Translations under genes and position numbers: made by a program
The notes under the pieces: model-generated
Seen by the model: only the letters and a program-made list of their open reading frames with translations
What the model was told of the DNA's origin: nothing
The model's database searches: none
Shown: piece after piece, positions 1 through 64,000 of the stretch
How positions within the stretch are numbered: position 1 is the first letter of the stretch
How the letters are laid out: the number at the start of each line of letters is the position of its first letter
Source: Desulfobacteraceae bacterium
Lineage (GTDB): Bacteria > Desulfobacterota > Desulfobacteria > Desulfobacterales > JAABSP01
Direction of reading: 5' to 3'
DNA: 64,000 nucleotides
Assembly (NCBI GenBank): GCA_011389855.1
Contig: JAABTM010000003.1
Location: 6 to 64,005, forward strand

Positions 1-1
1 G

Positions 2-136
2 ATTCATGTCTACATGGCATCCATCGCCGCCGGGGAACGGCCCGCGTTCATCTCCATGTTTACCGGCAAGGTGCCCGAGGATTACGCCATGCATCATCAC
101 AAGTTGTGGTATGACGAGGTTCGGGAAGGGCGGTAA
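2..136 (+). CDS. 3' end of an unidentified gene cut by the window edge
   Basis: Frame is open from the window start (..IHVYMASIAAGERPAFISMFTGKVPEDYAMHHHKLWYDEVREGR) to TAA 134-136. No family recognised. Confidence 0.35.
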   Translation: MHVYMASIAAGERPAFISMFTGKVPEDYAMHHHKLWYDEVREGR

Positions 137-141
137 TTAAG

Positions 142-783
142 ATGGATCTCGACGGGTGTTTGAAATGGCGAAGTTTCCAGTCCTTGAAAACAGTCGCCCG
201 GCCCATGCCGCCGGGGAATGAATCCCCCGGCTATGGGAGGAACCCGGCTGAAGCCGGCTGGCGGCGGCTGGGCGTTGTTTTGTCGTTTCTGGCGGTGGTG
301 GTTTTGGCGGCGATGCCTTTTGTTGCCGTTGCCGGCGAAACGCCTACCTGGTGGGCGGAGGCGGTCCGGGATGGCGAGCAAAATGGGTATCGGGTGATCA
401 CCCTGGAAGAATTGGCGGTCCTCTCAAAAACAGATAACAATCTGCTGCTGATCGACGCCCGACCCGGTTACGAATACCGCGCCGGACACATCCCCGGCGC
501 GGTCAACCTGGAATTTCACCCCGGCGACAAGGTGCGATTTTCATCTGAAAAACGCGAGCGTCTGAGAAACCTCATCGGGCAGGACAAGGACCGGCCCGTG
601 GTCTTTTATTGCCGGAGCTTCCGCTGACTGCGCAGCGGCATCGCCGCCGCCCGGGCCGTGGGCCTGGGATACACGAACATCATGCACCTGCCGCATGGGT
701 ATTTTGGGTGGCGGGACCTCCTCACCGGGGAATCCGGCGCAGCAGGTGCAGCAACACGTTCACAGCCGGCACGTAAAAAATGA
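142..783 (+). CDS. Rhodanese-domain sulfurtransferase with N-terminal TM/signal segment; in-frame TGA at 625-627 (candidate selenocysteine, or a disrupted gene)
   Basis: Rhodanese motifs LLLIDARPGYEYRAGHIPGAVNLEF and VVFYCRSFR precede TGA 625-627. The same frame continues LRSGIAAARAVGLGYTNIMHLPHGYFGWRDL to TGA 781-783 and completes the fold. Start is uncertain (ATG 142 or ATG 205). Confidence 0.6.
650..668 (+). promoter_or_regulatory. Candidate SECIS-like hairpin downstream of the in-frame UGA
   Basis: CCCGGGCC-GUG-GGCCUGGG forms an 8-bp stem (one G-U pair) with a G/U-containing apical loop. The loop lies about 30 nt after UGA 625-627. Confidence 0.35.
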
Positions 784-1357
784 CCACCGCCTCCATCAAC
801 CGATCCCGCATCTCCGTGACCCACGGCGCCATTTCGTTTTCCGCAAAATCGGCGGCGCCCGACAGATGTTCCGGCGACCCGCCGAATCCTTCCGACAGCA
901 GAAAATACAAATATTCCAACTCGATGCCCAGGTGATCCGGCGGTTCGGCTCGGTCGTTTGACACCGCCAGCCCGGCGGCCGCCAGCCGATCTTTCATCCG
1001 CATGGCCGCCGGCCCCATGAGCGACCCACTGTCCGATTCATAACTGGACTGATAGAGCGATGCCGCGATGCCGCCCCGGTTGTTGATGAAGGTCTGGACG
1101 TAAAGGGTTTCAAGATCCTCGCAAAGGGCCTGGGGAGACGGCGATGCGGCGGCGACCGCCTTCAGTTCCGCGACGGCCATGAGGAGGGGCGGCTCCTCCT
1201 TGCCGCCATGGGCGGCGATGGCCTCGAAGGGATCGAACCATTCCCCTGACTGCAAAGTTTCGCAATCTTCGGCGTTGGGTCCCCAGAAAAGCCGGCAGAT
1301 CCTGCGGAACGCCGCAAGGTGGGTTTCCGGATCGATGTTTTGACGTGGCGTCTTCAA
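722..1357 (-). CDS. TorD/DmsD-family molybdoenzyme-specific chaperone
   Basis: Family-typical motif EPPDHLGIELEYLYFL. About 210 aa and all-helical, the usual size for the nitrate reductase delta/TorD family. Confidence 0.8.
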   Translation of the reverse strand: MKTPRQNIDPETHLAAFRRICRLFWGPNAEDCETLQSGEWFDPFEAIAAHGGKEEPPLLMAVAELKAVAAASPSPQALCEDLETLYVQTFINNRGGIAASLYQSSYESDSGSLMGPAAMRMKDRLAAAGLAVSNDRAEPPDHLGIELEYLYFLLSEGFGGSPEHLSGAADFAENEMAPWVTEMRDRLMEAVVIFYVPAVNVLLHLLRRIPR

Positions 1358-1414
1358 TGGATTCCTTCTTCCGTGGTTTTGAGTGGATGCTGTTTTTTCA
1401 AAGGATCGTCTTTC

Positions 1415-2104
1415 CTATGATCGAACCGCCCTAAGCACCTCGTCCCTCAACTCGGCCTCGCTCAGATCGTTATTTTCGATCTTCACGGCGTTCAAATAGG
1501 TCCGGCCCAGCCAGACCATGATGCTTTCGATGCGCTCGGATCGGGCGCTGTCCCGGGCCATGTACCGGTCGAAGGGGTCCACGCCGCCGCCACGGGCCCG
1601 GTGGGCGATGCGTTGCCGGCGGATATGGTCCTCGATGTCCAGGACGATGGCTTTCGCGTGCGTGACGGGCAGGATGGCCCTCAGCGCCAAGTCGAGAAAG
1701 GCGGGTATCCGGATGTCGTCTATCCGGCGGAACCGATGCCCCAGGTAGAAGGCCAGGATCCGCAGGCCGGTATGGCTGACGACGATGAGCGGGTGGTCGG
1801 GCTTTTGAAAGCGCCGCAGATCCCGTTTGACGAGCAGCGCGATCAGGGAGGGGATCAGGTACTGGTTGACCCCGAAGGTGGAGAGAAAGAGCTGTTCCTG
1901 GAACAGCGACAATGCGCCTTTTTCCGCCTCGGCGGCGGTTGGGGTCTTCGAAAACCAACCCTCCCGCAGTTCGACCCGTCGCCCGAAATGGGCCAGCATA
2001 CTGGCCAATGCCTCGGCCACATGGTTCTTCCCGGCCGCGTCCGTACCCAGAATGACCAGAACTTCCGGAAAGGGCCCCGATTGTCGTTCATGCCGTGCGT
2101 GCAT
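1415..2104 (-). CDS. P-loop kinase-like protein (dNK/TMPK-like fold), function unknown
   Basis: Walker A-like ILGTDAAGKNH near the N-terminus. Start moved to ATG 2104 (MHARHERQ) because the upstream extension is encoded by a GTCCAC repeat array. Confidence 0.55.
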   Translation of the reverse strand: MHARHERQSGPFPEVLVILGTDAAGKNHVAEALASMLAHFGRRVELREGWFSKTPTAAEAEKGALSLFQEQLFLSTFGVNQYLIPSLIALLVKRDLRRFQKPDHPLIVVSHTGLRILAFYLGHRFRRIDDIRIPAFLDLALRAILPVTHAKAIVLDIEDHIRRQRIAHRARGGGVDPFDRYMARDSARSERIESIMVWLGRTYLNAVKIENNDLSEAELRDEVLRAVRS

Positions 2105-2107
2105 TTT

Positions 2108-2143
2108 GTCCACCCCGTCCACCAAGTCCACTCCGTCCACCTT
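2108..2143. repeat. Tandem 9-bp array GTCCAC-NNN x4
   Basis: gtccacccc gtccaccaa gtccactcc gtccacctt, lying in the divergent intergenic region between the starts at 2104 (-) and 2283 (+). Confidence 0.9.
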
Positions 2144-2282
2144 ACTGTGCATGCACACGAAATGAAGATTGGCCCAAAAAGAGGTTATTCATTGAAAAAA
2201 TTTTACCATATTGATATACATTCGCCAACGACAAAGGCATGATCACATCCCATCGACAACCCAAAATCCATCAGGAGGCGTC

Positions 2283-2603
2283 ATGTATCTGCCCAAAAAG
2301 TACACCGATTTTTCCAAAGATTATCCCGAAATTCTGAACGCCTACAAAGCGCTGGGCAAGGCCTGCCGCGAGAAGGGCGGCCCGCTTTCGGAAAAAGATC
2401 AGGACATGGTCAAGCTCGGCATCGCCCTGGGCGCCAATTCCCGGGGCGGCGTCATGTCCGCCACGCGCAAGGCCCTCAACGCCGGCGCCGCGCCGGAAGA
2501 GATCCATCACGCCATTCTGCTGGGGATGACCACCACGGGATTTCCCAACATGATCGCGGCCTTGGGCTGGGTTGACGAGGTGTTGTCGGAACGGGAAGAA
2601 TAG
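2283..2603 (+). CDS. Carboxymuconolactone decarboxylase (AhpD-like) family protein
   Basis: CMD-type helical repeat (KDQDMVKLGIALGAN..AGAAPEEIHHAILLG). AGGAGG lies 5-10 nt upstream of ATG 2283. No CxxC motif is present. Confidence 0.7.
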   Translation: MYLPKKYTDFSKDYPEILNAYKALGKACREKGGPLSEKDQDMVKLGIALGANSRGGVMSATRKALNAGAAPEEIHHAILLGMTTTGFPNMIAALGWVDEVLSEREE

Positions 2604-2609
2604 CCGGGA

Positions 2610-3074
2610 TCAGAAGGTTTCGTCCAGAACGTAGGCTTCCAGGTCGTCTTCCTTGACGAACCGTTCGGAGACGACCTTGTCCCGAACCGAGATCTCCTCA
2701 AGGTGGACGCTTTCCGGATCACCCGATACCAGCGGGTGCCAGGGCGGCAGGTCTTTGCCCTCCGCCAGACGGCGGTAGGCGCAGGTAAGGGGAAGCCAGT
2801 GGTATGCCGGAATCGTCTTCGGGGTCAACTGGAGGCATTCGGGCACGTACCGGGCCCGATCCGCGTAGGAAGTGCAGCGGCAGGAGTGGATGTTGAGCAG
2901 CAGGCAGGCCACGCCTGTGTAGAAGACCTCGCCGGTTTCGTCGTCCTCCAGCTTCCGCAGGCAGCACCGCCCGCACCCGTCGCATAGGGCTTCCCATTCT
3001 CCGTTGGTCAGTTCGGAAAGTGGCTTCTCTTTCCAAAATCGAGGATTGGCCAAGCGTTCCATGGCCCCGACCAT
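2610..3074 (-). CDS. ycgN: YcgN/UPF0260 family cysteine-cluster protein
   Basis: FWKEKPLSELTNGEWEALCDGCGRCCLRKL closely resembles the E. coli YcgN N-terminus. An alternative start is ATG 3062. Confidence 0.8.
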   Translation of the reverse strand: MVGAMERLANPRFWKEKPLSELTNGEWEALCDGCGRCCLRKLEDDETGEVFYTGVACLLLNIHSCRCTSYADRARYVPECLQLTPKTIPAYHWLPLTCAYRRLAEGKDLPPWHPLVSGDPESVHLEEISVRDKVVSERFVKEDDLEAYVLDETF

Positions 3075-3272
3075 ATCAGGAACGGCATCCGAAGAAAAGA
3101 GGGTTGAACCCCTCCGGCTGAAAATACGGTGTACAAGAGGCGTCGATGATTTTGGTAATTCAAAGCGATCCGGAGCGCTCCATGGGCCTGCTGGGAGGGG
3201 GCCGGCCGGGCCGCATCCCTCTGTTTTCTGTCTAATTTTCTATCGCTGGTGGATCGAGCCTGAACCCGTGCG

Positions 3273-4412
3273 TCACTGAATCGGCGTCCGGATCCGGGCG
3301 CCGGGATAGATGTCCCTGTTGGACCGGGTGAGGACCACCGTGGCGGTGCTCGGCCCCACCCGCAGGACGACCACGTCTCCCAGGACCACCGGCGGCAGCG
3401 TGACCAGGTTGCCGAGATCGGGGTTCGGTTTGGCGGCCTCCTGGTAAACGATGTTGTATCGTTGGCCAGGTGCGACGCCGTTCTCCCCGCCGCGGTCGAT
3501 GAAAACCACCGAGCCTTCCCCCAGAAGCCGCCCTCCTTCTTCGGATGAAACGATGGTGGCCTCCAGCCCCTCTACGCTGTCGGCGACGGGGATCTTGGGG
3601 GAGAGTTCGTTGTAGGGCATGAGGCGCTCGCCGATCCGGATGGTCCGGAAGGACGACCGGATGACGCCCATGGCGAATTCGGGCTCCAGGCGGCTGATCT
3701 CCAGCCTGCCGGTGAGGATGTGCTGGTATCCGATCCGCCGGTCCGTTTTCGGATCGCGGATGGGACCGACGGTCTTATAGATCGTATATTCCCGGCCCAT
3801 CACCAGCGGCGCGTCCCCTGCCGGCCGGATGTAAACCGTGTCCCGCTCGTATATCATCTGCTTGGCGTCTCCCTGAACCTTGAAGATCACGCCGTGAGCC
3901 TCCACGGGTTGACGTCGAACGAATCCGATCCGATTGATGGGGGAGAAAGTGAGCAGCGTTTCCCGCCTCTCCATCGGGCCTTCCTCGAATCCGCCCGACG
4001 GGGCCGTCGCCGGGGCGGGTTCGCCCATGTCGACCCGGGGTTGCGGGGTCGGCCGGGAGGGGAGGGGTTCGGCGGCGATGACGCCCCGGTCCGGGTAGAT
4101 CAGGAGCCGTTGTCCCGGGTAGATCAGGTGGGGGTTGAGGATGGGAACCTCCCGGGCGTTGCGCTGCCAGAGTGCGGGCCATTTCCAGGGGGTTTTCAGG
4201 AACCGCTCGGAGATGTCCCAGAGGGTGTCCCCTTTCTGGACGGTGTAATAAAAGGCTTCGTCGTTATAGGGTTCGACCCCCGCCGGCGGCGGTTCGCCGT
4301 CCTTGAAGGGCATTGACGACTGGGCCGATGCGGCGCCGGCGGCCCAGGCAAGGACGATGAGCGCCGCGAGGCGTAAAAGGAGGCGTCGATTCGGAATATG
4401 CGTCTGTTTCAT
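3273..4412 (-). CDS. Secreted LysM peptidoglycan-binding domain protein
   Basis: Signal peptide MKQTHIPNRRLLLRLAALIVLAWAAGAASA. LysM motif YTVQKGDTLWDISERFL..NPHLIYPGQRL. Confidence 0.8.
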   Translation of the reverse strand: MKQTHIPNRRLLLRLAALIVLAWAAGAASAQSSMPFKDGEPPPAGVEPYNDEAFYYTVQKGDTLWDISERFLKTPWKWPALWQRNAREVPILNPHLIYPGQRLLIYPDRGVIAAEPLPSRPTPQPRVDMGEPAPATAPSGGFEEGPMERRETLLTFSPINRIGFVRRQPVEAHGVIFKVQGDAKQMIYERDTVYIRPAGDAPLVMGREYTIYKTVGPIRDPKTDRRIGYQHILTGRLEISRLEPEFAMGVIRSSFRTIRIGERLMPYNELSPKIPVADSVEGLEATIVSSEEGGRLLGEGSVVFIDRGGENGVAPGQRYNIVYQEAAKPNPDLGNLVTLPPVVLGDVVVLRVGPSTATVVLTRSNRDIYPGARIRTPIQ

Positions 4413-4497
4413 GGGATACTCCGCGTGGTTGATGTGAATGGTCATCTTATGGTATGAGTATCCTGTTTACGCAAAAGTTGTCAAGTTTTTAGGACGC

Positions 4498-4532
4498 AAA
4501 AAGCCCCCGCGCACAAAAGAGCGGGGGCTTTT
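4498..4532 (-). terminator. Intrinsic terminator after groEL
   Basis: Stem GCCCCCGC / GCGGGGGC with a 10-nt loop. It is flanked by an A-run (4498-4502, a T-run on the minus strand) and by TTTT on the plus strand. Confidence 0.75.
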
Positions 4533-4575
4533 AACGGTCAGTGGATGACCGGGAAAGGAGGGGCGTACAGGGGTA

Positions 4576-6312
<1,737 letters not shown>

Positions 6313-6600
6313 TTATCCGATAACGCCCAGCACGTCGTCTTCGCGCATGATCAGGAACTCTTCGCCATCGATCTTGACTTCTGAGCCGGCATATTTGCCG
6401 AACAGGATGCGGTCGCCTTCCTTGACCTCAAGGGGCATCCGCTTGCCGTCGTCGCCGAGTTTGCCGTTGCCCACCGCGACCACCTTCCCCTCGGCCGGTT
6501 TTTCTTTGGCCGTGTCCGGAATGATGATGCCGCCTTTGGTGGTCTTCTCCTCTTCCACGCGCTGTACCAGGATTCGATCTTGCAATGGCTTCAGATTCAT
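6313..6600 (-). CDS. groES: Co-chaperonin GroES
   Basis: [35 protein letters not shown]; 95 aa, immediately upstream of groEL. Confidence 0.97.
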
Positions 6601-6777
6601 GGTCTTAAATCTCCTTTTGTTAAAAGTTACAACAATTTATATTGACTTATATGAAAACGAAAACCCCCTGTTCATGCCGTGCATGATAAAAAGGCCTGTT
6701 TTCTATAAAGATGAATCGCCCGATGTGGGCGGCGTCGTTGGGCCGCCTTGCGGCGCGCCGCAAGGGCTTATGATGCG

Positions 6778-7074
6778 CTATGCCGCGCTGTCGGACGTAC
6801 CGGATGATCCCGATGACGTCGTTCCGGCATCGGCTGTCTTGCCGGATGCGGAAACATCGGTTTTCGACTCGGCGGGTTTGGCGTCTCCCGATGGTTTTTT
6901 ATTGTAATCAGTGACATACCATCCCGAACCCTTCAGGTGAAAGGCGCTCTGGGAGATTAGTTTGTGGAGCGACCCAGTACAGTGCTTGCACCGGGTCAAG
7001 GGTGCATCGGAAAACCGTTGCCAGGCTTCTTCAATCTGGCCGCATTCTCTGCACTCGTACTCGTAAATGGGCAT
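6778..7074 (-). CDS. FmdB-family zinc-ribbon protein
   Basis: MPIYEYECRECG...RCKHCTG carries the CxxC..CxxC signature of the FmdB/zinc-ribbon family, followed by a low-complexity Ser/Gly tail. Confidence 0.8.
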   Translation of the reverse strand: MPIYEYECRECGQIEEAWQRFSDAPLTRCKHCTGSLHKLISQSAFHLKGSGWYVTDYNKKPSGDAKPAESKTDVSASGKTADAGTTSSGSSGTSDSAA

Positions 7075-7210
7075 TTTTCAATAACCTCCTGTCCTTTGAA
7101 AACCGGGTATTTACAAGGAAAAAATCCCTGTTTAAATCGAATTTACTCAAATATAGGGCGCGAATCGGTGTTGTCAAGGAATGGAAAATGATTTTTTTGG
7201 AAAGGCCCCC

Positions 7211-7747
7211 TCAGTTGAGGCGATCGATGGGGCGGCGCCATTCATCGTAGAATTTGAACACCGGGGCCATCTCCGTCACCGGCGCGGCGCTGAGGATCTC
7301 ATGGGTGGCGGCGTGGACCCGGGCCTCTTCCCTCATCCGCTCTTCCGGGGAGGCGTCGAATCGCTGGAGAAATTTGCAGAACCGGACAATGTGGATCAGT
7401 TCATGGGTGATGATGTAAAGCGAGAAAGGAGAGAGCGCCAGTTCCGGCATGCCCTTCAGCGCGTCGAGAATGGCGTGGTCCTGGAGGCAGATCTTATAGA
7501 AATCGTAGGTGGCGGAGCCCAGTTGCCGGTCGGGCCGCTTCCCCTCGTAGCGGATGACCTGGGCGAAGGGGCCGTGGATGATCTCTTCCCCCGCGAGATT
7601 TGCAAGGGTCTTGATGTCGTACCGAAGCCGGAGCCACTCGTTGACGGACATTTTGAAATGGTTGCTGACCAGTTCCTCTCCGAGAGCCACGGACTCGTTG
7701 ATGACCCGGATCTGGTCCGGATCGAGTCGTTTAAGTTCATCGTTCAT
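7211..7747 (-). CDS. Hypothetical protein with HExxH motif
   Basis: ORF with ATG at 7747 (MNDELKRL). Contains ITHELIHIVRF, a possible metallopeptidase-like HExxH. No family recognised. Confidence 0.55.
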   Translation of the reverse strand: MNDELKRLDPDQIRVINESVALGEELVSNHFKMSVNEWLRLRYDIKTLANLAGEEIIHGPFAQVIRYEGKRPDRQLGSATYDFYKICLQDHAILDALKGMPELALSPFSLYIITHELIHIVRFCKFLQRFDASPEERMREEARVHAATHEILSAAPVTEMAPVFKFYDEWRRPIDRLN

Positions 7748-7856
7748 CGGGCGGGGCGGGCCCCCTGTTTTCCAGGAAAAGGCTTGCAAAAAGGATGGAG
7801 GGTGTATATCATTTACGGATTTGATTGTTCCAATACACCGGAAAGGAGGTGATGTA

Positions 7857-7955
7857 ATGGGCAGCGTCATTAAGAAGCGCAGAAAAAAAATGAGACGCCA
7901 CAAGCACCGAAAGCTCTTGGCCCGCACGCGCCATCAGCGAAGAAAGGGTAAATAA
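7857..7955 (+). CDS. Small highly basic protein (AURKAIP1/COX24-domain-like, 32 aa)
   Basis: MGSVIKKRRKKMRRHKHRKLLARTRHQRRKGK, with GGAAAGGAGG located 7 nt upstream of ATG 7857 and a strong terminator after it. Confidence 0.7.
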   Translation: MGSVIKKRRKKMRRHKHRKLLARTRHQRRKGK

Positions 7956-7974
7956 TGCTACCTGTTCTTGCTGA

Positions 7975-8026
7975 AAAAGAAAAAGCACCCCGCCGCCTTC
8001 CGACGAGGGCGTGCGGGGTGCTTTTT
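7975..8026. terminator. Bidirectional intrinsic terminator (small basic protein gene / hflC)
   Basis: Stem GCACCCCGC (7985-7993) pairs with GCGGGGTGC (8013-8021). It is flanked by an A-run on the left and TTTTT on the right, between convergent genes. Confidence 0.8.
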
Positions 8027-8036
8027 CTATGAGCGC

Positions 8037-9011
8037 CTATGGTCTTTCCTCAGGTTCATACCCCTTCAGGTACTTCAAAAACTCCGAATCCGTAGACAAC
8101 ACCACGGACGCATCCTTGTCCAGCGCCTCGTTGTAGATTTCCAGCGTCTTCAGAAACGAATAAAATTCCGGGTCCACGCCGTAGGAGTCCGCATAAATAT
8201 CGGTGGCTTCCGCGTCGGCACGGCCTTTGATCTCCTGGGCTTTGCGATAGGCCTCGGACCGGATCTCCTTCAAGTCCCGATCCTTGTCGCCGATGATTTT
8301 GCTGGCCTCCCCTTTACCCTCTGACCGGAATTTTTCGGCGATCTGCTTTCGTTCCGCGATCATCCGTCCGTAAACCGATTCCCTGACCTGTTCGACGTAG
8401 TTGACCCGCTTTATCTTCACGTCCACCAGTTCGATGCCGAATTTGTCCAGCTTGGGCTGAGCCTGTTTGAGTATCCCCTGGGTGATTTTTTCCCGCCCCG
8501 TGTTGATGCTCAAATCGGTGCGATCATCATCTGTCTGGACCTCTTCCAGCACATCCCCCACGCCGACCTCGAAGGTGTCCAGCTCCCGGTTGCTCTTGCG
8601 GACGGTCTCGATGAGTTCGTAGGAGGTAATGAAGTTGCGGACGGCCGGATCGATAATGTCGTCCAGGCGGCTCTGGGCGCTGAACATATCGCTGACGGTT
8701 TGAAAGAATTTGATGGGATCGCTGATCCGCCAGCGGGCGAATGCATCCACCCATAAATAGGTCTTGTCCAGGGTTGGGATCTGGCCGGGATCGCCGTCCC
8801 ATGACTGGATGTTTTTAGGGAAATAGGTCGGTTTCTGGATAAAGGGAATCATAAAATTGAGGCCCGGTTCCGTAATGGCGTCCCCTGTCAGCCTGCCGAA
8901 CTGGGTGACCACCACCTGTTCTGTTTCATCCACCACAAAGGCGGCCGAGTAGATGATAAATCCGGCCGCCAGCACAATGATAGCTGCGATGCCGAGTCCT
9001 TTGGTTTTCAT
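8037..9011 (-). CDS. hflC: HflC (SPFH/band-7 protease modulator)
   Basis: N-terminal TM segment plus an SPFH domain (VVVTQFGRL..PGLNFMIPFI). Lies downstream of hflK with a 4-bp overlap. Confidence 0.9.
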   Translation of the reverse strand: MKTKGLGIAAIIVLAAGFIIYSAAFVVDETEQVVVTQFGRLTGDAITEPGLNFMIPFIQKPTYFPKNIQSWDGDPGQIPTLDKTYLWVDAFARWRISDPIKFFQTVSDMFSAQSRLDDIIDPAVRNFITSYELIETVRKSNRELDTFEVGVGDVLEEVQTDDDRTDLSINTGREKITQGILKQAQPKLDKFGIELVDVKIKRVNYVEQVRESVYGRMIAERKQIAEKFRSEGKGEASKIIGDKDRDLKEIRSEAYRKAQEIKGRADAEATDIYADSYGVDPEFYSFLKTLEIYNEALDKDASVVLSTDSEFLKYLKGYEPEERP

Positions 9012-10048
9012 TGGATGGCGCCTCCTTTGGCCTTTCCGAGATTCAACAGCGGCAGGACGTTGTTGCCGCCATCGCCGTCGATAATGTATTTGGGCCCCAG
9101 TTTGGGGAAGAGTTCTTTCAGGGTCTCCAGGTAGAGCCGTCGCTTGGTCACGTCCCTGGCCTTGGCGTAGGCATCATACACCGAGGTGAACCGGGAGGCG
9201 TCGCCCATGGCCCGGTTGACTCGGTCCAGGGCATACCCTTCGGCCGTCTTGACGGTGCGATCCGCCTCGCCCCTGGCCGCCGGTATCTCGGTGTTGTATT
9301 CCTCTTTGGCTTCGTAGATAAGCCGTTCTTTTTCCTGGGTGGCCTGGTTGACTTCGTTGAAAGACGGCTGAACCGGCTCCGGCACGTTGGTCCGCTTCAT
9401 TTCGATTGTCACGATGTTGATGCCGGCCCCGGCCCCGTCCAGTTCTCTCTGGAGCACTCTGTGGGCCTCGTTGGCGATGTCGTCCCGCTTGCTGATCACT
9501 TCGTTGATGGACCGGTCGCCCACCACCAGGCGCATGGCCGCCTCGGACATATCCCGAAGCAGTTCCCTGACGTCGGCCACTTTGAACAGGTAATTGTAAG
9601 GATCCTTGATCCGGTACTGGACGATCCAGGGCACGACCGCCACGTTCAGATCGCCGGTGAGCATGAGGGCCACGCTCCGTTCATCGCTGAGGCTGGACAC
9701 CCGCACCCGGGCGTCGGAGCCGGAGGAACGGAAGCCGAATTCGTCTTTGTAAACCCGGCGCACCTTGACTTTGCTCACCTTTTCGATGCCTGCCGGCAGT
9801 TTGAAATGAAGTCCTGGATCGGTCTGGCGCACATATTGACCGAATCGCTGAACTATGCCCACCTCGTCGACCGCCACCGTATAGAACATGGTGGAACCGA
9901 TCATGATGGCGACGATCACCAGAATGATCAGCGGCAGCCCCCCCGGCATCTTGAAATTGTTCAACTTCTTGAGGAAGTCGTCCATTTGCGGTGGGATCTG
10001 ATCCTTGCCCCTTTGTTGACTTTTCAGTTTTTCCCAATCCCAACTCAT
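9008..10048 (-). CDS. hflK: HflK (SPFH/band-7 protease modulator)
   Basis: N-terminal extension, a TM segment and an SPFH domain (VGIVQRFGQYVRQTDPGLHFKLP). Confidence 0.9.
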   Translation of the reverse strand: MSWDWEKLKSQQRGKDQIPPQMDDFLKKLNNFKMPGGLPLIILVIVAIMIGSTMFYTVAVDEVGIVQRFGQYVRQTDPGLHFKLPAGIEKVSKVKVRRVYKDEFGFRSSGSDARVRVSSLSDERSVALMLTGDLNVAVVPWIVQYRIKDPYNYLFKVADVRELLRDMSEAAMRLVVGDRSINEVISKRDDIANEAHRVLQRELDGAGAGINIVTIEMKRTNVPEPVQPSFNEVNQATQEKERLIYEAKEEYNTEIPAARGEADRTVKTAEGYALDRVNRAMGDASRFTSVYDAYAKARDVTKRRLYLETLKELFPKLGPKYIIDGDGGNNVLPLLNLGKAKGGAIQ

Positions 10049-10255
10049 TGTTAATCCTATTCTTTTGTTGACGTTGCCGTTAAAGCCCGAAACTCTTTAA
10101 AAGGTTAAGGAAGAGCGGCGTATAAGTCAAGAAAAATCCAAATCTAAGCCCTTCCATGCTCTTTCCCGCCCTTTCCCGCCCTTTCCATAAGCCCTCTTGA
10201 CAGCGGCCGTTCTTTCCCGGATAAGGGGTCCGAGAGGAACAACACGGAGGCCGCC

Positions 10256-10576
10256 ATGAGCAGAGACCGGAAACCCAACAAGGAGTTCACCCCCATCGGC
10301 GTCGTGCTGCGAAACGCCCTGGCGGGCTACCGCCGCGGTCCGGAGGGGGAACTCGCCCGGATATTCGACCTTTGGGCCGGCGCCGTGGGCGGGGCCATCG
10401 CCGACAATGCCCAGCCCGCCGCCTTCAAGGGCCGGGTGCTGGTCGTCCACGTCAACAGCTCGGCGTGGCTCCATCAGCTCCGGTTTCTCAAAGCCGACAT
10501 CATCGGAAAGGTCAACGCCGCCCTGGGCAAACCCCTGGTGGACGAGATCCAGTTCCGCATCGGTCCCTTCTTCTGA
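10256..10576 (+). CDS. DUF721/DciA-like protein
   Basis: About 105 aa with FKGRVLVVHVNSSAWLHQLRFLK, typical of the DUF721 family. Confidence 0.7.
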   Translation: MSRDRKPNKEFTPIGVVLRNALAGYRRGPEGELARIFDLWAGAVGGAIADNAQPAAFKGRVLVVHVNSSAWLHQLRFLKADIIGKVNAALGKPLVDEIQFRIGPFF

Positions 10577-10600
10577 CCTTGCCTTATTACGATTCACGCC

Positions 10601-11350
10601 ATGGACGACCTCGCCGCCGACGCCTTTTTCAATGGAAAGATCACCGTGTTCCAGAGCCGCGACGGCTACCGGTTTTCCATCGACGCCGTGCTGCTCGCCG
10701 CCCATGCCGATCTGCGGCCCGGCGAAAAGGTGGTGGACCTGGGAACCGGCTGCGGCATCGTTTTGCTGATGATGGCCTTCCGTCGGCCCGACATTCGGAT
10801 GGTCGGCGTGGAGATCCAGGAACGCCTCGCGGATATCGCCTCCCTCAACGTCCGGGAAAACAACATGACGGACCGGATCGAGATCGTCCGCGCGGATATT
10901 CGGGAGCTGTCCTCGGGGGCCGTCTCCGGCCCCGTGGATCTCCTGGTCGCCAATCCCCCCTTCCGCAAGGCCCGATCAGGCCGGGTCAATCCCCACCAGG
11001 AGAAAGCGGGCGCCCGCCACGAAGTTTTCATCACCCTCCCGGAGGTCATGGCCGCGGCCCGGCGGCTGCTCCGCACCGGCGGACGCCTGGTCGTCGTCTA
11101 CCCGGCGGATCGGGCCGCCGAAGTCCTGGCGGGGATGGACCGGGCGGGGATCGCGCCCAAATTCTTAAGGACGGTCCATTCCCGGGCCGGAACCGAGGCC
11201 CGGCTGGTCCTCGCGGCCGGGACAAAGGGGGCCCGGCCCGGCGGGCTCCGGATCGCGCCGCCGCTGGCCATTTACAAAGACGACGGCGTTTACACCGACG
11301 AGGTTCAGGCCATGTTCGAGGGTTCGGGCCCTATGGGACCAGGGATTTGA
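10601..11350 (+). CDS. SAM-dependent methyltransferase, tRNA1(Val) m6A37 (YfiC/TrmN6)-like
   Basis: RFSIDAVLLAA, VVDLGTGCGIV (motif I) and ANPPF (motif IV). Confidence 0.75.
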   Translation: MDDLAADAFFNGKITVFQSRDGYRFSIDAVLLAAHADLRPGEKVVDLGTGCGIVLLMMAFRRPDIRMVGVEIQERLADIASLNVRENNMTDRIEIVRADIRELSSGAVSGPVDLLVANPPFRKARSGRVNPHQEKAGARHEVFITLPEVMAAARRLLRTGGRLVVVYPADRAAEVLAGMDRAGIAPKFLRTVHSRAGTEARLVLAAGTKGARPGGLRIAPPLAIYKDDGVYTDEVQAMFEGSGPMGPGI

Positions 11351-12644
11351 TCACCTGACCGGTGATGACCTTGGGGTAGAAAAAGGTGGATTTTCTGGGC
11401 ATGGTCAATCCGCTCTCGGCGATCTCCTTGACCTGGCTCATCCGGGTGGGGTTGATCAAAAAAGCGATGTCGAACGCGTCGTCGGCGACCCCTTCGACGG
11501 CGGCCTCCATGCGGCTGCTGTAGTGGACTCGGGTGTTGTCGTCCAGATCCGCCTGCTCGAATCCGAAGATGTTGACCAGGATCAACTGGGTGAGCACGGC
11601 GACGTCCAGGTTCAGCAGAGGCGCCGGCATCTCGCCGCTCAGCTCCCTTTCCATGACGCCGGGCTTGAGGGTCAACACGTGGAAGTTCGGGTCGTCTTTC
11701 ATGAAAAAGGCCAGGGTGTGGCGCTTCTCCCCCGCTTCCAGGACTTCCTGCAATCTTTCCAGATGTCCTTCCGCCGGCATCGAGGTCGTCTCGAAATACC
11801 GGGGCGCTTCCCGAAGCAGCCGTTCCCGCATTTCCGCGTCGATGCGCCGGAGCAGCCGGTGGGCCGGCAGGATGACCAGGCCGGGGTCCTCCATGCTGGA
11901 CAGGCACATCATCACCGAGTTGGCGGGGTGATCGGCCGGGAATCCGGGGGTGTTTTCCGCCACCCAGTCCCGGTAGACCAGGGCCGTCTCGTACCGATGG
12001 TGGCCGTCGGCGATGTAGATCCGCTTTTCGGCCATGGCGTCGGCGACGAACCCGACGACCATGGGGTCGGTGATGCGCCACATCCGGTGGCGGAACCCGT
12101 CGGTGTCGGTGAAGTCCGTCTCCGGCGCTTTCTTGAGGGCCGCCTCCCGCAGAAATTCCAGCAGGTTCTCCGAATCCGCATAGACCGAAAAGATGGGGCT
12201 GAAATTGGCGTGGCACCGCTTCATCAGGGCCAGCCGCTCCGACTTGATCTTGGAAAAGGTCCGTTCGTGGGGCAGAACGATTCCTTTTTCAAAGGGCTCC
12301 AGCCGAACCGCCGCGATTAGCCCGAACCGGCGGAAGATCTCCTCTCCCATGGGGAAATCGAGGCTGGTCAGGTAGAGCGATGGGACGTCGTCCTGCATGA
12401 GGACGCCTTCCCGCAGCCAGGATGCGTAGCACCCGGCGGCCCGTGCGTGGCAGTCGTCGCCCTCGCAGTCGGCCTCCGTGGGCATGTTGAGGATCAGCCG
12501 GATGATGTTGTTGGGATGGCTGGCGTAAAACGCCGCCTGTTCTTTTGCCGAGATGACGTCGTAGGGCGGGGTCGCCACCCTGGACATATCGTTTATTTTT
12601 TCCGGGTTGTACCGGATCCCCCGAAACGGGGAGACCTCTGCCAT
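11331..12644 (-). CDS. DUF1015 domain protein
   Basis: N-terminus MAEVSPFRGIRYNP is characteristic of DUF1015. Start trimmed to ATG 12644. Confidence 0.85.
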   Translation of the reverse strand: MAEVSPFRGIRYNPEKINDMSRVATPPYDVISAKEQAAFYASHPNNIIRLILNMPTEADCEGDDCHARAAGCYASWLREGVLMQDDVPSLYLTSLDFPMGEEIFRRFGLIAAVRLEPFEKGIVLPHERTFSKIKSERLALMKRCHANFSPIFSVYADSENLLEFLREAALKKAPETDFTDTDGFRHRMWRITDPMVVGFVADAMAEKRIYIADGHHRYETALVYRDWVAENTPGFPADHPANSVMMCLSSMEDPGLVILPAHRLLRRIDAEMRERLLREAPRYFETTSMPAEGHLERLQEVLEAGEKRHTLAFFMKDDPNFHVLTLKPGVMERELSGEMPAPLLNLDVAVLTQLILVNIFGFEQADLDDNTRVHYSSRMEAAVEGVADDAFDIAFLINPTRMSQVKEIAESGLTMPRKSTFFYPKVITGQVIKSLVP

Positions 12645-12779
12645 AATATGGACAGCCTCTCTCTCTGGCGGGTTGGTTAGGGGTTGCCAAAGGTTTGAAC
12701 AGATACTAAAATACGCGGCATTATTCAAGGTATAGTTTGAGAAATGTCGGCTCCGGCCGACTCAGCCAAGGAGGGACGA

Positions 12780-13421
12780 ATGTCGAAAACGGATATCGGA
12801 GTGCCGGAGCCGAACGCCCTCGTATTCGAGGGGGACGGCGCCGTAAAAGGGGCCATCGACTATAGCCGCGAGGTCGCTCTCAGCGCCCATGAATGGTATG
12901 CCCGGGAGCGGAAAGGGAAGCGGAGTTGGGCCAAATGGCTCCGGTTTCTGGCCATCATCGCCACCGCCATCGGGGGCATCATCCCCATTCTCACGGAGAT
13001 TTTCAAGACCGAAACCGGCGTACCGATGTTTTCGCCGGCCTGGTCCAGCGTGGCCCTGGCCGTAGCCGGATCGCTGGTCCTGTCGGACCGGTTTTTCGGG
13101 TGCTCCACCGGCTGGCTCCGGTTCACGGACGCCATGACCCGCATCCGGTTCGCCATCTGCGAATTCGACATGGATTTGATGGACATGAAGGGCGGATGCC
13201 CGGAAGGCTGGCAAACCGATCAGGAGGTCTGCAACGTCATCGCGCGGTGCAAGAAGCTGATGAACGAGGTCAATGCCGTTATCATGACCGAAACCCGGAA
13301 ATGGGACGACGAGTTCCGAAAAGCGATCGAGAAAATCGACGAGGCGGCCAGGAAAGCGGAGAAGGAGCGGCGAGGGGATATCGGAGACGGGAAAGGCGGC
13401 AATGAAGACAAAAAGGCTTGA
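12780..13421 (+). CDS. SLATT-like two-TM protein (putative membrane effector)
   Basis: AAGGAGGG lies 5 nt before ATG 12780. An N-terminal helix is followed by two TM helices (WLRFLAIIATAIGGIIPIL; WSSVALAVAGSLVLS) and a helical, charged tail. The size and layout resemble SLATT domains; an HMM search is needed. Confidence 0.5.
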   Translation: MSKTDIGVPEPNALVFEGDGAVKGAIDYSREVALSAHEWYARERKGKRSWAKWLRFLAIIATAIGGIIPILTEIFKTETGVPMFSPAWSSVALAVAGSLVLSDRFFGCSTGWLRFTDAMTRIRFAICEFDMDLMDMKGGCPEGWQTDQEVCNVIARCKKLMNEVNAVIMTETRKWDDEFRKAIEKIDEAARKAEKERRGDIGDGKGGNEDKKA

Positions 13422-13435
13422 GGGAGCGTAGCGCC

Positions 13436-13584
13436 ATGGACCTTCTTCATGTGTCTGATCTCCATTTTGGAACAGAGGCGGATGCACGGACGTGGTCGGG
13501 CCAGTTGTCCGAAGATTTGGCCAACGGTCTGGGCTGTAAGCGACTGGACGCGCTGATCCTCTCGGGGGATATCGCGACGCGATC
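13436..13584 (+). pseudogene. N-terminal remnant of a calcineurin-like metallophosphoesterase
   Basis: MDLLHVSDLHFG...LDALILSGDIA supplies MPE motifs I and II only. The frame then runs into AT-rich nonsense. Confidence 0.55.
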
Positions 13585-13818
13585 TTGTATGTTGAATTCC
13601 TACATGAAGCTGATGAAAATAGGAAAGAAGAAATCAGGAACATTGTCCATTTTGAATTGCGTGAAGAAGATAATCAGTTGCCTATTACTTGTGGTGCATC
13701 ATGGTATAATAAAAAGGAACGCATTAAATTGGGGGAGCTTGGTAGAAAATTTGCTTATACCCGGGATAGCAATTTTGGATTTCGTTGCGCCAGAATCCAT
13801 CGCCCCCTGCCATCTTAA
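13585..13818 (+). pseudogene. C-terminal remnant of an FGE-sulfatase (SUMF1/FGS)-type domain
   Basis: It ends ..CGASWYNKKERIKLGELGRKFAYTRDSNFGFRCARI, the usual C-terminal GxSW...R...GFRCAR signature. The frame differs from the MPE remnant and no intact N-terminal part is present. Confidence 0.45.
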
Positions 13819-13983
13819 CCACTTTATGCTTGGTCGTCTTTGCGAATGGCTGTCAGAACCGCTGATTACCCTGATGCCGCGGATGAACCAGGATGATCCA
13901 CCCACATCTGCGTCATCATGTCCATCATGATTATCTGCGGTTCTGACATTTTGGCTGTCTGAACCCGGATGGCCGGGATTCAA

Positions 13984-14012
13984 GGATTTTCAGGATGAAT
14001 CTGCTGAAATCC
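13984..14012. promoter_or_regulatory. Imperfect inverted repeat upstream of the yefM-like gene (possible operator)
   Basis: GGATTTTCAG-N10-CTGAAATCC, located 27 nt upstream of ATG 14039. Confidence 0.35.
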
Positions 14013-14038
14013 TGGTTATCCTCCAATAAGGAGATTTT

Positions 14039-14323
14039 ATGCAGAAAATAGAATTCAAGCAGCTAACTCAAGACTGGAACGCCATCTTGAGCAGCGTCAT
14101 CGATGACCAGGAACCTATCACGGTTTCCATGGGAAAAGACAAAGAACTGGTCATCATGGATGCGGAGGATTACAGAAGCTTGATGGAGACTTTCCATCTG
14201 TTGCGCAGCCCGGACAACGCGGCTCGGTTGAGAGAAGGAATGCGCCAACATCAGACGGGCGTGAAAAAAGAGATGATGGACCGCATCCGGCAAATCGCTT
14301 GGCCCGAGGAGGAACTGCGATGA
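14039..14323 (+). CDS. Phd/YefM-family type II antitoxin
   Basis: PITVSMGKDKELVIMDAEDYRSLMETFHLLRSPDNAARL is a classic YefM core. AAGGAG RBS at 14028-14033. Confidence 0.85.
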   Translation: MQKIEFKQLTQDWNAILSSVIDDQEPITVSMGKDKELVIMDAEDYRSLMETFHLLRSPDNAARLREGMRQHQTGVKKEMMDRIRQIAWPEEELR

Positions 14324-14931
14324 GCGAACCGCTGCCCGACAAAACCAAATATACACAGGAAGAATACCTGGCGCTCGAAGACGGGGCCGACTACAAGAGC
14401 GAATACTGTCAGGGCGAAATTTTCGCCATGGCGGGCGGCAGCCGGAATCACAGCGTCATCTGCGTCAACGTCATCCGGCGGCTCAGCGAAGCGGTCGATG
14501 ACAAGGACTGCATTGTTTTCGACGGCAACATGAAACTGGATATCCATAAAGCCAATGCGATCCTGTACCCCGATTCGATGGTGGTGTGCGGAGAGGTTGA
14601 ATTTTATCAAAACAGGACCGACGCCGTCGGAAACCCGTCACTGATCGTGGAGGTGATTTCTCCGAGCACCGAATCCTTCGACCGCGGCAAAAAATTCCAG
14701 CTTTACCGGCGCATCCCGTCATTTCAGGAATACCTGCTCATCTCTCAATATTCGCCGACGGTGGAACGGTTTTTCAAGCAAGCCGAAAACCGTTGGCTCT
14801 ATTCCGTGTCAAATGGGTTGGATGGGCGGGTGGCCATTCAATCTGTCGGGTGTGAACTGTCCCTCGATCATATTTACCGGAAGGTCGCATTCGACGACGC
14901 CAATGGAAACCACCATCCGCAACAAAGATAA
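14320..14931 (+). CDS. Uma2 (DUF820) family endonuclease
   Basis: YTQEEYLALEDGADYKSEYCQGEIFAMAGGSRNHS...PSLIVEVISPST...K..YRRIPSFQEYLLI is a PD-(D/E)xK Uma2 pattern. ATG 14320 overlaps the yefM stop (ATGA). Confidence 0.85.
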   Translation: MSEPLPDKTKYTQEEYLALEDGADYKSEYCQGEIFAMAGGSRNHSVICVNVIRRLSEAVDDKDCIVFDGNMKLDIHKANAILYPDSMVVCGEVEFYQNRTDAVGNPSLIVEVISPSTESFDRGKKFQLYRRIPSFQEYLLISQYSPTVERFFKQAENRWLYSVSNGLDGRVAIQSVGCELSLDHIYRKVAFDDANGNHHPQQR

Positions 14932-14985
14932 ATTCCCATCGGTTCAATGCATTAACAAAAAATGTCCATCGAAAAAACAAGACCA

Positions 14986-15014
14986 TTGACAATTTTACCC
15001 GATCATTTTATATT
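14986..15014 (+). promoter_or_regulatory. Sigma-70-type promoter for the tRNA-Ser gene(s)
   Basis: TTGACA (14986-14991), a 17-nt spacer, then TATATT (15009-15014), about 28 nt upstream of the tRNA 5' end. Confidence 0.6.
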
Positions 15015-15041
15015 ACCCTCCTTGACGCATGGGATCCATGC

Positions 15042-15135
15042 GGAGAGGTGGCCGAGTGGCTGAAGGCCCCGCTCTCGAAAAGCGGTAACCTGGCTAAAAC
15101 CGGGTTCGTGGGTTCGAATCCCACCCTCTCCGCCA
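15042..15135 (+). tRNA. tRNA-Ser (anticodon CGA)
   Basis: Acceptor GGAGAGG/CCTCTCC, anticodon loop CT-CGA-AA, long variable arm, T-arm GTGGGTTCGAATCCCAC and an encoded CCA. Confidence 0.95.
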
Positions 15136-15187
15136 CCCGTGCAGATGCTGTTTTACATAAGGACGCCGGTTTACATAAGAACGCCAG

Positions 15188-15219
15188 GCGTCCGGGGCGC
15201 CGGACGCGCCCCATTTTTT
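15188..15219 (+). terminator. Hairpin plus T-run between the two tRNA-Ser genes
   Basis: GCGTCCGG-GGCG-CCGGACGC followed by GCCCCATTTTTT. Confidence 0.5.
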
Positions 15220-15224
15220 CGTGC

Positions 15225-15318
15225 GGAGAGATGACCGAGTTGGCTGAAGGTGCACGACTGGAAATCGTGTGCGCTGTTAATAGCGGCGCCGAGGGTTCGA
15301 ATCCCTCTCTCTCCGCCA
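15225..15318 (+). tRNA. tRNA-Ser (anticodon GGA)
   Basis: Acceptor GGAGAGA/TCTCTCC, anticodon loop CT-GGA-AA, long variable arm, T-arm GAGGGTTCGAATCCCTC and an encoded CCA. Confidence 0.95.
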
Positions 15319-15355
15319 TTTTTATTTCCTGAGATTTCGGCAAAAAAGCCCCTCC

Positions 15356-17128
15356 ATGTCCTATCTCGTTCTTGCACGCAAATACCGCCCCCAGACCTTC
15401 GACGATGTCGTCAAGCAGGATCATGTCACCCGCACCCTGAAAAACGCCATCGCCTCGGGGCGGGTGGCCCACGCCATCCTGTTTTCCGGCCCCCGGGGCA
15501 CGGGAAAGACCACCGTGGCCCGCATCCTGGCCAAGGCCATGAACTGCGCCAAAGGCCCTGCGGCGACGCCCTGCAACGCGTGCGACTCCTGCCGGGAGAT
15601 CACCGGCGGCAACGCCGCGGATGTTTTCGAGATCGACGGCGCCTCCAACAACGGGGTGGATCACATCCGGGAGCTGCGGGAAAACGCCAAGTACATGCCC
15701 CAGCACAGCCCCTACAAGATCTACATCATCGACGAAGTCCACATGCTCTCCACCCCGGCCTTCAACGCCCTGCTTAAAATCCTGGAAGAGCCCCCGGACC
15801 ACGTCCTTTTCTTTTTCGCCACCACCGAGCCCCACAAGATTCCCATCACCATCATGTCCCGGTGCCAGCGCCACGACCTGCGGCGGATCCCCATCGAGGA
15901 TGTCACGGCCCACATGGCCCACCTCTGCCGGGAGGAGGACGTGGCCATCGACGACGAAAGCCTGTCGCTCATCGCCCGGGAGTCGGGGGGCAGCATGCGG
16001 GACGGGCTGAGCCTCCTGGACCAGGTGATGAGCGCGACGGACGGGGAGATCGCCCATGACGGGGTTCTGGACATCCTCGGCGTAGTGGACCGCCGGGTGC
16101 TCTTCGATCTCTCGGCCGCGATGTTCCGGGGGGATGTGCCCGCCGTGCTGGGCGTCATCGACGACGCCCACGATCATGGCCACAACCTCAAGACGCTCTA
16201 TGCGGACCTCATCGAGCATTTCCGGAATCTCCTGGTGACCAAGCTGGGCAGGGACTCGGACCGGCTGGTGGACGTCCCGGCCCACGAGCGGGGCTGGCTG
16301 AAGGAGCAAGTCAAAAACCTCTCCGACATCTACCTGAGCCGGATGGTGGACGCGCTGCTCAAGGAGGAAACGGCCATAAAGTTTTCGGTCCAGGCCAAGA
16401 TTGCCCTGGAGATGGCCGTCATCCGGATGTTTCAGGTCAAACCGTCCCTGCCCATCGAGGATCTGATCCAAAAACTCGACCGGTTGCGGAACGAAATGGG
16501 CTCGGCCCTGGCGGAACCGCCCCCGACGCCGTTTCAACGGGTCGCTACGCCCGAACCCCAGGTACACGAACCGCCCCCCGCACCGGCGCCGGCCGCGCCG
16601 CCGCAACCGACGCCCGCGCCGCCCCAACCGCCCCCCGAACCGCCGCGCCCCGCCGAGGCGGCGCCGGAATCCCCCCCGGCGGCGCCGCCGCCGGAGGCCG
16701 AAGCCCCGCCCCAGCAACCGCGGGCGGTATTCGATCCCACCGATCCGGACGAAAAAACCTGGGAGAAGCTGATGGCCTGCGTGGCCGACGCGGCGCCGTC
16801 GGTGAGCGGTCCCCTGGGCAAATGCCGGCTCAAGGCGTTGACGGACGACGGGCTTGTCGTCGAGGCGCCGGACAACGGCTTCAACCTGAAGAGGATCAAG
16901 CGGAAGCAGGATAAGATCAAAGCGGCGTGCGAGACGTTTTTTTGCAAAGAGATGACCCTGGACGTCCAGGCCGGGGACGACGCCGGGATTTCCCGGCGGG
17001 AGAAACTGAACCGGGCGGAGCAGGCCCGGCAGGAGGCCCTGGGCCACCCCATGGTGGCGGCGGCCCTGGAGATCTTCCAGGGAAAGCTCATGGATGTCGA
17101 ACTAATAGACCGTACAGAAGGAGGATAA
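15356..17128 (+). CDS. dnaX: DNA polymerase III subunits gamma/tau
   Basis: YRPQTFDDVVKQDHV, GPRGTGKTT, a Zn module CNACDSC, and SRCQRHDLRRI, followed by a Pro-rich linker. Confidence 0.95.
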   Translation: MSYLVLARKYRPQTFDDVVKQDHVTRTLKNAIASGRVAHAILFSGPRGTGKTTVARILAKAMNCAKGPAATPCNACDSCREITGGNAADVFEIDGASNNGVDHIRELRENAKYMPQHSPYKIYIIDEVHMLSTPAFNALLKILEEPPDHVLFFFATTEPHKIPITIMSRCQRHDLRRIPIEDVTAHMAHLCREEDVAIDDESLSLIARESGGSMRDGLSLLDQVMSATDGEIAHDGVLDILGVVDRRVLFDLSAAMFRGDVPAVLGVIDDAHDHGHNLKTLYADLIEHFRNLLVTKLGRDSDRLVDVPAHERGWLKEQVKNLSDIYLSRMVDALLKEETAIKFSVQAKIALEMAVIRMFQVKPSLPIEDLIQKLDRLRNEMGSALAEPPPTPFQRVATPEPQVHEPPPAPAPAAPPQPTPAPPQPPPEPPRPAEAAPESPPAAPPPEAEAPPQQPRAVFDPTDPDEKTWEKLMACVADAAPSVSGPLGKCRLKALTDDGLVVEAPDNGFNLKRIKRKQDKIKAACETFFCKEMTLDVQAGDDAGISRREKLNRAEQARQEALGHPMVAAALEIFQGKLMDVELIDRTEGG

Positions 17129-17132
17129 TGCT

Positions 17133-17444
17133 ATGAAAGGCATGGGAAACATGATGAAGCAGGCCCAGCAGCTCCAGTCCAAAATGATGAAAATGCAGGA
17201 GGAGCTGGGCGACCGAACGGTGGAGAGCGCGTCGGGCGGCGGCATGGTGAATGTCGTGGCCAACGGCAAGCAGCAGATCGTCTCCATCCGGATCGAAAAG
17301 GAAGTGGTGGACCCCGAAGACGTGGAAATGCTCCAGGATCTGATCATGGCGGCGGTCAACGACGCGATCACCAAGTCCCAGGAGATGGTCTCGTCCGAGA
17401 TGGGCAAAATCACCGGCGGCATGAGCATTCCGGGGCTGATGTAA
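17133..17444 (+). CDS. ybaB: YbaB/EbfC nucleoid-associated protein
   Basis: MKGMGNMMKQAQQLQSKMMKMQEEL...GGGMV; conserved dnaX-ybaB-recR order. Confidence 0.95.
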   Translation: MKGMGNMMKQAQQLQSKMMKMQEELGDRTVESASGGGMVNVVANGKQQIVSIRIEKEVVDPEDVEMLQDLIMAAVNDAITKSQEMVSSEMGKITGGMSIPGLM

Positions 17445-18043
17445 TGAACCACTACCCGGCGTCCATCCTGCGGCTGATCACGCATTTTTCCCGGCTGCCG
17501 GGCATCGGGGAGAAGACGGCCGAGCGGCTGGCCATGCACGTGCTCCGGGCGCCGCGGAAAGAGGCCGAGGGGTTGTCGTCCGCCCTCCTCGACCTCAAGG
17601 ACAAGGTCCGGCTCTGCGCCGAGTGCTTCGGGCTGAGCGACACCGAGATTTGCCGCATCTGCGGCGATCCGGGCCGGGAAGCCGGCCTGGTCTGCGTGGT
17701 GGAGCAGCCGGCCGAGATGGTCGCCATCGAACGGGCGGGCGGTTTCAGGGGGAAATACCACATTCTCCAGGGGACCCTTTCGCCCATGAACGGCATCGGA
17801 CCCGATGAGATCCGGATAAAGGAACTCCTGGAGAGGGTGGAAAGCGGCGGCGTGACGGAGATCGTGCTGGCCACGGGCACCAGCGTGGAGGGGGAGGCCA
17901 CGGCCAGCTACATCGCGGAATGCCTCAAACCGCTTCCCGTCAAAATCACCCGCATCGCCTCGGGGGTGCCCATCGGCGGGGATTTGAAATTCGTGGACGG
18001 CATGACCCTCAAACGGGCCATGGAGACCCGGCATGTCCTCTGA
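17444..18043 (+). CDS. recR: Recombination protein RecR
   Basis: LPGIGEKTAERLA (HhH), a C4 zinc finger CAECFGLSDTEICRIC, and a Toprim domain. Confidence 0.97.
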   Translation: MNHYPASILRLITHFSRLPGIGEKTAERLAMHVLRAPRKEAEGLSSALLDLKDKVRLCAECFGLSDTEICRICGDPGREAGLVCVVEQPAEMVAIERAGGFRGKYHILQGTLSPMNGIGPDEIRIKELLERVESGGVTEIVLATGTSVEGEATASYIAECLKPLPVKITRIASGVPIGGDLKFVDGMTLKRAMETRHVL

Positions 18044-18443
18044 ACTCGGGCCCGACGATCTTTTCGACTGCCGGATGTGCGGGGACTGCTGCCGGGGATA
18101 CGGCGGGGCCTTCGTGACCCCTGCGGATGTCCGGGCCATCGCCGACTATATCGGCGCCGACATCAATACCTTCGTGGATCGGTACTGCCAGATGTCCGGC
18201 AGCCGTCCGGTGCTGGCCGAAGGGCCGGACGGGCGGTGCATTTTCTGGGACAAGCTCTGCACCATCCACCCGGTCAAACCGCGGATGTGCCGGCAATGGC
18301 CCTTTATCCGGGCCATCCTTACGGATGTTCAGAACTGGCGGTCCATGGCCGATTCCTGCCCGGGCATGAGGGCGGACGCCCCGGACGACGCCATCCGGCG
18401 CGCCGTTCGTCGGAAACTGGCTGAAACCGGAACCCCCGAATGA
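18033..18443 (+). CDS. YkgJ-family cysteine-cluster protein
   Basis: CRMCGDCCRGYG...C..HP.KP.MCRQWPF is a CxxCxxCC-type zinc/iron-chelating domain. Confidence 0.8.
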   Translation: MSSELGPDDLFDCRMCGDCCRGYGGAFVTPADVRAIADYIGADINTFVDRYCQMSGSRPVLAEGPDGRCIFWDKLCTIHPVKPRMCRQWPFIRAILTDVQNWRSMADSCPGMRADAPDDAIRRAVRRKLAETGTPE

Positions 18444-19225
18444 TCGGCATCCTGGACGGCGGACTGGGCGGCCTGGCGGTAGTGGAGTCCCTGAGACGCC
18501 GCCTGCCCGACTACGACCTGCTCTATTTCGGCGACACGGCCCACGGCCCCTTTGGCGGCAAAAGCGCCGAAACCGCGGCCCGGTTCGCCCTGGACGGCGC
18601 CCACCGCCTGGCGGCCCTGGGCGCCCGGTTGATCCTCGCGACCTCTCACAGCATGGCCGCCGCGGCCGGAGGTCGATTGGGGGACGCCCTTGGCATCCCG
18701 GTTTTCGATCCCATCCCGCCCGGCGCCGCCCGGGCCATCGCCCGGTCCCGGAAGGGCGCCGTCGGGGTGATCGGATCGCCCCTCATGATCGGAACCAATG
18801 CCTATGGCCGGGCCATTGCCTCTCTCGACGCTGATGCCCGGGTCCACCAGTCCGCCTGCCCGCTTCTCCCGCTCCTGGCCGAGGAGGGGCGACTCAAAAA
18901 GCCCGAGACCAACATGATTGTCCGGAAATACCTCATCCCCCTCAAATCCCGGCAGATCGACGCCCTGATCCTGGGCAGCGGTCACTACCTCCCCCTCGCC
19001 GCCGCCATCGGCCGGAAAGCCGGCAAGCGGGTGGCCATGATCGATCCCTTCGACGCCATGGCCGAGGCCGCCGGTCGGTTTCTACGGGAAACCCCCGACT
19101 TTGACGCCCAACTGCCCAAAACCGGAAACCTCCGGATCCTCCTGTCCGACATCCCCCCCGGCGCGGAAAAAACGGCCCGTTTCCTCCTGGGCCGAAACCT
19201 CAAACTGGAACCCGCCCCTCGATAG
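18440..19225 (+). CDS. Glutamate racemase (MurI) homologue lacking both catalytic cysteines
   Basis: IGILDGGLGGL and YFGDTAHGPFGGKS match MurI. The usual ACNTAS and GCTHYP motifs read ATSHSM and GSGHYL here. Confidence 0.75.
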   Translation: MIGILDGGLGGLAVVESLRRRLPDYDLLYFGDTAHGPFGGKSAETAARFALDGAHRLAALGARLILATSHSMAAAAGGRLGDALGIPVFDPIPPGAARAIARSRKGAVGVIGSPLMIGTNAYGRAIASLDADARVHQSACPLLPLLAEEGRLKKPETNMIVRKYLIPLKSRQIDALILGSGHYLPLAAAIGRKAGKRVAMIDPFDAMAEAAGRFLRETPDFDAQLPKTGNLRILLSDIPPGAEKTARFLLGRNLKLEPAPR

Positions 19226-19255
19226 CTCGCCGTAAAGGGCCCGATGCCGGCAGGC

Positions 19256-19318
19256 CGCGCGGGAGTATACTCCCACGCTACTATGTGTCGTCCCTACGGG
19301 ACTGAAATTGTAAAAATG
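19256..19318 (+). repeat. Half copy of a REP/MITE-like element (left arm plus loop)
   Basis: cgcgcgggagtatactcccacgctactatgtgtcgtccctacgggactgaaattgtaaaaatg is near-identical to 21341-21403. Confidence 0.85.
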
Positions 19319-19330
19319 GAACCCTCATGC

Positions 19331-20125
19331 TCAGACGGTCTGAAGGTGGTTCCGAACCTGGGGATGGAGACCGGGCGGGAGGGCGATGAGGTGTTCTTCT
19401 TCCTTGTCGCCGTGGAGATAATCGGACAGGAAGAATTCCCCGCCGTCCAGCTTGTGGATCTTGCCGCCGGCGGCGTTGACGATGATGGAGGCGGCAGCCA
19501 GTTCCTGGTAGGATTCGTTGGCCGCCACGGCCGCTTCGGCGCATCCGGCGGCCACGTAGCACAGGTGGGCGGCGGTGCAGCCCAGGTTCCGGATCTTCCC
19601 CGGAAAGGTTGATCGGTACCGCTGATGGAACCGGGAATAGACGAGCAGGAGACTCTCGTCGTTGACGCTGTCCTGGTTTGAAATGCGGATGGGGCGGTCG
19701 TTCCAGTAGGCGGTCCCGCCGGCCCGGGCATGGAAAAGGTCGTCGGTGGCGGCCATGTAGAAGGCGCCGAAGACCGGCCAGTAGTTTTCGAACAGGGCCA
19801 GGGAGATGCCCCATATGGGGATGTCCGCCTGGAAATTGGCCACGCCGTCCAGGGGGTCGAAGATCCAGAGAAACCGGTTTTCCTGGTGGGTGTAGGCATT
19901 GTCCTCCCGCAGGTCTGGAAAAATCCGGTGTTCCGGGAAGGTCGCCTTGAGTTCCCGGGTAAAAAATTCAGAGAGTTGAATTTCCGTCTCCGTAACCAGT
20001 CCCTGATCGAATTTCACCCGGTTTTCACCGCGACCGGAAATGTTGCACGCCTTTTCCCCCAGCCGGTTGACGATGTCCAGAGCGAAGCCGCTCAGTTCGT
20101 CGATCCTCTCGTCCGCACCCGCCAT
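19331..20125 (-). CDS. Inositol monophosphatase family protein (SuhB-like)
   Basis: IMPase motif WIFDPLDGVANF, plus the ...GC.A..L..VA.G pattern near the C-terminus. Confidence 0.85.
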   Translation of the reverse strand: MAGADERIDELSGFALDIVNRLGEKACNISGRGENRVKFDQGLVTETEIQLSEFFTRELKATFPEHRIFPDLREDNAYTHQENRFLWIFDPLDGVANFQADIPIWGISLALFENYWPVFGAFYMAATDDLFHARAGGTAYWNDRPIRISNQDSVNDESLLLVYSRFHQRYRSTFPGKIRNLGCTAAHLCYVAAGCAEAAVAANESYQELAAASIIVNAAGGKIHKLDGGEFFLSDYLHGDKEEEHLIALPPGLHPQVRNHLQTV

Positions 20126-20267
20126 GTCGCCTCCTCCTTAATTTTAGGTCTCGTCCTTTTGCCTCTTGTATCAAAGCCGCCCGTATTGTAAAAGAAGAAT
20201 TTGTTTTTTCGGCTCTTCGTCGGCGGCTCGCCGCCGGATCGGATCTCATCTTCATTTCAGAGGCTCA

Positions 20268-20846
20268 ATGGACAGGGAAGAAGGGCGCAACTTTTCGGAA
20301 TCGATCCCGGAAAATCGCGTCAAGCAGATTTTAAAAAGCGCCTACGACCGGATTATCAAGATCGGGGGCGCCCCCCGGGAGACCGCGCTGGGGTTTGCCT
20401 TGGGCGTCTTCGTGGGCATGTCCCCCTTCATGGGCGTTCATACGGCCATGGCGGTTTTCATCGCCAGCCTCCTGAAATGGAACAAGATCGCGGCGGCCAT
20501 CGGCGTCTGGATCTCCAATCCCTTTACGGCCCCCATCCTTTATGGGATAACCTATTATATTGGCGCGAATATTCTGGGGACCGCCGGCTCGCCGCCGTTT
20601 TTGGAGGGCATCGAGCTGTCGGCCTTTCTGGAGACCCTGGCCAAGGCGCCGCGGATTCTCCGGGCCATGACCCTCGGGGGCGTCCTGCTGGGGTTGCCCC
20701 TGGCGGCGGCGGCGTATTATTTCGTCCATTCGGCGGTTCGGAAATACCAGGAAGAGATCAGGGAGAAGATCGCATGGAAAAAGGTCCTGACGACCCGGAA
20801 GCGGCCGCGTCGGAAGCCCGGCCGGAAGCGGGCGGAAAATTCTTGA
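20268..20846 (+). CDS. DUF2062 membrane protein
   Basis: GAPRETALGFALGVFVGMSPFMGVHTAMAVFIASLLKWNK...ISNPFTAP. Start trimmed to ATG 20268. Confidence 0.7.
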   Translation: MDREEGRNFSESIPENRVKQILKSAYDRIIKIGGAPRETALGFALGVFVGMSPFMGVHTAMAVFIASLLKWNKIAAAIGVWISNPFTAPILYGITYYIGANILGTAGSPPFLEGIELSAFLETLAKAPRILRAMTLGGVLLGLPLAAAAYYFVHSAVRKYQEEIREKIAWKKVLTTRKRPRRKPGRKRAENS

Positions 20847-20871
20847 CAATCGCCGATTCCTTTTGTACTTA
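20843..20871 (+). promoter_or_regulatory. Possible sigma-70 promoter of rpsT
   Basis: TTGACA (20843-20848), a 17-nt spacer, then TACTTA (20866-20871). The -10 element is weak. Confidence 0.3.
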
Positions 20872-20933
20872 AAGAGTTTTATTGATGAATTGTACAAGAC
20901 CGTGATGTTGACATCAGGAAAGGAGAGAAGAGC

Positions 20934-21200
20934 GTGGCAAATCATAAATCCGCTTTAAAACGGGCCCGGCAGAACGTGGTGCGTCGGGCGCGCAACAAGA
21001 CCGTCAAGACCCGGGTCAAGAACGTGGTGAAGGAGGTCCGCTTGGCCGCGGCCGAAAGCGCCGGCGACGCGACCCAGGAAAAACTGAGAGAAGCCAAGTC
21101 CATCATCGACAAGGCGGCGACCAAAGGCGTCATCCACAAACGGACCGCCGCCCGAAAGATCTCCCGCCTCAGCCGCATGGCCAACGCCCCGGCCGCCTGA
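20934..21200 (+). CDS. rpsT: 30S ribosomal protein S20
   Basis: (GTG)ANHKSALKRARQNVVRRARNKTVKTRVK, with a GGAAAGGAGAG RBS. Confidence 0.95.
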   Translation: MANHKSALKRARQNVVRRARNKTVKTRVKNVVKEVRLAAAESAGDATQEKLREAKSIIDKAATKGVIHKRTAARKISRLSRMANAPAA

Positions 21201-21208
21201 GATCCGCT

Positions 21209-21260
21209 TCAGCGCCTGTTCTAAAACGCCGACGTTTTCGAACAGGCGCTGATGTCTTTT
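21209..21260 (+). terminator. Intrinsic terminator after rpsT
   Basis: Long hairpin TCAGCGCCTGTTC...GAACAGGCGCTGA with an inner AAAACG/CGTTTT stem, followed by TGTCTTTT. Confidence 0.7.
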
Positions 21261-21340
21261 ATTCGTTTATCCCGTTAACCCGGGATCTCCCTCTAAGGCG
21301 AATTGTTGGAATAATTATACCAAATTTGACCCCGCCCGAC

Positions 21341-21451
21341 CGCGCGGGAATGAATTCCCACGCTATTATGTGTCGTCCCTACAGGACTGGAATTGCTTGA
21401 AAATGTCCTGTAGGGACATGGTAAAATAGCGTGGGAGTTCACTCCCGCGCG
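21341..21451. repeat. Complete palindromic REP/MITE-like element (about 111 bp)
   Basis: Two inverted arms share three blocks: CGCGCGGGA, TCCCACGCTATT and GTCCCTACAGGAC. They surround a 17-nt centre (tggaattgcttgaaaat). The element lies between convergent rpsT and lptE. Confidence 0.85.
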
Positions 21452-21510
21452 GCCGGCGGTGGGCGATCCCTTGAATTCGCCTTGTTGGGATATTCATTTC
21501 CGTAATTCAC

Positions 21511-22038
21511 CTAAAAATTCGTGGTGAAGCCGTCATAGACGGTTTCCGCCATCCGCCGGGAGATTTCGATAATGGCCGCCCGCCGGTTGTGCTCCGTGGC
21601 CAGCTTGTCTTCGGACACGGGGTAGGCCTCGTTGTCCGTGAGTTTGTCGACGGACCAGAGAACCGTCCCGTCCGGCGACGCGATGGCTGCGGAGAGCGTC
21701 ACGGTCACCCGTCGCTCCAGGGCCACCTGATGGCCGCGGTGGGTGATGGTCTTTACGGCGATGGGTCCGATGGATCCGGTAAGGCGCGCATCCGCCGTAG
21801 ACTCGTCCTTGACGAGCCGGGCGGACGCCCGGCTGGCCCGGGTGAATTCGTAGACCAGGTCGTTGGTGAAGATCGTTTCGATGCCGGTGATGCCCGACCG
21901 GTTATCCAGCAGGGGGATGTAGAGCCGTTGGATTCCCGACGGCAGCTCCCCCTGGCCGGCGAACCGGTAGCCGCAGGCCCCGCAGACCAGCGGGGCCCAG
22001 AGCAGCAACAACGCGAGAAGGACCCGGAAGCGTTCCAC
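21511..22038 (-). CDS. lptE: LPS-assembly lipoprotein LptE
   Basis: Lipoprotein signal ending ..GACGYRFAG (compare the LptE CG[WY]xLR pattern). It lies immediately downstream of leuS, the conserved leuS-lptE order. Confidence 0.75.
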   Translation of the reverse strand: MERFRVLLALLLLWAPLVCGACGYRFAGQGELPSGIQRLYIPLLDNRSGITGIETIFTNDLVYEFTRASRASARLVKDESTADARLTGSIGPIAVKTITHRGHQVALERRVTVTLSAAIASPDGTVLWSVDKLTDNEAYPVSEDKLATEHNRRAAIIEISRRMAETVYDGFTTNF

Positions 22039-22039
22039 G

Positions 22040-24622
22040 TTACACCACGATGTTGACCAGCTTGCTTTTAACCACGATCACCTTTTTGATGGTCTTGCCC
22101 CCGATGAATTTCCGGACCTGTTCGTCCGAGAGGGCCCGTTCCCTGACGGCGGCCTCGTCGGCGTCGGCGTCGATGGTGAACCGGCCCCGCAGCTTGCCGT
22201 TGACCTGAACCACGATCAGGACCTCATCGGTCTTGAGGGCGGCCTCGTCGTAACCGGGCCAGGCGGTCAGCAGCACGCTCCCGTCGCGGCCGGCGGCCCG
22301 CCATAGTTCCTCGGCGAAGTGGGGGACCATGGGGGAGAGGAGCTTGACGACGGTCTCCATGGCCAGCTTCATGACGGCGGCCGCTTCCCGGGACGCGGTG
22401 TCGGGGTCAACGCCGTTCATCTCGTTGACCAGTTCCATGACGGCGCTGATGGCGGTGTTGAAATGGAACCGCTCCTCGATGTCGGTGGTCACCTTCTTGA
22501 TGGTTCCGTGGGTCTTCCGGTAGAGATCCTGGAGGTCGCCGGTCAGCCCCTCGCCGTCCGAGGGGGCGACGTCCCTGACCGCGTCTTCCCAGAGGTTGAA
22601 GAGCCGCCACACCCGGTTAAGGAACCGGTGGCCCCCTTCGACCCCCTGCTCGCTCCATTCCAGATCCCGCTCCGGCGGGGCCGCGAAAAGGCAGAAAAGG
22701 CGGGTGGTGTCGGCCCCGTACCGGTCCAGGAGCACATTGGGGTCGATGACGTTTTTTTTGGACTTGGACATTTTCTCCACGCGGCCCACCGTCGCCTGGC
22801 CGCCGCATTTCCGGCAGACCCGTTCCTCGCCCGAGGTCTCGATCTCGTCGGGAAAGAGAAACCCGTGGGCCGGGCATGCGGCGGTCTCCTTGCAAACCAT
22901 CCCCTGGGTCAGCAGCCGGGTGAAGGGTTCTTTACAATCGATGAGCCCCAGGTCGTTGAGCACCCGGGTGAAGTACCGGGAGTAGAGCAGGTGGAGGATG
23001 GCGTGCTCCACGCCGCCGATGTACTGGTCCACCGGCATCCAGTAGTCCACCGCCCCCTTGTCGAACATGGTCGTGTCGCACCGGGGGCTGCAATACCGGT
23101 CGAAGTACCAGGAGGACTCCACGAAGGTGTCCATGGTGTCCGTCTCCCGGCGGGCCGACCGGCCGCATTGGGGGCAGGTCGTCTTGATAAAGGTTTCCAG
23201 GGAGGGTAGGGGGGATTTGCCGCCTTTTAGGAGTTCGGCGTTTTCGGGCAGTTCGATGGGCAGGTCCGATTCGGCGGCAGGGACGATGCCGCAGTCGTTG
23301 CAGTGGACCATGGGGATGGGCGCCCCCCAGTACCGCTGGCGGGAGATGCCCCAGTCCCGCAGCCGGTAGTTGACGGTCTTTTTGCCCACGTTCTCCATTT
23401 CCATCCGCTCGGCGATGGCCTCCATGGCCTCCCGGTTGTGGAGGCCGTCGAAGTCGCCGGAATTGACCATGGTCCCGTCGCCGGCGTAGGCTTCGGTCAT
23501 GGTCGCCGGGTCCGGTTCCTCATCCGGCGGCTGAACGACGACGACGATCTCCAGGTCGTATTTCCGGGCGAATTCGAAATCCCGCCCGTCGTGGGCCGGC
23601 ACCGACATGACGGCGCCGGTGCCGTACTCCATGAGGGCGAAATTGGCGGTGTAGACGGGCATCCGACGGCCGTTCATGGGGTTGGTGCAATACGCGCCGG
23701 TGAAGACGCCCTCTTTTTCGTATGCCTCCACCGCCCGGCTGGAACGGTCCGACAGGGCCATCCGGTCGATGAAGGCGGCCACCGTCTCCTCCTGGTCGGT
23801 TCCCCGGGAGAGGGTCGTCGTCAGCGGATGCTCCGGCGCCAGGCACATGAAGGTGGCCCCGAAGACGGTGTCCTGGCGGGTGGTGAAGACGGTGATCTTC
23901 TCGTCCCGGCCTTCCACCGGGAAATGGATCTCCGCGCCGACCGACCGGCCGATCCAGTTTTTCTGCATGGTGGTGACCTTTTCGGGCCACCCAGGCAACC
24001 TGTCGCAGTATTCCAGCAGATCCTCGGCGTAATCGGTGATCCGGAAAAACCACTGCCACAGCTTTTTCTGGCGCACCGGCTTGCCGCACCGCCAGCACAT
24101 CCCGGCCTCCACCTGCTCGTTGGCCAGGACCGTCTGGCAGGTTTCGCACCAGTTGACGAAGGATTCCTTCCGGTAGGCCATCCCCTTTTCGTACATTTTA
24201 ATGAAGAGCCACTGTTCCCACCGGTAGTATTCCGGACGGCAGGTGGCGAGTTCCCTGTCCCAGTCGTAGGAAAGGCCCATCCGTTTGAGCTGGACCCGCA
24301 TGGCGTCGATGTTCTCGTAAGTCCAGCGGGCCGGATGGGTGTTGTTGGCGATGGCGGCGTTTTCGGCGGGCATGCCGAAGGCGTCCCATCCCATGGGGTG
24401 GAGGACGTTGTAGCCCCGCATCCGCTTGTACCGAGCCACCACGTCGCCGATGGTGTAGTTGCGCACGTGGCCCATGTGGATTTTGCCGGACGGATAGGGG
24501 AACATCTCCAGCAGATAATATTTTTCTTTGGACGGATCTTCCGAGACCTTGAACAGGTCGGTGTCTTCCCAGAACGTTTGCCATTTGACTTCGATGGTCT
24601 GGGGATCGTATTTTTCTTTCAT
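22040..24622 (-). CDS. leuS: Leucine--tRNA ligase
   Basis: [21 protein letters not shown] (HIGH region), [10 protein letters not shown] (KMSKS), and full-length class I LeuS. Start trimmed to ATG 24622. Confidence 0.98.
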
Positions 24623-24748
24623 GCCGTGGGTCGCCTCCCGTGATGTCGTTTTAAAACTCGCCCATTCATACAATAATATCCGATCAATAGCAAGACGCCA
24701 GATGATGGGGCTTTTCAAAGGGGGGCTTTTGTGTTAATGCCTTCTCTT

Positions 24749-25522
24749 ATGACACAGACCATCTGCATCGCCAATCAGAAGGGCGGCGTCGGCAAAACCA
24801 CCACGGCGGTGAACCTGTCGGCGGCCCTGGCCATCTCCGGCAAACGCACCCTGCTGGTGGACTGCGATCCCCAGGCCAACGCCACCACCGGCGTGGGCCT
24901 GGACAAGAACGCCGTCGACCATACCCTCTACCATGGCCTGATCGGCGAGACGGCCGCGCGGGACCTCATCCAGGACACCGACATCGACCACCTCCGGGTC
25001 ATCCCCTCCCGGGTCGAACTGATCGGGTTCGACGTGGAGATGATGGAGCGGCCCGACCGCGAAAAGACCCTGAAGCGCCTCCTGTCCGATCTTGACGGCG
25101 ACTTCGACTACATCCTCCTGGACTGCCCCCCCTCCCTGAGCCTGCTGACGGTCAACGCCATGACGGCGGCGGACAGCCTGCTCATCCCGCTCCAGTGCGA
25201 GTTTTACGCCCTGGAAGGGCTGGGGCAGCTGGTGGGGACCATGCAGCGGATCCGACAGGGGCTCAACCCCGGCCTCAAAATCGAGGGCATCCTGCTCACC
25301 ATGTTCGACGGCCGCACCAACCTGGCCCAGCAGGTGGCGGAGGACGCCCGGAACTATTTCAAAAACCAGGTTTTCGGAACCATCATCCCCCGAAACGTGC
25401 GGCTGGGGGAATCGCCCAGCTTCGGCAAACCCATCATGATCTACGACCCCCATTCCGTGGGCGCCAGAACCTATGAGGCCCTCTGCCGGGAGATTCTGGC
25501 CCGCGGAAAGGCGACCCAATAA
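24749..25522 (+). CDS. parA: ParA/Soj chromosome-partitioning ATPase
   Basis: ICIANQKGGVGKTTTAVNL (deviant Walker A). GTG 24731 or ATG 24737 are alternative starts. Confidence 0.93.
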   Translation: MTQTICIANQKGGVGKTTTAVNLSAALAISGKRTLLVDCDPQANATTGVGLDKNAVDHTLYHGLIGETAARDLIQDTDIDHLRVIPSRVELIGFDVEMMERPDREKTLKRLLSDLDGDFDYILLDCPPSLSLLTVNAMTAADSLLIPLQCEFYALEGLGQLVGTMQRIRQGLNPGLKIEGILLTMFDGRTNLAQQVAEDARNYFKNQVFGTIIPRNVRLGESPSFGKPIMIYDPHSVGARTYEALCREILARGKATQ

Positions 25523-25530
25523 GGTGACAC

Positions 25531-26439
25531 ATGCCTGATCCTTCACCCCCCAGCAGCGAAGCCCGAAAAGGGAAGAAACGGGCCCTGGGCCGGGGTCTCG
25601 ACGCCCTGATCCCGGGGATCGGCGGCGGAGACGACGCCCCCGCCGCCGACGTGTCCCGGGAGTATTTCCTGTGCGATATCGAGGCCATCCGGCCCAATCC
25701 CTATCAACCGCGAACCCGGTTCGCCGAAGAGGCCCTGAACGAACTGGTGGAGTCCATCCGGGAACAGGGGGTCTTGCAGCCGGTGCTGGTGCGAAAGGTC
25801 GAAACCGGATACGAACTCATCGCCGGCGAGCGGCGTTTCCGGGCCGCCAGGCGGGCGGGCCTGGACCGGATGCCGGTGGTGGTCAAGGACATCTCCGACG
25901 ACCGGCTGCTGGAACTCTCCCTCATCGAAAACATCCAGCGCCAGGACTTAAACCCCCTGGAAGAGGCCGACGCCTACCACATGCTCACCACGGAATTCAA
26001 CCTCACCCAGGACGAGGTGGCCCGGCGGGTGGGCCGGAACCGGGCCACGGTGACCAATTTCCTCCGGCTTCGGGGTCTGCCCGACCCGATCAAGGAGACC
26101 ATCCTCGACGGAACCCTGAGCATGGGCCACGCAAGGGCGTTGCTGAGCGCCGACACCCTGGCCCAGCAAAGCGCCGCGTGGCGGGAGGTCGTGACCAAAG
26201 GGCTGTCCGTCCGGGAGACGGAAAAGCTCATCCGCAAGCTCAAGGCCAAACGGAACGCGCCGGAAAAGCCCAGGCCCGACGAAAACGACCGGTACTTCAC
26301 CAGCGTGGCCGAAGACCTCTCCCGGTATTTCGGCGCCAAGGTGGCGATCAACCGTAAGGGCAAACGGGGCAAGGTGGAGATCGAGTTTTACAACGACGAC
26401 GACTTGGACCGCCTTTTGGGGCTGCTGAACCGGTCGTGA
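25531..26439 (+). CDS. parB: ParB/Spo0J partition protein
   Basis: ALGRGLDALI, IRPNPYQPR, LIAGERRFRAA, IENIQRQDLNPLEEA, and the HTH FNLTQDEVARRVGRNRATVTN. Confidence 0.95.
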   Translation: MPDPSPPSSEARKGKKRALGRGLDALIPGIGGGDDAPAADVSREYFLCDIEAIRPNPYQPRTRFAEEALNELVESIREQGVLQPVLVRKVETGYELIAGERRFRAARRAGLDRMPVVVKDISDDRLLELSLIENIQRQDLNPLEEADAYHMLTTEFNLTQDEVARRVGRNRATVTNFLRLRGLPDPIKETILDGTLSMGHARALLSADTLAQQSAAWREVVTKGLSVRETEKLIRKLKAKRNAPEKPRPDENDRYFTSVAEDLSRYFGAKVAINRKGKRGKVEIEFYNDDDLDRLLGLLNRS

Positions 26440-26497
26440 GGATCGGCATGGGGTCGCATGGGTCGGAGGCAAACAAGAGCAGAAGGAGGGCGATTCG

Positions 26498-27922
26498 ATG
26501 AACACCGGATGTGTCAAGGCGAGGTTGTGGGGCCCGACTTTGATCGCGGGCCTTCTTTTTTTGTGGGGTTTCGGGGCGACCCATCTGTATGCCGCGGACT
26601 GGACGGCCCAGGCGAGTTCGTCAACCGCAACGCTGAGAGCGGTGTCCGGAACGGCCAATGACGCCGTCTTTGCGGTGGGCGATGATGGAACGATTCTCCG
26701 GTTCGACGGTACGGTATGGGCGCCGATGTCCGGCGCGGCGGTGGATCTCCGGGGCATCTGGGCCAAACCGGACCCCGACATCGGCGTTAAGGCGTTTTCC
26801 GTCGGCATGGGAGGCTGGATCTACCGATACGACAACAACGCGTCCGGCGTGTGGATGGCGATGCCGTCGCCCACCGGCGATCAATTGCGAAGCATGGACG
26901 GGACCGGGGAAGGAACGGTGTTCGCGGTCGGCGGCAACGGCGTGATCCTGCGGCATGATTCGACCGAACCCGCCAGCGGATGGAAATCGGAGACCAACCC
27001 GGACCCCAACGACACCATTTTGTGGGATCTCTGGGGGTGTTCCGACTGCGCCGCCGCAGTGGCGGTGGGGTTTTACGGGGTGATCCTTCGCTATGACGGC
27101 CTGGCGTGGAACGAGATGGTCAGTGGGACTTCGGAATTTCTCCTCGGCGTATGGGGCGGCGGCGAGAGCGACGTTTTCGCCGTGGGAAACAACGGGACGA
27201 TTCTCCACAATGATGGAACCGGATGGGAACCGATGGAAAGTCCGGTCTCGGCCAATCTGCGCTCCGTCTGGGGCCGGTCGGCCACGGATGTCTACGCCGT
27301 CGGCGACGGCGGCGTGATTCTGCACTATGACGGCGTTTGGGCGGTGGAGGACAGCGGTACGACCGAGATCCTTAACGGCGTCTGGGGAACGCCGGACGGC
27401 GTCTTCGCCGTTGGAGGCAAAGGCACGATCCTTTATAAGGGCGCCCCTGGACCGACCACCGCCACCCTCAACGGCGCGGCGACCGCCGTGATCGCAGGGG
27501 AAACCGTTCCGGTCGCCGGCGCGGTGGTCAGCGTTTTGGGGTGTGATATCCCGTCCGCCGAAACCGGCGAGGACGGTCAATACACTCTTGCCGGTCTCCG
27601 GGAGGGAACCCATACCCTCCTGATCGAAGCGCCGGGCATGGACCCGGTGCCCCAGAGTGTCCAGGTCGCGGAAGGCGCGACCCAGACCGCCGATTTCGAC
27701 GTGGATCCGCCGCCATGGATCGAAACGGTGGTGGACGATCAGGTGGCCGCCCTCAACGCCGAAATCGACGGGTTGAAAACCGAGATCGCGGGCATGTACA
27801 CCCAGGAAGAACGGGATGCCGCCGTGTCGGCGGCCCTGGCCCCCTTCGACGTGGGCGTCCCGGGCAAGGTGGGGCTGGAAGAGGCGATCCACGCCCTTGA
27901 AGTTTCGGCCGGGGTAAAATAG
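26498..27922 (+). CDS. Secreted repeat protein (beta-propeller-like repeats plus carboxypeptidase-regulatory-like domain)
   Basis: It has a signal peptide and about 7 repeats of L.G(V/I)WG...DV(F/Y)AVG..G(T/V)IL(R/H)(F/Y)DG..W. These are followed by GAVVSV..ETGEDGQYTLAGLREGTHTL and a coiled tail ending GLEEAIHALEVSAG. Confidence 0.6.
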   Translation: MNTGCVKARLWGPTLIAGLLFLWGFGATHLYAADWTAQASSSTATLRAVSGTANDAVFAVGDDGTILRFDGTVWAPMSGAAVDLRGIWAKPDPDIGVKAFSVGMGGWIYRYDNNASGVWMAMPSPTGDQLRSMDGTGEGTVFAVGGNGVILRHDSTEPASGWKSETNPDPNDTILWDLWGCSDCAAAVAVGFYGVILRYDGLAWNEMVSGTSEFLLGVWGGGESDVFAVGNNGTILHNDGTGWEPMESPVSANLRSVWGRSATDVYAVGDGGVILHYDGVWAVEDSGTTEILNGVWGTPDGVFAVGGKGTILYKGAPGPTTATLNGAATAVIAGETVPVAGAVVSVLGCDIPSAETGEDGQYTLAGLREGTHTLLIEAPGMDPVPQSVQVAEGATQTADFDVDPPPWIETVVDDQVAALNAEIDGLKTEIAGMYTQEERDAAVSAALAPFDVGVPGKVGLEEAIHALEVSAGVK

Positions 27923-27932
27923 GCGCCGGATC

Positions 27933-29660
27933 GTGCGAATTACGGTCGCCGCAACCTCCGGCTTCTGCATGGGCGTACGCCGGGCCGTCGAAATGGTGCT
28001 GGACGCTCCCGGCAAACACAAGACGCCGATCTATACCTACGGCCCCCTCATCCACAATCCCCAGGTTCTCTCGCTCCTGGAAGAAAAGGGGATTACGGCC
28101 CTGACCGAGATCCCCGGGTCGGGAACGGGGACCGTTCTCATCCGGGCCCACGGGGTGCCGCCGGAAGCGGCGGTCCGGCTGGAAGAGGCCGGGTTCACGG
28201 TGATCGACGCCACCTGCCCCCGGGTGATCAAGGTGCAGCGGATCATCCGGAAGCACGCCGACCGGGGGGACGACGTGATCATCGTCGGCGACGCGGACCA
28301 TCCCGAGGTCATCGGGTTGATGGGGCACGCCGACGGACGGGGCCATGTGGCGGGAAGCATGGCGGCCCTGGAAGCCCTTCCGGCGTTCGACAGGGCCATC
28401 ATCGTGGCCCAGACCACCCAGAACACCCGGTTTTTCGAAACCGTGAAGGCGTGGGCCGCCGAGACCCATCCCCATTACCGGATCTTCGACACCATCTGCG
28501 ATTCCACCGAAAAGCGGCAGGCGGAGGTGAAGCGGCTCGCCGAATCGGTGGACGCCCTGGTGGTGGTGGGGGGGCGGAACAGCGGCAACACCCGGCGCCT
28601 GGCCGACATCGCCAAAGCCTCGGGCAGGACCGCCGTCCATGTGGAGACTGAATCGGAGCTGGACCCGGAGGTTCTGTCCGACGCCCGAAGCATCGGGATC
28701 ACCGCCGGGGCCTCGACCCCCAACTGGATTATCCGCCGGATCTACCGGACCCTGGAGGTCCTGCCCTACAGCCGGAAAAAGAAAAGCTGGCGGGGCGGCC
28801 TCTTCAAGGTCCAGCACGCCCTGTTGCTGACCAACATCTATGTGGCCCTGGGGGCGGGATGCCTCTGCTACGCCTGCACCCGGCTCCAGAAGATCCCCGA
28901 GCCGGCCCCATACATCGTCATCGCCGTGCTCTACGTCCTGTCCATGCACATCTTCAACCACCTGACGGGACGGGAGGAGGACCGGTACAACGATCCGGAC
29001 CGGGCCCGGTTCTACGAGACCCACAAACGGTTTCTGGCGACCCTGGGGGTGGCGGCGGGCGCGGCCGGCCTTCTGACCGCCTTCGCGGTGGGGCCGATTC
29101 CTTTTTTGTCCCTCCTGGTCATGAGCCTCATGGGGCTTTCCTACAATATCCGATTTTTCCCGGATGGCAAGTATCGAAGGATCCGCGATATCCCAGGCTC
29201 CAAGACCATCCTCATCGCCCTGGCCTGGGGCGTCGTCACCTCCGTTTTTCCGCCGCTTTCCGCCCGGGGCGGCATGGGCGCCGGCGCCGTCCTGGTGTTT
29301 CTGGCGGCCGCCGGCATGGTGTTTATCCGAACGGCCTTTTTCGACCTCCTCGACATGCAGGGGGACCGGATCGTGGGTAAGGAGACCATCCCCATCATCC
29401 TGGGAGAGAAGCGGAGCCTGAAGCTGCTCAAGCGGCTGACAGGGGCCGCGGCCCTCATGTTCGCGCTGCCGGCCTTTATGGGGTGGGCGCCGGGGCTCGG
29501 GCCTCTCCTAACCCTCTGCCCGGCGTTTTTTTACATTGTCATGCGGGCCCACGAGCGGGGGTGCATGCTCCCGGGCATTCGCCTGGAGTTCCTGGTGGAA
29601 AGCCATTTCATCCTCTTCGGCCTGCTCACCCTGTTTTGGTCCATGGCGGTCGGGGGATAG
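27933..29660 (+). CDS. ispH: IspH (HMBPP reductase) fused to a C-terminal UbiA-superfamily prenyltransferase domain
   Basis: The N-terminal ~285 aa are IspH (GFCMGVRRAVE, DATCPRV, RNSGNTRRL, GITAGASTP). The C-terminal ~290 aa have multiple TM helices and Asp-rich motifs NHLTGREEDRYND and FFDLLDMQGDRIVGKETIP. Confidence 0.85.
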   Translation: MRITVAATSGFCMGVRRAVEMVLDAPGKHKTPIYTYGPLIHNPQVLSLLEEKGITALTEIPGSGTGTVLIRAHGVPPEAAVRLEEAGFTVIDATCPRVIKVQRIIRKHADRGDDVIIVGDADHPEVIGLMGHADGRGHVAGSMAALEALPAFDRAIIVAQTTQNTRFFETVKAWAAETHPHYRIFDTICDSTEKRQAEVKRLAESVDALVVVGGRNSGNTRRLADIAKASGRTAVHVETESELDPEVLSDARSIGITAGASTPNWIIRRIYRTLEVLPYSRKKKSWRGGLFKVQHALLLTNIYVALGAGCLCYACTRLQKIPEPAPYIVIAVLYVLSMHIFNHLTGREEDRYNDPDRARFYETHKRFLATLGVAAGAAGLLTAFAVGPIPFLSLLVMSLMGLSYNIRFFPDGKYRRIRDIPGSKTILIALAWGVVTSVFPPLSARGGMGAGAVLVFLAAAGMVFIRTAFFDLLDMQGDRIVGKETIPIILGEKRSLKLLKRLTGAAALMFALPAFMGWAPGLGPLLTLCPAFFYIVMRAHERGCMLPGIRLEFLVESHFILFGLLTLFWSMAVGG

Positions 29661-29688
29661 CGACGGGGCTTTAGAGGCGGCGGCCGGT

Positions 29689-30297
29689 TCAGAACCTCGG
29701 CTCCGTTCCGGCCATCAGACGCCGGACGTTCTCCTTGTGGCGGATGAAGATGAGCGCCGCCGCTATCCCGGCGCAGATCGTCAGGGGGCCTGAGCCCAGG
29801 GCCTCCCAGATCGCCAGGGGCAAAAACGCCGACGCCGCCAGGGAGGCGGCGGAAACCCGGCTCGTCATGCAGGCGAAGAGGATGAAGACCAACAGGGCCG
29901 CGACCACGCCCCCCGGCGAGAGGGCCAGAAAGCACCCCGCCGCGGTGGCCACCCCTTTTCCCCCTTCCCGCCCTTTCAGGTAGAGCGGGAAGAGGTGGCC
30001 CATAAAAGCGCACAGGGCCGCCAGACCGACGGACCACTGATCCGCGGGAGTCGCGAGCCCGATGACCCGAACCGCCAGCAGAACCGGGACCGTCCCCTTG
30101 AGAACGTCCCCCGCCAGCGTCAACACCCCCAGCGGGGTTCCGGCCACCCGGCGCACATTGGTGGCGCCGATGTTCCGGCTTCCTTCCCGGCGGATATCCA
30201 CCGAAGTGAACAGCCGGGTCCAGACAATTCCCCAGGGTATGGAGCCCAACAGGTAGCCGAGAATGGCCAGCGCCGCGACCGTGATAATTTGCGCCAT
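29689..30297 (-). CDS. plsY: Glycerol-3-phosphate acyltransferase PlsY
   Basis: LGYLLGSIPWGIV...GSRNIGATNVRR...D.LKG. Start trimmed to ATG 30297. Confidence 0.93.
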   Translation of the reverse strand: MAQIITVAALAILGYLLGSIPWGIVWTRLFTSVDIRREGSRNIGATNVRRVAGTPLGVLTLAGDVLKGTVPVLLAVRVIGLATPADQWSVGLAALCAFMGHLFPLYLKGREGGKGVATAAGCFLALSPGGVVAALLVFILFACMTSRVSAASLAASAFLPLAIWEALGSGPLTICAGIAAALIFIRHKENVRRLMAGTEPRF

Positions 30298-30359
30298 GAG
30301 GATTCCTTTCATGGACGGTTGTTTTATAAAAGTGCTTTTAACCCAACCGTAGGTCCGAT

Positions 30360-32378
30360 ATGCCGGTTTTACCCTCAAAATGGACGGCGCTTCAACCCCG
30401 AATCCGCCCCCGGACGCTTTTCCCGCCGGCGGTCACCGTCGTGCTGCTCTATCTGACAGGCCGGTTCAACTACCTGCTCTTCCACAGCATCGCCGAGATT
30501 TTCAGCATCGTCATCGCCAGCGCGGTTTTCATGATTTCATGGAATTCCAGGGAATTGACAAAGACCCCATCCCTGGTGTATCTGGGGATCGCGTATCTGT
30601 TCATCGGCATCCTCGATCTCTTTCATACCCTTTCCTACAAGGGAATGGCGATATTCACGGACTACGATTTTTACGCCAACCAGGTCTGGATCGCGGCCCG
30701 GTACCTGGAGAGCCTGACCCTGCTCTTCTTTTTCACCTTTGTCGGCACCCGCAAGCGGATCCCTTTCCACGCGGTCTTTTTGGGCTACGCTTTTTTGACC
30801 GCGACCCTGCTGGCCGCCATCTTCTACTGGCGGATTTTCCCGGTCTGTTTCGTGGAAGGGGAGGGGCTGACCCCGTTCAAAAAGATCAGCGAATACATCA
30901 TCTGCCTGATCCTGGCGGGGGCCCTGGTCGCGGCCCATAAAAACCGCCGCGGCATGGGGGAGGCGGTCTACCGGCTGCTGGCGGGGTCCATTCTCCTGAC
31001 CATCGGCGGCGAGCTGGCCTTTACCTTTTATATCAGCAACTACGGGTTCTCCAACCTGGTCGGCCACCTGCTCAAGATCGGGTCGTTTTACCTGGTTTAC
31101 AAAGCGATCATCGAGACCGGCCTCAAAAACCCCTTCGATGTGATTTTCAGGAAGCTGGCCGAAAGCGAAGAACGCTACCGGAGCCTTTTCAACATGGCCC
31201 TGGTGGGCATCTTCCGCACCAGCATGGACGGGGAAAAGGTTCTGGCGGCCAACCCCGCGGCAGCGGCTATTTTTGGATACGACAGCGTCCAGGAGTTGAT
31301 CGCGGGGTTTGTCCCCAAAGCGTGCTGGGCCGATCCGGATCAGCGGAACCGCTTTATGGCCCGCATCCAGAAGGGAGAGCATGTGGATCATTTCGAAGCC
31401 GTGGTGCTGGACCGGGACGGCATCCGGAAGCATGTGGCGTTGAACGCGGCCGCGAATCACCGGGCCGGTTACGTGGAAGGGGCCGTCCTGGACATCACCG
31501 AATCGGTGGAAAACAAACGGCGCATGGCCGACGCCGCCGAGCAGACGGCCCTGCAACGGGGCAAGATCGAGATGGCCGGCAGCGTTCTCCACGACATCGG
31601 CAACGCCGTCACCGGACTGGGAACCCGGGTGTCCCGGATTCTGGGGGAAGGGGACTGGGTGGAGATCGAGGAGCTGGGCAACCTCCAGGAGATGGCGCGG
31701 CGGAAAGGATCCGCCCTGGCGGAGGCCCTGGGGCCCGGCAAGGACGAGGCCCTGATCGCCTTTCTCCGGGAACTGCGGCAAAGCCTGACGGACCGGCGCC
31801 GGCATCTCCAGGACGATTGCGCGGCCATGTCCCGAACCGTGAGCCACATCAACGAAATTCTTCACCTCCAGCGGCGATACGCCGCGGAGGGCGGCGCGGG
31901 TCGCCGATCCCTGGACATGATCGAACTGGTGGAAGACGCCCTGGCCATGACGTCGGCCGGATTGCAGAAACGGGCCATTGCCATGGAGCGGCGGTTCCAC
32001 CGCCCGCTGCCCCCGGTATCCGGGGACCGGACCCGGTTGATCCAGGTGCTCATCAACCTGTTGAAAAATAGATCGGAAGAGTTCGACGTCTGCGACCGGA
32101 AGGAGGGCCGACGACTGACCCTCGACATCGGCGCGACGGAGGACGGCGCCGTCCGGATCGCCATTCGGGACAACGCCGGGGGATTCGGCCGGGAACTGGG
32201 GGAGCGCCTTTTCGAACGGGGATTCAGCACGAAAAACCGGTCGTCGGGGATGGGGCTCCACCAGTGCCGGGGCATCGTCGTCTCCCACGGCGGCGTTCTC
32301 CGGATCGAGTCGGCCGGCGTGGGCAAAGGCGCGACCGCCATCTTTGAACTGCCGGGCATAAAGGAGGCGACCCCATGA
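30360..32378 (+). CDS. Sensor histidine kinase (MASE3-like membrane domain, PAS, HK)
   Basis: N-terminal polytopic region with FHSIAEIFSIVIASAVFMISWNS. PAS region (YRSLFNMALVGIFRTSMDG). H-box VLHDIGNAVTG and an HATPase_c with GMGLHQC. Confidence 0.85.
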   Translation: MPVLPSKWTALQPRIRPRTLFPPAVTVVLLYLTGRFNYLLFHSIAEIFSIVIASAVFMISWNSRELTKTPSLVYLGIAYLFIGILDLFHTLSYKGMAIFTDYDFYANQVWIAARYLESLTLLFFFTFVGTRKRIPFHAVFLGYAFLTATLLAAIFYWRIFPVCFVEGEGLTPFKKISEYIICLILAGALVAAHKNRRGMGEAVYRLLAGSILLTIGGELAFTFYISNYGFSNLVGHLLKIGSFYLVYKAIIETGLKNPFDVIFRKLAESEERYRSLFNMALVGIFRTSMDGEKVLAANPAAAAIFGYDSVQELIAGFVPKACWADPDQRNRFMARIQKGEHVDHFEAVVLDRDGIRKHVALNAAANHRAGYVEGAVLDITESVENKRRMADAAEQTALQRGKIEMAGSVLHDIGNAVTGLGTRVSRILGEGDWVEIEELGNLQEMARRKGSALAEALGPGKDEALIAFLRELRQSLTDRRRHLQDDCAAMSRTVSHINEILHLQRRYAAEGGAGRRSLDMIELVEDALAMTSAGLQKRAIAMERRFHRPLPPVSGDRTRLIQVLINLLKNRSEEFDVCDRKEGRRLTLDIGATEDGAVRIAIRDNAGGFGRELGERLFERGFSTKNRSSGMGLHQCRGIVVSHGGVLRIESAGVGKGATAIFELPGIKEATP

Positions 32379-33919
32379 AGCATACGGCAAAGGAACCGTT
32401 CAACAACCGGGTGCTGGTGATCGACGACGAGGAGACCATCCGGGACAGTTTCCGGGAAATCCTCATCCCCCGCAAACGGGATGTCCGGGGTCTGGAACGG
32501 GCCAGCAGCGATCTGTTCGGCGATGGTCCGGCCCCGGCCCGAAGCCGCCATGCCGCGGCCCTGATGGAATTCGATCTGACCGAAGCGGCCGCCGGCCCCG
32601 AAGGGCTGGAAAAGGTCCGGGACGCCATGGCGGCGGACGCGCCTTTCGCCGCCATCTTCGTGGACATGCGAATGCCGGGCTGGGACGGGCTGAAGACCGT
32701 GGAGAAGATCCGGGAAATCGACGTCCGGGCCGAGATCGTCTTTGTCACCGCCTACAGCGACTTCGACATCGACGAGGTGGTCCGGCGGGCCGGGATGAAC
32801 GTCAGCTACCACTGCAAACCCTTTTCGGTGGAGGAGATCCAGCAGATCGCCACCAAGGCGGTTTACGAATGGAACAAGGCCCGCAACCTGGAATCGCTCA
32901 TCGAGACGATCTCCCATTTCCGGGCCCGCCGGTGGGAACCGGACATTCTCCTCGAGAACATCCTCCAGCAGGCGGCGGAGATCCTCCATGTCGATTCCGC
33001 CATGTTGACGGAAACGGATGGAACCACCGGCGGGCGCCGGCGCATCATGGGCATCGGGAAGCTGTCGGACGGGGCGGACATCCGGACGGATGAATATGCG
33101 GTTTTCAAGGTGGGGCGATACGACCTCCTGACCCTCATGGAGGCCGATGGGCCGTCCCTGGACCGGGAGCGGGTCTACCTGCTGCGGCTATTCCTGGAGC
33201 AGGCGGCGCTGGCCATCGAAAACGTCGATCTCCAGGAGAAAGTGATCCGGCAGGAGAAGCTATCCGCCGTGGGACAGGCCATCAGCATGGTGGCCCACGA
33301 CCTGCGGGGCCCCATCGGCGGCATTTGCCAGGGCATTCAGCTTTTGGAGACCATGGATCCGGACCCGGAACTGCTGCGGGAGATGCACGGGATGATGCTC
33401 AAAGAAGCCCAACACTCCCTGACCCTCGTCGGCGACATCCTGGACTTCACCCGAAACGCGGCCCTGAAAAAGGCGCCGGTGGATATGGAATTGATGATCG
33501 GCGTCCTGAAAGAAGAATCTTCGGCGGCGCTCTCTGAAACAGGCGTTTCCTTCCAGGTGAGCGGAGACGATGCCTTTGAATTTCAGGCGGACAATAGCAA
33601 GGTCCGGCGCATCCTGCTCAACCTGATCCGTAACGCCGCCGAGGCCCTCCATGACGCCAAAACGCCGGCGCCCCGCATCGATCTGACCATCCGGCGCGAC
33701 GGGGAGGCGGTCCTGTTCCAGGTTTCGGACAACGGTCCCGGGGTTCCGGAAGCGATTCGCGACAACCTTTTCGTCCCCTTTGTCACGGGCGGAAAACGCG
33801 GCGGCACGGGTTTGGGGCTGGCCATCGTCGAGCAGTTCGCGGCGGCCCACGGCGGGGCCGTCGATTATCGGTCCTCGCCAGAGGGGACCGTGTTCACAGT
33901 CCGGCTGCCCATGGCCTAG
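32375..33919 (+). CDS. Hybrid response-regulator receiver / GAF-like / histidine kinase
   Basis: REC domain (VLVIDDEETIRDSF...FVDMRMPGWDGL..VTAY), H-box SMVAHDLRGPI and an ATPase with GGTGLGLAIV. The start overlaps the upstream kinase stop (ATGA). Confidence 0.85.
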   Translation: MKHTAKEPFNNRVLVIDDEETIRDSFREILIPRKRDVRGLERASSDLFGDGPAPARSRHAAALMEFDLTEAAAGPEGLEKVRDAMAADAPFAAIFVDMRMPGWDGLKTVEKIREIDVRAEIVFVTAYSDFDIDEVVRRAGMNVSYHCKPFSVEEIQQIATKAVYEWNKARNLESLIETISHFRARRWEPDILLENILQQAAEILHVDSAMLTETDGTTGGRRRIMGIGKLSDGADIRTDEYAVFKVGRYDLLTLMEADGPSLDRERVYLLRLFLEQAALAIENVDLQEKVIRQEKLSAVGQAISMVAHDLRGPIGGICQGIQLLETMDPDPELLREMHGMMLKEAQHSLTLVGDILDFTRNAALKKAPVDMELMIGVLKEESSAALSETGVSFQVSGDDAFEFQADNSKVRRILLNLIRNAAEALHDAKTPAPRIDLTIRRDGEAVLFQVSDNGPGVPEAIRDNLFVPFVTGGKRGGTGLGLAIVEQFAAAHGGAVDYRSSPEGTVFTVRLPMA

Positions 33920-33930
33920 CGGGCGCCCCG

Positions 33931-36681
33931 CTATTCGGCGGGCGCCGCCTCTGTTGCTTCCGGTCCTTCCGCCTCCTCGGGCTCCTCCGCCGCCTCGGCC
34001 TCCGCCTCCATTGGCGATTCGTGCGGCCGGGAAGTTTGTTCCAGAAGCTTCTTGTCCGACTGTAGCTTCACCCGGGCTTCGAGCTTGCGGAAGCCCTCCT
34101 CGATGCTGGTCGACATCTCCACCAGGGTGCCCTGGCTGATGATGACCCGGATGAGCTGGGGGATCTGGGTCCGGGCCGTAGACGTCAGATAGACCGGTTG
34201 TATGTAGAGGAGGGCGTTGCCTACCGGTAAGATGATCATCCGGCCCCGGTTGATTTTGGATCCCTGCTGATCCCACAGACTCATTTCCTGGGCAATCCGG
34301 TCGTCGTTGTCGATCAGGGAGCTGACCTGGGCCGGTCCGTAAATCTGCTGGCCCTTGGGGAAGTTGTATGTGACGATCCTGCCGTAATTGTCCTCGTCGC
34401 AGCCGACGACCATCAAAGACCGCAGGTTGTCCCGGCCGATGGGACTCATGGGGGACAGGAGCATGAATTCATGCTTTCTATCTCTAAAGAGATTGATGGT
34501 CATGTAGTAAGATCTTTGCAGATCGGTTTCCACGCCGGCGAACTCCCAATGGTCCTCCTGGTGGTAGAAGCGGTCGGAGGTTTTCTGGTGGTATTTCCTG
34601 AACACGCTCATCTGAATCTCGAACATGCCTTTCGGGTAGCGCAAATGTTGCCTGACATCCTCATTCATCTCGCTCATGGGCGAGAACAACCCCGGATAGA
34701 TGCGGGAATAGGCCCGGATAATGGGGTCTTTGGGATCGAAGAGATAGAATTTTATATCTCCGTGATAGGCGTCCACTACGATTTTGACCGAGTTGCGGAT
34801 ATAATTGATCTGCTCCGATTCGTAATGCTGGTCTGTGTAGAAGCCGGTGTATGGATAGAGATAGGATGCGGTATAGGCGTCCTGTATCCAGAAGAACCGG
34901 TCTTTGTCCGCCACGATGTAGGGGTCGCCGTCCAGCAGCAGAAAGGGCGCCAGGTCTTTGATGGCTGTCTGGATGTTCCGGCGAATAAGAATCCGGCTAT
35001 CCTCGTTGGTTTTGGTTGTGAAAAAGATGTTTTTTTCCCTGAAATAGAGGGCGAAGATCGCTTTTTTGATCAGATTGGCCATGGGGATGCCGCCGCGGCC
35101 CTCGTAATGCGTAACAGTGTTGTTGTCCTGCTGCGGATAGTCGATCTCTCCCTGTTCGTTGGGCGCAATGGCGTACTGATATTTCTCCATGCCGAAATAG
35201 ATGCCCGGCCGGGATACATTGTAGGGAAGCTCCGACTGGAGCGGAAGGTTTCGGATAAACCATTCCATATCGGCATCGCCGCTCTGGGCCGCGGGACTCA
35301 TGACCACGCCGTACCCATGGGTGTACTGGAGGCGTCGGTTGATCCAGCTCTGGGAGGTGGCCGGCAGCCTCCGTGTGCTGATCTCCCGCGCCGCTATGTT
35401 CACCTGCTGATAGATGCCGTTGACGGTGTACCGGTCCACATCCACGCCGGGGAATGAATAATAGGGGCGGATGCCCTGTCGCTGTTCGTAGACTTTTCCC
35501 AGCATATCCCGATCCCAGACCGGGATGTTCCTAAGGTTTTTCTGGAGGTAAATGTCCTCGGCGACGAGTTGCATCACCGGCTTGATGTCATATTGGCGTT
35601 CTTCCACTTCTGCAAGGTTGAAGGCGTCCAGCGTGGCGTCGATGTTGTACTGGATATACGGCGCCTGGCGGACCATCTCGTTGGGTATGACGATGAACTG
35701 GTTGATCATTCTGGTAATGAACGGGATGCGTTCCAGCCCGAGGACCAGGACAAAGGCGATGGCCAGGCCCACAAACAACTTGCCGCCCCTCCGGAAATGG
35801 ATGAATCGGATGAACGCCAGCGAGGCGAGGGTGAAGAACAGAATTTTGAGATAGATCATCGGCAGGTTGAACCGCATATCCACGAAACCGGGGCCGAAGA
35901 AGACGGAGGCGGGATCATCCCGGTAGAGCAGACCGTATTTCTGGAGGAAATAGCCCCACACCTGGATTCCCAGCACGATGAGCACCAGGATGGTGAGATG
36001 GATCAACGCGCCCGCGGCCAGTTTCTGATCCTTTTTATCGAGGAGACGGTTTTCGAGCCAGTAGAGGCATAGCACGCCCAGAAACAGGATGGCGAAGATG
36101 ACGAGCAGTTGTTTCTGGATCAGCGTGTAGATGGGATAGGAAAAGAGGTAGAAGGAGATGTCGAGGCCGTAAAATGGATCCGTCAGGTGCTTGCCGATGC
36201 TCTCCGTGGACGGGGCGAAGAGATACAGAAGGGTTCGTTCCCAGATCCGGCACAGGGGAATGGCCACCAGGATGGCCAGCACCACTGAAAGCGGGGTGTA
36301 AAGCCGCATGGAGCCGGTTCGGAACAGTTTGACGATGTCCCGCCGGTCCGGTTCCTGGGCGCCTTTGCCGCTTTTTTCCACTGTTTCCGTGTTGCCCAGA
36401 AATTGGGAAGCGATCCGGAAGTTGAGAAAAAAGAGGAAAAAAAAGACCACGGTCACGACCAGAAATACGAGGAATGGATAGATCAGTCGCTGAAAGAAAT
36501 AGAGGGTATGCTCCAGGGAGGAGAACCACCAGTAATCGACGATGATTTCCAGCGTCGTCCGGCGGGTCAGCAGATAGCCGATCCCTGCCAGAAAAGCCAA
36601 TATGGCGAGAATCCACAGCCACTTCTTCAATCTTCGCATGCGTTTCCTCCTCGCGTATGGGGGGTGAGGGCGATCATTCAA
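33931..36681 (-). CDS. UPF0182-family large membrane protein
   Basis: About 900 aa with N-terminal multi-TM helices, VDYWWFSSL near the N-terminus, and a long conserved soluble C-terminal region. Recognised by overall pattern only. Confidence 0.7.
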   Translation of the reverse strand: MNDRPHPPYARRKRMRRLKKWLWILAILAFLAGIGYLLTRRTTLEIIVDYWWFSSLEHTLYFFQRLIYPFLVFLVVTVVFFFLFFLNFRIASQFLGNTETVEKSGKGAQEPDRRDIVKLFRTGSMRLYTPLSVVLAILVAIPLCRIWERTLLYLFAPSTESIGKHLTDPFYGLDISFYLFSYPIYTLIQKQLLVIFAILFLGVLCLYWLENRLLDKKDQKLAAGALIHLTILVLIVLGIQVWGYFLQKYGLLYRDDPASVFFGPGFVDMRFNLPMIYLKILFFTLASLAFIRFIHFRRGGKLFVGLAIAFVLVLGLERIPFITRMINQFIVIPNEMVRQAPYIQYNIDATLDAFNLAEVEERQYDIKPVMQLVAEDIYLQKNLRNIPVWDRDMLGKVYEQRQGIRPYYSFPGVDVDRYTVNGIYQQVNIAAREISTRRLPATSQSWINRRLQYTHGYGVVMSPAAQSGDADMEWFIRNLPLQSELPYNVSRPGIYFGMEKYQYAIAPNEQGEIDYPQQDNNTVTHYEGRGGIPMANLIKKAIFALYFREKNIFFTTKTNEDSRILIRRNIQTAIKDLAPFLLLDGDPYIVADKDRFFWIQDAYTASYLYPYTGFYTDQHYESEQINYIRNSVKIVVDAYHGDIKFYLFDPKDPIIRAYSRIYPGLFSPMSEMNEDVRQHLRYPKGMFEIQMSVFRKYHQKTSDRFYHQEDHWEFAGVETDLQRSYYMTINLFRDRKHEFMLLSPMSPIGRDNLRSLMVVGCDEDNYGRIVTYNFPKGQQIYGPAQVSSLIDNDDRIAQEMSLWDQQGSKINRGRMIILPVGNALLYIQPVYLTSTARTQIPQLIRVIISQGTLVEMSTSIEEGFRKLEARVKLQSDKKLLEQTSRPHESPMEAEAEAAEEPEEAEGPEATEAAPAE

Positions 36682-36780
36682 AAATGATGATAAAAATCAG
36701 ACTTATCCTAACAGAGGTCGCCGGTATTTTCAAGCAGGTTTCGCGGGATGATCGCCGATCTCGTCCGGATGGGCGGGCCG

Positions 36781-37659
36781 TCACGACGTCCGGGGCGGGA
36801 GGGACAGCCGCCGCCCGTAAAGGCGACCGACGAGACGGACCATCAGCCAGAGAAAAAAGACCGGCAGGATCACGGTCTGGAGGAGGAAAACGGTGATCAG
36901 CGTCACCATGAAACTCCCGTAGTCCGAGAGTTTTTCCTTCAGGGCCGCGACGGTCTCCCGGATCTTGACCGAGCCCATGAGCCGGTCGATGTACCCCCGG
37001 TCGGCCTCCTTCCGGGCTATGCCCGCATCGGCGATCTCCTTGTTGACGGCTTCCAGGGAGCGGATGCTCTCTTCGTATTTTTCCTTTAAAAAATGGTTGT
37101 AGATCTCTTCGTTCACCAGGGCCAGGGCCGGCAGACAGAACCGGATAATGAGGGCGACCACGACCAGCCGGGTTCCGGCGATGCGGATATCGAAGCGGCC
37201 CCATCGGCGACGCCAGACCCCCGCCAGCAGCAGCAGCATGGCGACCGGCAAAAGAAAGCGCAGGCCGGCCCAGGCCCCCAGCTCCATGAGAAAGGTCTGG
37301 ACCCCCAGGGCGGTGGTGGAGACCAGCATGACCCAGGAAAACCGTTCCACCAGATCGTTGACCGGGTCCAGGATCTCCCCCAACGCCAGGTTGACCCCCA
37401 CGCCGGCCGGGGAAAAGGCCACGTCGGTTCCCTGGGCCACGGAGATGAGGCCGTTGATGCCCCGCACCACTCCATAGGTGTAGACGGATCGGCGCAGGGT
37501 TTCGGCGTAGTAGGCGTCCCCCTTTTCGTCCAGGATCCGGGCGCCGGGCAGGGCCAGCAGGCGATCAAAGACCGAAAAAAAGCCCAGAAGGCCCAAGGTG
37601 ACGATCAGCGCGCTCCGTATCCATCTGGATCGGCGCGGCAATGAGAAAACAGGTGTCAT
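36781..37659 (-). CDS. Hypothetical membrane protein
   Basis: A 292-aa ORF with several predicted TM helices and a central coiled segment. No family recognised. Confidence 0.55.
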   Translation of the reverse strand: MTPVFSLPRRSRWIRSALIVTLGLLGFFSVFDRLLALPGARILDEKGDAYYAETLRRSVYTYGVVRGINGLISVAQGTDVAFSPAGVGVNLALGEILDPVNDLVERFSWVMLVSTTALGVQTFLMELGAWAGLRFLLPVAMLLLLAGVWRRRWGRFDIRIAGTRLVVVALIIRFCLPALALVNEEIYNHFLKEKYEESIRSLEAVNKEIADAGIARKEADRGYIDRLMGSVKIRETVAALKEKLSDYGSFMVTLITVFLLQTVILPVFFLWLMVRLVGRLYGRRLSLPPRTS

Positions 37660-37810
37660 GATTCCTCCGCCCGTTGTGGGTTCGCGTCGTTGCGTTCATC
37701 CCTTATCGGATCGATGGGCCGAGGACTGCTCGCCTCCGTTGGCCACCTGGAATAGGTAGTACGGCGGCGGGAAAAATTCAATCGATTTCCACCTTTTTTC
37801 TTTTCTATAC

Positions 37811-37840
37811 TTGATTCCGTTCCGAGTTTCGCTTTATGAT
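37811..37840 (+). promoter_or_regulatory. Possible sigma-70 promoter for the 37903 operon
   Basis: TTGATT (37811-37816), an 18-nt spacer, then TATGAT (37835-37840). Confidence 0.3.
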
Positions 37841-37902
37841 GGCGAAGCGTTTTCGAACCGGATCGAAAAGGTCCGGTAGGGTGACAGGAAGGAGGGATCG
37901 AC

Positions 37903-39060
37903 ATGTTCGGAAATGGACGCCTATGGATGATGACACTGGCCGCGGTCTGCGCCCTGGCCGCTTCCGCGGCCGCCCAGAGCGCGGTGATGATGTCCCTGCG
38001 CCCGGATATCCGGCGCATTTCGCTGGACACCGGGCCTAAAAAGCTTATGATCGAAGCCCTCGCGGGCGGGGAGGGACTGACCTTCGACTGGCGTCTGGAG
38101 GGGCCGGGCCGGCTGGTTGGAGACAAGGGGTCCGCCGACATCGACTATATCCCGCCCGATCATCTGAACGCGGCGACCGAGACGGTGTCCGTGCGCCTGT
38201 CCATCCGGTCCCGGGACGGGCAAACCGGCCAGGGGCGGATCGACCTGATTCTGGTGGATCCGACTCCGGGGGGCGCCGACCGCGTGGCGCCGCCCGACCG
38301 CGTGGCGCCGCCCGACCGCGAGGCGCCGGAGGACAGAGAGCCGACCCTGGAAGCCGGGAAAAAGGCGGTGGAGAAAAAAGAGAAGGAAGCTGGAAAAGAT
38401 CGGATCGTGGAAACCCTTTCCCTGGGCCAGTTGTTCAAGCTGGCGGCTGAGCGGGAAAAGAGAGAGCGGTTCGCGGCGCCGGAGGGAAAGAGCGCGCTGA
38501 CCGCCTACCGGGAGATCCTGCGACAGGCCCCGGCCCATCCCGGGGTGCGCCGAAAGATCGGGCAACTGCTGCGGACCGTCAAAACCGCCGGGGATCGCGC
38601 GATGGAAAGGTCCGATTACACAAGGGCCCGGTCGATGTACGAGCAGTATCTGGCCGCGGCGCCCCTGGCGGAACGCGTCGGCGAGAACCCCCTGATCGGC
38701 ATTGAGCGCCGGGAAGTGGCGGACCGCCTGAAAGCCGTCGAAAGCTTTTCGCGCGTTCGGCGCCTGGAGGCGTTGCGGCCCGGCTTCGAAAAGGAATTCG
38801 AATCCTACCGGGCCCTCCTGGAACGGGAAAATCGCGGTCAAGATGTGATGGGACCGATCATCTCGCGGCTGCGCGTCCTTGTTTCGGATCTGGCGGAAAT
38901 CGAGTCGATTTACCGGCATCTGGCGGAAGATGAGCCGGCAGTATCCGAAAAGGCGGATCGGGTGGCGGAAATGCGCGATCAGTTGGAAAACGAACTCGAC
39001 ATTCGTCGATCCAGGGGATTCGACGGCGACGCCGACGGCGTGGAGGAAGCAACACAATGA
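37903..39060 (+). CDS. Secreted hypothetical protein with DRVAPP repeat and TPR-like C-terminus
   Basis: Signal peptide MFGNGRLWMMTLAAVCALAASAAAQSA. Contains the tandem DRVAPPDRVAPPDREAPEDREP. Confidence 0.6.
   Translation: MFGNGRLWMMTLAAVCALAASAAAQSAVMMSLRPDIRRISLDTGPKKLMIEALAGGEGLTFDWRLEGPGRLVGDKGSADIDYIPPDHLNAATETVSVRLSIRSRDGQTGQGRIDLILVDPTPGGADRVAPPDRVAPPDREAPEDREPTLEAGKKAVEKKEKEAGKDRIVETLSLGQLFKLAAEREKRERFAAPEGKSALTAYREILRQAPAHPGVRRKIGQLLRTVKTAGDRAMERSDYTRARSMYEQYLAAAPLAERVGENPLIGIERREVADRLKAVESFSRVRRLEALRPGFEKEFESYRALLERENRGQDVMGPIISRLRVLVSDLAEIESIYRHLAEDEPAVSEKADRVAEMRDQLENELDIRRSRGFDGDADGVEEATQ
38278..38331. repeat. 18-bp tandem repeat (about 3 copies) inside a CDS
   Basis: gaccgcgtggcgccgccc occurs twice, then the degenerate copy gaccgcgaggcgccggag. 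Confidence 0.85.
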
Positions 39061-40058
39061 AAAAACAGGGAAAACGAGGACTTGTCGTGGTGCTGGCGGT
39101 CGTTTTTGCAATGGGCGGCTGCGCGCTGTTTCATCGATACAACCGGACCGAGGCCCAGGACCATCTCCTTACGGCCCGGCGACATCTGGATATCGTGACG
39201 CACATGGAACTGGCGGATGCGTATGAGGTCGATTTCGGCATCGCCCAATCGGCCTTCGATCAGGCCAAAGCCCATCTGGCGGACCGACGGAGCACGGCGG
39301 CCTACAAAGCGGCGCAAAAAAGCATCGATGCCGCCCAGCGCATCCTGAACGATTTTTATTTGAATCACATCGCCCTGCTGGCCAAGGGATTGAAAGAGGA
39401 GCTGCGCCGGGAAACCAGCGGAGATCCGGATAACCCGCTCAAAGCCCAGATCCCAAAGGTTGAAAGGGTCATCCAGACAGCCCAAACCGGGGAGGCCGTT
39501 TCCTTGAACACGATTCTGGAAGATCTGGAAACGATCATGCAAATTACCTACAGCATCCGGACGACCATGAATCGCATCCTGGAATCGGACGTGTCCTTTG
39601 ATAAAGGGCAATACCGGCTTTCCGAAAAAGGTATGGCGGCCATCGATGGGATACTGGAAACGGTCGCCAAGGACAAATCCGACTACCTGGATCGCTTTCC
39701 GACCAAAACCATCACCACCCAGGTCAAAGTCGTCGGCTATACCGATTCGCTCAATTTCGGCAAAGGGACGCCGCTGATGGCGGCCCTGACCGAGGACGTC
39801 GAGGAGCGGATCCCTCGAAACGATCCGGAAAGGCGACAGTTTCTCAATCGGCGCTTGTCGGAATTCCGGGCCCGCAATATCGCCGGGTACATCGCATCGG
39901 CGTTAAAAAAAGAGGGGGAGACAGAACGGTTTCAGGTTCAAACGGAGTCCGTCGGCCGCGGCGAGGCGATACCGCCCGACCTGCCGCCGCCCTATCCCGT
40001 GATGGACGCGCGTCGGCGCATTTGCAGAATCTATATTTACACCACCACCACCGACTGA
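39057..40058 (+). CDS. Lipoprotein with OmpA/MotB-like C-terminal domain
   Basis: Lipobox VFAMGGC. C-terminus VKVVGYTDSLNF...RRLSEFRARNIAGYI...GRGEAIP resembles an OmpA-like peptidoglycan-binding fold. ATGA overlap with the upstream gene. Confidence 0.6.
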   Translation: MKKQGKRGLVVVLAVVFAMGGCALFHRYNRTEAQDHLLTARRHLDIVTHMELADAYEVDFGIAQSAFDQAKAHLADRRSTAAYKAAQKSIDAAQRILNDFYLNHIALLAKGLKEELRRETSGDPDNPLKAQIPKVERVIQTAQTGEAVSLNTILEDLETIMQITYSIRTTMNRILESDVSFDKGQYRLSEKGMAAIDGILETVAKDKSDYLDRFPTKTITTQVKVVGYTDSLNFGKGTPLMAALTEDVEERIPRNDPERRQFLNRRLSEFRARNIAGYIASALKKEGETERFQVQTESVGRGEAIPPDLPPPYPVMDARRRICRIYIYTTTTD

Positions 40059-40087
40059 CAGGGCGGCGGTGGGAGGGGAGGGCCGTG

Positions 40088-40912
40088 ATGACCGCCAAAA
40101 AAATGATGGTATGCCTGGCATTGCTGTTGCTGACCGGCGGATGCGCGACGCTCAAGGGGATCGTCCAGAAACCGGGAATCGAGTTCGTCGGGGTTTCCCT
40201 GGAACATATGACCCTTTTTGAAGCGACGCCGGTGTTTAACTTTAAAATGACCAATCCGAATCCCGTGCGGATCTCGGTGGGGGCCATCACCTACAACATG
40301 ACCGTCAACGACCGGAAGTTCGTCAACGGCGTGGCGGACAAGGGTAAAAAGATCAAGGCCGGAGAATCCGGGATCGTCTCGGTGCCCGTCAACATCAACT
40401 ACCTCGATCTTTTCGAGACCTTCACCGAATTCAATGCGTCCGAGCAGGTCCGCTACAACCTCTCCGGCGACATGGACGTGGGGCCCTTCCAGATCCCCTT
40501 CGGCCACGAGGGAACCCTGATAACGCCCAAACTGCCCAAAATATCCCTCAAAAACGTGGCGGTGTCGGACATCTCCCTGACCCGGGCCAAGGTCCGGCTG
40601 ATCCTGGGGATAGAAAACAACAACCCCTTTGCGGTGAAGCTCAACGGGCTTGAGTACGGTCTCAAACTCGGGGGGAAGGAGTTTGCCCGGGGCGAGATGC
40701 GGGCCGTGCCGGCGGTGGACGAGAAAGGGGTTTCCACCCTCACCATCCCCATGAACGTCAACTTTTTCAAGCTGGGTCGCTCGGTGTACGGGCTTTTGAA
40801 GGAGGCATCCTCTATGTATGAACTGAGCGGCGAGATGAAATTCGACATCCCCAAGCTGGGGGAAAAACGGATTCCTTTCAGCCAGTCCGGGAGCGTGCCG
40901 GTCATCAAATAA
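40088..40912 (+). CDS. LEA type-2 (LEA_2/WHy) family lipoprotein, two domains
   Basis: Lipobox LLLTGGCA. Contains two copies of an F.(F/L).(M/I).NPNP(V/F).(I/V)....(Y/L).(M/L)..(N/G) pattern. Confidence 0.7.
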   Translation: MTAKKMMVCLALLLLTGGCATLKGIVQKPGIEFVGVSLEHMTLFEATPVFNFKMTNPNPVRISVGAITYNMTVNDRKFVNGVADKGKKIKAGESGIVSVPVNINYLDLFETFTEFNASEQVRYNLSGDMDVGPFQIPFGHEGTLITPKLPKISLKNVAVSDISLTRAKVRLILGIENNNPFAVKLNGLEYGLKLGGKEFARGEMRAVPAVDEKGVSTLTIPMNVNFFKLGRSVYGLLKEASSMYELSGEMKFDIPKLGEKRIPFSQSGSVPVIK

Positions 40913-40941
40913 CCGCCCCGGCTCCGGCGGGGGACCGGGCG

Positions 40942-43044
40942 TTACTCCGACGCTTCGAAAATGCCGGCCTCTTCGTAAATGAGGGTCGGTTCGTTTCCGG
41001 CCAGAACCCCGGTTTCAGGGGCGGCTTCGGACATGCCGGATTTGTCCAGCGCGCCCCATTCCTCCCGGTACATGGCGTTGAAGACGATGTCGAACAACAC
41101 TCGGGAAAGGTCGTAGGCCGACAGGCGGGGCGTCTCTTTTTCCATGAGCCGGATGAGCTTTTTCTGGCGCTGGGACTGGGATTTGAGCCGCTCCAGATCC
41201 CGCAACAGCCGCAACACCTGGGTGCGCATGCCGGGCGGCATCTTGGGCAGGTTCTCCCCTTTTTCCCACCGCTCCCGCAGCCGGCCGACCTCCATGGCCG
41301 GCGCCTGCAGGAGGCTTTTCCGGTTCTTGTCGCTGTGGAAGATCACCTGGGCGTCCACATATTTCCGCACCTGCTTTTCGGTGTTCCGCTGTCCCCGCCG
41401 AATGTCTTCTCCGATCATGGCGCAGGCGTCGGGCGACAGGTTGACCGGAATCGATTTGAGAAGCCTTTTTTTCCCGGATATTTTGGATTCAAATTCCGCT
41501 TTGGCGCCGCTCCAGTAGATGCGGCTCACCTCCTTGAACCCTTCGGAGAGGGGCAGGTTCAATTCGGTGGTCTTTTGCACGGTCTTTTTGGTCTTGAAAA
41601 GCAGTTTACGGGTGTTTTCGAAAAGCAGTTCGCCGGTGACGATGTTGTAGATCATGGCCACGGCCGCCTGCCAGTCCTGGTAGTTGAACACCAGGGGCAG
41701 CTCCGTCAGGGTCTGGCCCAGCAGCCGGTTGGGAAAGAGGTGGGACGGCGTGGCGTAGGCCGGGGTGCCGGCCAGCAGGGGTTGGGGGATCTCTTTTTCC
41801 GGATACTCGGTGAAATCGACGGCCGTCTCAAAGTCGATGAGGCCCAGTGAGGCGTCTTCCGGCGAGGCGATGAAGAGGGGGTATTTGTCCTTTTCGGCCA
41901 CGACGAAGAGGTTGTCCGGTTTCAGATCCCGGATGGCGATCCGGCGCTCCCGCAAACAGGCCAGCAGGTGGAGGATGTTGTAGATGAGCCCGGCCATCTG
42001 GGTTTTGTTTTGGATAAAGGCGACGTCCCGGACATATTCCAGCACCACGTCCCGGTACGCTTCGACCTTTTCGGTAAACTCCAGCAGCACCCCCCGGACC
42101 ATGTCGTTGAAGGCGTCCAGGAATCCGTCAGGGAAGGTTTCGTCCAGTCGGACCACTTTTCTGTCCGCCAGATGGAACAGGAACCATTCCTGTTTCCGAT
42201 AGGCGGGAATGGGAAAGGACAGCCCGTGTTCCCGCATCATGTCCGAGAGGCGAATTTCGTACTGGTCGTAGACCTTGTTGATCTCGAAGCAGATGTTGAG
42301 GTTCTCGCTCCCGTATTTGTTTTCGAATTCCAGGATGTCCCACAGCAGGTTGTGGGATTTGAGGATCTCTTCGCCCATCCGCCACCGGTGGATCTCCGGA
42401 TCATGCATGGCCTCCACCACCTGGGAAAGAAAGGCGTGTTTGGACAGGTCCATGACGTAGACGAACGCGCCGGAGATTTTCAGAAAATCCTGGTCGGTCG
42501 GATGGCCCCGGAGCCACTCGACGTACCGGGCCTCCAGTTCCGAGGCATTCATGTCCTCGGCGTCTTTGAAGGGATGGATCTTCCGCATGATCGCCGTCAC
42601 GCCCGGCGCCACGAATTCGATCTCCGGTTCCAGCTTCACCGCGATGCGGCCTTCGGTGTGCAAACTTTCGAGGTAGTCGTCGAACCGACCGATGGGGGCG
42701 GGGGGAACCTTGACCACCAGGAGGTTGTCGTAGGTCACCTTGAAACAGGTGCTTTTACTGCCTTTGGTTCTGGAGGCGGTCCGGCTTCGGCCCTTGGGCC
42801 CGGGGTTTTCGCCGATGATGCCGACGCTCATGCGGCGGCGTTCCCATTTTTTGTTTTTATGAACCCGCAGTTCATAGGTGAGGTCCGGCCCTTCATCCTC
42901 GGCGCTGATCTGGGCCACCTGGGTCGGCGCGTCGGGCGCGACGCCGGACTGGCGCCGGAAGAGTTTCAGAAACAGTTCGATGACCGCGGCCCTGTCCGGG
43001 TCGGGTTTGTGTCTTCCGGTATATTGTATATAATCTGTATTCAT
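40942..43044 (-). CDS. Protein-kinase-like domain protein (atypical Hanks-type)
   Basis: Catalytic loop IAIRDLKPDNLFV, activation segment LIDFETAV...AGTPAYATPSH, and a possible VAIK-like LVVKVP. Long N- and C-terminal extensions are of unknown function. Confidence 0.65.
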   Translation of the reverse strand: MNTDYIQYTGRHKPDPDRAAVIELFLKLFRRQSGVAPDAPTQVAQISAEDEGPDLTYELRVHKNKKWERRRMSVGIIGENPGPKGRSRTASRTKGSKSTCFKVTYDNLLVVKVPPAPIGRFDDYLESLHTEGRIAVKLEPEIEFVAPGVTAIMRKIHPFKDAEDMNASELEARYVEWLRGHPTDQDFLKISGAFVYVMDLSKHAFLSQVVEAMHDPEIHRWRMGEEILKSHNLLWDILEFENKYGSENLNICFEINKVYDQYEIRLSDMMREHGLSFPIPAYRKQEWFLFHLADRKVVRLDETFPDGFLDAFNDMVRGVLLEFTEKVEAYRDVVLEYVRDVAFIQNKTQMAGLIYNILHLLACLRERRIAIRDLKPDNLFVVAEKDKYPLFIASPEDASLGLIDFETAVDFTEYPEKEIPQPLLAGTPAYATPSHLFPNRLLGQTLTELPLVFNYQDWQAAVAMIYNIVTGELLFENTRKLLFKTKKTVQKTTELNLPLSEGFKEVSRIYWSGAKAEFESKISGKKRLLKSIPVNLSPDACAMIGEDIRRGQRNTEKQVRKYVDAQVIFHSDKNRKSLLQAPAMEVGRLRERWEKGENLPKMPPGMRTQVLRLLRDLERLKSQSQRQKKLIRLMEKETPRLSAYDLSRVLFDIVFNAMYREEWGALDKSGMSEAAPETGVLAGNEPTLIYEEAGIFEASE

Positions 43045-43474
43045 TGTTCCAGCGCACGCTGCTTAACCTGATATCGCCAATGCCTGTGTTCTTTATTTGT
43101 CGGGGTCAATAATAGTATGCAGGCCTTTTTTTTTCAAGGCCATTTTAGGCTGAACGGATTCATGGCCGGCGGGGCCAGGAGAGCGTAACCCTGTCGGATG
43201 CGCGTCGGGATCGGTTTCGGGGGCGGGTGCCGCGGACCGCCGCCGGGGACGTTCTGGGCTTGCTGGCGGAAGGGCTCTCGCCCAGGCGGGCGGCGCGGCT
43301 GTTCAATGGGCCGCTGCGGGCCGCGGCGCCGTCGCTTTCTCCCCTTTTGGGGCCGGGGGGATGATCAGCGACGACGCCGAGCATACGACTCCGGCGGCCT
43401 GCTGAAAACCACCGACGGCCGGGCCGTGTCATGCGGAAATGAAGGGTCGGGCGTCGGACCCGCCTGTCAAGGCG

Positions 43475-43924
43475 TTAAACCGCCTTGTAAACGCCCCGTT
43501 TGACGGTCTCGATTTGGCCTTCTTCTTTTAGTTTGGAAATGGCGTTGTGAACCGTTCGGACGGTGAATCCGGTTTTCTCGGCGAGCGAGGAAGGGTCTAA
43601 ACCTTCCGGGGTTTTGTGGAGTTCTTTAAGCACCGCGTCGGTGGAGGACGTCTTGGGCGGTTTTTTCCGGGCGGTTTTCTTTTGGCTCCCGGATTTCTTT
43701 GCCGTGGTTTTTTTCTTCGTCGTCCTGGTTTTGGGGGCCCCGGCCGCTTTTTTCTCTTCAGCGGGGGCTTCGGCTTCAGGAACGCTTTTTTCATCAACGT
43801 CCTTTTCATCAACGTCCTGGGGCTGAAAGTTTTCCAGCCCTTCGGCCACTTCTTCAATGCCTTTCGCCAGCGCCTTCAGGCCCTCGGATATGCTCTTCAT
43901 AAAGATCTCATTGTTTTTCATCAT
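43475..43924 (-). CDS. Lys-rich histone-H1-like protein with C-terminal winged-helix-like segment
   Basis: Central KKAAGAPKTRTTKKKTTAKKSGSQKKTARKKPPK. C-terminus AVLKELHKTPEGLDPSSLAEKTGFTVRTVHNAISKLKEEGQIETVKRGVY. Confidence 0.55.
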   Translation of the reverse strand: MMKNNEIFMKSISEGLKALAKGIEEVAEGLENFQPQDVDEKDVDEKSVPEAEAPAEEKKAAGAPKTRTTKKKTTAKKSGSQKKTARKKPPKTSSTDAVLKELHKTPEGLDPSSLAEKTGFTVRTVHNAISKLKEEGQIETVKRGVYKAV

Positions 43925-44095
43925 CTGACTCCGACTCTCTTTCTTTCATGTGAAGGGTTTAAAACTTGGATAAATAACCGGCAACATCCGGATAAAATAA
44001 CGAGTACCATGAAAAAATCAAGAGGAAAGTGAAGATTTTTTCATTTTTAAGGAAATCGGTTCTGAAAGGGAGGTCCGTGGTTTTCGGACAAGCTC

Positions 44096-45193
44096 TTATT
44101 TTCTGCAGAAGAAGTGAAAATTGAAAGGGTCGTCCGGGATCTCCGTTACGGCGACCTCCTGAAAGCCGGCGTCGGCGAGCATCTCCGCGGCTTTTTCTTT
44201 TCCCCACATCATGCCGAGCCCCGCGCCGCCGTTGACGCGTCCCACGGGCATGCAGTGCATGAGGCTGACGGTGTAAAGAAACGGTCCCATGGGATGATTC
44301 GTGTTGCCGGCCATGTCGGTGTGGGCGGCGATGTCGACCATGGAGAAGCAGCCGCCGGGTTTCAGAACCGCGTGGACGGCCTTCAGGGCGTCGGCCGGCC
44401 GGGTCTGATCGTGAACCGCATCGAAGGCGGCGACGTAGTCGAAGGACTCTTTGTAATCCGGATCACCCTTCATCTTCACGGCGTCGAGAGCATGGAAGAC
44501 GACGTTTTTCAGACCCCGGCGAACCGCTTCCTTTTGGGCGAGGGCGATGGTCTCCCAGGAGATGTCCACGCCCGTGAACCGGCTGCGGGGAAAGGCCTCG
44601 GCCATCAGCAGCGCGGCGAGCCCTTCGCCGCAGCCCATGTCGCAGACATCGATGCCTTCTTGAAGTCGTTTCACCATCCGCCCGTCGTCCACGGATGGCA
44701 GAAACCGGTCCACCAGCACGTCGCGGTGCTTGGCGTCCGCCAGTTCGGTCATGAAATTCTGAAACCGGGGATAATGATCGTAGGAGACGCCTTCGCCGGT
44801 GCGAAAGCCCGATACCACCGGTTCCATGGCGCAGTGAATCAGCAGGGGGATTTCCTGGGTGTACACGCCCAGGTTGGCGTTGCCGGACCGGCGGGCCAGC
44901 AGGTCGCCGTGGGATCGGGGCAGGTAAAACCGGTCTTCCCCCGCTTCACTTCGGGACAATTCGATAATCCCGCCGCAAACCATCACCCCCAACCATTCCT
45001 TCAGGTACCGCGAATCGACCCCGGCGGCCTTGGCGATGGCCCCGGCATCCGCCGGTTCGCCCATGGCGTCCATGGCGTCGAAGATGCCGGTCCTGTATCC
45101 GATGGCCAGGGCGAGGTTCAGGGCCCCGCCGTTCAGGATGTCGGCTATCTTTTGGGAGAAGTCATCGGGTTTCGGATCGGTCCCTTCGGTCAC
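44096..45193 (-). CDS. Class I SAM-dependent methyltransferase with N-terminal wHTH-like dimerisation domain
   Basis: Motif I VCDMGCGEGLAALL, with an N-terminal region like that of O-methyltransferases. Start set to GTG 45193 because the longer ORF runs through the tRNA-Glu terminator. Confidence 0.75.
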   Translation of the reverse strand: MTEGTDPKPDDFSQKIADILNGGALNLALAIGYRTGIFDAMDAMGEPADAGAIAKAAGVDSRYLKEWLGVMVCGGIIELSRSEAGEDRFYLPRSHGDLLARRSGNANLGVYTQEIPLLIHCAMEPVVSGFRTGEGVSYDHYPRFQNFMTELADAKHRDVLVDRFLPSVDDGRMVKRLQEGIDVCDMGCGEGLAALLMAEAFPRSRFTGVDISWETIALAQKEAVRRGLKNVVFHALDAVKMKGDPDYKESFDYVAAFDAVHDQTRPADALKAVHAVLKPGGCFSMVDIAAHTDMAGNTNHPMGPFLYTVSLMHCMPVGRVNGGAGLGMMWGKEKAAEMLADAGFQEVAVTEIPDDPFNFHFFCRK

Positions 45194-45241
45194 AACCGCG
45201 GCTCCGCATCTTCCATATAAGCTGAAAGGGTTGTAGAGACT

Positions 45242-45271
45242 AAAAAAAGGCCGATCCAAACCGGGTCGGCC
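45242..45271 (-). terminator. Intrinsic terminator after tRNA-Glu
   Basis: The minus strand reads GGCCGA-cccggtttgga-TCGGCC followed by TTTTTTT. Confidence 0.75.
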
Positions 45272-45282
45272 TTCCAAAATTT

Positions 45283-45358
45283 TGGTGATCCCAACGGGAC
45301 TCGAACCCGTGTTTCCGGCGTGAGAGGCCGGCGTCCTAGGCCACTAGACGATGGGACC
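45283..45358 (-). tRNA. tRNA-Glu (anticodon CUC)
   Basis: 76 nt: GGTCCCATCGTCTAGTGGCCTAGGAC..., anticodon stem CCGGC/GCCGG with loop CT-CTC-AC, T-arm ACGGGTTCGAGTCCCGT and an encoded CCA. Confidence 0.95.
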
Positions 45359-45416
45359 GGATAGCGCTCAGTCAATAAAATCAAAATTTACAAAAAGGAA
45401 ATCCGTATGTCAAGGG

Positions 45417-45635
45417 TTAAATTGGCGGCTGTTCGATTTTTTTGGGGACCCGTCCTTTCCGGAACCCAATGACGAAATAGACAAGGCATCCGATGAAAGG
45501 GACCAGGGCGATGACGGCCCACATGGCTTTTTTGCCCATGGTCCCGAAGTCCTTTCGGGCGATGTCGAAGATGGCGAGCCAGGTGAGGGCGATGAAGGCG
45601 ATCCCCACCCAGATGAAAAAGGTGATGGTGCTCAT
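45417..45635 (-). CDS. Small membrane protein (PLD-nuclease N-terminal / PLDc_N-like)
   Basis: 72 aa with two TM helices and WAVIALVPFIGCLVYFVIG, typical of PLDc_N small proteins. Confidence 0.65.
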   Translation of the reverse strand: MSTITFFIWVGIAFIALTWLAIFDIARKDFGTMGKKAMWAVIALVPFIGCLVYFVIGFRKGRVPKKIEQPPI

Positions 45636-46519
45636 GACGGGGCCTTTAAGATCCGGTAAATGTCCAGGATGGCGTCCACGTAATAGCTGCTGTGGTTATA
45701 GGTGTAGACTACGTCGTAGGCCCGGTCGGCGGGGATGCCCGGATACCAGCCGTTGTGGCGCAGGTAATTGGCGATGCTCATGATGGCGTCGGCGTGGTTG
45801 AAGAGATCGACCCGGCCGTCGCCGTTGCCGTCCCGGCCCAGGGGAACGATGTTGGAGGGGATGAACTGGCAAATGCCCATGGCGCCGGCGTAGGAGCCTT
45901 TGATGCCCAGCGGGTCGAAGTTTTCGGCCCGGACGTAGCGCAGGAAGGCCGTCAACTCGCCATAGGCCCAGTTCGATTTCCGATGGGCCTTGTGGTCGAA
46001 GGACGCCCGGCCCAGATGGGTGGTGCTGCTCACATGCCGCCATAACGCTTCCCGGACTCTCGGATCGGCCAGGGCCGCCATTGTGGACAGGGAGTTGAGG
46101 ACCGACCGCTTGCCCACATAGGTTCCCAGCCGGGTCTCCACCAGGGCGATGGCGGTGACGACCTCCCGGTCGACGCCGTGGAGGCGTTCGGCCGCCGCCA
46201 AAGAGGCTTTGTGGGTCGCCATATACCGACGGGCATTATGAATCGCGGCGGGTTCCTTGAACTGGTCGTAGTTGAGGGACCCTTCCGAATGGACGAAATA
46301 GAGCGACACCCCCCTCATATCGAAATCGATCCGCGGGTCGGCGTAGATCTTCCCGATCCAGGCCCCGTCGAATCCATCCCGCGGCAACCGCTGCTGGAGG
46401 GTCTTGAAATAGGGGCTGTCGGCGCCGGCGAAGCACGGCGGCGCCAGGAAAGGGGTGGTCAGGAAAAGGGAAAGAAAGAGACAGGGGAGGGCCGGAAGGC
46501 CTAAGGCGTTTCGGAACAT
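45632..46519 (-). CDS. Lytic murein transglycosylase (MltB/SLT_2 family)
   Basis: Signal peptide; ALVETRLG (catalytic Glu region); GSYAGAMGICQFIPSN; DLFN..DAIMSIANYL. Confidence 0.85.
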   Translation of the reverse strand: MFRNALGLPALPCLFLSLFLTTPFLAPPCFAGADSPYFKTLQQRLPRDGFDGAWIGKIYADPRIDFDMRGVSLYFVHSEGSLNYDQFKEPAAIHNARRYMATHKASLAAAERLHGVDREVVTAIALVETRLGTYVGKRSVLNSLSTMAALADPRVREALWRHVSSTTHLGRASFDHKAHRKSNWAYGELTAFLRYVRAENFDPLGIKGSYAGAMGICQFIPSNIVPLGRDGNGDGRVDLFNHADAIMSIANYLRHNGWYPGIPADRAYDVVYTYNHSSYYVDAILDIYRILKAPS

Positions 46520-46567
46520 GGGGGATGGACATTCTCCATTTGTTTATTATGGTTAACATGACAAGTC

Positions 46568-46589
46568 GAAGGGACCGGCCGGTCCCTTC
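46568..46589. promoter_or_regulatory. Perfect 22-bp palindrome in the mltB-like/radA divergent region
   Basis: GAAGGGACCGG|CCGGTCCCTTC. A tandem TGGTATCGAC x2 lies at 46642-46661. Confidence 0.35.
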
Positions 46590-46691
46590 GTTGACGCCGC
46601 TTGATAACGCCTAAATGACATGTTAATAAACGGTTGTCAATTGGTATCGACTGGTATCGACGCCTCTCCGACGGGGCCATAAGGACCGCTG

Positions 46692-48050
46692 TTGAAAAAA
46701 AACGCCAAAACGATTTATTCCTGTCAAACCTGCGGGTATCAGGCCCCCAAATGGATGGGGCGCTGTCCCGACTGCGGGGGCTGGAACACCTTCGCGGAGG
46801 CGCGGGCTTCGGGCGGGGCCGGCCGGGGCGCGACCGGCGGCGAAGCCAACCGGCCGGTCCCCATCGACGCCGTCGATTTGGACGACGAAGACCGCATCGC
46901 CACCGGCATCCAGGAGTTCGACCGCGTATTGGGCGGCGGTCTGGTCTCGGGCTCCATGGTGCTCATCGGCGGCGATCCCGGCATCGGCAAGTCGACCCTC
47001 ATGCTCCAGGCCCTGTATGGGCTGGCGGTCCGGGGCCATCGGGTTCTTTACGTGTCGGGGGAAGAGTCGGTCCGGCAGATCCGGCTCCGGAGCCGGCGGC
47101 TGGCCACCGTGGCCCCCGGCCTGCTCGTGGTCTCCGAGGTGGACCTGGAATCCATCCTCGGGATGGTGGAGACGGAAAAGCCCCACGTACTGGTGATCGA
47201 TTCCATCCAGACCCTTTACAACAGCGAACTGCCGTCGGCGCCGGGCAGCGTGAGCCAGGTGCGGGAATCGGCCATGCGGCTGATGCTCATGGCCAAAAAG
47301 CGCAACGTCTCCACCTTTTTGGTGGGCCATGTGACCAAAGAGGGGGCCATCGCCGGCCCGCGCCTTTTGGAGCACATGGTTGACACCGTCCTTTATTTCG
47401 AAGGGGACCGGAGCCACGTCTTCCGGATCCTGCGGGCGGTGAAAAACCGGTTCGGCTCCACCAACGAGATCGGGGTCTTCGAGATGAAGGAAGAGGGACT
47501 GACCGAAGTGGGCAACCCGTCGGCGGTCTTCCTGTCGGAGCGGGCCCCGGACTCCCCCGGCTCCATAGTCACCGCCTGCATGGAGGGAACCCGGCCCATC
47601 CTGGTGGAACTCCAGGCCCTGGCCGCCGCCACCCACCTGGGGACCCCCCGCCGGACCATCCTGGGGCTCGACCCCAACCGGGTGGCCCTGCTGGTGGCGG
47701 TGATGGAAAAGAGCATGGGCATCCACCTGACGGGTCACGACATTTTCATGAACGTGGCCGGCGGCGTCAAGGTGGCCGAGCCGGCGGTGGACATCGGCAT
47801 CGTGGCCGCCATCGCCTCCAGCTTCCTGGACAAGCCGGTCCCCGAAGGCGCCATTGTCCTGGGGGAAGTGGGCCTCACCGGCGAAGTCCGGGCCATCGGC
47901 CATGTGGAAGTCCGGGTGGCGGAAATGGCCAAGATGGGGTTCGCCACATGTCTGGTCCCGGAAAGCAATCTGAAGCGGATGACCGTCGAAGGCGGCATCG
48001 CGGTGAAGGGTATCCGGACAGTGTCGGAGGCGATGGAGATGTTGTTTTAG
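46692..48050 (+). CDS. radA: DNA repair protein RadA/Sms
   Basis: Zinc finger CQTCGY..CPDCGGWNT, Walker A GGDPGIGKST, the KNRFG motif, and a Lon-like C-terminal domain. TTG start. Confidence 0.97.
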   Translation: MKKNAKTIYSCQTCGYQAPKWMGRCPDCGGWNTFAEARASGGAGRGATGGEANRPVPIDAVDLDDEDRIATGIQEFDRVLGGGLVSGSMVLIGGDPGIGKSTLMLQALYGLAVRGHRVLYVSGEESVRQIRLRSRRLATVAPGLLVVSEVDLESILGMVETEKPHVLVIDSIQTLYNSELPSAPGSVSQVRESAMRLMLMAKKRNVSTFLVGHVTKEGAIAGPRLLEHMVDTVLYFEGDRSHVFRILRAVKNRFGSTNEIGVFEMKEEGLTEVGNPSAVFLSERAPDSPGSIVTACMEGTRPILVELQALAAATHLGTPRRTILGLDPNRVALLVAVMEKSMGIHLTGHDIFMNVAGGVKVAEPAVDIGIVAAIASSFLDKPVPEGAIVLGEVGLTGEVRAIGHVEVRVAEMAKMGFATCLVPESNLKRMTVEGGIAVKGIRTVSEAMEMLF

Positions 48051-48056
48051 AAAAAA

Positions 48057-48144
48057 GGGACAGAGGGACAGAGGGACAGAGGGACAGAGGGACAGAGGGA
48101 CAGAGGGACAGAGGGACAGAGGGACAAAGGCACAAAGGCACAAA
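48057..48144. repeat. 8-bp microsatellite: (GGGACAGA)x8, then GGGACAAA, then GGCACAAA x2
   Basis: Read directly from the sequence; it begins 7 nt after the radA stop. Confidence 0.95.
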
Positions 48145-48173
48145 GGGTGGGCAGGGAAACGCTTTGGGCTTTC

Positions 48174-48218
48174 GTCCACTTTGTCCACCATGTCCACTCA
48201 GTCCACAACGTCCACCCT
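48174..48218. repeat. Tandem 9-bp array GTCCAC-NNN x5
   Basis: gtccacttt gtccaccat gtccactca gtccacaac gtccaccct. This is the same motif and period as 2108-2143, and it lies 70 nt upstream of rlmE. Confidence 0.9.
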
Positions 48219-48288
48219 GCGTTGAAAGAAAATCGATGCCTGCAACAGCCGGCTTCGGCCCGGCTTGACTTGAAAGAGACTTGATTAT

Positions 48289-48891
48289 ATGACACGGCGA
48301 CGCGCCAGTGGGAATCGCTGGGCGGATCATTATACGCGGAAGGCTCAGAAAGAGAAGTACCCGGCCCGGTCGGTTTACAAGCTCCAGGAGATCCAGAAGA
48401 AAAGCCGGATCATCGCCAGGGGGAACCGGGTCCTGGATCTGGGGTGCGCGCCGGGGTCGTGGCTGCTGTACGCGGCGGAACTGGCCGGGCCGTCCGGGCG
48501 GGCCGTCGGGATCGATTTGCAGCCGGTGACGATTCAGTTGCCGGCCCATGCCGAAGCCCATGTGGGCGACATCCGGGAATTGGGGGACGATCTCTGGGAA
48601 AGGGTCGGGGCGCCCTTCGATGCCGTGCTGTCGGACATGGCGCCGGCCACCACCGGCAACAAGGATGTGGACGCGGCCCGGTCCCTGGATCTGTGCGAAG
48701 CGGCTTTCACCACGGCCAAGGATCGGTTGACGCCGGGCGGCGCCTTTGTGTGCAAGATTTTTCAGGGAGAAGATTTCAAAACGTTTTCGGACAGGGTCCG
48801 GGGCGCGTTTAAACAACACAAGATCTACAAACCCCAGAGCAGCCGGAAGGCCAGCCGGGAAATCTATATTATCGGATCAGGGAAACACTGA
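48289..48891 (+). CDS. rlmE: 23S rRNA (uridine2552-2'-O)-methyltransferase RlmE/FtsJ
   Basis: [30 protein letters not shown], and KIFQGEDF. Confidence 0.93.
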
Positions 48892-48904
48892 GGAGGAAAA
48901 ACAG

Positions 48905-49639
48905 ATGTCAGGGCACAGCAAATGGTCTACCATTCGACATAAGAAAGGGGCCGCGGACGCCAAGCGCGGCAAGATATTCACTAAGCTGATCAAGGAGATT
49001 ACGGTGGCCGCCCGAATGGGGGGCGGCGACCCCGAGAGCAATCCCCGTCTGCGGACCGCCGTGGCGGCGGCCAAGGCCGAGAACATGCCCAAGGACAACA
49101 TCGAGCGGGGCATCAAGAAAGGAACGGGAGAACTCGAGGGCGTCAACTACGAGGAATCTACCTACGAGGGATACGGCCCGGGCGGAGCGGCGGTCATGCT
49201 AGAGTCCCTCACGGACAACAAGAACCGGGCCGTGGCCGATATCCGGCACATTTTCAGCAAGAACGGGGGCAACCTCGGCGAGAACGGCTGCGTGGCCTGG
49301 ATGTTCGACAAAAAGGGCTACATCAGCGTGGAAAATTCAGCCGCGGACGAAGAAACCCTCATGGAAGCGGCCCTGGAAGCCGGGGCCGAGGATGTACGGG
49401 AAGATGGGGCCAGTTTCGAGGTAATCACCGCCCCCGAAGACCTGGAAGCGGTAAAGGAAGCCATCGAGGATGCGAACATCGCCTTCGTCGACGCCGAAGT
49501 GACCATGCTCCCCCAGACCACGGCCAACCTCCAGGGAAAAGAAGCCGAGCAGATGATGCGGCTCATGGAATCGCTGGACGACTGCGACGATGTCCAGAAG
49601 ATTTATACCAATGCGGATATTCCGGAGGAGTATATATAA
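48905..49639 (+). CDS. yebC: YebC/PmpR-family transcriptional regulator
   Basis: [37 protein letters not shown]. Start trimmed to ATG 48905. Confidence 0.95.
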
Positions 49640-49739
49640 GGGATGCGGGATGCTGCCGCGGGATATGGATCGTTGGGAATGATTATCACAAGGATCTCGA
49701 AGTTGGGCAACTATATCGTGTCGCGCTATCTGATATAAA

Positions 49740-50345
49740 TTATTTGATGGTCTGCTTATTCAGTTCGTTGACCAGTTTGTGGACCGTTGTTGATGGGTTG
49801 TCTCTTTCTGGCGAATGGTCTGGATATGAGTTTAGCAATTTATCCGCATTTTTTATCGCTGTTTCTTGTAGGGCAAGAAGATGATCGTACATATGTGGGG
49901 AATTCTTCTTATATTCAAAGCCCAATCTTTCAGTTAGCATTCTTTTATATTGTGTTCGGTCTGTTGCTGAATCATGGTAGTGGAAATGCAGCAAATACCA
50001 AATTTCAAAAGCTTGATTTGAATATGCAACATTAATGCCATTGCTTCTCGCTAATGCCAAAGCGGCGTTAAAATTACTTGGAGGGAAAGAATCACGGTCG
50101 AATACACACCACGCAGAATCATACTTCTTATCCGCCTGCTTAATCTCTTCTATAGCTATTTCAACCAAGCTAACAGTGTTTGCTCCGACACCTTTTACAT
50201 CTATATCAAAAACATTTTTTGGCGCTCTAAATGCCTCAAAATATTGTGGTTCTGTTTTCTGGCCTTCACAGACAATAAGAAATCTTTTCAGTGTCTCCCT
50301 GAAGTTTGTTTTTCGTTTAAAGGGATTACGCCCTTTTGTCCTCAT
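49740..50345 (-). CDS. RloB-family protein (AbiLii-like)
   Basis: FLIVCEGQKTEPQYF, WCVFDRD, and VAYSNQAFEIWYLLHF are RloB signature blocks. Confidence 0.8.
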   Translation of the reverse strand: MRTKGRNPFKRKTNFRETLKRFLIVCEGQKTEPQYFEAFRAPKNVFDIDVKGVGANTVSLVEIAIEEIKQADKKYDSAWCVFDRDSFPPSNFNAALALARSNGINVAYSNQAFEIWYLLHFHYHDSATDRTQYKRMLTERLGFEYKKNSPHMYDHLLALQETAIKNADKLLNSYPDHSPERDNPSTTVHKLVNELNKQTIK

Positions 50346-50348
50346 TTT

Positions 50349-51623
50349 TCAGATCTCCAGACGCTTAATCCCACCAAGGAAAGGAATGGCGCCATATTTT
50401 CCAGCGATGTAATCTTTTCCAAAAGAGGCATCGTTTCTGACTTTAAAATCCACCAAAGAGTATAAAATAGTTGCTCCGTATTTATCCTTTTCCATGAACC
50501 ATATTTGATCTCGACGCAGAAAAGTATTGTCCAATAAATTCGTATCGTGAGTTGCAAATACTAATTGTGCATTATTTGGATTCAAATCTTTGTCATGGAA
50601 CATTTGTACTATTGCTCGTGTGATTATCGGATGAAATCTGGCATCTAATTCATCTACTATTAACAACATACCTTTTTGGAATACATCCAATAATGGACCA
50701 GAAAAAGAGAACGCTTTTCTTGTACCATCAGATTCATGATGATCAAGCTCAAATGTTTCTTTCCCGATATATTCGCCTTTGTCGTTAAATTTTTTATGTG
50801 TAGTATAAATTGTCGTCTTATCTCCGCCTTGCTCAATCAGGAATTTAGATAAAGGTTCTGGTAGATCTTTGGGGAGAATATCTTTAGTATAAGGCGAGCG
50901 CTCTATATTCAAATCAGAAATACCTAAATCGAATTTCTGAATGAAGGCTAAAATATTATTTTTAACGTCTGTTTTTTCAATCTGTTTTAAAGTAAAAGAC
51001 CTATATCCCATATCTTCTAAGCCTGATATAACACCACAGTTTCGGAACCACATTAATATTTCAAAGGAAATTTTGCCGTTCCATTGAGCGCATACAGAAA
51101 GGAATAATGCATTCGGTCTCGTTTTAGCTTCTAATCCTTTTCCTTCTGAAAATGCCCCTTTTTTTAAGGTTATTCCTTTATTTGTTCTAAAAAACAGGTT
51201 AACTTCTCTTTCCTTCGTACGATAAAGCCATTCTGAATGAATTTTATCCTTATCAATTTTAAACCCATATCTATAGCTCATGTCGTTTATGATAAAGATT
51301 ATTTCGAAATAGGACGGCTCTTTCTCTGTGGATGTGCTCAGGCGATAGCTTTCGACCTCTATATTTTCAGCTACTTGAGATTCTTTAGATGAATTGATGA
51401 TAAAGTTGCGCATGAACTTAAACGCTTTTATTAAATTGCTTTTTCCACTTGCATTAGGACCGTATAGCGCAGTGGTTTTAACTAATTTAATAGATTTTTT
51501 GTATTCAAATATGTTGCTATTGTCTAAGCCTTTGTTTTTTGAAGTTAAATTTGCCGATACCATGCTAAATCTAACAATATCTTTGAAAGATTTATAGTTT
51601 CCTACACTAAATTCGACCAACAT
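50349..51623 (-). CDS. AAA_15/AAA_21-type (ABC-like) ATPase, RloA/AbiLi-like
   Basis: MLVEFSVGNYKSFKD, Walker A YGPNASGKSN, Walker B LLIVDELDARFHP, and H-loop VFATHDTNLL. The stop lies 3 nt before the RloB start. Confidence 0.85.
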   Translation of the reverse strand: MLVEFSVGNYKSFKDIVRFSMVSANLTSKNKGLDNSNIFEYKKSIKLVKTTALYGPNASGKSNLIKAFKFMRNFIINSSKESQVAENIEVESYRLSTSTEKEPSYFEIIFIINDMSYRYGFKIDKDKIHSEWLYRTKEREVNLFFRTNKGITLKKGAFSEGKGLEAKTRPNALFLSVCAQWNGKISFEILMWFRNCGVISGLEDMGYRSFTLKQIEKTDVKNNILAFIQKFDLGISDLNIERSPYTKDILPKDLPEPLSKFLIEQGGDKTTIYTTHKKFNDKGEYIGKETFELDHHESDGTRKAFSFSGPLLDVFQKGMLLIVDELDARFHPIITRAIVQMFHDKDLNPNNAQLVFATHDTNLLDNTFLRRDQIWFMEKDKYGATILYSLVDFKVRNDASFGKDYIAGKYGAIPFLGGIKRLEI

Positions 51624-51768
51624 TTTTGATCACCGCGTCCTTATCTGGTTGTTTCGTGAAAAAATCACGTAAAGATCAATATATAGAACCAGATGATAAT
51701 CTGTAAACAACTAAATAAAGAAAAAGCCAAAAAAATGTTGTTATCGAAAGAATTAATTCTAATCGTGA

Positions 51769-52548
51769 TTATCTGCCATCCATCTGAATCATATCCGTCC
51801 CCGGCGGCACGTCGAGATCGAAAATATCGTCCGGGATGGGCTGGTCGAAGGTAAAATCGGCCAGGGTGATGCGAGTGGTGTCGCCGTAGTCGTTGTGGGT
51901 GGTCACCTGGTCCACGATGAATTTGTCTTTGGATACGGCAAGATAGACCGCAGCGATGTCGTATTCCTTTTGTTTGGGAACGAGTTTCAGGCGGTAGTGG
52001 CCGGGTTCTGCGTCAGCCTCGGGTTCCAGGCTTACGTCGAAGCTCTTTCGGATCTCCCGGATGTCCGACAGGAAGCTGGCCCCTTTGCCGTCCCCGAAAT
52101 AGGCCGGGGCCCGGCCGATCATCACCTGGTTGTCTTCGGGCCGCCAGATCCACAGGGTTTCGCCGTCGGTGAGGATCACCTGCCGTTCCGGCTGTTCGTA
52201 CTCCCACCGCATCCGGTCCGGCGGCCGGACAAAGAGGTTGCCGCTGGCCGTGTCGGTGATGTCCATGGCCGCCAGGGTCGATTCCTGATAAAAGTTTGCG
52301 GAAAAGCCCTGGCCGGTGTAGCGGTCCTCGACCTTGTCGAGGATGTCGTCCAGGGGCAATTGTTTTTGGGGCGTCGTTTCATCGGTCGTCGGCGGCGGCG
52401 AGTCCGTCTCCCGACCCCAGGCGGGGGTCAGGGCCAGCAGGAACCCCAGCATCGCCAGGGCGAAAAGGGGTAAAAGGGAAGGGAAAGATCTCCGGCTAAA
52501 TCGCGCGGATGCCGCAGGACAGCAGTTTTTGGGATAAGACGTCGTCAA
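51769..52548 (-). CDS. LolA-like outer-membrane lipoprotein carrier protein
   Basis: Signal peptide; F.A.F.QE...A......SG.L.V..P.RMRWEY..P....I..DG..LWIW.P. The true start is probably downstream of 52548, because the ORF overlaps the upstream gene by 53 nt. Confidence 0.7.
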   Translation of the reverse strand: MTTSYPKNCCPAASARFSRRSFPSLLPLFALAMLGFLLALTPAWGRETDSPPPTTDETTPQKQLPLDDILDKVEDRYTGQGFSANFYQESTLAAMDITDTASGNLFVRPPDRMRWEYEQPERQVILTDGETLWIWRPEDNQVMIGRAPAYFGDGKGASFLSDIREIRKSFDVSLEPEADAEPGHYRLKLVPKQKEYDIAAVYLAVSKDKFIVDQVTTHNDYGDTTRITLADFTFDQPIPDDIFDLDVPPGTDMIQMDGR

Positions 52549-53947
52549 GGTTGTAGAAATCCTCGTCCCTGAGTTCGATCAGGTTGAAATGGTTGTTTTT
52601 AAAGATGCGCCGCTTCCGTTCCTTCTCTTCGGGCCGATCCGATTCCCCCCAGTATTCGAGGCAGACCCGGCCTTCGGGCAGATAAAAGGTGGCGTAAATC
52701 TCTTCTTCCAGGGGGAGCCGTTTTTCGTGGACATGGCGGACGCCGGTCATGTAGAGCCAGTTGTCCACGATGATCTCTTCCTTGGAGGTCACGTAGTGGC
52801 CGTCGGATGTCCGGTGGCCGGACCGGCGCCGGGGCTTTGACCGTTCCCGGGGCTTTCGTCCGACGGTCTTTTTCCCGGGTTCGTCCTCCCGGAGCTTGAA
52901 GTCGGGGAGATCCAGATCCAGCAACAGGGCGCTTTCCTCCGGTTTTTTCCCCACCACGGTCAGTTTGCCGGTCCTTTTTTTGCCCATGGGGTTGTCCGAC
53001 AGCCGTTCGCCCTTCACGAAATGGCCCGTTTCCGTCCCCCCGCCGGGCAGGGTGACGGTCCCTTTGCCGTGGCGCCGGTCGTTTTCGAACCCGCCTTCGT
53101 AGACCGTGCCGTCCGGATAGGTCAGTCGTCCGCGGCCGTTGTACCGGCCCGTTTCAAACCGCCCCTCGTACCGGGCCCCGTCGGCGTAGACCATTTCGCC
53201 GTAGCCGTGGCATTTGCCCGCCTTCAACTGGCCCACGTACCGGGCGCCGCCGGGATAGGTCAGCGTGCCGTGGCCGTCGGCCCGGTTGTCGGCGAACTGG
53301 CCTTCGTACTTGAACCCGTTGGGGAAAGTCATGGTCCCCAGGCCGTGGCGCCGGTCGTCCCGGAAACAGCCCTCGTAACGGCCGCCGTCGGGGAAGGTCA
53401 GGACCCCCCGGCCGTTGAACCGGCCGTTTTCGAACTGCCCATGATACTCGGTTCCGTCGGGAAAGAAAAGGGCCCCGTATCCGTGGGACCGGTTCTCCCT
53501 GAAATGCCCCTCGTACCGGAAGCCGTTGGCGAAGGTCATGGCGCCCAGTCCGTGGCGCTTGCCGTTCCGGAATCGTCCCGTGTAGACGGCGCCGCTGGGG
53601 AAGGTCATGGTCCCCTGGCCCTCGAAGGCGCCTTCCCTGAAATCCCCTTCATACCGGCGGCCGTCCGGAAAGACCTTGACGCCGTAGCCGTCCACGAACC
53701 GGCCGGTCGGTTCGGCGCCGTCGTCCCGCCGCCGGGTTTCGGCGTCGGTCCGCCGGAGCTTAATGATGCGGCTGAAGGGCAAGCCGTTGTCGTCGATGGG
53801 GGAAGGGGAAGCGTCGCGCCGGCGCTCGAATTCCTTCTTCAGCGCCTTGCCGCGTTGAAACGGGCTCATATGTCGGTCTCCGGAGGGCTGTTTTCGCATG
53901 TTTAGAAACCATTTCAGACGATTCTGAATGATGCGAAAGTATTCCAT
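52496..53947 (-). CDS. MORN-repeat protein with C-terminal restriction-endonuclease-like module
   Basis: About 11 MORN repeats (YEG.F..G..HG.G..TF.(D/N)G). The C-terminal ~110 aa read SKEEIIVDNWLY..G..HVHEKRL..ATFYLPEGRVCLEYWG. Confidence 0.75.
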   Translation of the reverse strand: MEYFRIIQNRLKWFLNMRKQPSGDRHMSPFQRGKALKKEFERRRDASPSPIDDNGLPFSRIIKLRRTDAETRRRDDGAEPTGRFVDGYGVKVFPDGRRYEGDFREGAFEGQGTMTFPSGAVYTGRFRNGKRHGLGAMTFANGFRYEGHFRENRSHGYGALFFPDGTEYHGQFENGRFNGRGVLTFPDGGRYEGCFRDDRRHGLGTMTFPNGFKYEGQFADNRADGHGTLTYPGGARYVGQLKAGKCHGYGEMVYADGARYEGRFETGRYNGRGRLTYPDGTVYEGGFENDRRHGKGTVTLPGGGTETGHFVKGERLSDNPMGKKRTGKLTVVGKKPEESALLLDLDLPDFKLREDEPGKKTVGRKPRERSKPRRRSGHRTSDGHYVTSKEEIIVDNWLYMTGVRHVHEKRLPLEEEIYATFYLPEGRVCLEYWGESDRPEEKERKRRIFKNNHFNLIELRDEDFYNLDDVLSQKLLSCGIRAI

Positions 53948-54001
53948 CCATCCCGGATTTCGTCAACAGATCGGGGCACTATCCCCTTTTCGGATAGGCT
54001 C

Positions 54002-54910
54002 TTAGGAGAGCATCCGGATCACCCGTTTCAGATCCTCGTCCCCTTCAATGGGCCCCAGATCCACCTCGGCGATCCTTTCCACCGGCGGCGTGATGCCGAA
54101 GACCGCCAGGCAGAGGGCGTCCAGGAGTTCGAGCCGCCCGGCGACGTCCGCCGCATCCACATGGGGGATGCGCACCCCCTGCATGACGAGGGTCTCCATG
54201 GTTTTGCCCCGTCGCTGTTCTTCGAACCGGGCCGCTTTTTCCAGGGTCTCCACGTAAAGTTGTTTTTTGGCCGACACGGCGGACCAGAGGTCCCGGGTAT
54301 CCGGCAGTTCGTGAAAAAGGCTCAGGGCGAAATCGAGGAGATCCCCCGGGTCCCGAACCACGAAGTCGATGTTTTGGAAAAGGAGGTCGAGAAAATCGAT
54401 GCGGGGCTCGGACCACTGGAACCGGCAGTTGCGCAGCTTGACCCGAAACCGCTTCTGGAGATCCGGCGGCGCCGCGGCGGCGACGGCCTCCACAAGACGG
54501 GGGGCCGGATTTCGATCGATATGGAGCCTGGCCAGAAAGGCCGCCGCCGCGTCTTGGGGCAACGGGAATTCCGCCGTTCCCCGGCCGTCGGGGAACGTAA
54601 ACCGGGCCGTGGGCGGTGGATCGGTCAGGCGGGCCAGGATCTCTTCTTCATCGTCCGGCCCCAGTTGCGCATCCGCCAGAAGCGGCTCCAGTCGGGCCTG
54701 GAGGGTTTCGTCGGGAAAGCAGATCAGTTCCAGGATCGACTGGGATTCCGCGTCGTCCCCGCGGCCCACGGCTTCGGCCAGTTCGGGGCCGGAACCGGGC
54801 CCGATGAGGGAATCGATGGTCCGCACCGCGTCCCCGTCCAGGTCCATTCCCTCGGCCAGGAGTTCCCGCAAGCGCCCGGCGATCACGGCGTATCGGTCGG
54901 TATAGGTCAT
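54002..54910 (-). CDS. Hypothetical protein
   Basis: A 302-aa acidic ORF in the same orientation and closely spaced with trxC. No family recognised. Confidence 0.55.
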   Translation of the reverse strand: MTYTDRYAVIAGRLRELLAEGMDLDGDAVRTIDSLIGPGSGPELAEAVGRGDDAESQSILELICFPDETLQARLEPLLADAQLGPDDEEEILARLTDPPPTARFTFPDGRGTAEFPLPQDAAAAFLARLHIDRNPAPRLVEAVAAAAPPDLQKRFRVKLRNCRFQWSEPRIDFLDLLFQNIDFVVRDPGDLLDFALSLFHELPDTRDLWSAVSAKKQLYVETLEKAARFEEQRRGKTMETLVMQGVRIPHVDAADVAGRLELLDALCLAVFGITPPVERIAEVDLGPIEGDEDLKRVIRMLS

Positions 54911-54919
54911 CGTGGCTCC

Positions 54920-55384
54920 TTACGCCGCGTAGAGATAGGGGCGCATCTTGGCCTGGAGCGTCCCCTTGTCGACGGCGCCGGGGATGGTCTCCCGGAGCCG
55001 CCCTTTGTCGAAGATCAGAAAGGTGGGGACGCTCATGACCTGGAACCGCGTGGCGGTCAAGGGGTTCTGGTCGATGTTGAGCTTTCCCACCCGGGCCCTG
55101 CCCTTCCACTCTTTGGCCAGTTCGGTCATGATGGGCGCGGTGGTCTGACAGGGGCCGCACCAGGGGGCCCAGCAGTCCAGCAGCACCGGGAGCGGAGATT
55201 TGAGGATCTTGTTCTCGAAGTCCCGGTCCGTCACCATGACCGGCGCCGCAGCCAGAAGGCTGTCCGTGGGTACGGCGGATTTGCACTTTCCGCATTTGGC
55301 GGTCTGCCCCGCCCGATCCGCCGGGATCCGGTTTTGGGTCCAGCAGGAGGGGCATCTTATGAGATAGGCATCGGTTTGCGCCAT
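54920..55384 (-). CDS. trxC: Thioredoxin 2-type (N-terminal zinc finger plus WCGPC)
   Basis: CPSC..(17)..CGKC zinc finger followed by LLDCWAPWCGPCQ. Start at ATG 55384. Confidence 0.88.
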   Translation of the reverse strand: MAQTDAYLIRCPSCWTQNRIPADRAGQTAKCGKCKSAVPTDSLLAAAPVMVTDRDFENKILKSPLPVLLDCWAPWCGPCQTTAPIMTELAKEWKGRARVGKLNIDQNPLTATRFQVMSVPTFLIFDKGRLRETIPGAVDKGTLQAKMRPYLYAA

Positions 55385-55405
55385 GGCGTCTCCTTTCAAC
55401 TATTG

Positions 55406-56788
55406 TTACATCAACCCGTAGTTTTTCAGCTTTTTATGGAGCGTTTTCCGGGTGATGCCCAGACGGCGGGCGGCCTCGCTCTTGTTGCCGCCCGCAGCCG
55501 TCATGGTCTGTAAGATAGTCGCTTTTTCCACTTCTTCAAGGGAAACGTCGCCGCCGGCAAGGGGCGGCGCTTCGGTTTGGGGCTCGGCCGCGGCCTCGCC
55601 GTCCCCGAACCGGGCGGTCTGAAGGTTGGGGAAGTCCCCCACATCCAGGTATTCGGCCCGGGCCAGGACCACGGCCCGTTCCACTGCGTTCATCAGCTCC
55701 CGGACGTTCCCCGGCCAGTCGCTCCGGACCAGGCGGTCCATGGCCTCGGGGGTGAATCCCTTGATGGTTTTCCGGTTTTTTTCGGCGAATTGACGCAGAA
55801 AATGATCCGCCAGGAGCGGGATGTCTTCCCGCCGCTCCCGCAGGGGCGGCACGTGGAGGCTCACGACGTCGAGGCGGTAGTAGAGGTCTTCCCGGAAGAT
55901 CCCTTCGGCGATCCGTTCCAGGAGGTCCCGGTTGGTGGCGGCGATGATCCGGACGTCCACGGGGATGACCGTTTCGCCCCCCACCCGGTTCAGCTCCCGC
56001 TCCTGGAGAACCCGGAGGAGCTTGGCCTGCATGGTCAGGGCCATCTCGCTCACCTCGTCCAGGAAGAGGCTGCCGCCGGAGGCCTGGACGAACCGGCCTT
56101 CCTTTCGGCGGTCGGCGCCGGTGAAAGCGCCCTTTTCGTGGCCGAAGAGTTCCGACTCCAGCAGGGTCTCGGTGATGGCGGCGCAGTTGATTTTGACGAA
56201 GGGGCCCTCTTTCCGAGGGCTGTTGTAGTGGACCGCCCCGGCGATCAGTTCCTTGCCCGTGCCGGACTCGCCGGTGATCATCACCGTGGCCTCGGAGGGC
56301 GCCGCCTGGGCCACGGTCTCCAGCAGGTCCACCATGGCCGGGCCGCCCCCGATGATCCGCCGCCGGTCGAACCGGTCCCCCAGCTCGGCCCTGAGCCGCC
56401 GGTTTTCGTCCTTCAGCCGGGTGTGCTCCATGGCCCGCTCCATGGTGACCCGGAGCTTTTCAAAGTCCAGGGGCTTGGTCAGGTAGTCGTAGGCCCCTTT
56501 TTTCAGGGCGTCCACGGCGGTCTCCACCGAGGAATAGGCGGTCATGATGATTACCGGGATGGCCGGGTTGAGGGACTTGATTCGCTCCAGGGCCTCGATG
56601 CCCGACACCTTGAGCATCCGGATGTCCATGAGCGCCAGGTCGAAGGGGCCCTCTTCCACCCGGGCCACCGCGGTTTCGCCGTCGTCGGCCTCGGTCACGG
56701 CGTAGCCCCAGCCGCCCAGGAGGGTCCTGAGCATGGTGCGGTGGGCCGCGTCGTCGTCCACCACCAGTACGGTGTCTTTTTCGGTCAT
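55406..56788 (-). CDS. Sigma-54-dependent response regulator (NtrC/ZraR/AtoC family)
   Basis: REC domain (VLVVDDD..DIRMLKVSG), AAA+ domain (GESGTGKE, GAFTGA, ESELFGHEKGAFTGA region), and a C-terminal Fis HTH (AARRLGITRKTLHKKLK). Confidence 0.93.
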   Translation of the reverse strand: MTEKDTVLVVDDDAAHRTMLRTLLGGWGYAVTEADDGETAVARVEEGPFDLALMDIRMLKVSGIEALERIKSLNPAIPVIIMTAYSSVETAVDALKKGAYDYLTKPLDFEKLRVTMERAMEHTRLKDENRRLRAELGDRFDRRRIIGGGPAMVDLLETVAQAAPSEATVMITGESGTGKELIAGAVHYNSPRKEGPFVKINCAAITETLLESELFGHEKGAFTGADRRKEGRFVQASGGSLFLDEVSEMALTMQAKLLRVLQERELNRVGGETVIPVDVRIIAATNRDLLERIAEGIFREDLYYRLDVVSLHVPPLRERREDIPLLADHFLRQFAEKNRKTIKGFTPEAMDRLVRSDWPGNVRELMNAVERAVVLARAEYLDVGDFPNLQTARFGDGEAAAEPQTEAPPLAGGDVSLEEVEKATILQTMTAAGGNKSEAARRLGITRKTLHKKLKNYGLM

Positions 56789-58578
56789 GATCGTTGCGTC
56801 TTCTCCTCTTCCGCGTCCGCATCGAAGACCAGGGACACGGTGGTTCCCCGGCCCTTTTGGCTGACGATGTCCAGCCGCCCGCCGTGGGCCTTCATGATGT
56901 TGTCGGCGATGGCCAGCCCCAGGCCGGTGCCCGAGGGTTTGGTGGTGAAATAGGGATCGACGACCCGGGACAGGTCCTCGGGGTCGATGCCTGCCCCGGC
57001 GTCGGCAACATGAATCCCGGGCCGGCCGGTTTCGTCCCGGTCGGCGGCCACGGTTAAAACCCCGCCGTCCCCCATGGCCTCCACCGCGTTGATGTACAGG
57101 TTGAGGAGCACCTGGTTGATGCGGTCGGCGTCGATCACCGCTTCGCCGATGCTGTCGGAAATCCGGGTTTCCAGGCCGATGCCGGCGTCCCTGGCGCGTT
57201 TTTCCACCAGCCGCAAGGAGGTCTCGATAAACCGCTTCAGATCCACGGGGGACGGCGAAAGGGCTACGGGCCGGGCGAATTCGAGCAGCCCGGTGACTGC
57301 CCTGTTGATCCGGTCCACCTCGCCGATGAGGATGTCGGCGGTCTCCCGGTCCTCGGCCACGTCCTTGTACCGCTCCCGGAAATAGGTGGCGAACCCCTTG
57401 ACCGAACTCAACGGGTTCCGGATTTCGTGGGCCACCCCGGCGGCCAGCCGCCCGACGGCCGCCAGCCGCTCGTTCTTCTCGATCCGCTTCCGGAGCGCCC
57501 GGATCTCGCTGAGATCCTTGAACAGGACCACATATCCGAGAAACCCGCCCCGTTCGTCCCGGAGGCGGGAGGCGGTCACCGACAGGGGGACGGTCCGATC
57601 CGGTCCCGGCCCCTGTCCTATGGGGCAGTCAATTTCCCGGTCGGGCGGGTCGTCGCCGGTTTCCAGCGCCCGAACCGGTTCCCACAGGGCCGTAGGCATC
57701 TCGTCCCCGACCGGTTTGCCCATGACCTCGGCTGGCCGGCGGCCGAGGATGGCGGCGGCGGTCCTGTTGAAGGAGACGATCCGGCCGTCCCCGTCGGTGG
57801 CCAGAATCCCCACGGGGATGTGCTCCACCAGGGTGTCGGAAAAGGCCTGAATGCGAGAAAGGGATCGCCGGGCCGACTGGTAGTGGTGGGCCAGAAACAA
57901 AAGAAAAATGCCGGCGAACCCCAGAAAAAGGAAAACCACCCCCATGACTACGGTGTGGCGCACGTCGGCGCGTCGGGCCGCTTCCACGGCGCTCATGTCG
58001 AGGCCTACGAAGATGGCGGTGGGGTCATCGGGATCAGGCCCCCGGCCCGGCCACATGTGACGGCCCATGCCCATGTGGCCGGGGGGCGAGGAGGGGAGGA
58101 ACCGCCGGAAGACTTCGAAGATCGGTCCTCCGCCGGTCCCCTGGACGGTGCGCCATCGCAGCGTCTCCGACCGGACCGCCCCGGCCATGTCCAAATCCGA
58201 CCCATCGTACCGGTCGCCGATGCGGCCCGGATCGCTGTGGGCCAGGATCCGGCCCCCGGCATCGGCGACCATCAGGTAGGCGATGTCCGGCTGCCGGGCC
58301 GTCTCCGACAGGAGCCGCTGGAGCTTGAAGTCGGTTCCGCCGCCGTGCATCCGTCCCCTGCCCATTCCCATTCCCATCATCCCCATGCCGGTGCGGGTCC
58401 CGGCTTCAAAAGAGCGGATCAGGGCCGCGCCTTTTTCGGTCAACAGCCGGATGCTGTTCTCCTTCTGCCGGTTGATGGTCTGGAGGGTCATGAGGGTGAA
58501 GATGGGCAGCAGGATGGCGATGGCCCCCAGGAACAGCCAGGGGGGGATGCCGCCGGGCCAGAAGCGCGATGGTCTCAT
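56785..58578 (-). CDS. Sensor histidine kinase (ZraS/AtoS-like) with Met/Gly/His-rich periplasmic loop, PAS and HK
   Basis: Two TM helices flank a domain containing GMGMMGMGMGRGRMHGGG and GHMGMGRHMWPG. PAS region; H-box GVAHEIRNPL; ATPase GTGLGLAI. Start ATG 58578 overlaps the upstream stop. Confidence 0.88.
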   Translation of the reverse strand: MRPSRFWPGGIPPWLFLGAIAILLPIFTLMTLQTINRQKENSIRLLTEKGAALIRSFEAGTRTGMGMMGMGMGRGRMHGGGTDFKLQRLLSETARQPDIAYLMVADAGGRILAHSDPGRIGDRYDGSDLDMAGAVRSETLRWRTVQGTGGGPIFEVFRRFLPSSPPGHMGMGRHMWPGRGPDPDDPTAIFVGLDMSAVEAARRADVRHTVVMGVVFLFLGFAGIFLLFLAHHYQSARRSLSRIQAFSDTLVEHIPVGILATDGDGRIVSFNRTAAAILGRRPAEVMGKPVGDEMPTALWEPVRALETGDDPPDREIDCPIGQGPGPDRTVPLSVTASRLRDERGGFLGYVVLFKDLSEIRALRKRIEKNERLAAVGRLAAGVAHEIRNPLSSVKGFATYFRERYKDVAEDRETADILIGEVDRINRAVTGLLEFARPVALSPSPVDLKRFIETSLRLVEKRARDAGIGLETRISDSIGEAVIDADRINQVLLNLYINAVEAMGDGGVLTVAADRDETGRPGIHVADAGAGIDPEDLSRVVDPYFTTKPSGTGLGLAIADNIMKAHGGRLDIVSQKGRGTTVSLVFDADAEEEKTQRS

Positions 58579-59774
58579 CACACAAGATCCAACGCCCCCT
58601 CCAGATCCGCGATAATGTCGTCCGGATCCTCCAGCCCCACCGACAGCCGGATCAACCCTTCGCCGATGCCCGCCGCCCTGCGTTCTTCCGCCGTGTAGGC
58701 GGCGTGGGTCATGGAGGCCGGGTGCTGGATGAGGGTTTCGCAGTCCCCCAGGCTGACGGCCAGGATGCACAGCGACACCGCGTTCATGATGGTCTTGCCG
58801 GCCGCCAGTCCGCCTTTGACCTCGAAGGCGATCATTCCGCCGAATTCGCGCATCTGCGCTTTGGCCGCGGCATGTCCCGGGTGGGAATCCAGGCCTGGGT
58901 AGTAGACCCGGTCCACCTTGGGGTGGGCCTCCAGCCATCGGGCGATTTTGAGGGCGCTGTCGCAGTGGCGCTCCATGCGCAGGGCCAGGGTCTTGATCCC
59001 CCGCAGAAAGAGCCATGCGTTGAAGGGGCTCATGGACGGCCCGTAGTGGTGAGCGTAGTCCTGCCGGATGTGGTCCATCATGGCGGCGCTGCCCACGATG
59101 ACGCCGCCGATGATGTCGCCGTGGCCCCCCAGGTATTTGGTGGCGGAATGGACCACGATCTCGGCCCCCAGTTCCAGGGGGCGCTGGAGGTAGGGCGAGG
59201 CGAAGGTGTTGTCCACTACCAGGGGGATGCCTTTTTTTTGGGCCACGGATGCCCAGAGGCGGATGTCCAGGATATCCACCGTCGGGTTGGCGGGGGTTTC
59301 CAGGTAGAGAAAGCGGGTTTTTTCGTCGATGAGGGCCTCGATTTGCCCGGCGGTGCAGCAGTCCGACGGCGGGATGAACCGGGATTCGATGGACAGATCC
59401 CTGAAATGGTGGTTGAAAAGGGAGAAGGTGCCGCCGTAGACGGTGGTGGAGGAGACCAAATTGTCCCCCGGCTTGGCCAGGGAGAGGCCCACCGCCGCGA
59501 TGGCCGACATGCCGGATGAGGTGGCGATGGCCGCCTCGCCCCCTTCCAGGACCGCCATCTTCTCCTGGAGCTGGGCCACGGTGGGGTTCCCGATCCGGGT
59601 GTAGACGAACCCCTCGTCCGTGCCGTCGAAAATCCCGGCCCCATGGTCGGCGGATCGGAATTTGTAGGTGGCGGTCATGTGGATGGGGGCGACCAGATCC
59701 AGCGAGGTGGTATGGACGGTGTGCGTGCCGTGGACGATTTCGGTTTCCAGGGAAAGCGGCTTCGTCGGTTTCAT
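58578..59774 (-). CDS. Trans-sulfuration-family PLP enzyme (methionine gamma-lyase / cystathionine gamma-synthase / OAH sulfhydrylase-like)
   Basis: YTRIGNPT, and the PLP-lysine motif HSATKYLGGHGD. Full-length Cys/Met-metabolism PLP fold. Start trimmed to ATG 59774. Confidence 0.9.
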   Translation of the reverse strand: MKPTKPLSLETEIVHGTHTVHTTSLDLVAPIHMTATYKFRSADHGAGIFDGTDEGFVYTRIGNPTVAQLQEKMAVLEGGEAAIATSSGMSAIAAVGLSLAKPGDNLVSSTTVYGGTFSLFNHHFRDLSIESRFIPPSDCCTAGQIEALIDEKTRFLYLETPANPTVDILDIRLWASVAQKKGIPLVVDNTFASPYLQRPLELGAEIVVHSATKYLGGHGDIIGGVIVGSAAMMDHIRQDYAHHYGPSMSPFNAWLFLRGIKTLALRMERHCDSALKIARWLEAHPKVDRVYYPGLDSHPGHAAAKAQMREFGGMIAFEVKGGLAAGKTIMNAVSLCILAVSLGDCETLIQHPASMTHAAYTAEERRAAGIGEGLIRLSVGLEDPDDIIADLEGALDLV

Positions 59775-59888
59775 GGCGGACTCCTTGTCGGCGCGGCGGC
59801 AGGGGGTTGATAAAGACGGGCGGTCCATTGACGCGGACACTCATTAAATATATAGGGGTGGGGAGACGGTTGCAACCTTTTTAACCCT

Positions 59889-59904
59889 GGCAATCGCCAT
59901 GCCA
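59889..59904 (-). promoter_or_regulatory. Sigma-54 (-24/-12) promoter
   Basis: The minus strand reads TGGCATGGCGATTGCC, against the consensus TGGCAC-N5-TTGCW. It lies about 115 nt upstream of ATG 59774. Confidence 0.6.
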
Positions 59905-59933
59905 ACATTCAACAGTCGGGACAGGAGGACATC

Positions 59934-60215
59934 ATGGAAGAGACCACCACCAACCCCTGCCAGGAACAGATTTCATCCATATTTCGCGAGATCGGCGGAT
60001 TTGGATGGAAGGAAGCGGAAATCTGGGCTGGCTTCTGCGACGCCGTGGGCATGGACCCGATTCCTTTTCTCAAGGTCATGCTGGAAAATGTCTGCCGGGT
60101 CCAGGGCTGCGCCGCCGGCGGCCGAGGCGTGCCGGATTGCTGCTCCGGCCAAACACCTGAGCTGTGGGTGGCGCTTAAAGGGGGGCAAACCCGGTTTCAT
60201 CTGCTGTTGCCATAG
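59934..60215 (+). CDS. Small Cys-rich hypothetical protein (uncertain)
   Basis: AGGAGG lies 6 nt before ATG 59934. The product is 93 aa with 6 Cys. The ORF may be spurious, because this stretch could also be the upstream activator region of the divergent sigma-54 promoter. Confidence 0.35.
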   Translation: MEETTTNPCQEQISSIFREIGGFGWKEAEIWAGFCDAVGMDPIPFLKVMLENVCRVQGCAAGGRGVPDCCSGQTPELWVALKGGQTRFHLLLP

Positions 60216-61378
60216 GGAGAGATGTCGGGCGGCCATCGAAGCGTTGCTTTGAATTCCTCTCCAATCTCCTTGAAGACCGCCTCCCCGCCGGAGCGTTGCA
60301 TTTCCTGAAACACCATAGGCAGGCCCCGACCCAGCCGATCTATAAATCTTAAATTTTCCATGAATTTAACAATCACGGGGTTGGTGGCGTAGGAAACTCC
60401 GGCCTTCAGTTTTTCCACCGTCACCGTGTTGGGCAAACGGCCGGGGCTGATGAATTCCATCCGGTCGTTATACATGAATACCCGGATTTTCGATCCGAAA
60501 ATGGCATAGTTGCGATGGACACAGGCGTTGACCAACAGTTCCCGGAAGACTTTTTCCGGCGGCATGGGCCGGGCGTCTTCCCGTTTGGCGCCCTTGATGT
60601 CGGAGGGCGCGAGGAGATTGTTCCGAATGACCGCTATCCCGGTGGTCACTTGATAGTCCAGGGTTCCGTCGATGTTCTGTTTGTCGATGAGCGGCCCGTC
60701 CATGTCGTTTCCCGGAAAATGGGCAAAGGATATTCCGCACTGGGGCAGGCGCCGTGATGGATTGAGTCCGAAAATCAAAAGGCCGGCGATGGTCGGGACG
60801 CGCTCCTCCGTCAAAATGTCCGTGTTGACCAGCAGTTTTTCCTTTTCCGATTCGGCTTCAGACGCGAAGTCGATTTCATATCGTCTGAAATAGGCGTCCA
60901 CAGCCGAGAGGTTGATGTCTTTCATTGACGCGCCCTCAACCCCGGTCCGGTCGAAGTGGAAAAGGCCGGCGGCCTGAAACAGGCGGAGAAGCTCAAACTG
61001 CGTGGCGACCCGATTGGTGGAGCCGACGCGGGTGTAATACCGATTTCCCGCCTGATAAGGTTTGTCCCTGCCTTTTGGAACGCCGACCCCTATGATTCGT
61101 TTTCCGTCGATGACGGCGGAAAAACAGTCTACGGAAAGCGGCGGCGATACATTGTTTCGGGCGATGTTCGTCACCTTTTCCTCATAACGGGCGGCGTCTT
61201 CGACCCCTTCGATGTCGCCGGCGTCTCCGACGCCGACGAGAATTATCCCGCCGCCGGTGTTGGCGAAAGACGCCATCTCGCGGGCCAGGGATTCAGGGCG
61301 AACCGAGGCGGATTTGAATTCAACCGATGAATTTTCGCCTTGAGACAAGATATTCTGAATTTCGGATTCAGCGTACAT
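60197..61378 (-). CDS. AlbA_2 (Schlafen-like) plus HATPase_c_4 domain protein (often mis-annotated RecG-like)
   Basis: GENSSVEFKS...LAREMASFANTGGGIILVGV (AlbA_2). FRELLVNACVHRNY...DRMEFISPGRL...IDRLGRGLP (HATPase_c_4). AGGAGG RBS. Confidence 0.8.
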   Translation of the reverse strand: MYAESEIQNILSQGENSSVEFKSASVRPESLAREMASFANTGGGIILVGVGDAGDIEGVEDAARYEEKVTNIARNNVSPPLSVDCFSAVIDGKRIIGVGVPKGRDKPYQAGNRYYTRVGSTNRVATQFELLRLFQAAGLFHFDRTGVEGASMKDINLSAVDAYFRRYEIDFASEAESEKEKLLVNTDILTEERVPTIAGLLIFGLNPSRRLPQCGISFAHFPGNDMDGPLIDKQNIDGTLDYQVTTGIAVIRNNLLAPSDIKGAKREDARPMPPEKVFRELLVNACVHRNYAIFGSKIRVFMYNDRMEFISPGRLPNTVTVEKLKAGVSYATNPVIVKFMENLRFIDRLGRGLPMVFQEMQRSGGEAVFKEIGEEFKATLRWPPDISPYGNSR

Positions 61379-61405
61379 GGCGCCTCCTGTAATGGTCCAA
61401 ATCGG

Positions 61406-62812
61406 TCAGCTATGGTGGGCGTCGCCGGATTCATCGTTGGCATACGCCGGCCGAATGCCGCTGTAGGCCCGCTGCCGGGCCTGGGCCGCGGACTGGAGCG
61501 GGCCGACGTGAACGTCCACGTAATCGTAGACCCGGGCCGTCTTTTTGCCGGGGGCGGGCCGCAGCACCCGGCCCAGGTACTGGATCACCCGGCCGCTGAA
61601 CCGGATGGGGGTGGCGATGAAGAGGGTGGACAGGTCGGGGCAGTCGAAGCCTTCCCCCACCAGTTGTCCCGTGGCCACCAGCACCCGGATGTCGCCGGCG
61701 TTTAGCCGGTCCAGGACCTCGCGGCGTTTGGCCATGCTCAGATCGCCGGTGAGGAGTCCGGCGTCGATCCGGTGGCGGAATTTGAGAATGGCCTGAAGGG
61801 TCTCGCAGTGGTGCTTCCGGTCCGACAACACCAGGATGGCCCCGTCGGTCTCGACCGCCTCCTTGGCTGCGTCGGCGGCGATAAGGTGGTTGCGGCCGTC
61901 GTCGTGGGTCAGTTCCGAGAGCATCTTGCTGTAGTCCCGCACCGGGTCGGAGTGGGCGATGAACGCCGTCTCCCGGAGGATCACCTCGGCCTCCAGAATA
62001 TGGCCCTCCTCCACCAGATCGGCGGAGGCCACCTCGTGGTGGAGGTCCCCCAGATGCCAGTAGATGAGCCGGGAGAGCTTGTCCCGCCGCCAGGGAGTGG
62101 CGGACAGGCCCATCATGTACCGCGCGTCGAAGGCGCTCACCGCTTCGGTGAAGGTTCGGCTGGGGGTGCGGTGGCATTCGTCCACGATGAGATAGCCGGT
62201 TTGGCGGGCCGCTTCGTCGGCGCATTTGTAGAGGGACTGGACCAGGGCCACGGTGACGGCGGACCCCATCTCCCGCTTGCCCCCGCCGATCAATCCCACC
62301 TCGGCTTCCGGGATGCCGAGGAACCCGCCGACCCGGTCGGTCCACTGGTCGGCCAGCTCCCGGGTGTGGACCACGATGACGGCCGGCTGGCGCCGCCGGG
62401 CGATCAGGGCCAGCGCCATGACCGTCTTGCCGCTGCCGGTGGGGGCGCTGAGCACGCCGAAATCCTTGGCTTCCATGGCGGCCACCGCCGTCTCCTGGAA
62501 GGGGGCCAGCTCGCCGGAAAATTGAAAGTCCACCGGCGGCATGGACCTTCGCCGGTCGTCGATCTCGTGGGGGATCCCCGCTTCCCGGCACATGAGGATC
62601 AGATGGCGGATGAACCCCCGGGGCACGGCCAGGCCGCCGCCGGGGGTTTCATGGCAGAAGGAGAGGTGTTCCGGCACCCCCTTGTTCCACCGGCCCTGAC
62701 GCTCGTTCTCCAGCCATTTGGGGTTCTTGAACCGCAGTCGCTTTTTGAGCCGGTCGGCCAGGTCGTCGGGGACGTTGGTGAGAAACAGCCGGTTTTTGAG
62801 GGTGATTTGCAA
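61406..62812 (-). CDS. SF2 DEAD/DEAH-box (ResIII-type) helicase with ~95-aa N-terminal domain
   Basis: Motif I APTGSGKT, motif II IVDECH, motif III GLSATPWRRD, and a helicase-C region (LVATGQLVGEGFDCP...GRVLR). Start is uncertain (TTG 62812); the longer ORF to 63844 runs antisense-frame through the upstream gene. Confidence 0.8.
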   Translation of the reverse strand: MQITLKNRLFLTNVPDDLADRLKKRLRFKNPKWLENERQGRWNKGVPEHLSFCHETPGGGLAVPRGFIRHLILMCREAGIPHEIDDRRRSMPPVDFQFSGELAPFQETAVAAMEAKDFGVLSAPTGSGKTVMALALIARRRQPAVIVVHTRELADQWTDRVGGFLGIPEAEVGLIGGGKREMGSAVTVALVQSLYKCADEAARQTGYLIVDECHRTPSRTFTEAVSAFDARYMMGLSATPWRRDKLSRLIYWHLGDLHHEVASADLVEEGHILEAEVILRETAFIAHSDPVRDYSKMLSELTHDDGRNHLIAADAAKEAVETDGAILVLSDRKHHCETLQAILKFRHRIDAGLLTGDLSMAKRREVLDRLNAGDIRVLVATGQLVGEGFDCPDLSTLFIATPIRFSGRVIQYLGRVLRPAPGKKTARVYDYVDVHVGPLQSAAQARQRAYSGIRPAYANDESGDAHHS

Positions 62813-62826
62813 GGGCGATGGTCCGG

Positions 62827-64000
62827 TCAGGAGGGAAGGAGGTCGTAGAAATAGGTCATGGCGTCGGACCGGGTGACGATGCCGATGAGCCGGCCGTCGT
62901 CCACCACCGGCAATCGGCCGATGTCGTGGCGGACCATGAGGCGGACCGCCTGCATGGGGCCGATGCCCGGCTCGATGGTCACCACGTTGGTGCTCATGAA
63001 CGCTTTGACCGGGGCCTCGTACTGGCGGTCTTTTCGGAGCTTGGCGAAATCCCGCCGGGAGATGATCCCCAGGATCCGGCCGTCGTCGTCCACCACCGGC
63101 ATGCCGGTGCAGCCCTTCTCCCGGAGCCGCATGGCCGCCTCCTTCATGGGGATGTCCGGCCGGACGGCGACCACCGGGAAGGACATGAGGTCGCTGATCT
63201 GGACCGAGGCCTGCTGGTTGCCCTGGATCAGGTTCCGGATCATCCCTTCGACGATTTCGGGTTTCGCCGATTTGAGCATGGCCGACCCGGCCGCCGGGTG
63301 GCCGCCGCCCCCCAGGCTCCGCATGACGGCGCCCACGTCCAGCCCTTCGGCGGCGCTCCGGCCGATGACCATGCACCGGTCGTCCTTGACGGTGAAGATG
63401 CCGAAGGCCGCATCCACATTGAGGATCTGGCGGTACATGTTGACCACCACCGACAGCTCCCCCACGTGGCCGTCGATTCGCTGGCGGTTGAAGCCGATGC
63501 TGTACCCGTTGATCGTCTCCCGCCGGGTCGACTGGAGCATGTTGAAAAGCACATCCTTTTGTTTTTCGCCGTAGGCGGGCCGGAGGAGGTTGCCCACCAC
63601 CGCCAGGTCGGCGCCCTTTTCCAGCAGAAAGGCGGCGGCCCGGGCGTCTTCGGGCCGGGTGGCGGGGAACATGAGGCTGCCGGTGTCTTCGTAAAGGCCC
63701 GCCAGGAACAGGGTGGCCTGCATGGGTGTCAGGGGACGGTCGTCGGCCATCAGTTGCCGGAGCATGAGGGTGATGGCGGCCCCCATGGGTTCCTGGCGCC
63801 GCCAGCCGGCGTCGATGTCGCCGTGGATCATGTGGTGGTCCCACAACACGATGTCGAGGTCCGTCTTTTCCCGGAGGGTTCGGGCCCGGCCCAGGCGGTC
63901 CCAGCGGTTGACGTCCACCACGATGAGCCGCCGGACCCGGTCGGGATCCACCTCGTCCCAGGAGATGGTTTGGAAGATATCCTTGTGGATGGAGAGAAAT
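62827..64000 (-). CDS. DHH/DHHA1 phosphoesterase plus tandem CBS domain protein, 5' end outside the window
   Basis: DHH block (VLWDHH), DHHA1 block (GGGGHPAAGSA), then two CBS domains (VVAVRPD..GMPVVDDDGRILGIISRRD; VVTIEPG..RLPVVDDGRLIGIVTRSD). The frame stays open to position 64000. Confidence 0.8.
   Translation of the reverse strand, partial: FLSIHKDIFQTISWDEVDPDRVRRLIVVDVNRWDRLGRARTLREKTDLDIVLWDHHMIHGDIDAGWRRQEPMGAAITLMLRQLMADDRPLTPMQATLFLAGLYEDTGSLMFPATRPEDARAAAFLLEKGADLAVVGNLLRPAYGEKQKDVLFNMLQSTRRETINGYSIGFNRQRIDGHVGELSVVVNMYRQILNVDAAFGIFTVKDDRCMVIGRSAAEGLDVGAVMRSLGGGGHPAAGSAMLKSAKPEIVEGMIRNLIQGNQQASVQISDLMSFPVVAVRPDIPMKEAAMRLREKGCTGMPVVDDDGRILGIISRRDFAKLRKDRQYEAPVKAFMSTNVVTIEPGIGPMQAVRLMVRHDIGRLPVVDDGRLIGIVTRSDAMTYFYDLLPS

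What the first reader, a model, noticed from the sequence alone, without database searches (positions are those of the whole stretch)
601..783. Rhodanese gene interrupted by an in-frame TGA next to its active-site loop: candidate selenoprotein
The called ORF ends at TGA 625-627, directly after VVFYCRSFR. The same frame then reads LRSGIAAARAVGLGYTNIMHLPHGYFGWRDL... for 51 more codons. This stretch supplies the helix and the L-x-x-G-x-x-x-W block that normally follow a rhodanese catalytic loop, so the domain is complete only if the TGA is decoded. The TGA lies 5 residues after the loop cysteine (C-R-S-F-R-U). A GC-rich hairpin (CCCGGGCC-GUG-GGCCUGGG, 650-668) places a small G/U-containing apical loop about 30 nt after the UGA, within the range reported for bacterial SECIS elements. 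Rhodanese-related sulfurtransferases are a reported bacterial selenoprotein family, and deltaproteobacteria are selenoprotein-rich. The protein also carries an N-terminal signal/TM segment.
Basis: partly seen in the sequence, partly recalled or inferred. Interest (0 to 1): 0.7.

Follow-up and report, generated by a model that had tools for sequence, protein, structure and literature searches.

The report
Periplasmic rhodanese selenoprotein, mis-annotated as truncated
The TGA at 625-627 is almost certainly a selenocysteine codon inside a complete, exported rhodanese (sulfur-carrier) gene that closes a polysulfide/thiosulfate-reductase-like operon; public annotation cuts this real but fairly ordinary member of a known selenoprotein class in half.

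Summary
ORF 142-627 ends at TGA directly after VVFYCRSFR. The same frame runs on to 783 and supplies the missing third of the rhodanese domain. The same TGA is kept in about 25 independent assemblies, down to 46% protein identity and from 49 to 72% GC. Codons after the TGA evolve like coding sequence. The closest full-length relatives (47-48% identity, gapless) have Cys at exactly this column. The 53 nt around and after the TGA carry no synonymous change, against 57% of codons elsewhere in the gene. This block ends exactly at a hairpin that meets the published bacterial SECIS consensus. TGA is otherwise the commonest stop codon in the window. Weak points remain. The hairpin alone is not rare: 4-9% of TGA triplets have one as good. 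No covariation was found. No Sec machinery lies in the window. The protein belongs to a rhodanese subfamily with an enlarged loop, [C/U]-x4-[C/U]-x-x-S. Its nearest curated model is the rhodanese domain of selenoprotein TsoB (U-x4-U). It follows a PhsA-like molybdoenzyme, an Fe-S subunit and a cytochrome b, so it probably acts as a periplasmic sulfur carrier. I rate it a new member of a known kind.

The parts
1..136 (+). 3' end of the cytochrome b (PF01292, Ni_hydr_CYTB) membrane subunit gene of a PhsA-like molybdopterin oxidoreductase operon. The rest of the operon lies upstream of the window.
   Evidence: The peptide ...PEDYAMHHHKLWYDEVREGR* aligns with the end of the 256-aa PF01292 gene that precedes the rhodanese gene in L001, L002, L004, L005 and L006.
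142..783 (+). Complete rhodanese selenoprotein gene: 213 residues with Sec at residue 162. ATG 142 lies 6 nt after the cytochrome b stop. The tail after about 717 is not conserved.
268..333 (+). Hydrophobic core of a probable Sec-type signal peptide (LGVVLSFLAVVVLAAMPFVAVA | GE), implying export to the periplasm.
   Evidence: Read directly from the sequence. Homologues P0203 and P0240 have canonical N-terminal signal peptides at the same place. No signal-peptide predictor was run.
406..714 (+). Rhodanese domain (Pfam PF00581, residues 89-191), complete only across the TGA.
   Evidence: Gapless 47% identity to the Cys-form homologue P0203 through the TGA column.
610..612 (+). TGC codon of Cys157, the canonical rhodanese catalytic cysteine.
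625..627 (+). In-frame UGA, proposed Sec162. It sits in a two-residue insertion of the catalytic loop (C-RSFR-U-L-R-S).
616..668 (+). Block with no synonymous substitution among eight orthologues: 0 of 15 codons, against 36 of 63 elsewhere in the gene. It indicates an RNA-level constraint overlapping the coding sequence.
   Evidence: Fisher p = 2.4e-5; run-length permutation p = 0.00085.
651..667 (+). Candidate bacterial SECIS hairpin: 7-bp stem (8 bp in the window, 650-668) and apical loop GUG at 658-660, 30 nt after the UGA.
   Evidence: The criteria come from the Fig. 2 legend of PMC13188914. There is no covariation support.
722..1357 (-). TorD/NarJ-family chaperone gene for the Tat-exported molybdoenzyme. 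It is convergent and overlaps the last 62 nt of the rhodanese reading frame.
   Evidence: Pfam PF02613, 77.7 bits. NCBIfam TorD/DMSO-reductase chaperone hits. Same position in L002.

Best explanation
Window 142-783 encodes one polypeptide. It is an exported, single-domain rhodanese in which UGA 625-627 is decoded as selenocysteine (Sec162).

Decoding is directed by an mRNA element immediately downstream. Its core is the hairpin at 651-667, with a GUG apical loop 30 nt after the UGA.

The catalytic loop is two residues longer than in canonical rhodaneses. It carries two chalcogen residues: Cys157 at the classical catalytic position and Sec162 five residues later (C-x4-U-x-R-S).

The gene is the last cistron of an operon. 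That operon encodes a Tat-exported PhsA-like molybdopterin oxidoreductase, a 4Fe-4S subunit and a cytochrome b anchor. An outer-membrane porin-like DUF3373 gene lies upstream in relatives, and a TorD-type chaperone gene lies next door.

The most likely role is as the periplasmic carrier or activator of sulfane sulfur (polysulfide or thiosulfate, possibly also selenium species) for that reductase. The selenolate attacks S-S bonds and/or resolves a Cys157 persulfide into a Cys-S-Se-Sec bridge.

Shown here: the conserved recoded TGA, translation of the downstream part, the Sec/Cys pairing, the frozen RNA block and the synteny.

Inferred: Sec itself (as opposed to some other read-through), the exact SECIS fold, periplasmic location, substrate and chemistry.
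For: 1. The TGA is kept at the same codon in many assemblies.
- Nine close loci.
- L093, at 46% identity, whose database protein shows W because it was translated with table 4.
- Fifteen further metagenome loci with 49-72% GC.

2. The downstream part is translated. Codons +14 to +30 vary at codon positions 1/2/3 in 4/3/9 columns. Eight of 11 amino-acid-invariant codons carry synonymous changes.

3. Relatives form a Sec/Cys pair at this column.
- P0203 is 47% identical, gapless over 128 residues, and reads CRNYA-C-LRSGIAA.
- P0240 is 48% identical.
- P0010, P0011, P0020, P0255 and P0284 also have Cys there.

4. There is an RNA-level constraint. None of 15 codons from -3 to +13 shows synonymous variation, against 36 of 63 elsewhere. 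The block ends exactly at the 3' end of the hairpin.

5. The hairpin satisfies all four bSECIS criteria quoted in PMC13188914. Nineteen of the 20 TGA-bearing orthologues analysed have a hairpin of at least 6 bp with G in the loop, starting 16-30 nt downstream. The twentieth has a 5-bp stem 15 nt downstream.

6. TGA is a normal stop in the window: 15 of 29 confident ORFs end in TGA.

7. The nearest curated family is the rhodanese domain of selenoprotein TsoB, which has U at the same column.

8. Paralogous C-x4-U rhodaneses occur in the same gene clusters. Their hairpins have G-containing apical loops, and the two L093 copies differ by a compensatory change.

9. Synteny with the Mo enzyme, Fe-S subunit and cytochrome b is conserved across distant lineages.

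10. Cys-form relatives are fused to redoxin-type thiol:disulfide domains, and TsoB is fused to DsbD/thioredoxin. This suggests a redox-active loop pair.
Against: - No selA, selB, selC or selD was found in the window or in any fetched locus. The rest of the genome could not be searched.
- The hairpin is not statistically unusual on its own. Between 4.3% and 9.1% of TGA triplets in the window have one as good, and fold z-scores are -0.5 to -1.1.
- No single hairpin register shows covariation across 16 orthologues. Two overlapping registers (loop at +26-28 or at +34-36) are about equally well paired, and shuffles do as well.
- No Rfam family matches the region.
- The function rests on gene neighbourhood and analogy only.
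- The last 62 nt of the frame overlap the convergent chaperone gene, and the C-terminal tail is not conserved.
Confidence: 0.82

Rival explanations
1. The UGA is read through, but not as selenocysteine. It could be near-cognate Trp/Cys suppression at a leaky UGA-C context, or an organism in which UGA is a sense codon.
For: No Sec machinery could be shown. The base after the stop is C in all orthologues, and from general knowledge UGA-C is a weak termination context. A public gene call of orthologue L093 used table 4 and wrote Trp.
Against: TGA ends 15 of 29 confident ORFs in the window, so it is not a general sense codon. Homologues have Cys, not Trp, at the column. The frozen 53-nt block ending at a SECIS-type hairpin is not expected for simple leakiness. 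The nearest curated family, TsoB, is a recognised selenoprotein with U at this column.
Confidence: 0.07
2. The TGA is a true stop. A 161-residue truncated rhodanese is made, and the downstream conservation belongs to a separate small ORF (for example from GTG 658) or to a non-coding element.
For: This is how gene callers annotate it in all public records. A GTG-initiated 41-codon ORF exists at 658-783.
Against: The rhodanese fold would be cut inside its catalytic loop, losing profile positions 71-100. Cys-form homologues are continuous through this point. Codons 628-657, upstream of GTG 658, are also conserved in frame.
Confidence: 0.04
3. The gene is a pseudogene or a sequencing/assembly artefact: a nonsense mutation in a decaying gene.
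For: Two Desulfobacteraceae MAGs (L014, L015) carry partial copies. Their N-terminal halves are out of frame, and they have extra non-synonymous changes in the hairpin region.
Against: The TGA recurs in about 25 independent assemblies from different studies and GC contents. Both halves are under purifying selection, and operon synteny is intact.
Confidence: 0.02

Closest known systems
TsoB, rhodanese/DsbD fusion-like selenoprotein (NCBIfam NF045694; 'rhodanese form 5', motif UxxxxU; listed in PMC13188914, citing Haft & Tolstoy 2025)
   Same: It is the best NCBIfam hit: 109 bits over model positions 21-151, the rhodanese domain. It has the same enlarged loop and x4 spacing. A TsoB locus read here (L010) has IVFY-U-AGLA-U-VRS, with its second U at the window's Sec column and a downstream hairpin with a G-containing loop.
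   Different: The window protein has Cys, not Sec, at the first position. It has no DsbD or thioredoxin part (213 residues against a 572-position TsoB model). It scores far below the 805-bit cut-off. It also sits in a molybdoenzyme operon rather than next to an ArsR-rhodanese gene and a cysteine-desulfurase-like gene.
Other catalogued rhodanese selenoproteins: form 1 (UxxS, G. sulfurreducens WP_010941598.1), forms 2 and 4 (UxxG), form 3 (NF041203 rhodanese_LYCAU, CxU) (PMC13188914, PMC9312934)
   Same: All have a rhodanese domain with Sec in or next to the active-site loop, and all are frequent in Deltaproteobacteria/Desulfobacterota (PMC1976440). The window's U-L-R-S literally fits 'UxxS'.
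   Different: UxxG forms place Sec at the catalytic Cys position, whereas here that position is Cys. LYCAU has C-x-U spacing and gives only 18 bits against a cut-off of 115. The form 1 sequence could not be retrieved, so identity with it is untested. No Geobacter protein appeared among the close hits.
Sud, the periplasmic polysulfide-sulfur transferase that feeds polysulfide reductase PsrABC in Wolinella succinogenes (from my own knowledge, not checked here)
   Same: Both are small exported single-domain rhodaneses working with a periplasm-facing Psr/Phs-type molybdoenzyme.
   Different: As far as I recall, Sud has a single Cys in a canonical loop and no selenium. No sequence comparison was made here.
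The ExtH rhodanese / ExtI porin / MccSep (ExtKL) cluster for polysulfide respiration in Geobacter sulfurreducens (PMC5877670, PMC13510729)
   Same: Both clusters combine an outer-membrane porin-like protein, periplasmic rhodanese(s) and a periplasmic reductase that uses selenium chemistry on S-S bonds. In relatives (L013), a DUF3373 porin-family gene and a three-rhodanese C-x4-U selenoprotein precede the Mo-enzyme genes. Cys forms of that three-rhodanese protein occur in Geomonas.
   Different: The reductase here is a molybdopterin enzyme with a cytochrome b anchor, not a multihaem cytochrome. Homology of the L013 proteins to ExtH and ExtI was not tested.

Membership tests
Bacterial selenoprotein (UGA decoded as Sec) | In-frame UGA conserved among orthologues, with a conserved and translated downstream frame | tested here: met
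Bacterial selenoprotein (UGA decoded as Sec) | Cys-containing homologues aligned at the UGA column | tested here: met
   P0203 (47% identity, gapless), P0240, P0010, P0020, P0255 and P0284.
Bacterial selenoprotein (UGA decoded as Sec) | bSECIS: 3-9 nt apical loop with G in its first two positions, 4-16 bp upper stem, 16-37 nt after the UGA, MFE of -7.5 kcal/mol or lower (PMC13188914) | tested here: met
   Loop GUG, stem of 7-8 bp, spacing 30 nt, -16 kcal/mol. Specificity is low: 4-9% of TGA triplets also pass, and there is no covariation. Frozen synonymous sites support it.
Bacterial selenoprotein (UGA decoded as Sec) | selA, selB, selC (tRNA-Sec) and selD present in the genome | not testable with these tools
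   None was found in the window or in the fetched loci. The contig look-up for P0001 failed, and the rest of the assembly is out of reach.
Bacterial selenoprotein (UGA decoded as Sec) | Selenium physically incorporated at the position | not testable with these tools
   Needs 75Se labelling or mass spectrometry.
Rhodanese homology domain (Pfam PF00581) | Score above the gathering threshold over the whole domain | tested here: met
   67.4 bits against a threshold of 22.2, profile positions 3-100 of 102, only with read-through.
Rhodanese homology domain (Pfam PF00581) | Catalytic Cys at the start of a six-residue loop (C-x4-R/[ST]) | tested here: not met
   The Cys is present (C157), but the loop is two residues longer. 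Alignments to 6mxv, 1e0c and 3d1p need a 2-residue gap around the Sec. It is an enlarged-loop subfamily.
TsoB (NF045694) | Score at or above 805 bits; rhodanese + DsbD + thioredoxin architecture; UxxxxU | tested here: not met
   109 bits, rhodanese part only. The first position is Cys, and there is no fusion.
rhodanese_LYCAU (NF041203, CxU) | Score at or above 115 bits; C-x-U motif | tested here: not met
   18.3 bits. The spacing is C-x4-U.
Accessory sulfur carrier of a Psr/Phs-type molybdoenzyme (Sud-like role) | Encoded in the operon with a Tat-exported Psr/Phs-family catalytic subunit, an Fe-S subunit and a membrane anchor | tested here: met
   Seen in orthologue loci. The catalytic subunit scores 551 bits to PhsA, below the equivalog cut-off of 694. 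The operon also has a 260-aa 4Fe-4S protein and a PF01292 cytochrome b. The window itself shows only the last 136 nt of the cytochrome b gene.
Accessory sulfur carrier of a Psr/Phs-type molybdoenzyme (Sud-like role) | Periplasmic location and sulfane-sulfur binding/transfer activity | not testable with these tools
   The signal peptide was judged by eye only. Activity needs biochemistry.

The most novel reading that the evidence does not exclude
The window protein may represent an uncatalogued class of redox-active rhodaneses with an eight-residue loop, [C/U]-x4-[C/U]-x-x-S. In this class the second chalcogen, often Sec, is the key nucleophile.

Three observations support the central role of that second position. 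P0277 keeps it while replacing the classical Cys by Asp. TsoB has Sec at both positions. Cys forms are fused to thiol:disulfide reductase domains.

Under this reading, single-domain and multi-domain C-x4-U rhodaneses form a modular periplasmic pathway together with a DUF3373 outer-membrane porin and a Psr/Phs-like molybdoenzyme. The pathway would capture and reduce extracellular sulfur, polysulfide or selenium. It would be the molybdoenzyme counterpart of the Geobacter ExtH/ExtI/MccSep system.
Probability: 0.3. Interest if true: 0.65.

Novelty: new member of a known kind. Interest (0 to 1): 0.5.

Why it matters
1. Annotation. This gene, its roughly 25 orthologues and a much larger paralogous three-rhodanese family are split or truncated in public records. 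Hundreds of 251-residue 'rhodanese' fragments, some from cultured Desulfopila and Desulforhopalus, are of this kind. Selenoproteomes and sulfur-metabolism reconstructions of Desulfobacterota therefore miss them.

2. Biochemistry. Sec sits not at the classical catalytic cysteine but five residues later, in an enlarged loop. This points to a Cys-Sec pair working together on sulfane sulfur, a different use of the rhodanese scaffold.

3. Physiology. The conserved link to a periplasm-facing Psr/Phs-type reductase and a porin-family protein gives a testable model. It proposes how sulfate-reducer relatives take up and reduce polysulfide, thiosulfate or selenium compounds. It also parallels the recently described selenium-dependent polysulfide reductase of Geobacter.

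Tried and rejected
- **Rfam.** Neither gathering thresholds over the whole window nor permissive E-values over 130-800 gave a relevant RNA family. No model matched as a bacterial SECIS.
- **Thermodynamic significance.** Z-scores of -0.5 to -1.1 are uninformative in this GC-rich sequence.
- **Covariation.** Three hairpin registers were counted on 16 orthologues, and none exceeded the shuffles. The small 5' hairpin at 635-647 is destroyed in L093, so it was dropped as a SECIS core.
- **Sec machinery.** tRNA-Sec and sel genes were sought in the window and in 30 loci, with no result.
- **Other selenoprotein genes in the window.** A codon-usage screen gave one candidate, at 10574. It proved to be two adjacent genes in the same frame. 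The screen also missed the target gene itself, so it is insensitive.
- **Look-up of the window's own contig.** This failed.
- **Read-through protein as query.** A mixed alignment was used instead. For the same reason no AlphaFold model of the window protein was made.
- **Papers.** Haft & Tolstoy 2025 (TsoB) and Kryukov & Gladyshev 2004 (rhodanese form 1) are not held. Identity with 'form 1, UxxS' therefore stays open.
- **Last word-indexed protein search.** The search with P0203 found only itself.
- **Conserved nucleotide stretch at 205-261.** I considered a structured RNA or repeat related to the Acido-Lenti-1 hits elsewhere in the window. The similarity is at chance level: 3 matches against 0.8 expected, and 5 of 100 shuffles did as well.

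Full report
**Observation.** The sequence is as described. ORF 142-627 (+) ends ...DRPVVFYCRSFR followed by TGA at 625-627. The same frame continues LRSGIAAARAVGLGYTNIMHLPHGYFGWRDLL... for 51 codons, to TGA 781-783. With the TGA read through, the Pfam rhodanese match grows from profile positions 3-70 of 102 (50.5 bits) to 3-100 of 102 (67.4 bits). The hairpin CCCGGGCC-GUG-GGCCUGGG lies at 650-668, and its loop starts 30 nt after the UGA.

**Is the TGA conserved and is the downstream part translated?**
- A search of 5.8 billion proteins returned the window protein (P0001, GenBank, 161 aa) and eight orthologues at 73-81% identity. All end at ...CRSFR.
- I fetched their contigs. Every one has TGA at that codon and then LRSGIAA[A/S]RAVGLGYTNIMHLP.GYFGWRDF in frame, after which the tails diverge.
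- Among eight non-redundant sequences, codons +14 to +30 after the TGA vary mostly at third positions (4/3/9 variable columns at codon positions 1/2/3). Eight of 11 amino-acid-invariant codons there carry synonymous changes. So this stretch is under protein-level selection.
- A profile search of 1.84 billion representatives then gave P0259, which has 'W' at the column. Its contig (L093) shows this is a TGA translated with table 4. This orthologue is only 46% identical to the window protein.
- A DNA pattern built from the two (TGCCG-N10-TGACTGCGCAGCG) found 15 more orthologues in JGI metagenomes. Their GC content ranges from 49 to 72%, and all read YCRSF.-TGA-LRS.IA.RWA.R.G....
- The TGA has therefore been kept through deep divergence, which excludes a base-call error or a recent nonsense mutation.

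**Sec/Cys pair.**
- The closest full-length relatives have Cys at exactly this column. P0203 is 47% identical with no gaps over 128 residues and reads IVIYCRNYA-C-LRSGIAARRAV.
- P0240 is 48% identical and reads CRSLQ-C-LRS.
- P0010/P0011 (CRRPD-C-TRS), P0020, P0255 and P0284 also have Cys there.
- P0235 stops after CRKPT. It is therefore a likely Sec form within the P0010 clade.

**RNA signal.**
- In the nine-sequence DNA alignment, the stretch from window position 616 to 668 is invariant except for one Ala/Ser codon.
- None of the 15 amino-acid-invariant degenerate codons from -3 to +13 shows a synonymous change. The figure is 36 of 63 in the rest of the gene (Fisher p = 2.4e-5; run-length permutation p = 0.00085).
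- The block ends exactly at the 3' end of the hairpin.
- The hairpin meets the published bacterial SECIS consensus: a 3-9 nt loop with G in its first two positions, a 4-16 bp stem, 16-37 nt spacing and MFE of -7.5 kcal/mol or lower (PMC13188914).
- The caveats matter. Between 4.3% and 9.1% of the 1,694 TGA triplets in this window have an equally good hairpin. Folding z-scores are not significant.
- Across 16 diverse orthologues, two overlapping registers are about equally well paired: loop GGU/GCU at +26-28, or loop GUG at +34-36. Neither shows covariation beyond shuffles.
- The window clade supports only the GUG register.
- Nineteen of the 20 TGA-bearing orthologues analysed have a hairpin of at least 6 bp with G in the loop, starting 16-30 nt after the UGA. 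L147 has only a 5-bp stem at 15 nt.
- The fold is therefore plausible and constrained, but not proven.

**Genetic code and machinery.** TGA ends 15 of 29 confidently coding ORFs in the window, so the recoding is local. The window holds no tRNA-Sec. No sel gene appeared among 20 large ORFs scanned. A crude screen found no second selenoprotein gene. The rest of the genome could not be reached. This is the main untested point.

**What the protein is.**
- Alignments to solved rhodaneses need a two-residue gap around the Sec. The catalytic loop is therefore C-RSFR-U-L-R-S, eight residues instead of six, with Cys157 at the canonical catalytic position.
- The best NCBIfam match is the rhodanese domain of TsoB, a catalogued 'rhodanese/DsbD fusion-like selenoprotein' with motif UxxxxU. 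The score is 109 bits against a cut-off of 805.
- A TsoB-type locus that turned up among distant hits reads IVFY-U-AGLA-U-VRS and runs on into a DsbD/thioredoxin ORF.
- The window protein shares the loop and the second Sec column with TsoB. It has Cys at the first position and no fusion, so it is not TsoB. It is also not the C-x-U 'LYCAU' form (18 bits against a cut-off of 115).
- The 2026 review lists five rhodanese selenoprotein forms: UxxS, UxxG, CxU, UxxG and UxxxxU. None is described as C-x4-U. However, U-L-R-S literally fits 'UxxS' (form 1, G. sulfurreducens), and I could not retrieve that sequence.

**Family picture.**
- The motif [C/U/D]-x4-[C/U]-x-x-S recurs in several clades.
- In orthologue locus L013 (a Desulfobacteraceae MAG), a three-rhodanese exported protein upstream of the operon is also split by a TGA: MVFYCGGPT-U-VMSPKS. 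It has a good SECIS-like hairpin, with z = -2.5 and loop GUU.
- Its family is large. Many database entries are 251-residue pieces that begin directly after that TGA, some from Desulfopila and Desulforhopalus singaporensis. Full-length relatives, such as one from Geomonas limicola, have CGGxxC.
- L093 carries a relative with two such Sec codons. Their hairpins differ by a compensatory U-A to C-G change.
- Cys-form relatives P0240 and P0277 are fused to weakly scoring redoxin/AhpC-TSA domains (24-28 bits, around the 26-27-bit Pfam cut-offs) carrying CPAC/CFAC motifs. P0277 has Asp at the first position but keeps the second Cys.
- These fusions, and TsoB's DsbD/thioredoxin part, suggest that the two loop chalcogens form a redox-active bridge and that the second position is central. 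This is an inference.

**Context and likely role.**
- The window begins with the last 136 nt of a cytochrome b gene.
- In the orthologue loci the order is: a Tat-signal molybdopterin oxidoreductase, a 4Fe-4S subunit of 253-260 residues, a PF01292 cytochrome b, and then this rhodanese. The oxidoreductase's best NCBIfam hit is thiosulfate reductase PhsA, at 551 bits, below the equivalog cut-off of 694. A TorD-type chaperone gene lies on the other strand; in the window it is at 722-1357.
- The same order holds in lineages with 49% and 70% GC. In L013, L130 and L143 a DUF3373 protein lies further upstream. DUF3373 belongs to a putative outer-membrane pore family, TCDB 1.B.62 (PMC4827864).
- The N-terminus carries a hydrophobic segment ending AVA|GE, and homologues have clear signal peptides.
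- The most likely role is a periplasmic sulfane-sulfur carrier or activator for a Psr/Phs-type reductase. This is comparable to Sud with polysulfide reductase in Wolinella (my own knowledge).
- It is also conceptually parallel to the Geobacter ExtH rhodanese / ExtI porin / MccSep cluster. There, a selenocysteine attacks polysulfide (PMC13510729, PMC5877670). Homology to ExtH and ExtI was not tested.

**Verdict.** This is a genuine selenoprotein gene with high probability (about 0.8-0.85), mis-annotated as a truncated rhodanese. It is a new member, arguably a new form, of the known rhodanese selenoprotein class. Interest is moderate: useful for annotation and for the biochemistry of sulfur respiration, but not surprising to a selenoprotein specialist.

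Noticed in passing
L013 4195-5517 (MAG Desulfobacteraceae S20.Bin143, JAABTD010000096.1): An exported three-rhodanese protein is split by an in-frame TGA at 4756-4758 (MVFYCGGPT-U-VMSPKS) with a SECIS-like hairpin (loop GUU, z = -2.5). Its family is large. Many public entries are 251-aa fragments starting right after the TGA, some from cultured Desulfopila sp. IMCC35006 and Desulforhopalus singaporensis. Cys forms (CGGxxC) occur in Geomonas, Comamonadaceae and others. It may be related to Geobacter ExtH, which was not tested.
   Followed up: partly
L093 649-1779 and 1885-2376 (JGI 3300060480): A multi-rhodanese gene has two in-frame TGAs (CEGPT-U-KLS and CEGFT-U-KLS). Their downstream hairpins differ by a compensatory change. 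Next to it lies a 46%-identical orthologue of the window gene, whose public protein (P0259) shows Trp at the Sec codon because the contig was translated with table 4.
   Followed up: partly
L010 4001-5740 and L011 184-1923 (JGI lake metagenomes; also a GenBank MAG protein, MBM4338174.1): This TsoB-type gene has two TGAs five codons apart (IVFY-U-AGLA-U-VRS) and runs on into a DsbD_TM/thioredoxin ORF. It is annotated as a 120-aa rhodanese plus a separate 445-aa protein. One hairpin (GGCCA-GGG-UGGCU) lies 37 nt after the first UGA and 22 nt after the second, so it could serve both.
   Followed up: partly
L014 5750-5974 and L015 5116-5355 (two other Desulfobacteraceae MAGs): These are partial copies of the window gene. 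The TGA is retained, but the N-terminal half is out of frame or deleted, and there are extra non-synonymous changes in the hairpin region. They could be decaying pseudogenes or assembly errors.
   Followed up: partly
window 205-261: A nucleotide stretch at the start of the rhodanese gene is strongly conserved. It encodes PPGNESPGY.RNP.EAGW, contains two short inverted repeats, and is duplicated in tandem in orthologue L009/P0004. Some orthologues lack 51 nt just upstream of it. Its role is unclear: signal-peptide n-region, a repeat or an RNA element.
   Followed up: partly
window 19258-19303 and 21343-21388 (+): Two Rfam Acido-Lenti-1 RNA hits (37.0 and 44.6 bits; gathering score 37) flank genes for an inositol monophosphatase-family protein and a DUF2062 protein. 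The contig's closest relatives are Desulfobacteraceae.
   Followed up: no
window ~49700-51700 (-): This is a low-GC island (33-45% GC against 60% for the window). It holds an AAA_21 ATPase gene (50349-51623) and an RloB-like gene (49740-50345). This two-gene pair looks like an AbiL-type defence module and was probably acquired horizontally.
   Followed up: partly
window 2211-2603 (+) and 2610-3074 (-): A CMD/AhpD-family gene and a CxxCxxCC (PF03692) gene lie just beyond the chaperone gene. The same neighbours are present in orthologue locus L002. A possible link to the operon was not examined.
   Followed up: no
L013 2457-4157; L143 1880-3598; L130 7281-8999: A DUF3373 gene (putative outer-membrane pore family, TCDB 1.B.62) is conserved upstream of the molybdoenzyme/rhodanese operon in lineages of different GC content. 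A DUF3373 protein was reported as more abundant during thiosulfate disproportionation in Dissulfuribacter (PMC13490349).
   Followed up: partly

What the first reader, a model, noticed from the sequence alone, without database searches (positions are those of the whole stretch)
49688..51765. AT-rich two-gene islet: ABC-like ATPase plus RloB-family protein (AbiL-like / PARIS-like defence candidate)
This is the sharpest compositional break in the window. It separates yebC from a lolA-like gene and is bracketed by an 8-bp direct repeat (TGATTATC). It holds only two tightly packed genes, with a 3-nt gap between them. The first encodes a 424-aa AAA_15/21-type ATPase (GPNASGKSN; LLIVDELD; ATHD). The second encodes a 201-aa RloB-family protein (CEGxKTEPxYF; WCVFDRD). 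The RloB family includes AbiLii of the lactococcal AbiL abortive-infection system and the restriction-linked rloA/rloB pairs. The split ATPase plus small putative nuclease layout also parallels PARIS (AriA/AriB) and OLD-family systems. Trigger, target and mechanism for this pair are unknown. It appears here as a stand-alone module, with no R-M genes or mobility genes.
Basis: partly seen in the sequence, partly recalled or inferred. Interest (0 to 1): 0.65.

Follow-up and report, generated by a model that had tools for sequence, protein, structure and literature searches.

The report
AbiL-type two-gene phage-defence islet
A 2.1-kb AT-rich insert between the housekeeping genes yebC and lolA carries an ordinary member of the known AbiL family of anti-phage systems (an ABC ATPase plus an RloB-type nuclease), acquired by horizontal transfer and since kept under purifying selection.

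Summary
Two tightly packed minus-strand genes (424 aa and 201 aa, 3-nt gap) sit in a 35% GC islet within a 61% GC window, between convergent yebC and lolA.

PADLOC's own models call them AbiLi (1e-100) and AbiLii (6e-31). Pfam gives AAA_21 and RloB. All ABC-ATPase motifs and the Toprim-style Glu / DxD residues are invariant across relatives.

Eight other Desulfobacterales loci lack the islet at the same conserved junction. A sister lineage has it at the same site (95% and 90% amino-acid identity), with dS like the flanks and dN/dS of 0.07 and 0.20. So it was acquired once, then inherited vertically as a functional module.

The 8-bp "bracketing" repeat is chance (31% of shuffles) and is absent from the sister locus. 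There is no tRNA, integrase or R-M gene nearby.

The ATPase→RloB pair is conserved in 73 of 80 viral-contig loci. The RloB family has more than 10,000 clusters at 50% identity.

This is a new member of a known kind (AbiL). It is not PARIS. AbiL's trigger and target remain unknown in the literature.

One side finding: a co-varying dyad (TGxGA-N5-TCx'CA) just downstream of the module's own promoter travels with this clade.

The parts
49688..51768 (.). AT-rich islet (about 2.08 kb, GC 0.351) inserted between the 3' ends of the convergent genes yebC and lolA. The right edge is the lolA stop codon. The left edge is approximate and lies where similarity to the sister locus's host-side sequence resumes.
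   Evidence: Composition. Junction comparison with L029. Absent from the same junction in L004-L012.
50349..51623 (-). abiLi: a 424-aa ABC-type (AAA_21, Rad50/SMC-like) ATPase, the presumed sensor/regulator.
   Evidence: PADLOC AbiLi 1.1e-100 and Pfam AAA_21 1.4e-40. The AF2 model matches Rad50, PtuA and JetC heads with Foldseek E down to 7e-10. dN/dS is 0.07 against the sister locus.
51435..51461 (-). Walker A / P-loop, GPNASGKSN (AbiLi residues 55-63).
   Evidence: Invariant in the alignment of 37 relatives. Coordinates checked.
50721..50735 (-). ABC signature-like motif, ESDGT (AbiLi residues 297-301).
   Evidence: E297, S298, G300 and T301 are invariant. Coordinates checked.
50643..50666 (-). 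Walker B, catalytic Glu and D-loop, LLIVDELD (AbiLi residues 320-327).
   Evidence: D324, E325 and D327 are invariant. Coordinates checked.
50544..50555 (-). H-loop, ATHD (AbiLi residues 357-360).
   Evidence: T358, H359 and D360 are invariant. Coordinates checked.
49740..50345 (-). abiLii: a 201-aa RloB-family protein, the presumed Toprim-type metal-dependent nuclease effector. Its ATG lies 3 nt after the abiLi stop codon.
   Evidence: Pfam RloB 2.1e-49 and PADLOC AbiLii 5.6e-31. AF2 model pLDDT 83. dN/dS is 0.20.
50250..50270 (-). CEGQKTE motif (AbiLii residues 26-32). E27 follows strand beta-1 directly and is the putative Toprim catalytic Glu. E32 is also invariant.
   Evidence: Alignment of 32 relatives. 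Model secondary structure. hhalign places it on OLD's LLVEGKTE.
50091..50105 (-). VFDRD motif (AbiLii residues 81-85), a putative Toprim DxD metal-binding motif at the end of strand beta-3.
   Evidence: D83 is invariant and D85 is conserved in at least 90% of sequences. Beta-3 spans residues 77-83 in the model.
51678..51707 (-). Sigma-70-like promoter of the operon: TTTACA, 18-nt spacer, TATATT.
   Evidence: Consensus scan, 10 of 12 matches. The sequence is conserved in L029, and equivalent boxes sit at the same position in copies from other hosts. The consensus scan alone is not above the shuffle expectation.
51655..51669 (-). Dyad CGTGA-TTTTT-TCACG, 8 nt downstream of the -10 box and 46 to 32 nt upstream of the ATG. 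It is a clade-conserved, co-varying element, either an operator or a 5'-terminal mRNA hairpin.
   Evidence: Present in 14 of 18 close-clade loci, against 1.7-3.7% of control windows. Covariation score 0.271 against 0.127 in shuffles (0 of 500 reach it).
49640..49739 (.). 100-nt spacer between the abiLii stop and the yebC stop. No consensus intrinsic terminator was found in it.

Best explanation
The islet is a horizontally acquired AbiL-type anti-phage (abortive-infection) operon that has since been inherited vertically. It is transcribed from its own promoter on the minus strand and makes two proteins. AbiLi is a Rad50/SMC-like ABC ATPase with a complete catalytic motif set. AbiLii is a small RloB-family protein whose invariant Glu (E27) and DxD (D83-x-D85) sit where Toprim nucleases bind their catalytic metals.

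The most likely mechanism is inferred by analogy with the split ABC-ATPase/Toprim systems whose mechanism is solved (PARIS) and with P2 Old. An AbiLi oligomer holds AbiLii in an inactive complex and acts as the infection sensor. A phage-derived cue, together with ATP binding or hydrolysis, releases or activates AbiLii. AbiLii then cuts an essential nucleic acid, with tRNA or other RNA favoured over DNA. This arrests translation and aborts the infection at the cost of the infected cell.

Shown here: family identity, intact catalytic motifs, conserved gene pairing and order, acquisition by insertion, and purifying selection on both genes.

Inferred: complex formation, the trigger, the substrate and the abortive outcome.
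For: Family identity. PADLOC AbiLi 1.1e-100 and AbiLii 5.6e-31. Pfam AAA_21 and RloB, both far above their gathering thresholds.

The ATPase is competent. Walker A, Q180, ESxGT, D324-E325, D327 and H359 are invariant in 37 relatives. The model matches Rad50, PtuA, JetC and SMC heads, E 7e-10 to 1e-6.

The nuclease is plausible. E27, E32, D83 and E114 are invariant and D85 is conserved in at least 90% of sequences. The model has a beta-alpha-beta-alpha-beta-alpha-beta core with E27 after beta-1 and DxD at the end of beta-3. This is the layout described for RloB as a Toprim member in PMC12065111. hhalign aligns CEGxKTE with OLD's VEGKTE.

Obligate pair. An RloB ORF lies directly downstream on the same strand in 73 of 80 viral-contig loci at 27-46% ATPase identity, and in every metagenomic context fetched that could be judged.

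Mobile defence behaviour. GC is 0.35 against 0.61. The islet is absent from the conserved lolA/yebC junction in 8 relatives. Relatives occur on small mobilizable plasmids and on prophage-type contigs, inside a Wadjet locus, and next to a STAND-like NTPase.

Functional. dN/dS is 0.07 and 0.20, with dS comparable to the flanking genes.

Literature. L. lactis AbiL aborts phage infection after transcription (Deng 1999, via PMC13064643). F. nucleatum AbiLii is toxic in E. coli (PMC3985639). AbiL is grouped with PARIS, OLD and MADS as ABC ATPase plus Toprim systems (PMC11464382, PMC12409363). AriB and P2 Old are tRNases (PMC11464382; bioRxiv 10.64898/2026.07.10.737580).
Against: No experiment exists for this locus or its clade.

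My own tests did not recover the Toprim fold independently. Foldseek against the PDB gave no significant hit. A profile search of PDB sequences gave none. hhalign against the OLD Toprim region gave only P = 0.023 and probability 2%.

The sequestration model is borrowed from PARIS. In the one published test, F. nucleatum AbiLi did not neutralise AbiLii toxicity when supplied from a second plasmid (PMC3985639). The predicted AbiLii and AriB structures superimpose poorly (PMC13064643).

The substrate (RNA or DNA) is unknown.

Retention over a dS of about 0.2-0.35 is longer than is often assumed for defence islets, so an addiction-type explanation cannot be excluded.
Confidence: 0.75

Rival explanations
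1. It is mainly a toxin-antitoxin (addiction) module. AbiLii is the toxin and AbiLi is an AAA-type antitoxin. It persists in the chromosome by post-segregational killing or selfish stability, with no dedicated anti-phage role.
For: NetFlax places AAA-ATPase plus Toprim_OLD/RloB pairs in the type II TA network and validated AAA-neutralised toxins (PMC10440598). AbiLii from F. nucleatum is toxic (PMC3985639). The pair has been retained stably at one chromosomal site across a species split. A dyad overlaps the promoter/TSS region, as in autoregulated TA operons.
Against: The founding member was isolated as a phage-resistance determinant (Deng 1999, via PMC13064643). AbiLi did not neutralise AbiLii in the one direct test (PMC3985639). 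Toxin-antitoxin behaviour and abortive infection are not mutually exclusive, since PARIS is both (PMC13064643). A complete and invariant ATPase motif set is more than a passive antitoxin needs.
Confidence: 0.12
2. It is a PARIS (AriA/AriB) system. It senses anti-restriction proteins such as Ocr and cleaves tRNA-Lys.
For: It has the same split architecture. A PADLOC model labelled AriA hits the ATPase at 2.8e-35.
Against: That 'AriA' model matches the same residues (51-365) and has the same 304 positions as Pfam AAA_21, so it is generic. The AbiLi model scores 335 bits against 121. No AriB or DUF4435 model hits the small protein in PADLOC or Pfam, even at E up to 10. AbiLii is 201 aa, whereas AriB is about 35 kDa. 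The literature treats AbiL and PARIS as separate branches (PMC11464382 Fig. 6c; PMC13064643).
Confidence: 0.02
3. It is a restriction-linked RloA/RloB accessory pair that works together with a type I R-M system.
For: The RloB family was named from genes embedded in Campylobacter type I R-M loci (PMC10440598, PMC12065111).
Against: No R-M gene lies within about 6-8 kb on either side here or in the sister locus. None is adjacent in the other contexts fetched.
Confidence: 0.02
4. It is a housekeeping DNA-repair pair, an ABC ATPase plus a Toprim protein in the manner of RecF/RecR, and native to this lineage.
For: RecF and Rad50 are among the structural matches of AbiLi. The pair is under strong purifying selection.
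Against: GC is 26 points below the genome. The pair is absent from 8 related Desulfobacterales at the same junction. Its taxonomic distribution is patchy, with plasmid and prophage copies. It is embedded in defence loci elsewhere.
Confidence: 0.02
5. It is a decaying remnant of foreign DNA with no current function.
For: Foreign composition and no known host role.
Against: Both reading frames are intact in two lineages. dN/dS is 0.07 and 0.20 at a dS of 0.22-0.36. All catalytic residues are retained. The promoter region is conserved.
Confidence: 0.01

Closest known systems
AbiL (AbiLi/AbiLii) abortive-infection system of Lactococcus lactis plasmid pND861, as modelled in PADLOC
   Same: A two-gene operon in the same order: an AAA_21 ABC ATPase followed by a small RloB-family protein. 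Both PADLOC family models hit strongly. It is stand-alone.
   Different: It is chromosomal, in a 61% GC uncultured Desulfobacteraceae-type bacterium, rather than on a lactococcal plasmid. Direct sequence identity to the lactococcal proteins was not measured. No Lactococcus record appeared among the rows and the top-10 genera shown for plasmid tblastn hits to AbiLii at E <= 1e-3. The phenotype is untested.
PARIS (AriA/AriB)
   Same: A split ABC-ATPase sensor plus a Toprim-type nuclease effector. It is the best mechanistic template: a hexameric ATPase sequesters the nuclease, a phage protein triggers its release, and the nuclease acts as a tRNase (PMC11464382).
   Different: The effector families differ (RloB against DUF4435 Toprim) with no detectable sequence similarity (PMC13064643). 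In the AF2 model, the AbiLi stretch between the Q-loop and the signature motif is compact alpha/beta with no long helix. The review places the AbiLi/AriA differences in this extension region (PMC13064643). The trigger is unknown.
OLD-family nucleases (P2 Old, class 1; Gabija GajA, class 2)
   Same: An ABC ATPase plus a Toprim nuclease with EGKTE-like and DxD motifs. hhalign aligns RloB's CEGxKTE with Old's VEGKTE. P2 Old is an abortive tRNase (bioRxiv 10.64898/2026.07.10.737580).
   Different: In OLD proteins the two domains are fused in one polypeptide of about 590 aa. Here they are two genes. The profile similarity between the nuclease domains is marginal (P = 0.023).
RloA/RloB of Campylobacter type I R-M loci, and the RloB effector domains of Menshen NsnC
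   Same: The same Pfam family, RloB (PF13707). It is classified as Toprim with a conserved Glu and DxD (PMC12065111).
   Different: No R-M genes and no Menshen genes (NsnA/B/C) are present here.
Septu PtuA / retron-Eco7 PtuA, and MADS Mad3/Mad4
   Same: Related AAA_15/21 ABC ATPases. PtuA is among the top structural matches. Mad3 gives a weak PADLOC hit. Mad4 (DUF4276) is the other newly recognised Toprim family (PMC12065111).
   Different: The partner effectors are HNH (PtuB) or DUF4276 rather than RloB, and those are multi-gene systems.

Membership tests
AbiL defence system (PADLOC definition) | A protein that matches the AbiLi model | tested here: met
   PDLC02335 AbiLi at E 1.1e-100 and 334.9 bits. 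This is the top hit, about 214 bits above the next model.
AbiL defence system (PADLOC definition) | A protein that matches the AbiLii model | tested here: met
   PDLC02337 AbiLii at E 5.6e-31. It is the only PADLOC model that hits this protein.
AbiL defence system (PADLOC definition) | The two genes are adjacent and co-oriented, with the ATPase first | tested here: met
   3-nt gap on the same strand. The same order holds in 73 of 80 related viral-contig loci.
AbiL defence system (PADLOC definition) | Confers abortive phage resistance | not testable with these tools
   Requires cloning and phage challenge. Only L. lactis AbiL has phenotype data (PMC13064643).
Pfam RloB (PF13707) | Score above the gathering threshold over the full-length domain | tested here: met
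   168.8 bits against a cut-off of 31.5, covering profile positions 1-195 of 195. All 32 aligned relatives also match.
Toprim superfamily (for AbiLii) | A conserved Glu just after beta-1 and a DxD at the end of beta-3, in a beta-alpha-beta-alpha-beta-alpha-beta core | tested here: met
   E27 is invariant, D83 is invariant and D85 is conserved in at least 90% of sequences. The model has beta-1 at 22-26, beta-2 at 48-52, beta-3 at 77-83 and beta-4 at 105-109, with helices in between. The layout is as described in PMC12065111. Strand order in the sheet was not checked.
Toprim superfamily (for AbiLii) | Significant structural or profile similarity to a solved or curated Toprim domain | tested here: inconclusive
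ABC ATPase, AAA_21 / Rad50-SMC-like (for AbiLi) | Walker A, Q-loop, signature motif, Walker B with catalytic Glu, D-loop and H-loop | tested here: met
   G55-N63, Q180, E297-S-x-G-T301, D324-E325, D327 and H359 are all invariant in 37 sequences. Pfam AAA_21 scores 140.7 bits against a cut-off of 27.
ABC ATPase, AAA_21 / Rad50-SMC-like (for AbiLi) | The ABC head fold | tested here: met
   Foldseek matches Rad50 (4ncj, E 7e-10, probability 1.00), PtuA, JetC and SMC1A heads. 59 matches have E <= 1e-3. The model is moderate in quality (pLDDT 72.5), and residues 22-47 and 365-424 have low confidence.
PARIS (AriA/AriB) | An effector of the AriB type (DUF4435 Toprim, about 300 aa) | tested here: not met
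   No AriB model in PADLOC and no DUF4435 model in Pfam hits the 201-aa protein.
PARIS (AriA/AriB) | An ATPase that matches AriA better than other AAA_15/21 defence ATPases | tested here: not met
   The model labelled AriA scores 120.8 bits against 334.9 for AbiLi. It matches the same residues and has the same profile length as the generic Pfam AAA_21 model.
OLD family nuclease (classes 1-2) | ATPase and Toprim domains fused in one polypeptide (PF13175/PF13304 plus PF20469) | tested here: not met
   There are two separate ORFs, and no PF20469 hit. The PADLOC Old and GajA models give only weak partial hits on the ATPase, E about 3e-6.
Restriction-linked RloA/RloB | Embedded in or adjacent to a type I R-M (hsd) locus | tested here: not met
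   The neighbours within about 4-6 kb on either side are housekeeping genes. The sister-locus gene calls show no hsd genes.
Type II toxin-antitoxin module | The toxicity of one partner is neutralised by the other | not testable with these tools
   Only indirect literature exists: AbiLii from F. nucleatum is toxic and was not neutralised by AbiLi supplied in trans (PMC3985639).
Genomic island delivered by site-specific integration or transposition | An integrase or transposase, a tRNA target, terminal inverted repeats, or a genuine target-site duplication | tested here: not met
   There is no tRNA within 4 kb and no bracketing inverted repeat. No mobility gene is present. The 8-bp direct repeat is at chance level and is absent from the sister locus.

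The most novel reading that the evidence does not exclude
The clade-specific dyad TGxGA-N5-TCx'CA, which lies just downstream of the module's own -10 box and co-varies across hosts as different as Desulfobacterota, cyanobacteria and prophages, is a self-carried operator or 5'-hairpin through which the AbiLi-AbiLii complex controls its own expression. If so, neither protein would need a classical HTH, and binding might use the Lys/Arg-rich N-terminus of AbiLii or the Rad50-like DNA-binding surface of AbiLi. Sensing of infection would then be coupled to loss of this autoregulation or to phage-induced transcription shut-off, as in toxin-antitoxin-type Abi systems. In addition, AbiLii would be a tRNA-directed Toprim RNase like AriB and P2 Old. 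This would give the first regulatory and mechanistic handle on AbiL, a system known since 1997 with no known trigger or target.
Probability: 0.15. Interest if true: 0.55.

Novelty: new member of a known kind. Interest (0 to 1): 0.27.

Why it matters
The locus itself is ordinary. AbiL-type pairs are found by standard tools (PADLOC), and the RloB family has more than 10,000 clusters at 50% identity.

Its modest value has three parts:

- It is a clean natural case of a defence pair inserted into a conserved housekeeping junction without any mobility signature. It was then kept for a whole species split under strong purifying selection, while staying 26 GC points below its host.
- AbiL remains mechanistically unsolved, with trigger, substrate and stoichiometry all unknown. 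Well-conserved, compact members such as this one are reasonable candidates for biochemistry.
- The co-varying promoter-proximal dyad that travels with this clade is a testable lead on how such modules are regulated.

Tried and rejected
1. The 8-bp TGATTATC repeat as a target-site duplication. Rejected: it is at chance level and not conserved in L029.

2. tRNA-, inverted-repeat- or integrase-mediated insertion. Nothing found.

3. Independent confirmation of the Toprim fold:
- Foldseek against the PDB gave no significant hit.
- Foldseek against the viral library found only another RloB-like protein.
- Profile and single-sequence searches of PDB sequences gave nothing.
- A lenient Pfam scan of 32 members gave only RloB.
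- hhalign of alignment A1 against the single P2 Old sequence gave nothing.
- hhalign of diverse RloB sequences against the OLD Toprim alignment was marginal.

4. A clean empty site in a close relative. The nearest genome without the islet (L003) has a rearranged flank. The MAG contig L002 breaks exactly at the lolA stop. The metagenome scan found nothing closer than 53% LolA identity. The 'empty' junctions therefore come from more distant Desulfobacterales (L004, L005 and L006-L012).

5. NCBIfam gave no meaningful hit for either protein.

6. PARIS membership was considered and rejected (see the membership table).

7. The RNA-hairpin reading of the dyad. The fold energy is unremarkable (-5.7 kcal/mol, z 0.15), so I leave operator versus hairpin open.

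8. A consensus intrinsic terminator after abiLii. None found.

9. One context look-up (P0008) returned gene calls but no DNA.
Full report
OBSERVATION. Two minus-strand ORFs, 50349-51623 (424 aa) and 49740-50345 (201 aa), are separated by 3 nt (TGA-AAA-ATG). The stretch 49688-51768 has GC 0.351 against 0.612 for the rest of the window. The next-lowest independent 2-kb stretch is 0.512. All quoted peptide motifs are present at the expected codons. Pfam confirms the flanks as YebC (48905-49639, +) and LolA (51769-52548, -). The wider neighbours are SLT_2, RadA, RlmE/FtsJ, a MORN-repeat protein, an unknown protein and thioredoxin, with no R-M or mobility genes. The word TGATTATC is present on both sides, at 49680-49687 and 51766-51773. 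It is not evidence of anything. A shared word of 8 nt or longer between the two boundary zones arises in 31% of shuffles and in 351 of 619 equally spaced control zone pairs. The word occurs twice more in the window. Neither copy is conserved in the sister locus.

WHAT THE PROTEINS ARE. PADLOC's own models give AbiLi (E 1.1e-100, 335 bits) for the large protein and AbiLii (5.6e-31, the only hit) for the small one. Pfam gives AAA_21 (140.7 bits against a cut-off of 27, over the full-length profile) and RloB (168.8 bits against 31.5, full length). NCBIfam has nothing useful. Neither protein has a relative of solved structure that sequence search can detect.

In an alignment of 37 relatives at 51-73% identity, every ABC-ATPase catalytic element of AbiLi is invariant. 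These are Walker A G55-N63, Q-loop Q180, signature-like E297-S-x-G-T301, Walker B with catalytic base D324-E325, D-loop D327 and H-loop H359. An AlphaFold2 model (pLDDT 72.5) matches Rad50, Septu PtuA, Wadjet JetC and SMC heads, with Foldseek E from 7e-10 to 1e-6.

For AbiLii, an alignment of 32 relatives shows invariant E27, E32, D83 and E114, and D85 conserved in at least 90%. The model (pLDDT 83, pTM 0.81) has a beta-alpha-beta-alpha-beta-alpha-beta core followed by a helical domain. E27 comes directly after beta-1 and D83-x-D85 lies at the end of beta-3. This is the arrangement that defines Toprim domains and that a 2025 analysis reports for RloB (PMC12065111).

I could not confirm the Toprim fold independently:
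- Foldseek against the PDB returned no hit with E <= 1e-3.
- Foldseek against viral models returned only another RloB-like protein, from a myovirus (E 6e-13, TM 0.80).
- Profile searches of PDB sequences and lenient Pfam scans found nothing beyond RloB.
- A profile-profile comparison of 145 diverse RloB sequences with the C-terminal region of 115 OLD-family proteins gave only P = 0.023 (probability 2%). It did place LIVCEGxKTE on OLD's LLVEGKTE and VFDRD within a few residues of OLD's DxD.

HOW IT GOT THERE. LolA-based retrieval places the window in an uncultured Desulfobacteraceae-type lineage. The convergent arrangement of lolA against yebC-rlmE-radA is conserved in eight Desulfobacterales loci. 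None of them encodes AbiLi or AbiLii. In L004 and L005 the two genes are 250-265 bp apart. In L006-L012 the slot holds nadA.

A sister lineage was sampled in two other metagenomes (L029, L030). The MAG contig L002 shows the same MORN and LolA identities to the window, and it breaks exactly at the lolA stop. This sister lineage carries the same islet at the same junction. AbiLi is 94.6% identical and AbiLii 89.6%, with GC 0.34 and 0.39 against flanks of 0.60-0.67. Nei-Gojobori estimates give dS of 0.36 and 0.22 for the two islet genes and 0.11-0.30 for five flanking genes. dN/dS is 0.07 for AbiLi and 0.20 for AbiLii.

So the islet was acquired once, before these two lineages split. It has been inherited vertically since. 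Both genes are under purifying selection and have not ameliorated in composition.

There is no tRNA within 4 kb (the nearest is tRNA-Glu at 45283-45358), no bracketing inverted repeat and no integrase. The nearest genome without the islet (L003) has a rearranged flank. A metagenome scan found no closer relative. An exact empty site in a close relative is therefore still missing.

THE FAMILY. Both proteins belong to very large families. For AbiLi, 7,801 proteins scored E <= 1e-10 among the capped set of candidates. For RloB, 10,224 cluster representatives at 50% identity scored E <= 1e-3, and nearly all are stand-alone proteins of about 200 aa. The closest named relatives come from Deltaproteobacteria/Desulfococcaceae MAGs (about 68%) and from cyanobacteria (about 52%).

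The pair is a unit. In 80 viral-contig loci with ATPase relatives at 27-46% identity, an RloB ORF follows directly on the same strand in 73. Three of the seven exceptions end at the contig edge. Every metagenomic context fetched shows the same order. In L120 the contig ends 326 bp past the ATPase, with no RloB gene called.

The contexts are not syntenic and often look like defence islands:
- between UbiD and PadR (L032/L033);
- beside HicB and Uma2 (L034);
- next to a 1,108-aa STAND-like NTPase (L117);
- embedded between Wadjet JetC and JetD, beside a Phd/PIN module (L124);
- in L119, with RloB truncated by an IS200-type transposase.

Relatives also sit on small mobilizable enterobacterial plasmids and fall into PHROG families of unknown function. 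The module is AT-rich (0.34-0.45) relative to 0.56 GC surroundings elsewhere too.

CIS ELEMENTS. The 145-nt region upstream of abiLi is well conserved with L029. It contains a TTTACA-18-TATATT promoter-like site at 51707-51678. Eight nucleotides downstream of the -10 box lies the dyad CGTGA-TTTTT-TCACG (51655-51669).

The same arrangement recurs in copies from unrelated hosts: a -35/-10-like pair followed by TGxGA-N5-TCx'CA about 45 nt before the ATG. A perfect dyad is present in 14 of 18 loci whose ATPase is at least 38% identical, and one-mismatch versions occur in two more. Control 120-nt windows have it at 1.7-3.7%. With only the closing GA...TC fixed, on-target hits have 5-8 of 8 positions paired, while the off-target hits at about -99 (L032, L033) have 3.

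On a centre-aligned set of 16 sequences, pairs 4-18 (UA 13, CG 3) and 6-16 (UA 10, AU 4, CG 1) switch by double changes. The covariation score is 0.271 against 0.127 in shuffles (0 of 500 reach it). Slid controls are at most 0.128. There is some ascertainment bias, because the set was found by looking for the motif.

The leader's RNA fold is weak (-5.7 kcal/mol for the hairpin, z 0.15), and five positions are invariant in sequence. A dyad-symmetric protein-binding site that overlaps the transcription start is therefore at least as likely as a 5'-terminal mRNA hairpin. More distant relatives (27-37% identity) mostly lack the element.

MECHANISM. The shown steps are family identity, catalytic competence on paper, obligate pairing, foreign origin and selection. 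The rest is inference from the related systems whose mechanism is solved.

In PARIS, a hexameric ABC ATPase sequesters a Toprim nuclease. A phage protein triggers ATP-dependent release, and the nuclease cuts tRNA (PMC11464382, PMC12409363). P2 Old, the fused form, is reported as an abortive tRNase (bioRxiv 10.64898/2026.07.10.737580). L. lactis AbiL blocks phage development after transcription (Deng 1999, via PMC13064643). F. nucleatum AbiLii is toxic in E. coli (PMC3985639).

I therefore favour the following scheme. AbiLi acts as an ATP-dependent sensor and keeper. AbiLii acts as a metal-dependent nuclease effector whose release arrests the infected cell, more likely by RNA or tRNA cleavage than by DNA cleavage.

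Three caveats apply. AbiLi did not neutralise AbiLii in trans in the one published test (PMC3985639). AbiLii and AriB superimpose poorly (PMC13064643). The authors of the recent review state that it is still open whether AbiL, RloAB and similar pairs work like PARIS (PMC13064643).

COMPARISON AND VERDICT. The locus meets every computable criterion for AbiL. It fails the criteria for PARIS (no AriB-type effector), for fused OLD nucleases, and for restriction-linked RloAB (no hsd genes). It is a new member of a known kind, in a phylum where such systems are little studied. It would be flagged by standard defence-finding pipelines.

Interest is low to moderate. The locus is ordinary. AbiL as a class still lacks a known trigger and substrate, and the travelling, co-varying promoter-proximal dyad is a small, testable new lead.

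Noticed in passing
window 51655-51669 (minus strand), with the promoter-like site at 51678-51707: Dyad CGTGA-TTTTT-TCACG just downstream of the -10 box of abiLi. The same TGxGA-N5-TCx'CA element, with compensatory changes at two pair positions, sits at the same place in copies of this AbiL clade from unrelated hosts. Whether it is an operator or a 5' mRNA hairpin is undecided.
   Followed up: yes
window 48056-48147: A perfect-looking octamer tandem repeat, AGGGACAG x 11.5 (96% matches), in the radA-rlmE intergenic region. It is followed by an 18-nt repeat of 2.4 copies at 48173-48215. It generates the spurious 'PSVPLSLC' repeat ORFs seen.
   Followed up: no
window 19258-19303 and 21343-21388: Two matches to the Rfam family Acido-Lenti-1 RNA (RF01687), at 37.0 and 44.6 bits against a gathering score of 37, about 2 kb apart on the + strand.
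   Followed up: no
window 13500-15000, with tRNA-Ser genes at 15042-15135 and 15225-15318: The second-lowest GC patch in the window (0.47-0.53) lies directly beside two tandem tRNA-Ser genes (CGA and GGA anticodons). It may be another small acquired segment at a tRNA site.
   Followed up: no
L002 (MAG contig CAZZBE010000412.1), position 3638-3642: The contig shows the same MORN and LolA identities to the window as L029/L030, so it is probably the same sister lineage. It ends exactly at the lolA stop codon, where the AT-rich islet begins in L029/L030. This suggests that binned assemblies break at, and lose, such islets.
   Followed up: partly
L006-L012, between lolA and yebC: In six more distant Desulfobacterales loci, the slot occupied here by the AbiL pair holds an ORF of about 300 aa that I read as nadA (quinolinate synthase), by eye and not checked against a profile. 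In L004 and L005 the slot is empty (250-265 bp). The junction is therefore a recurrent site of gene gain and loss.
   Followed up: partly
L124 3001-4888: An AbiLi/AbiLii pair (54% identical ATPase) is embedded between a Wadjet JetC-like gene and a JetD gene, next to a Phd/PIN toxin-antitoxin pair.
   Followed up: no
L119 1753-2391: The RloB gene of a 66%-identical pair is cut down to 91 aa, and a Y1 (IS200/IS605-type) transposase gene overlaps its 3' end. This looks like a natural knock-out of the effector with the ATPase left intact.
   Followed up: no
L029 about 5040-5105 (between abiLii and yebC): The sister locus has an extra GC-rich segment of about 62 nt, with self-complementary GGCGCCC...GGGCGCC arms, that the window lacks at the islet/yebC boundary.
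   Followed up: no
window 50352-50531 (AbiLi residues 365-424): The C-terminal 60 residues of AbiLi are among the most conserved in the family (RRDQIWF.EK...LYSL...NDASF.KDYI.GKYGAIPF.GG) but have pLDDT below 50 in the monomer model. They are a candidate oligomerisation or AbiLii-binding region.
   Followed up: no
window 52496-52548: The longest lolA ORF (259 aa, TTG start) overlaps the end of the MORN-repeat gene by 53 nt. Gene calls in the sister locus give a 226-aa LolA, so the true lolA start is probably further downstream.
   Followed up: no
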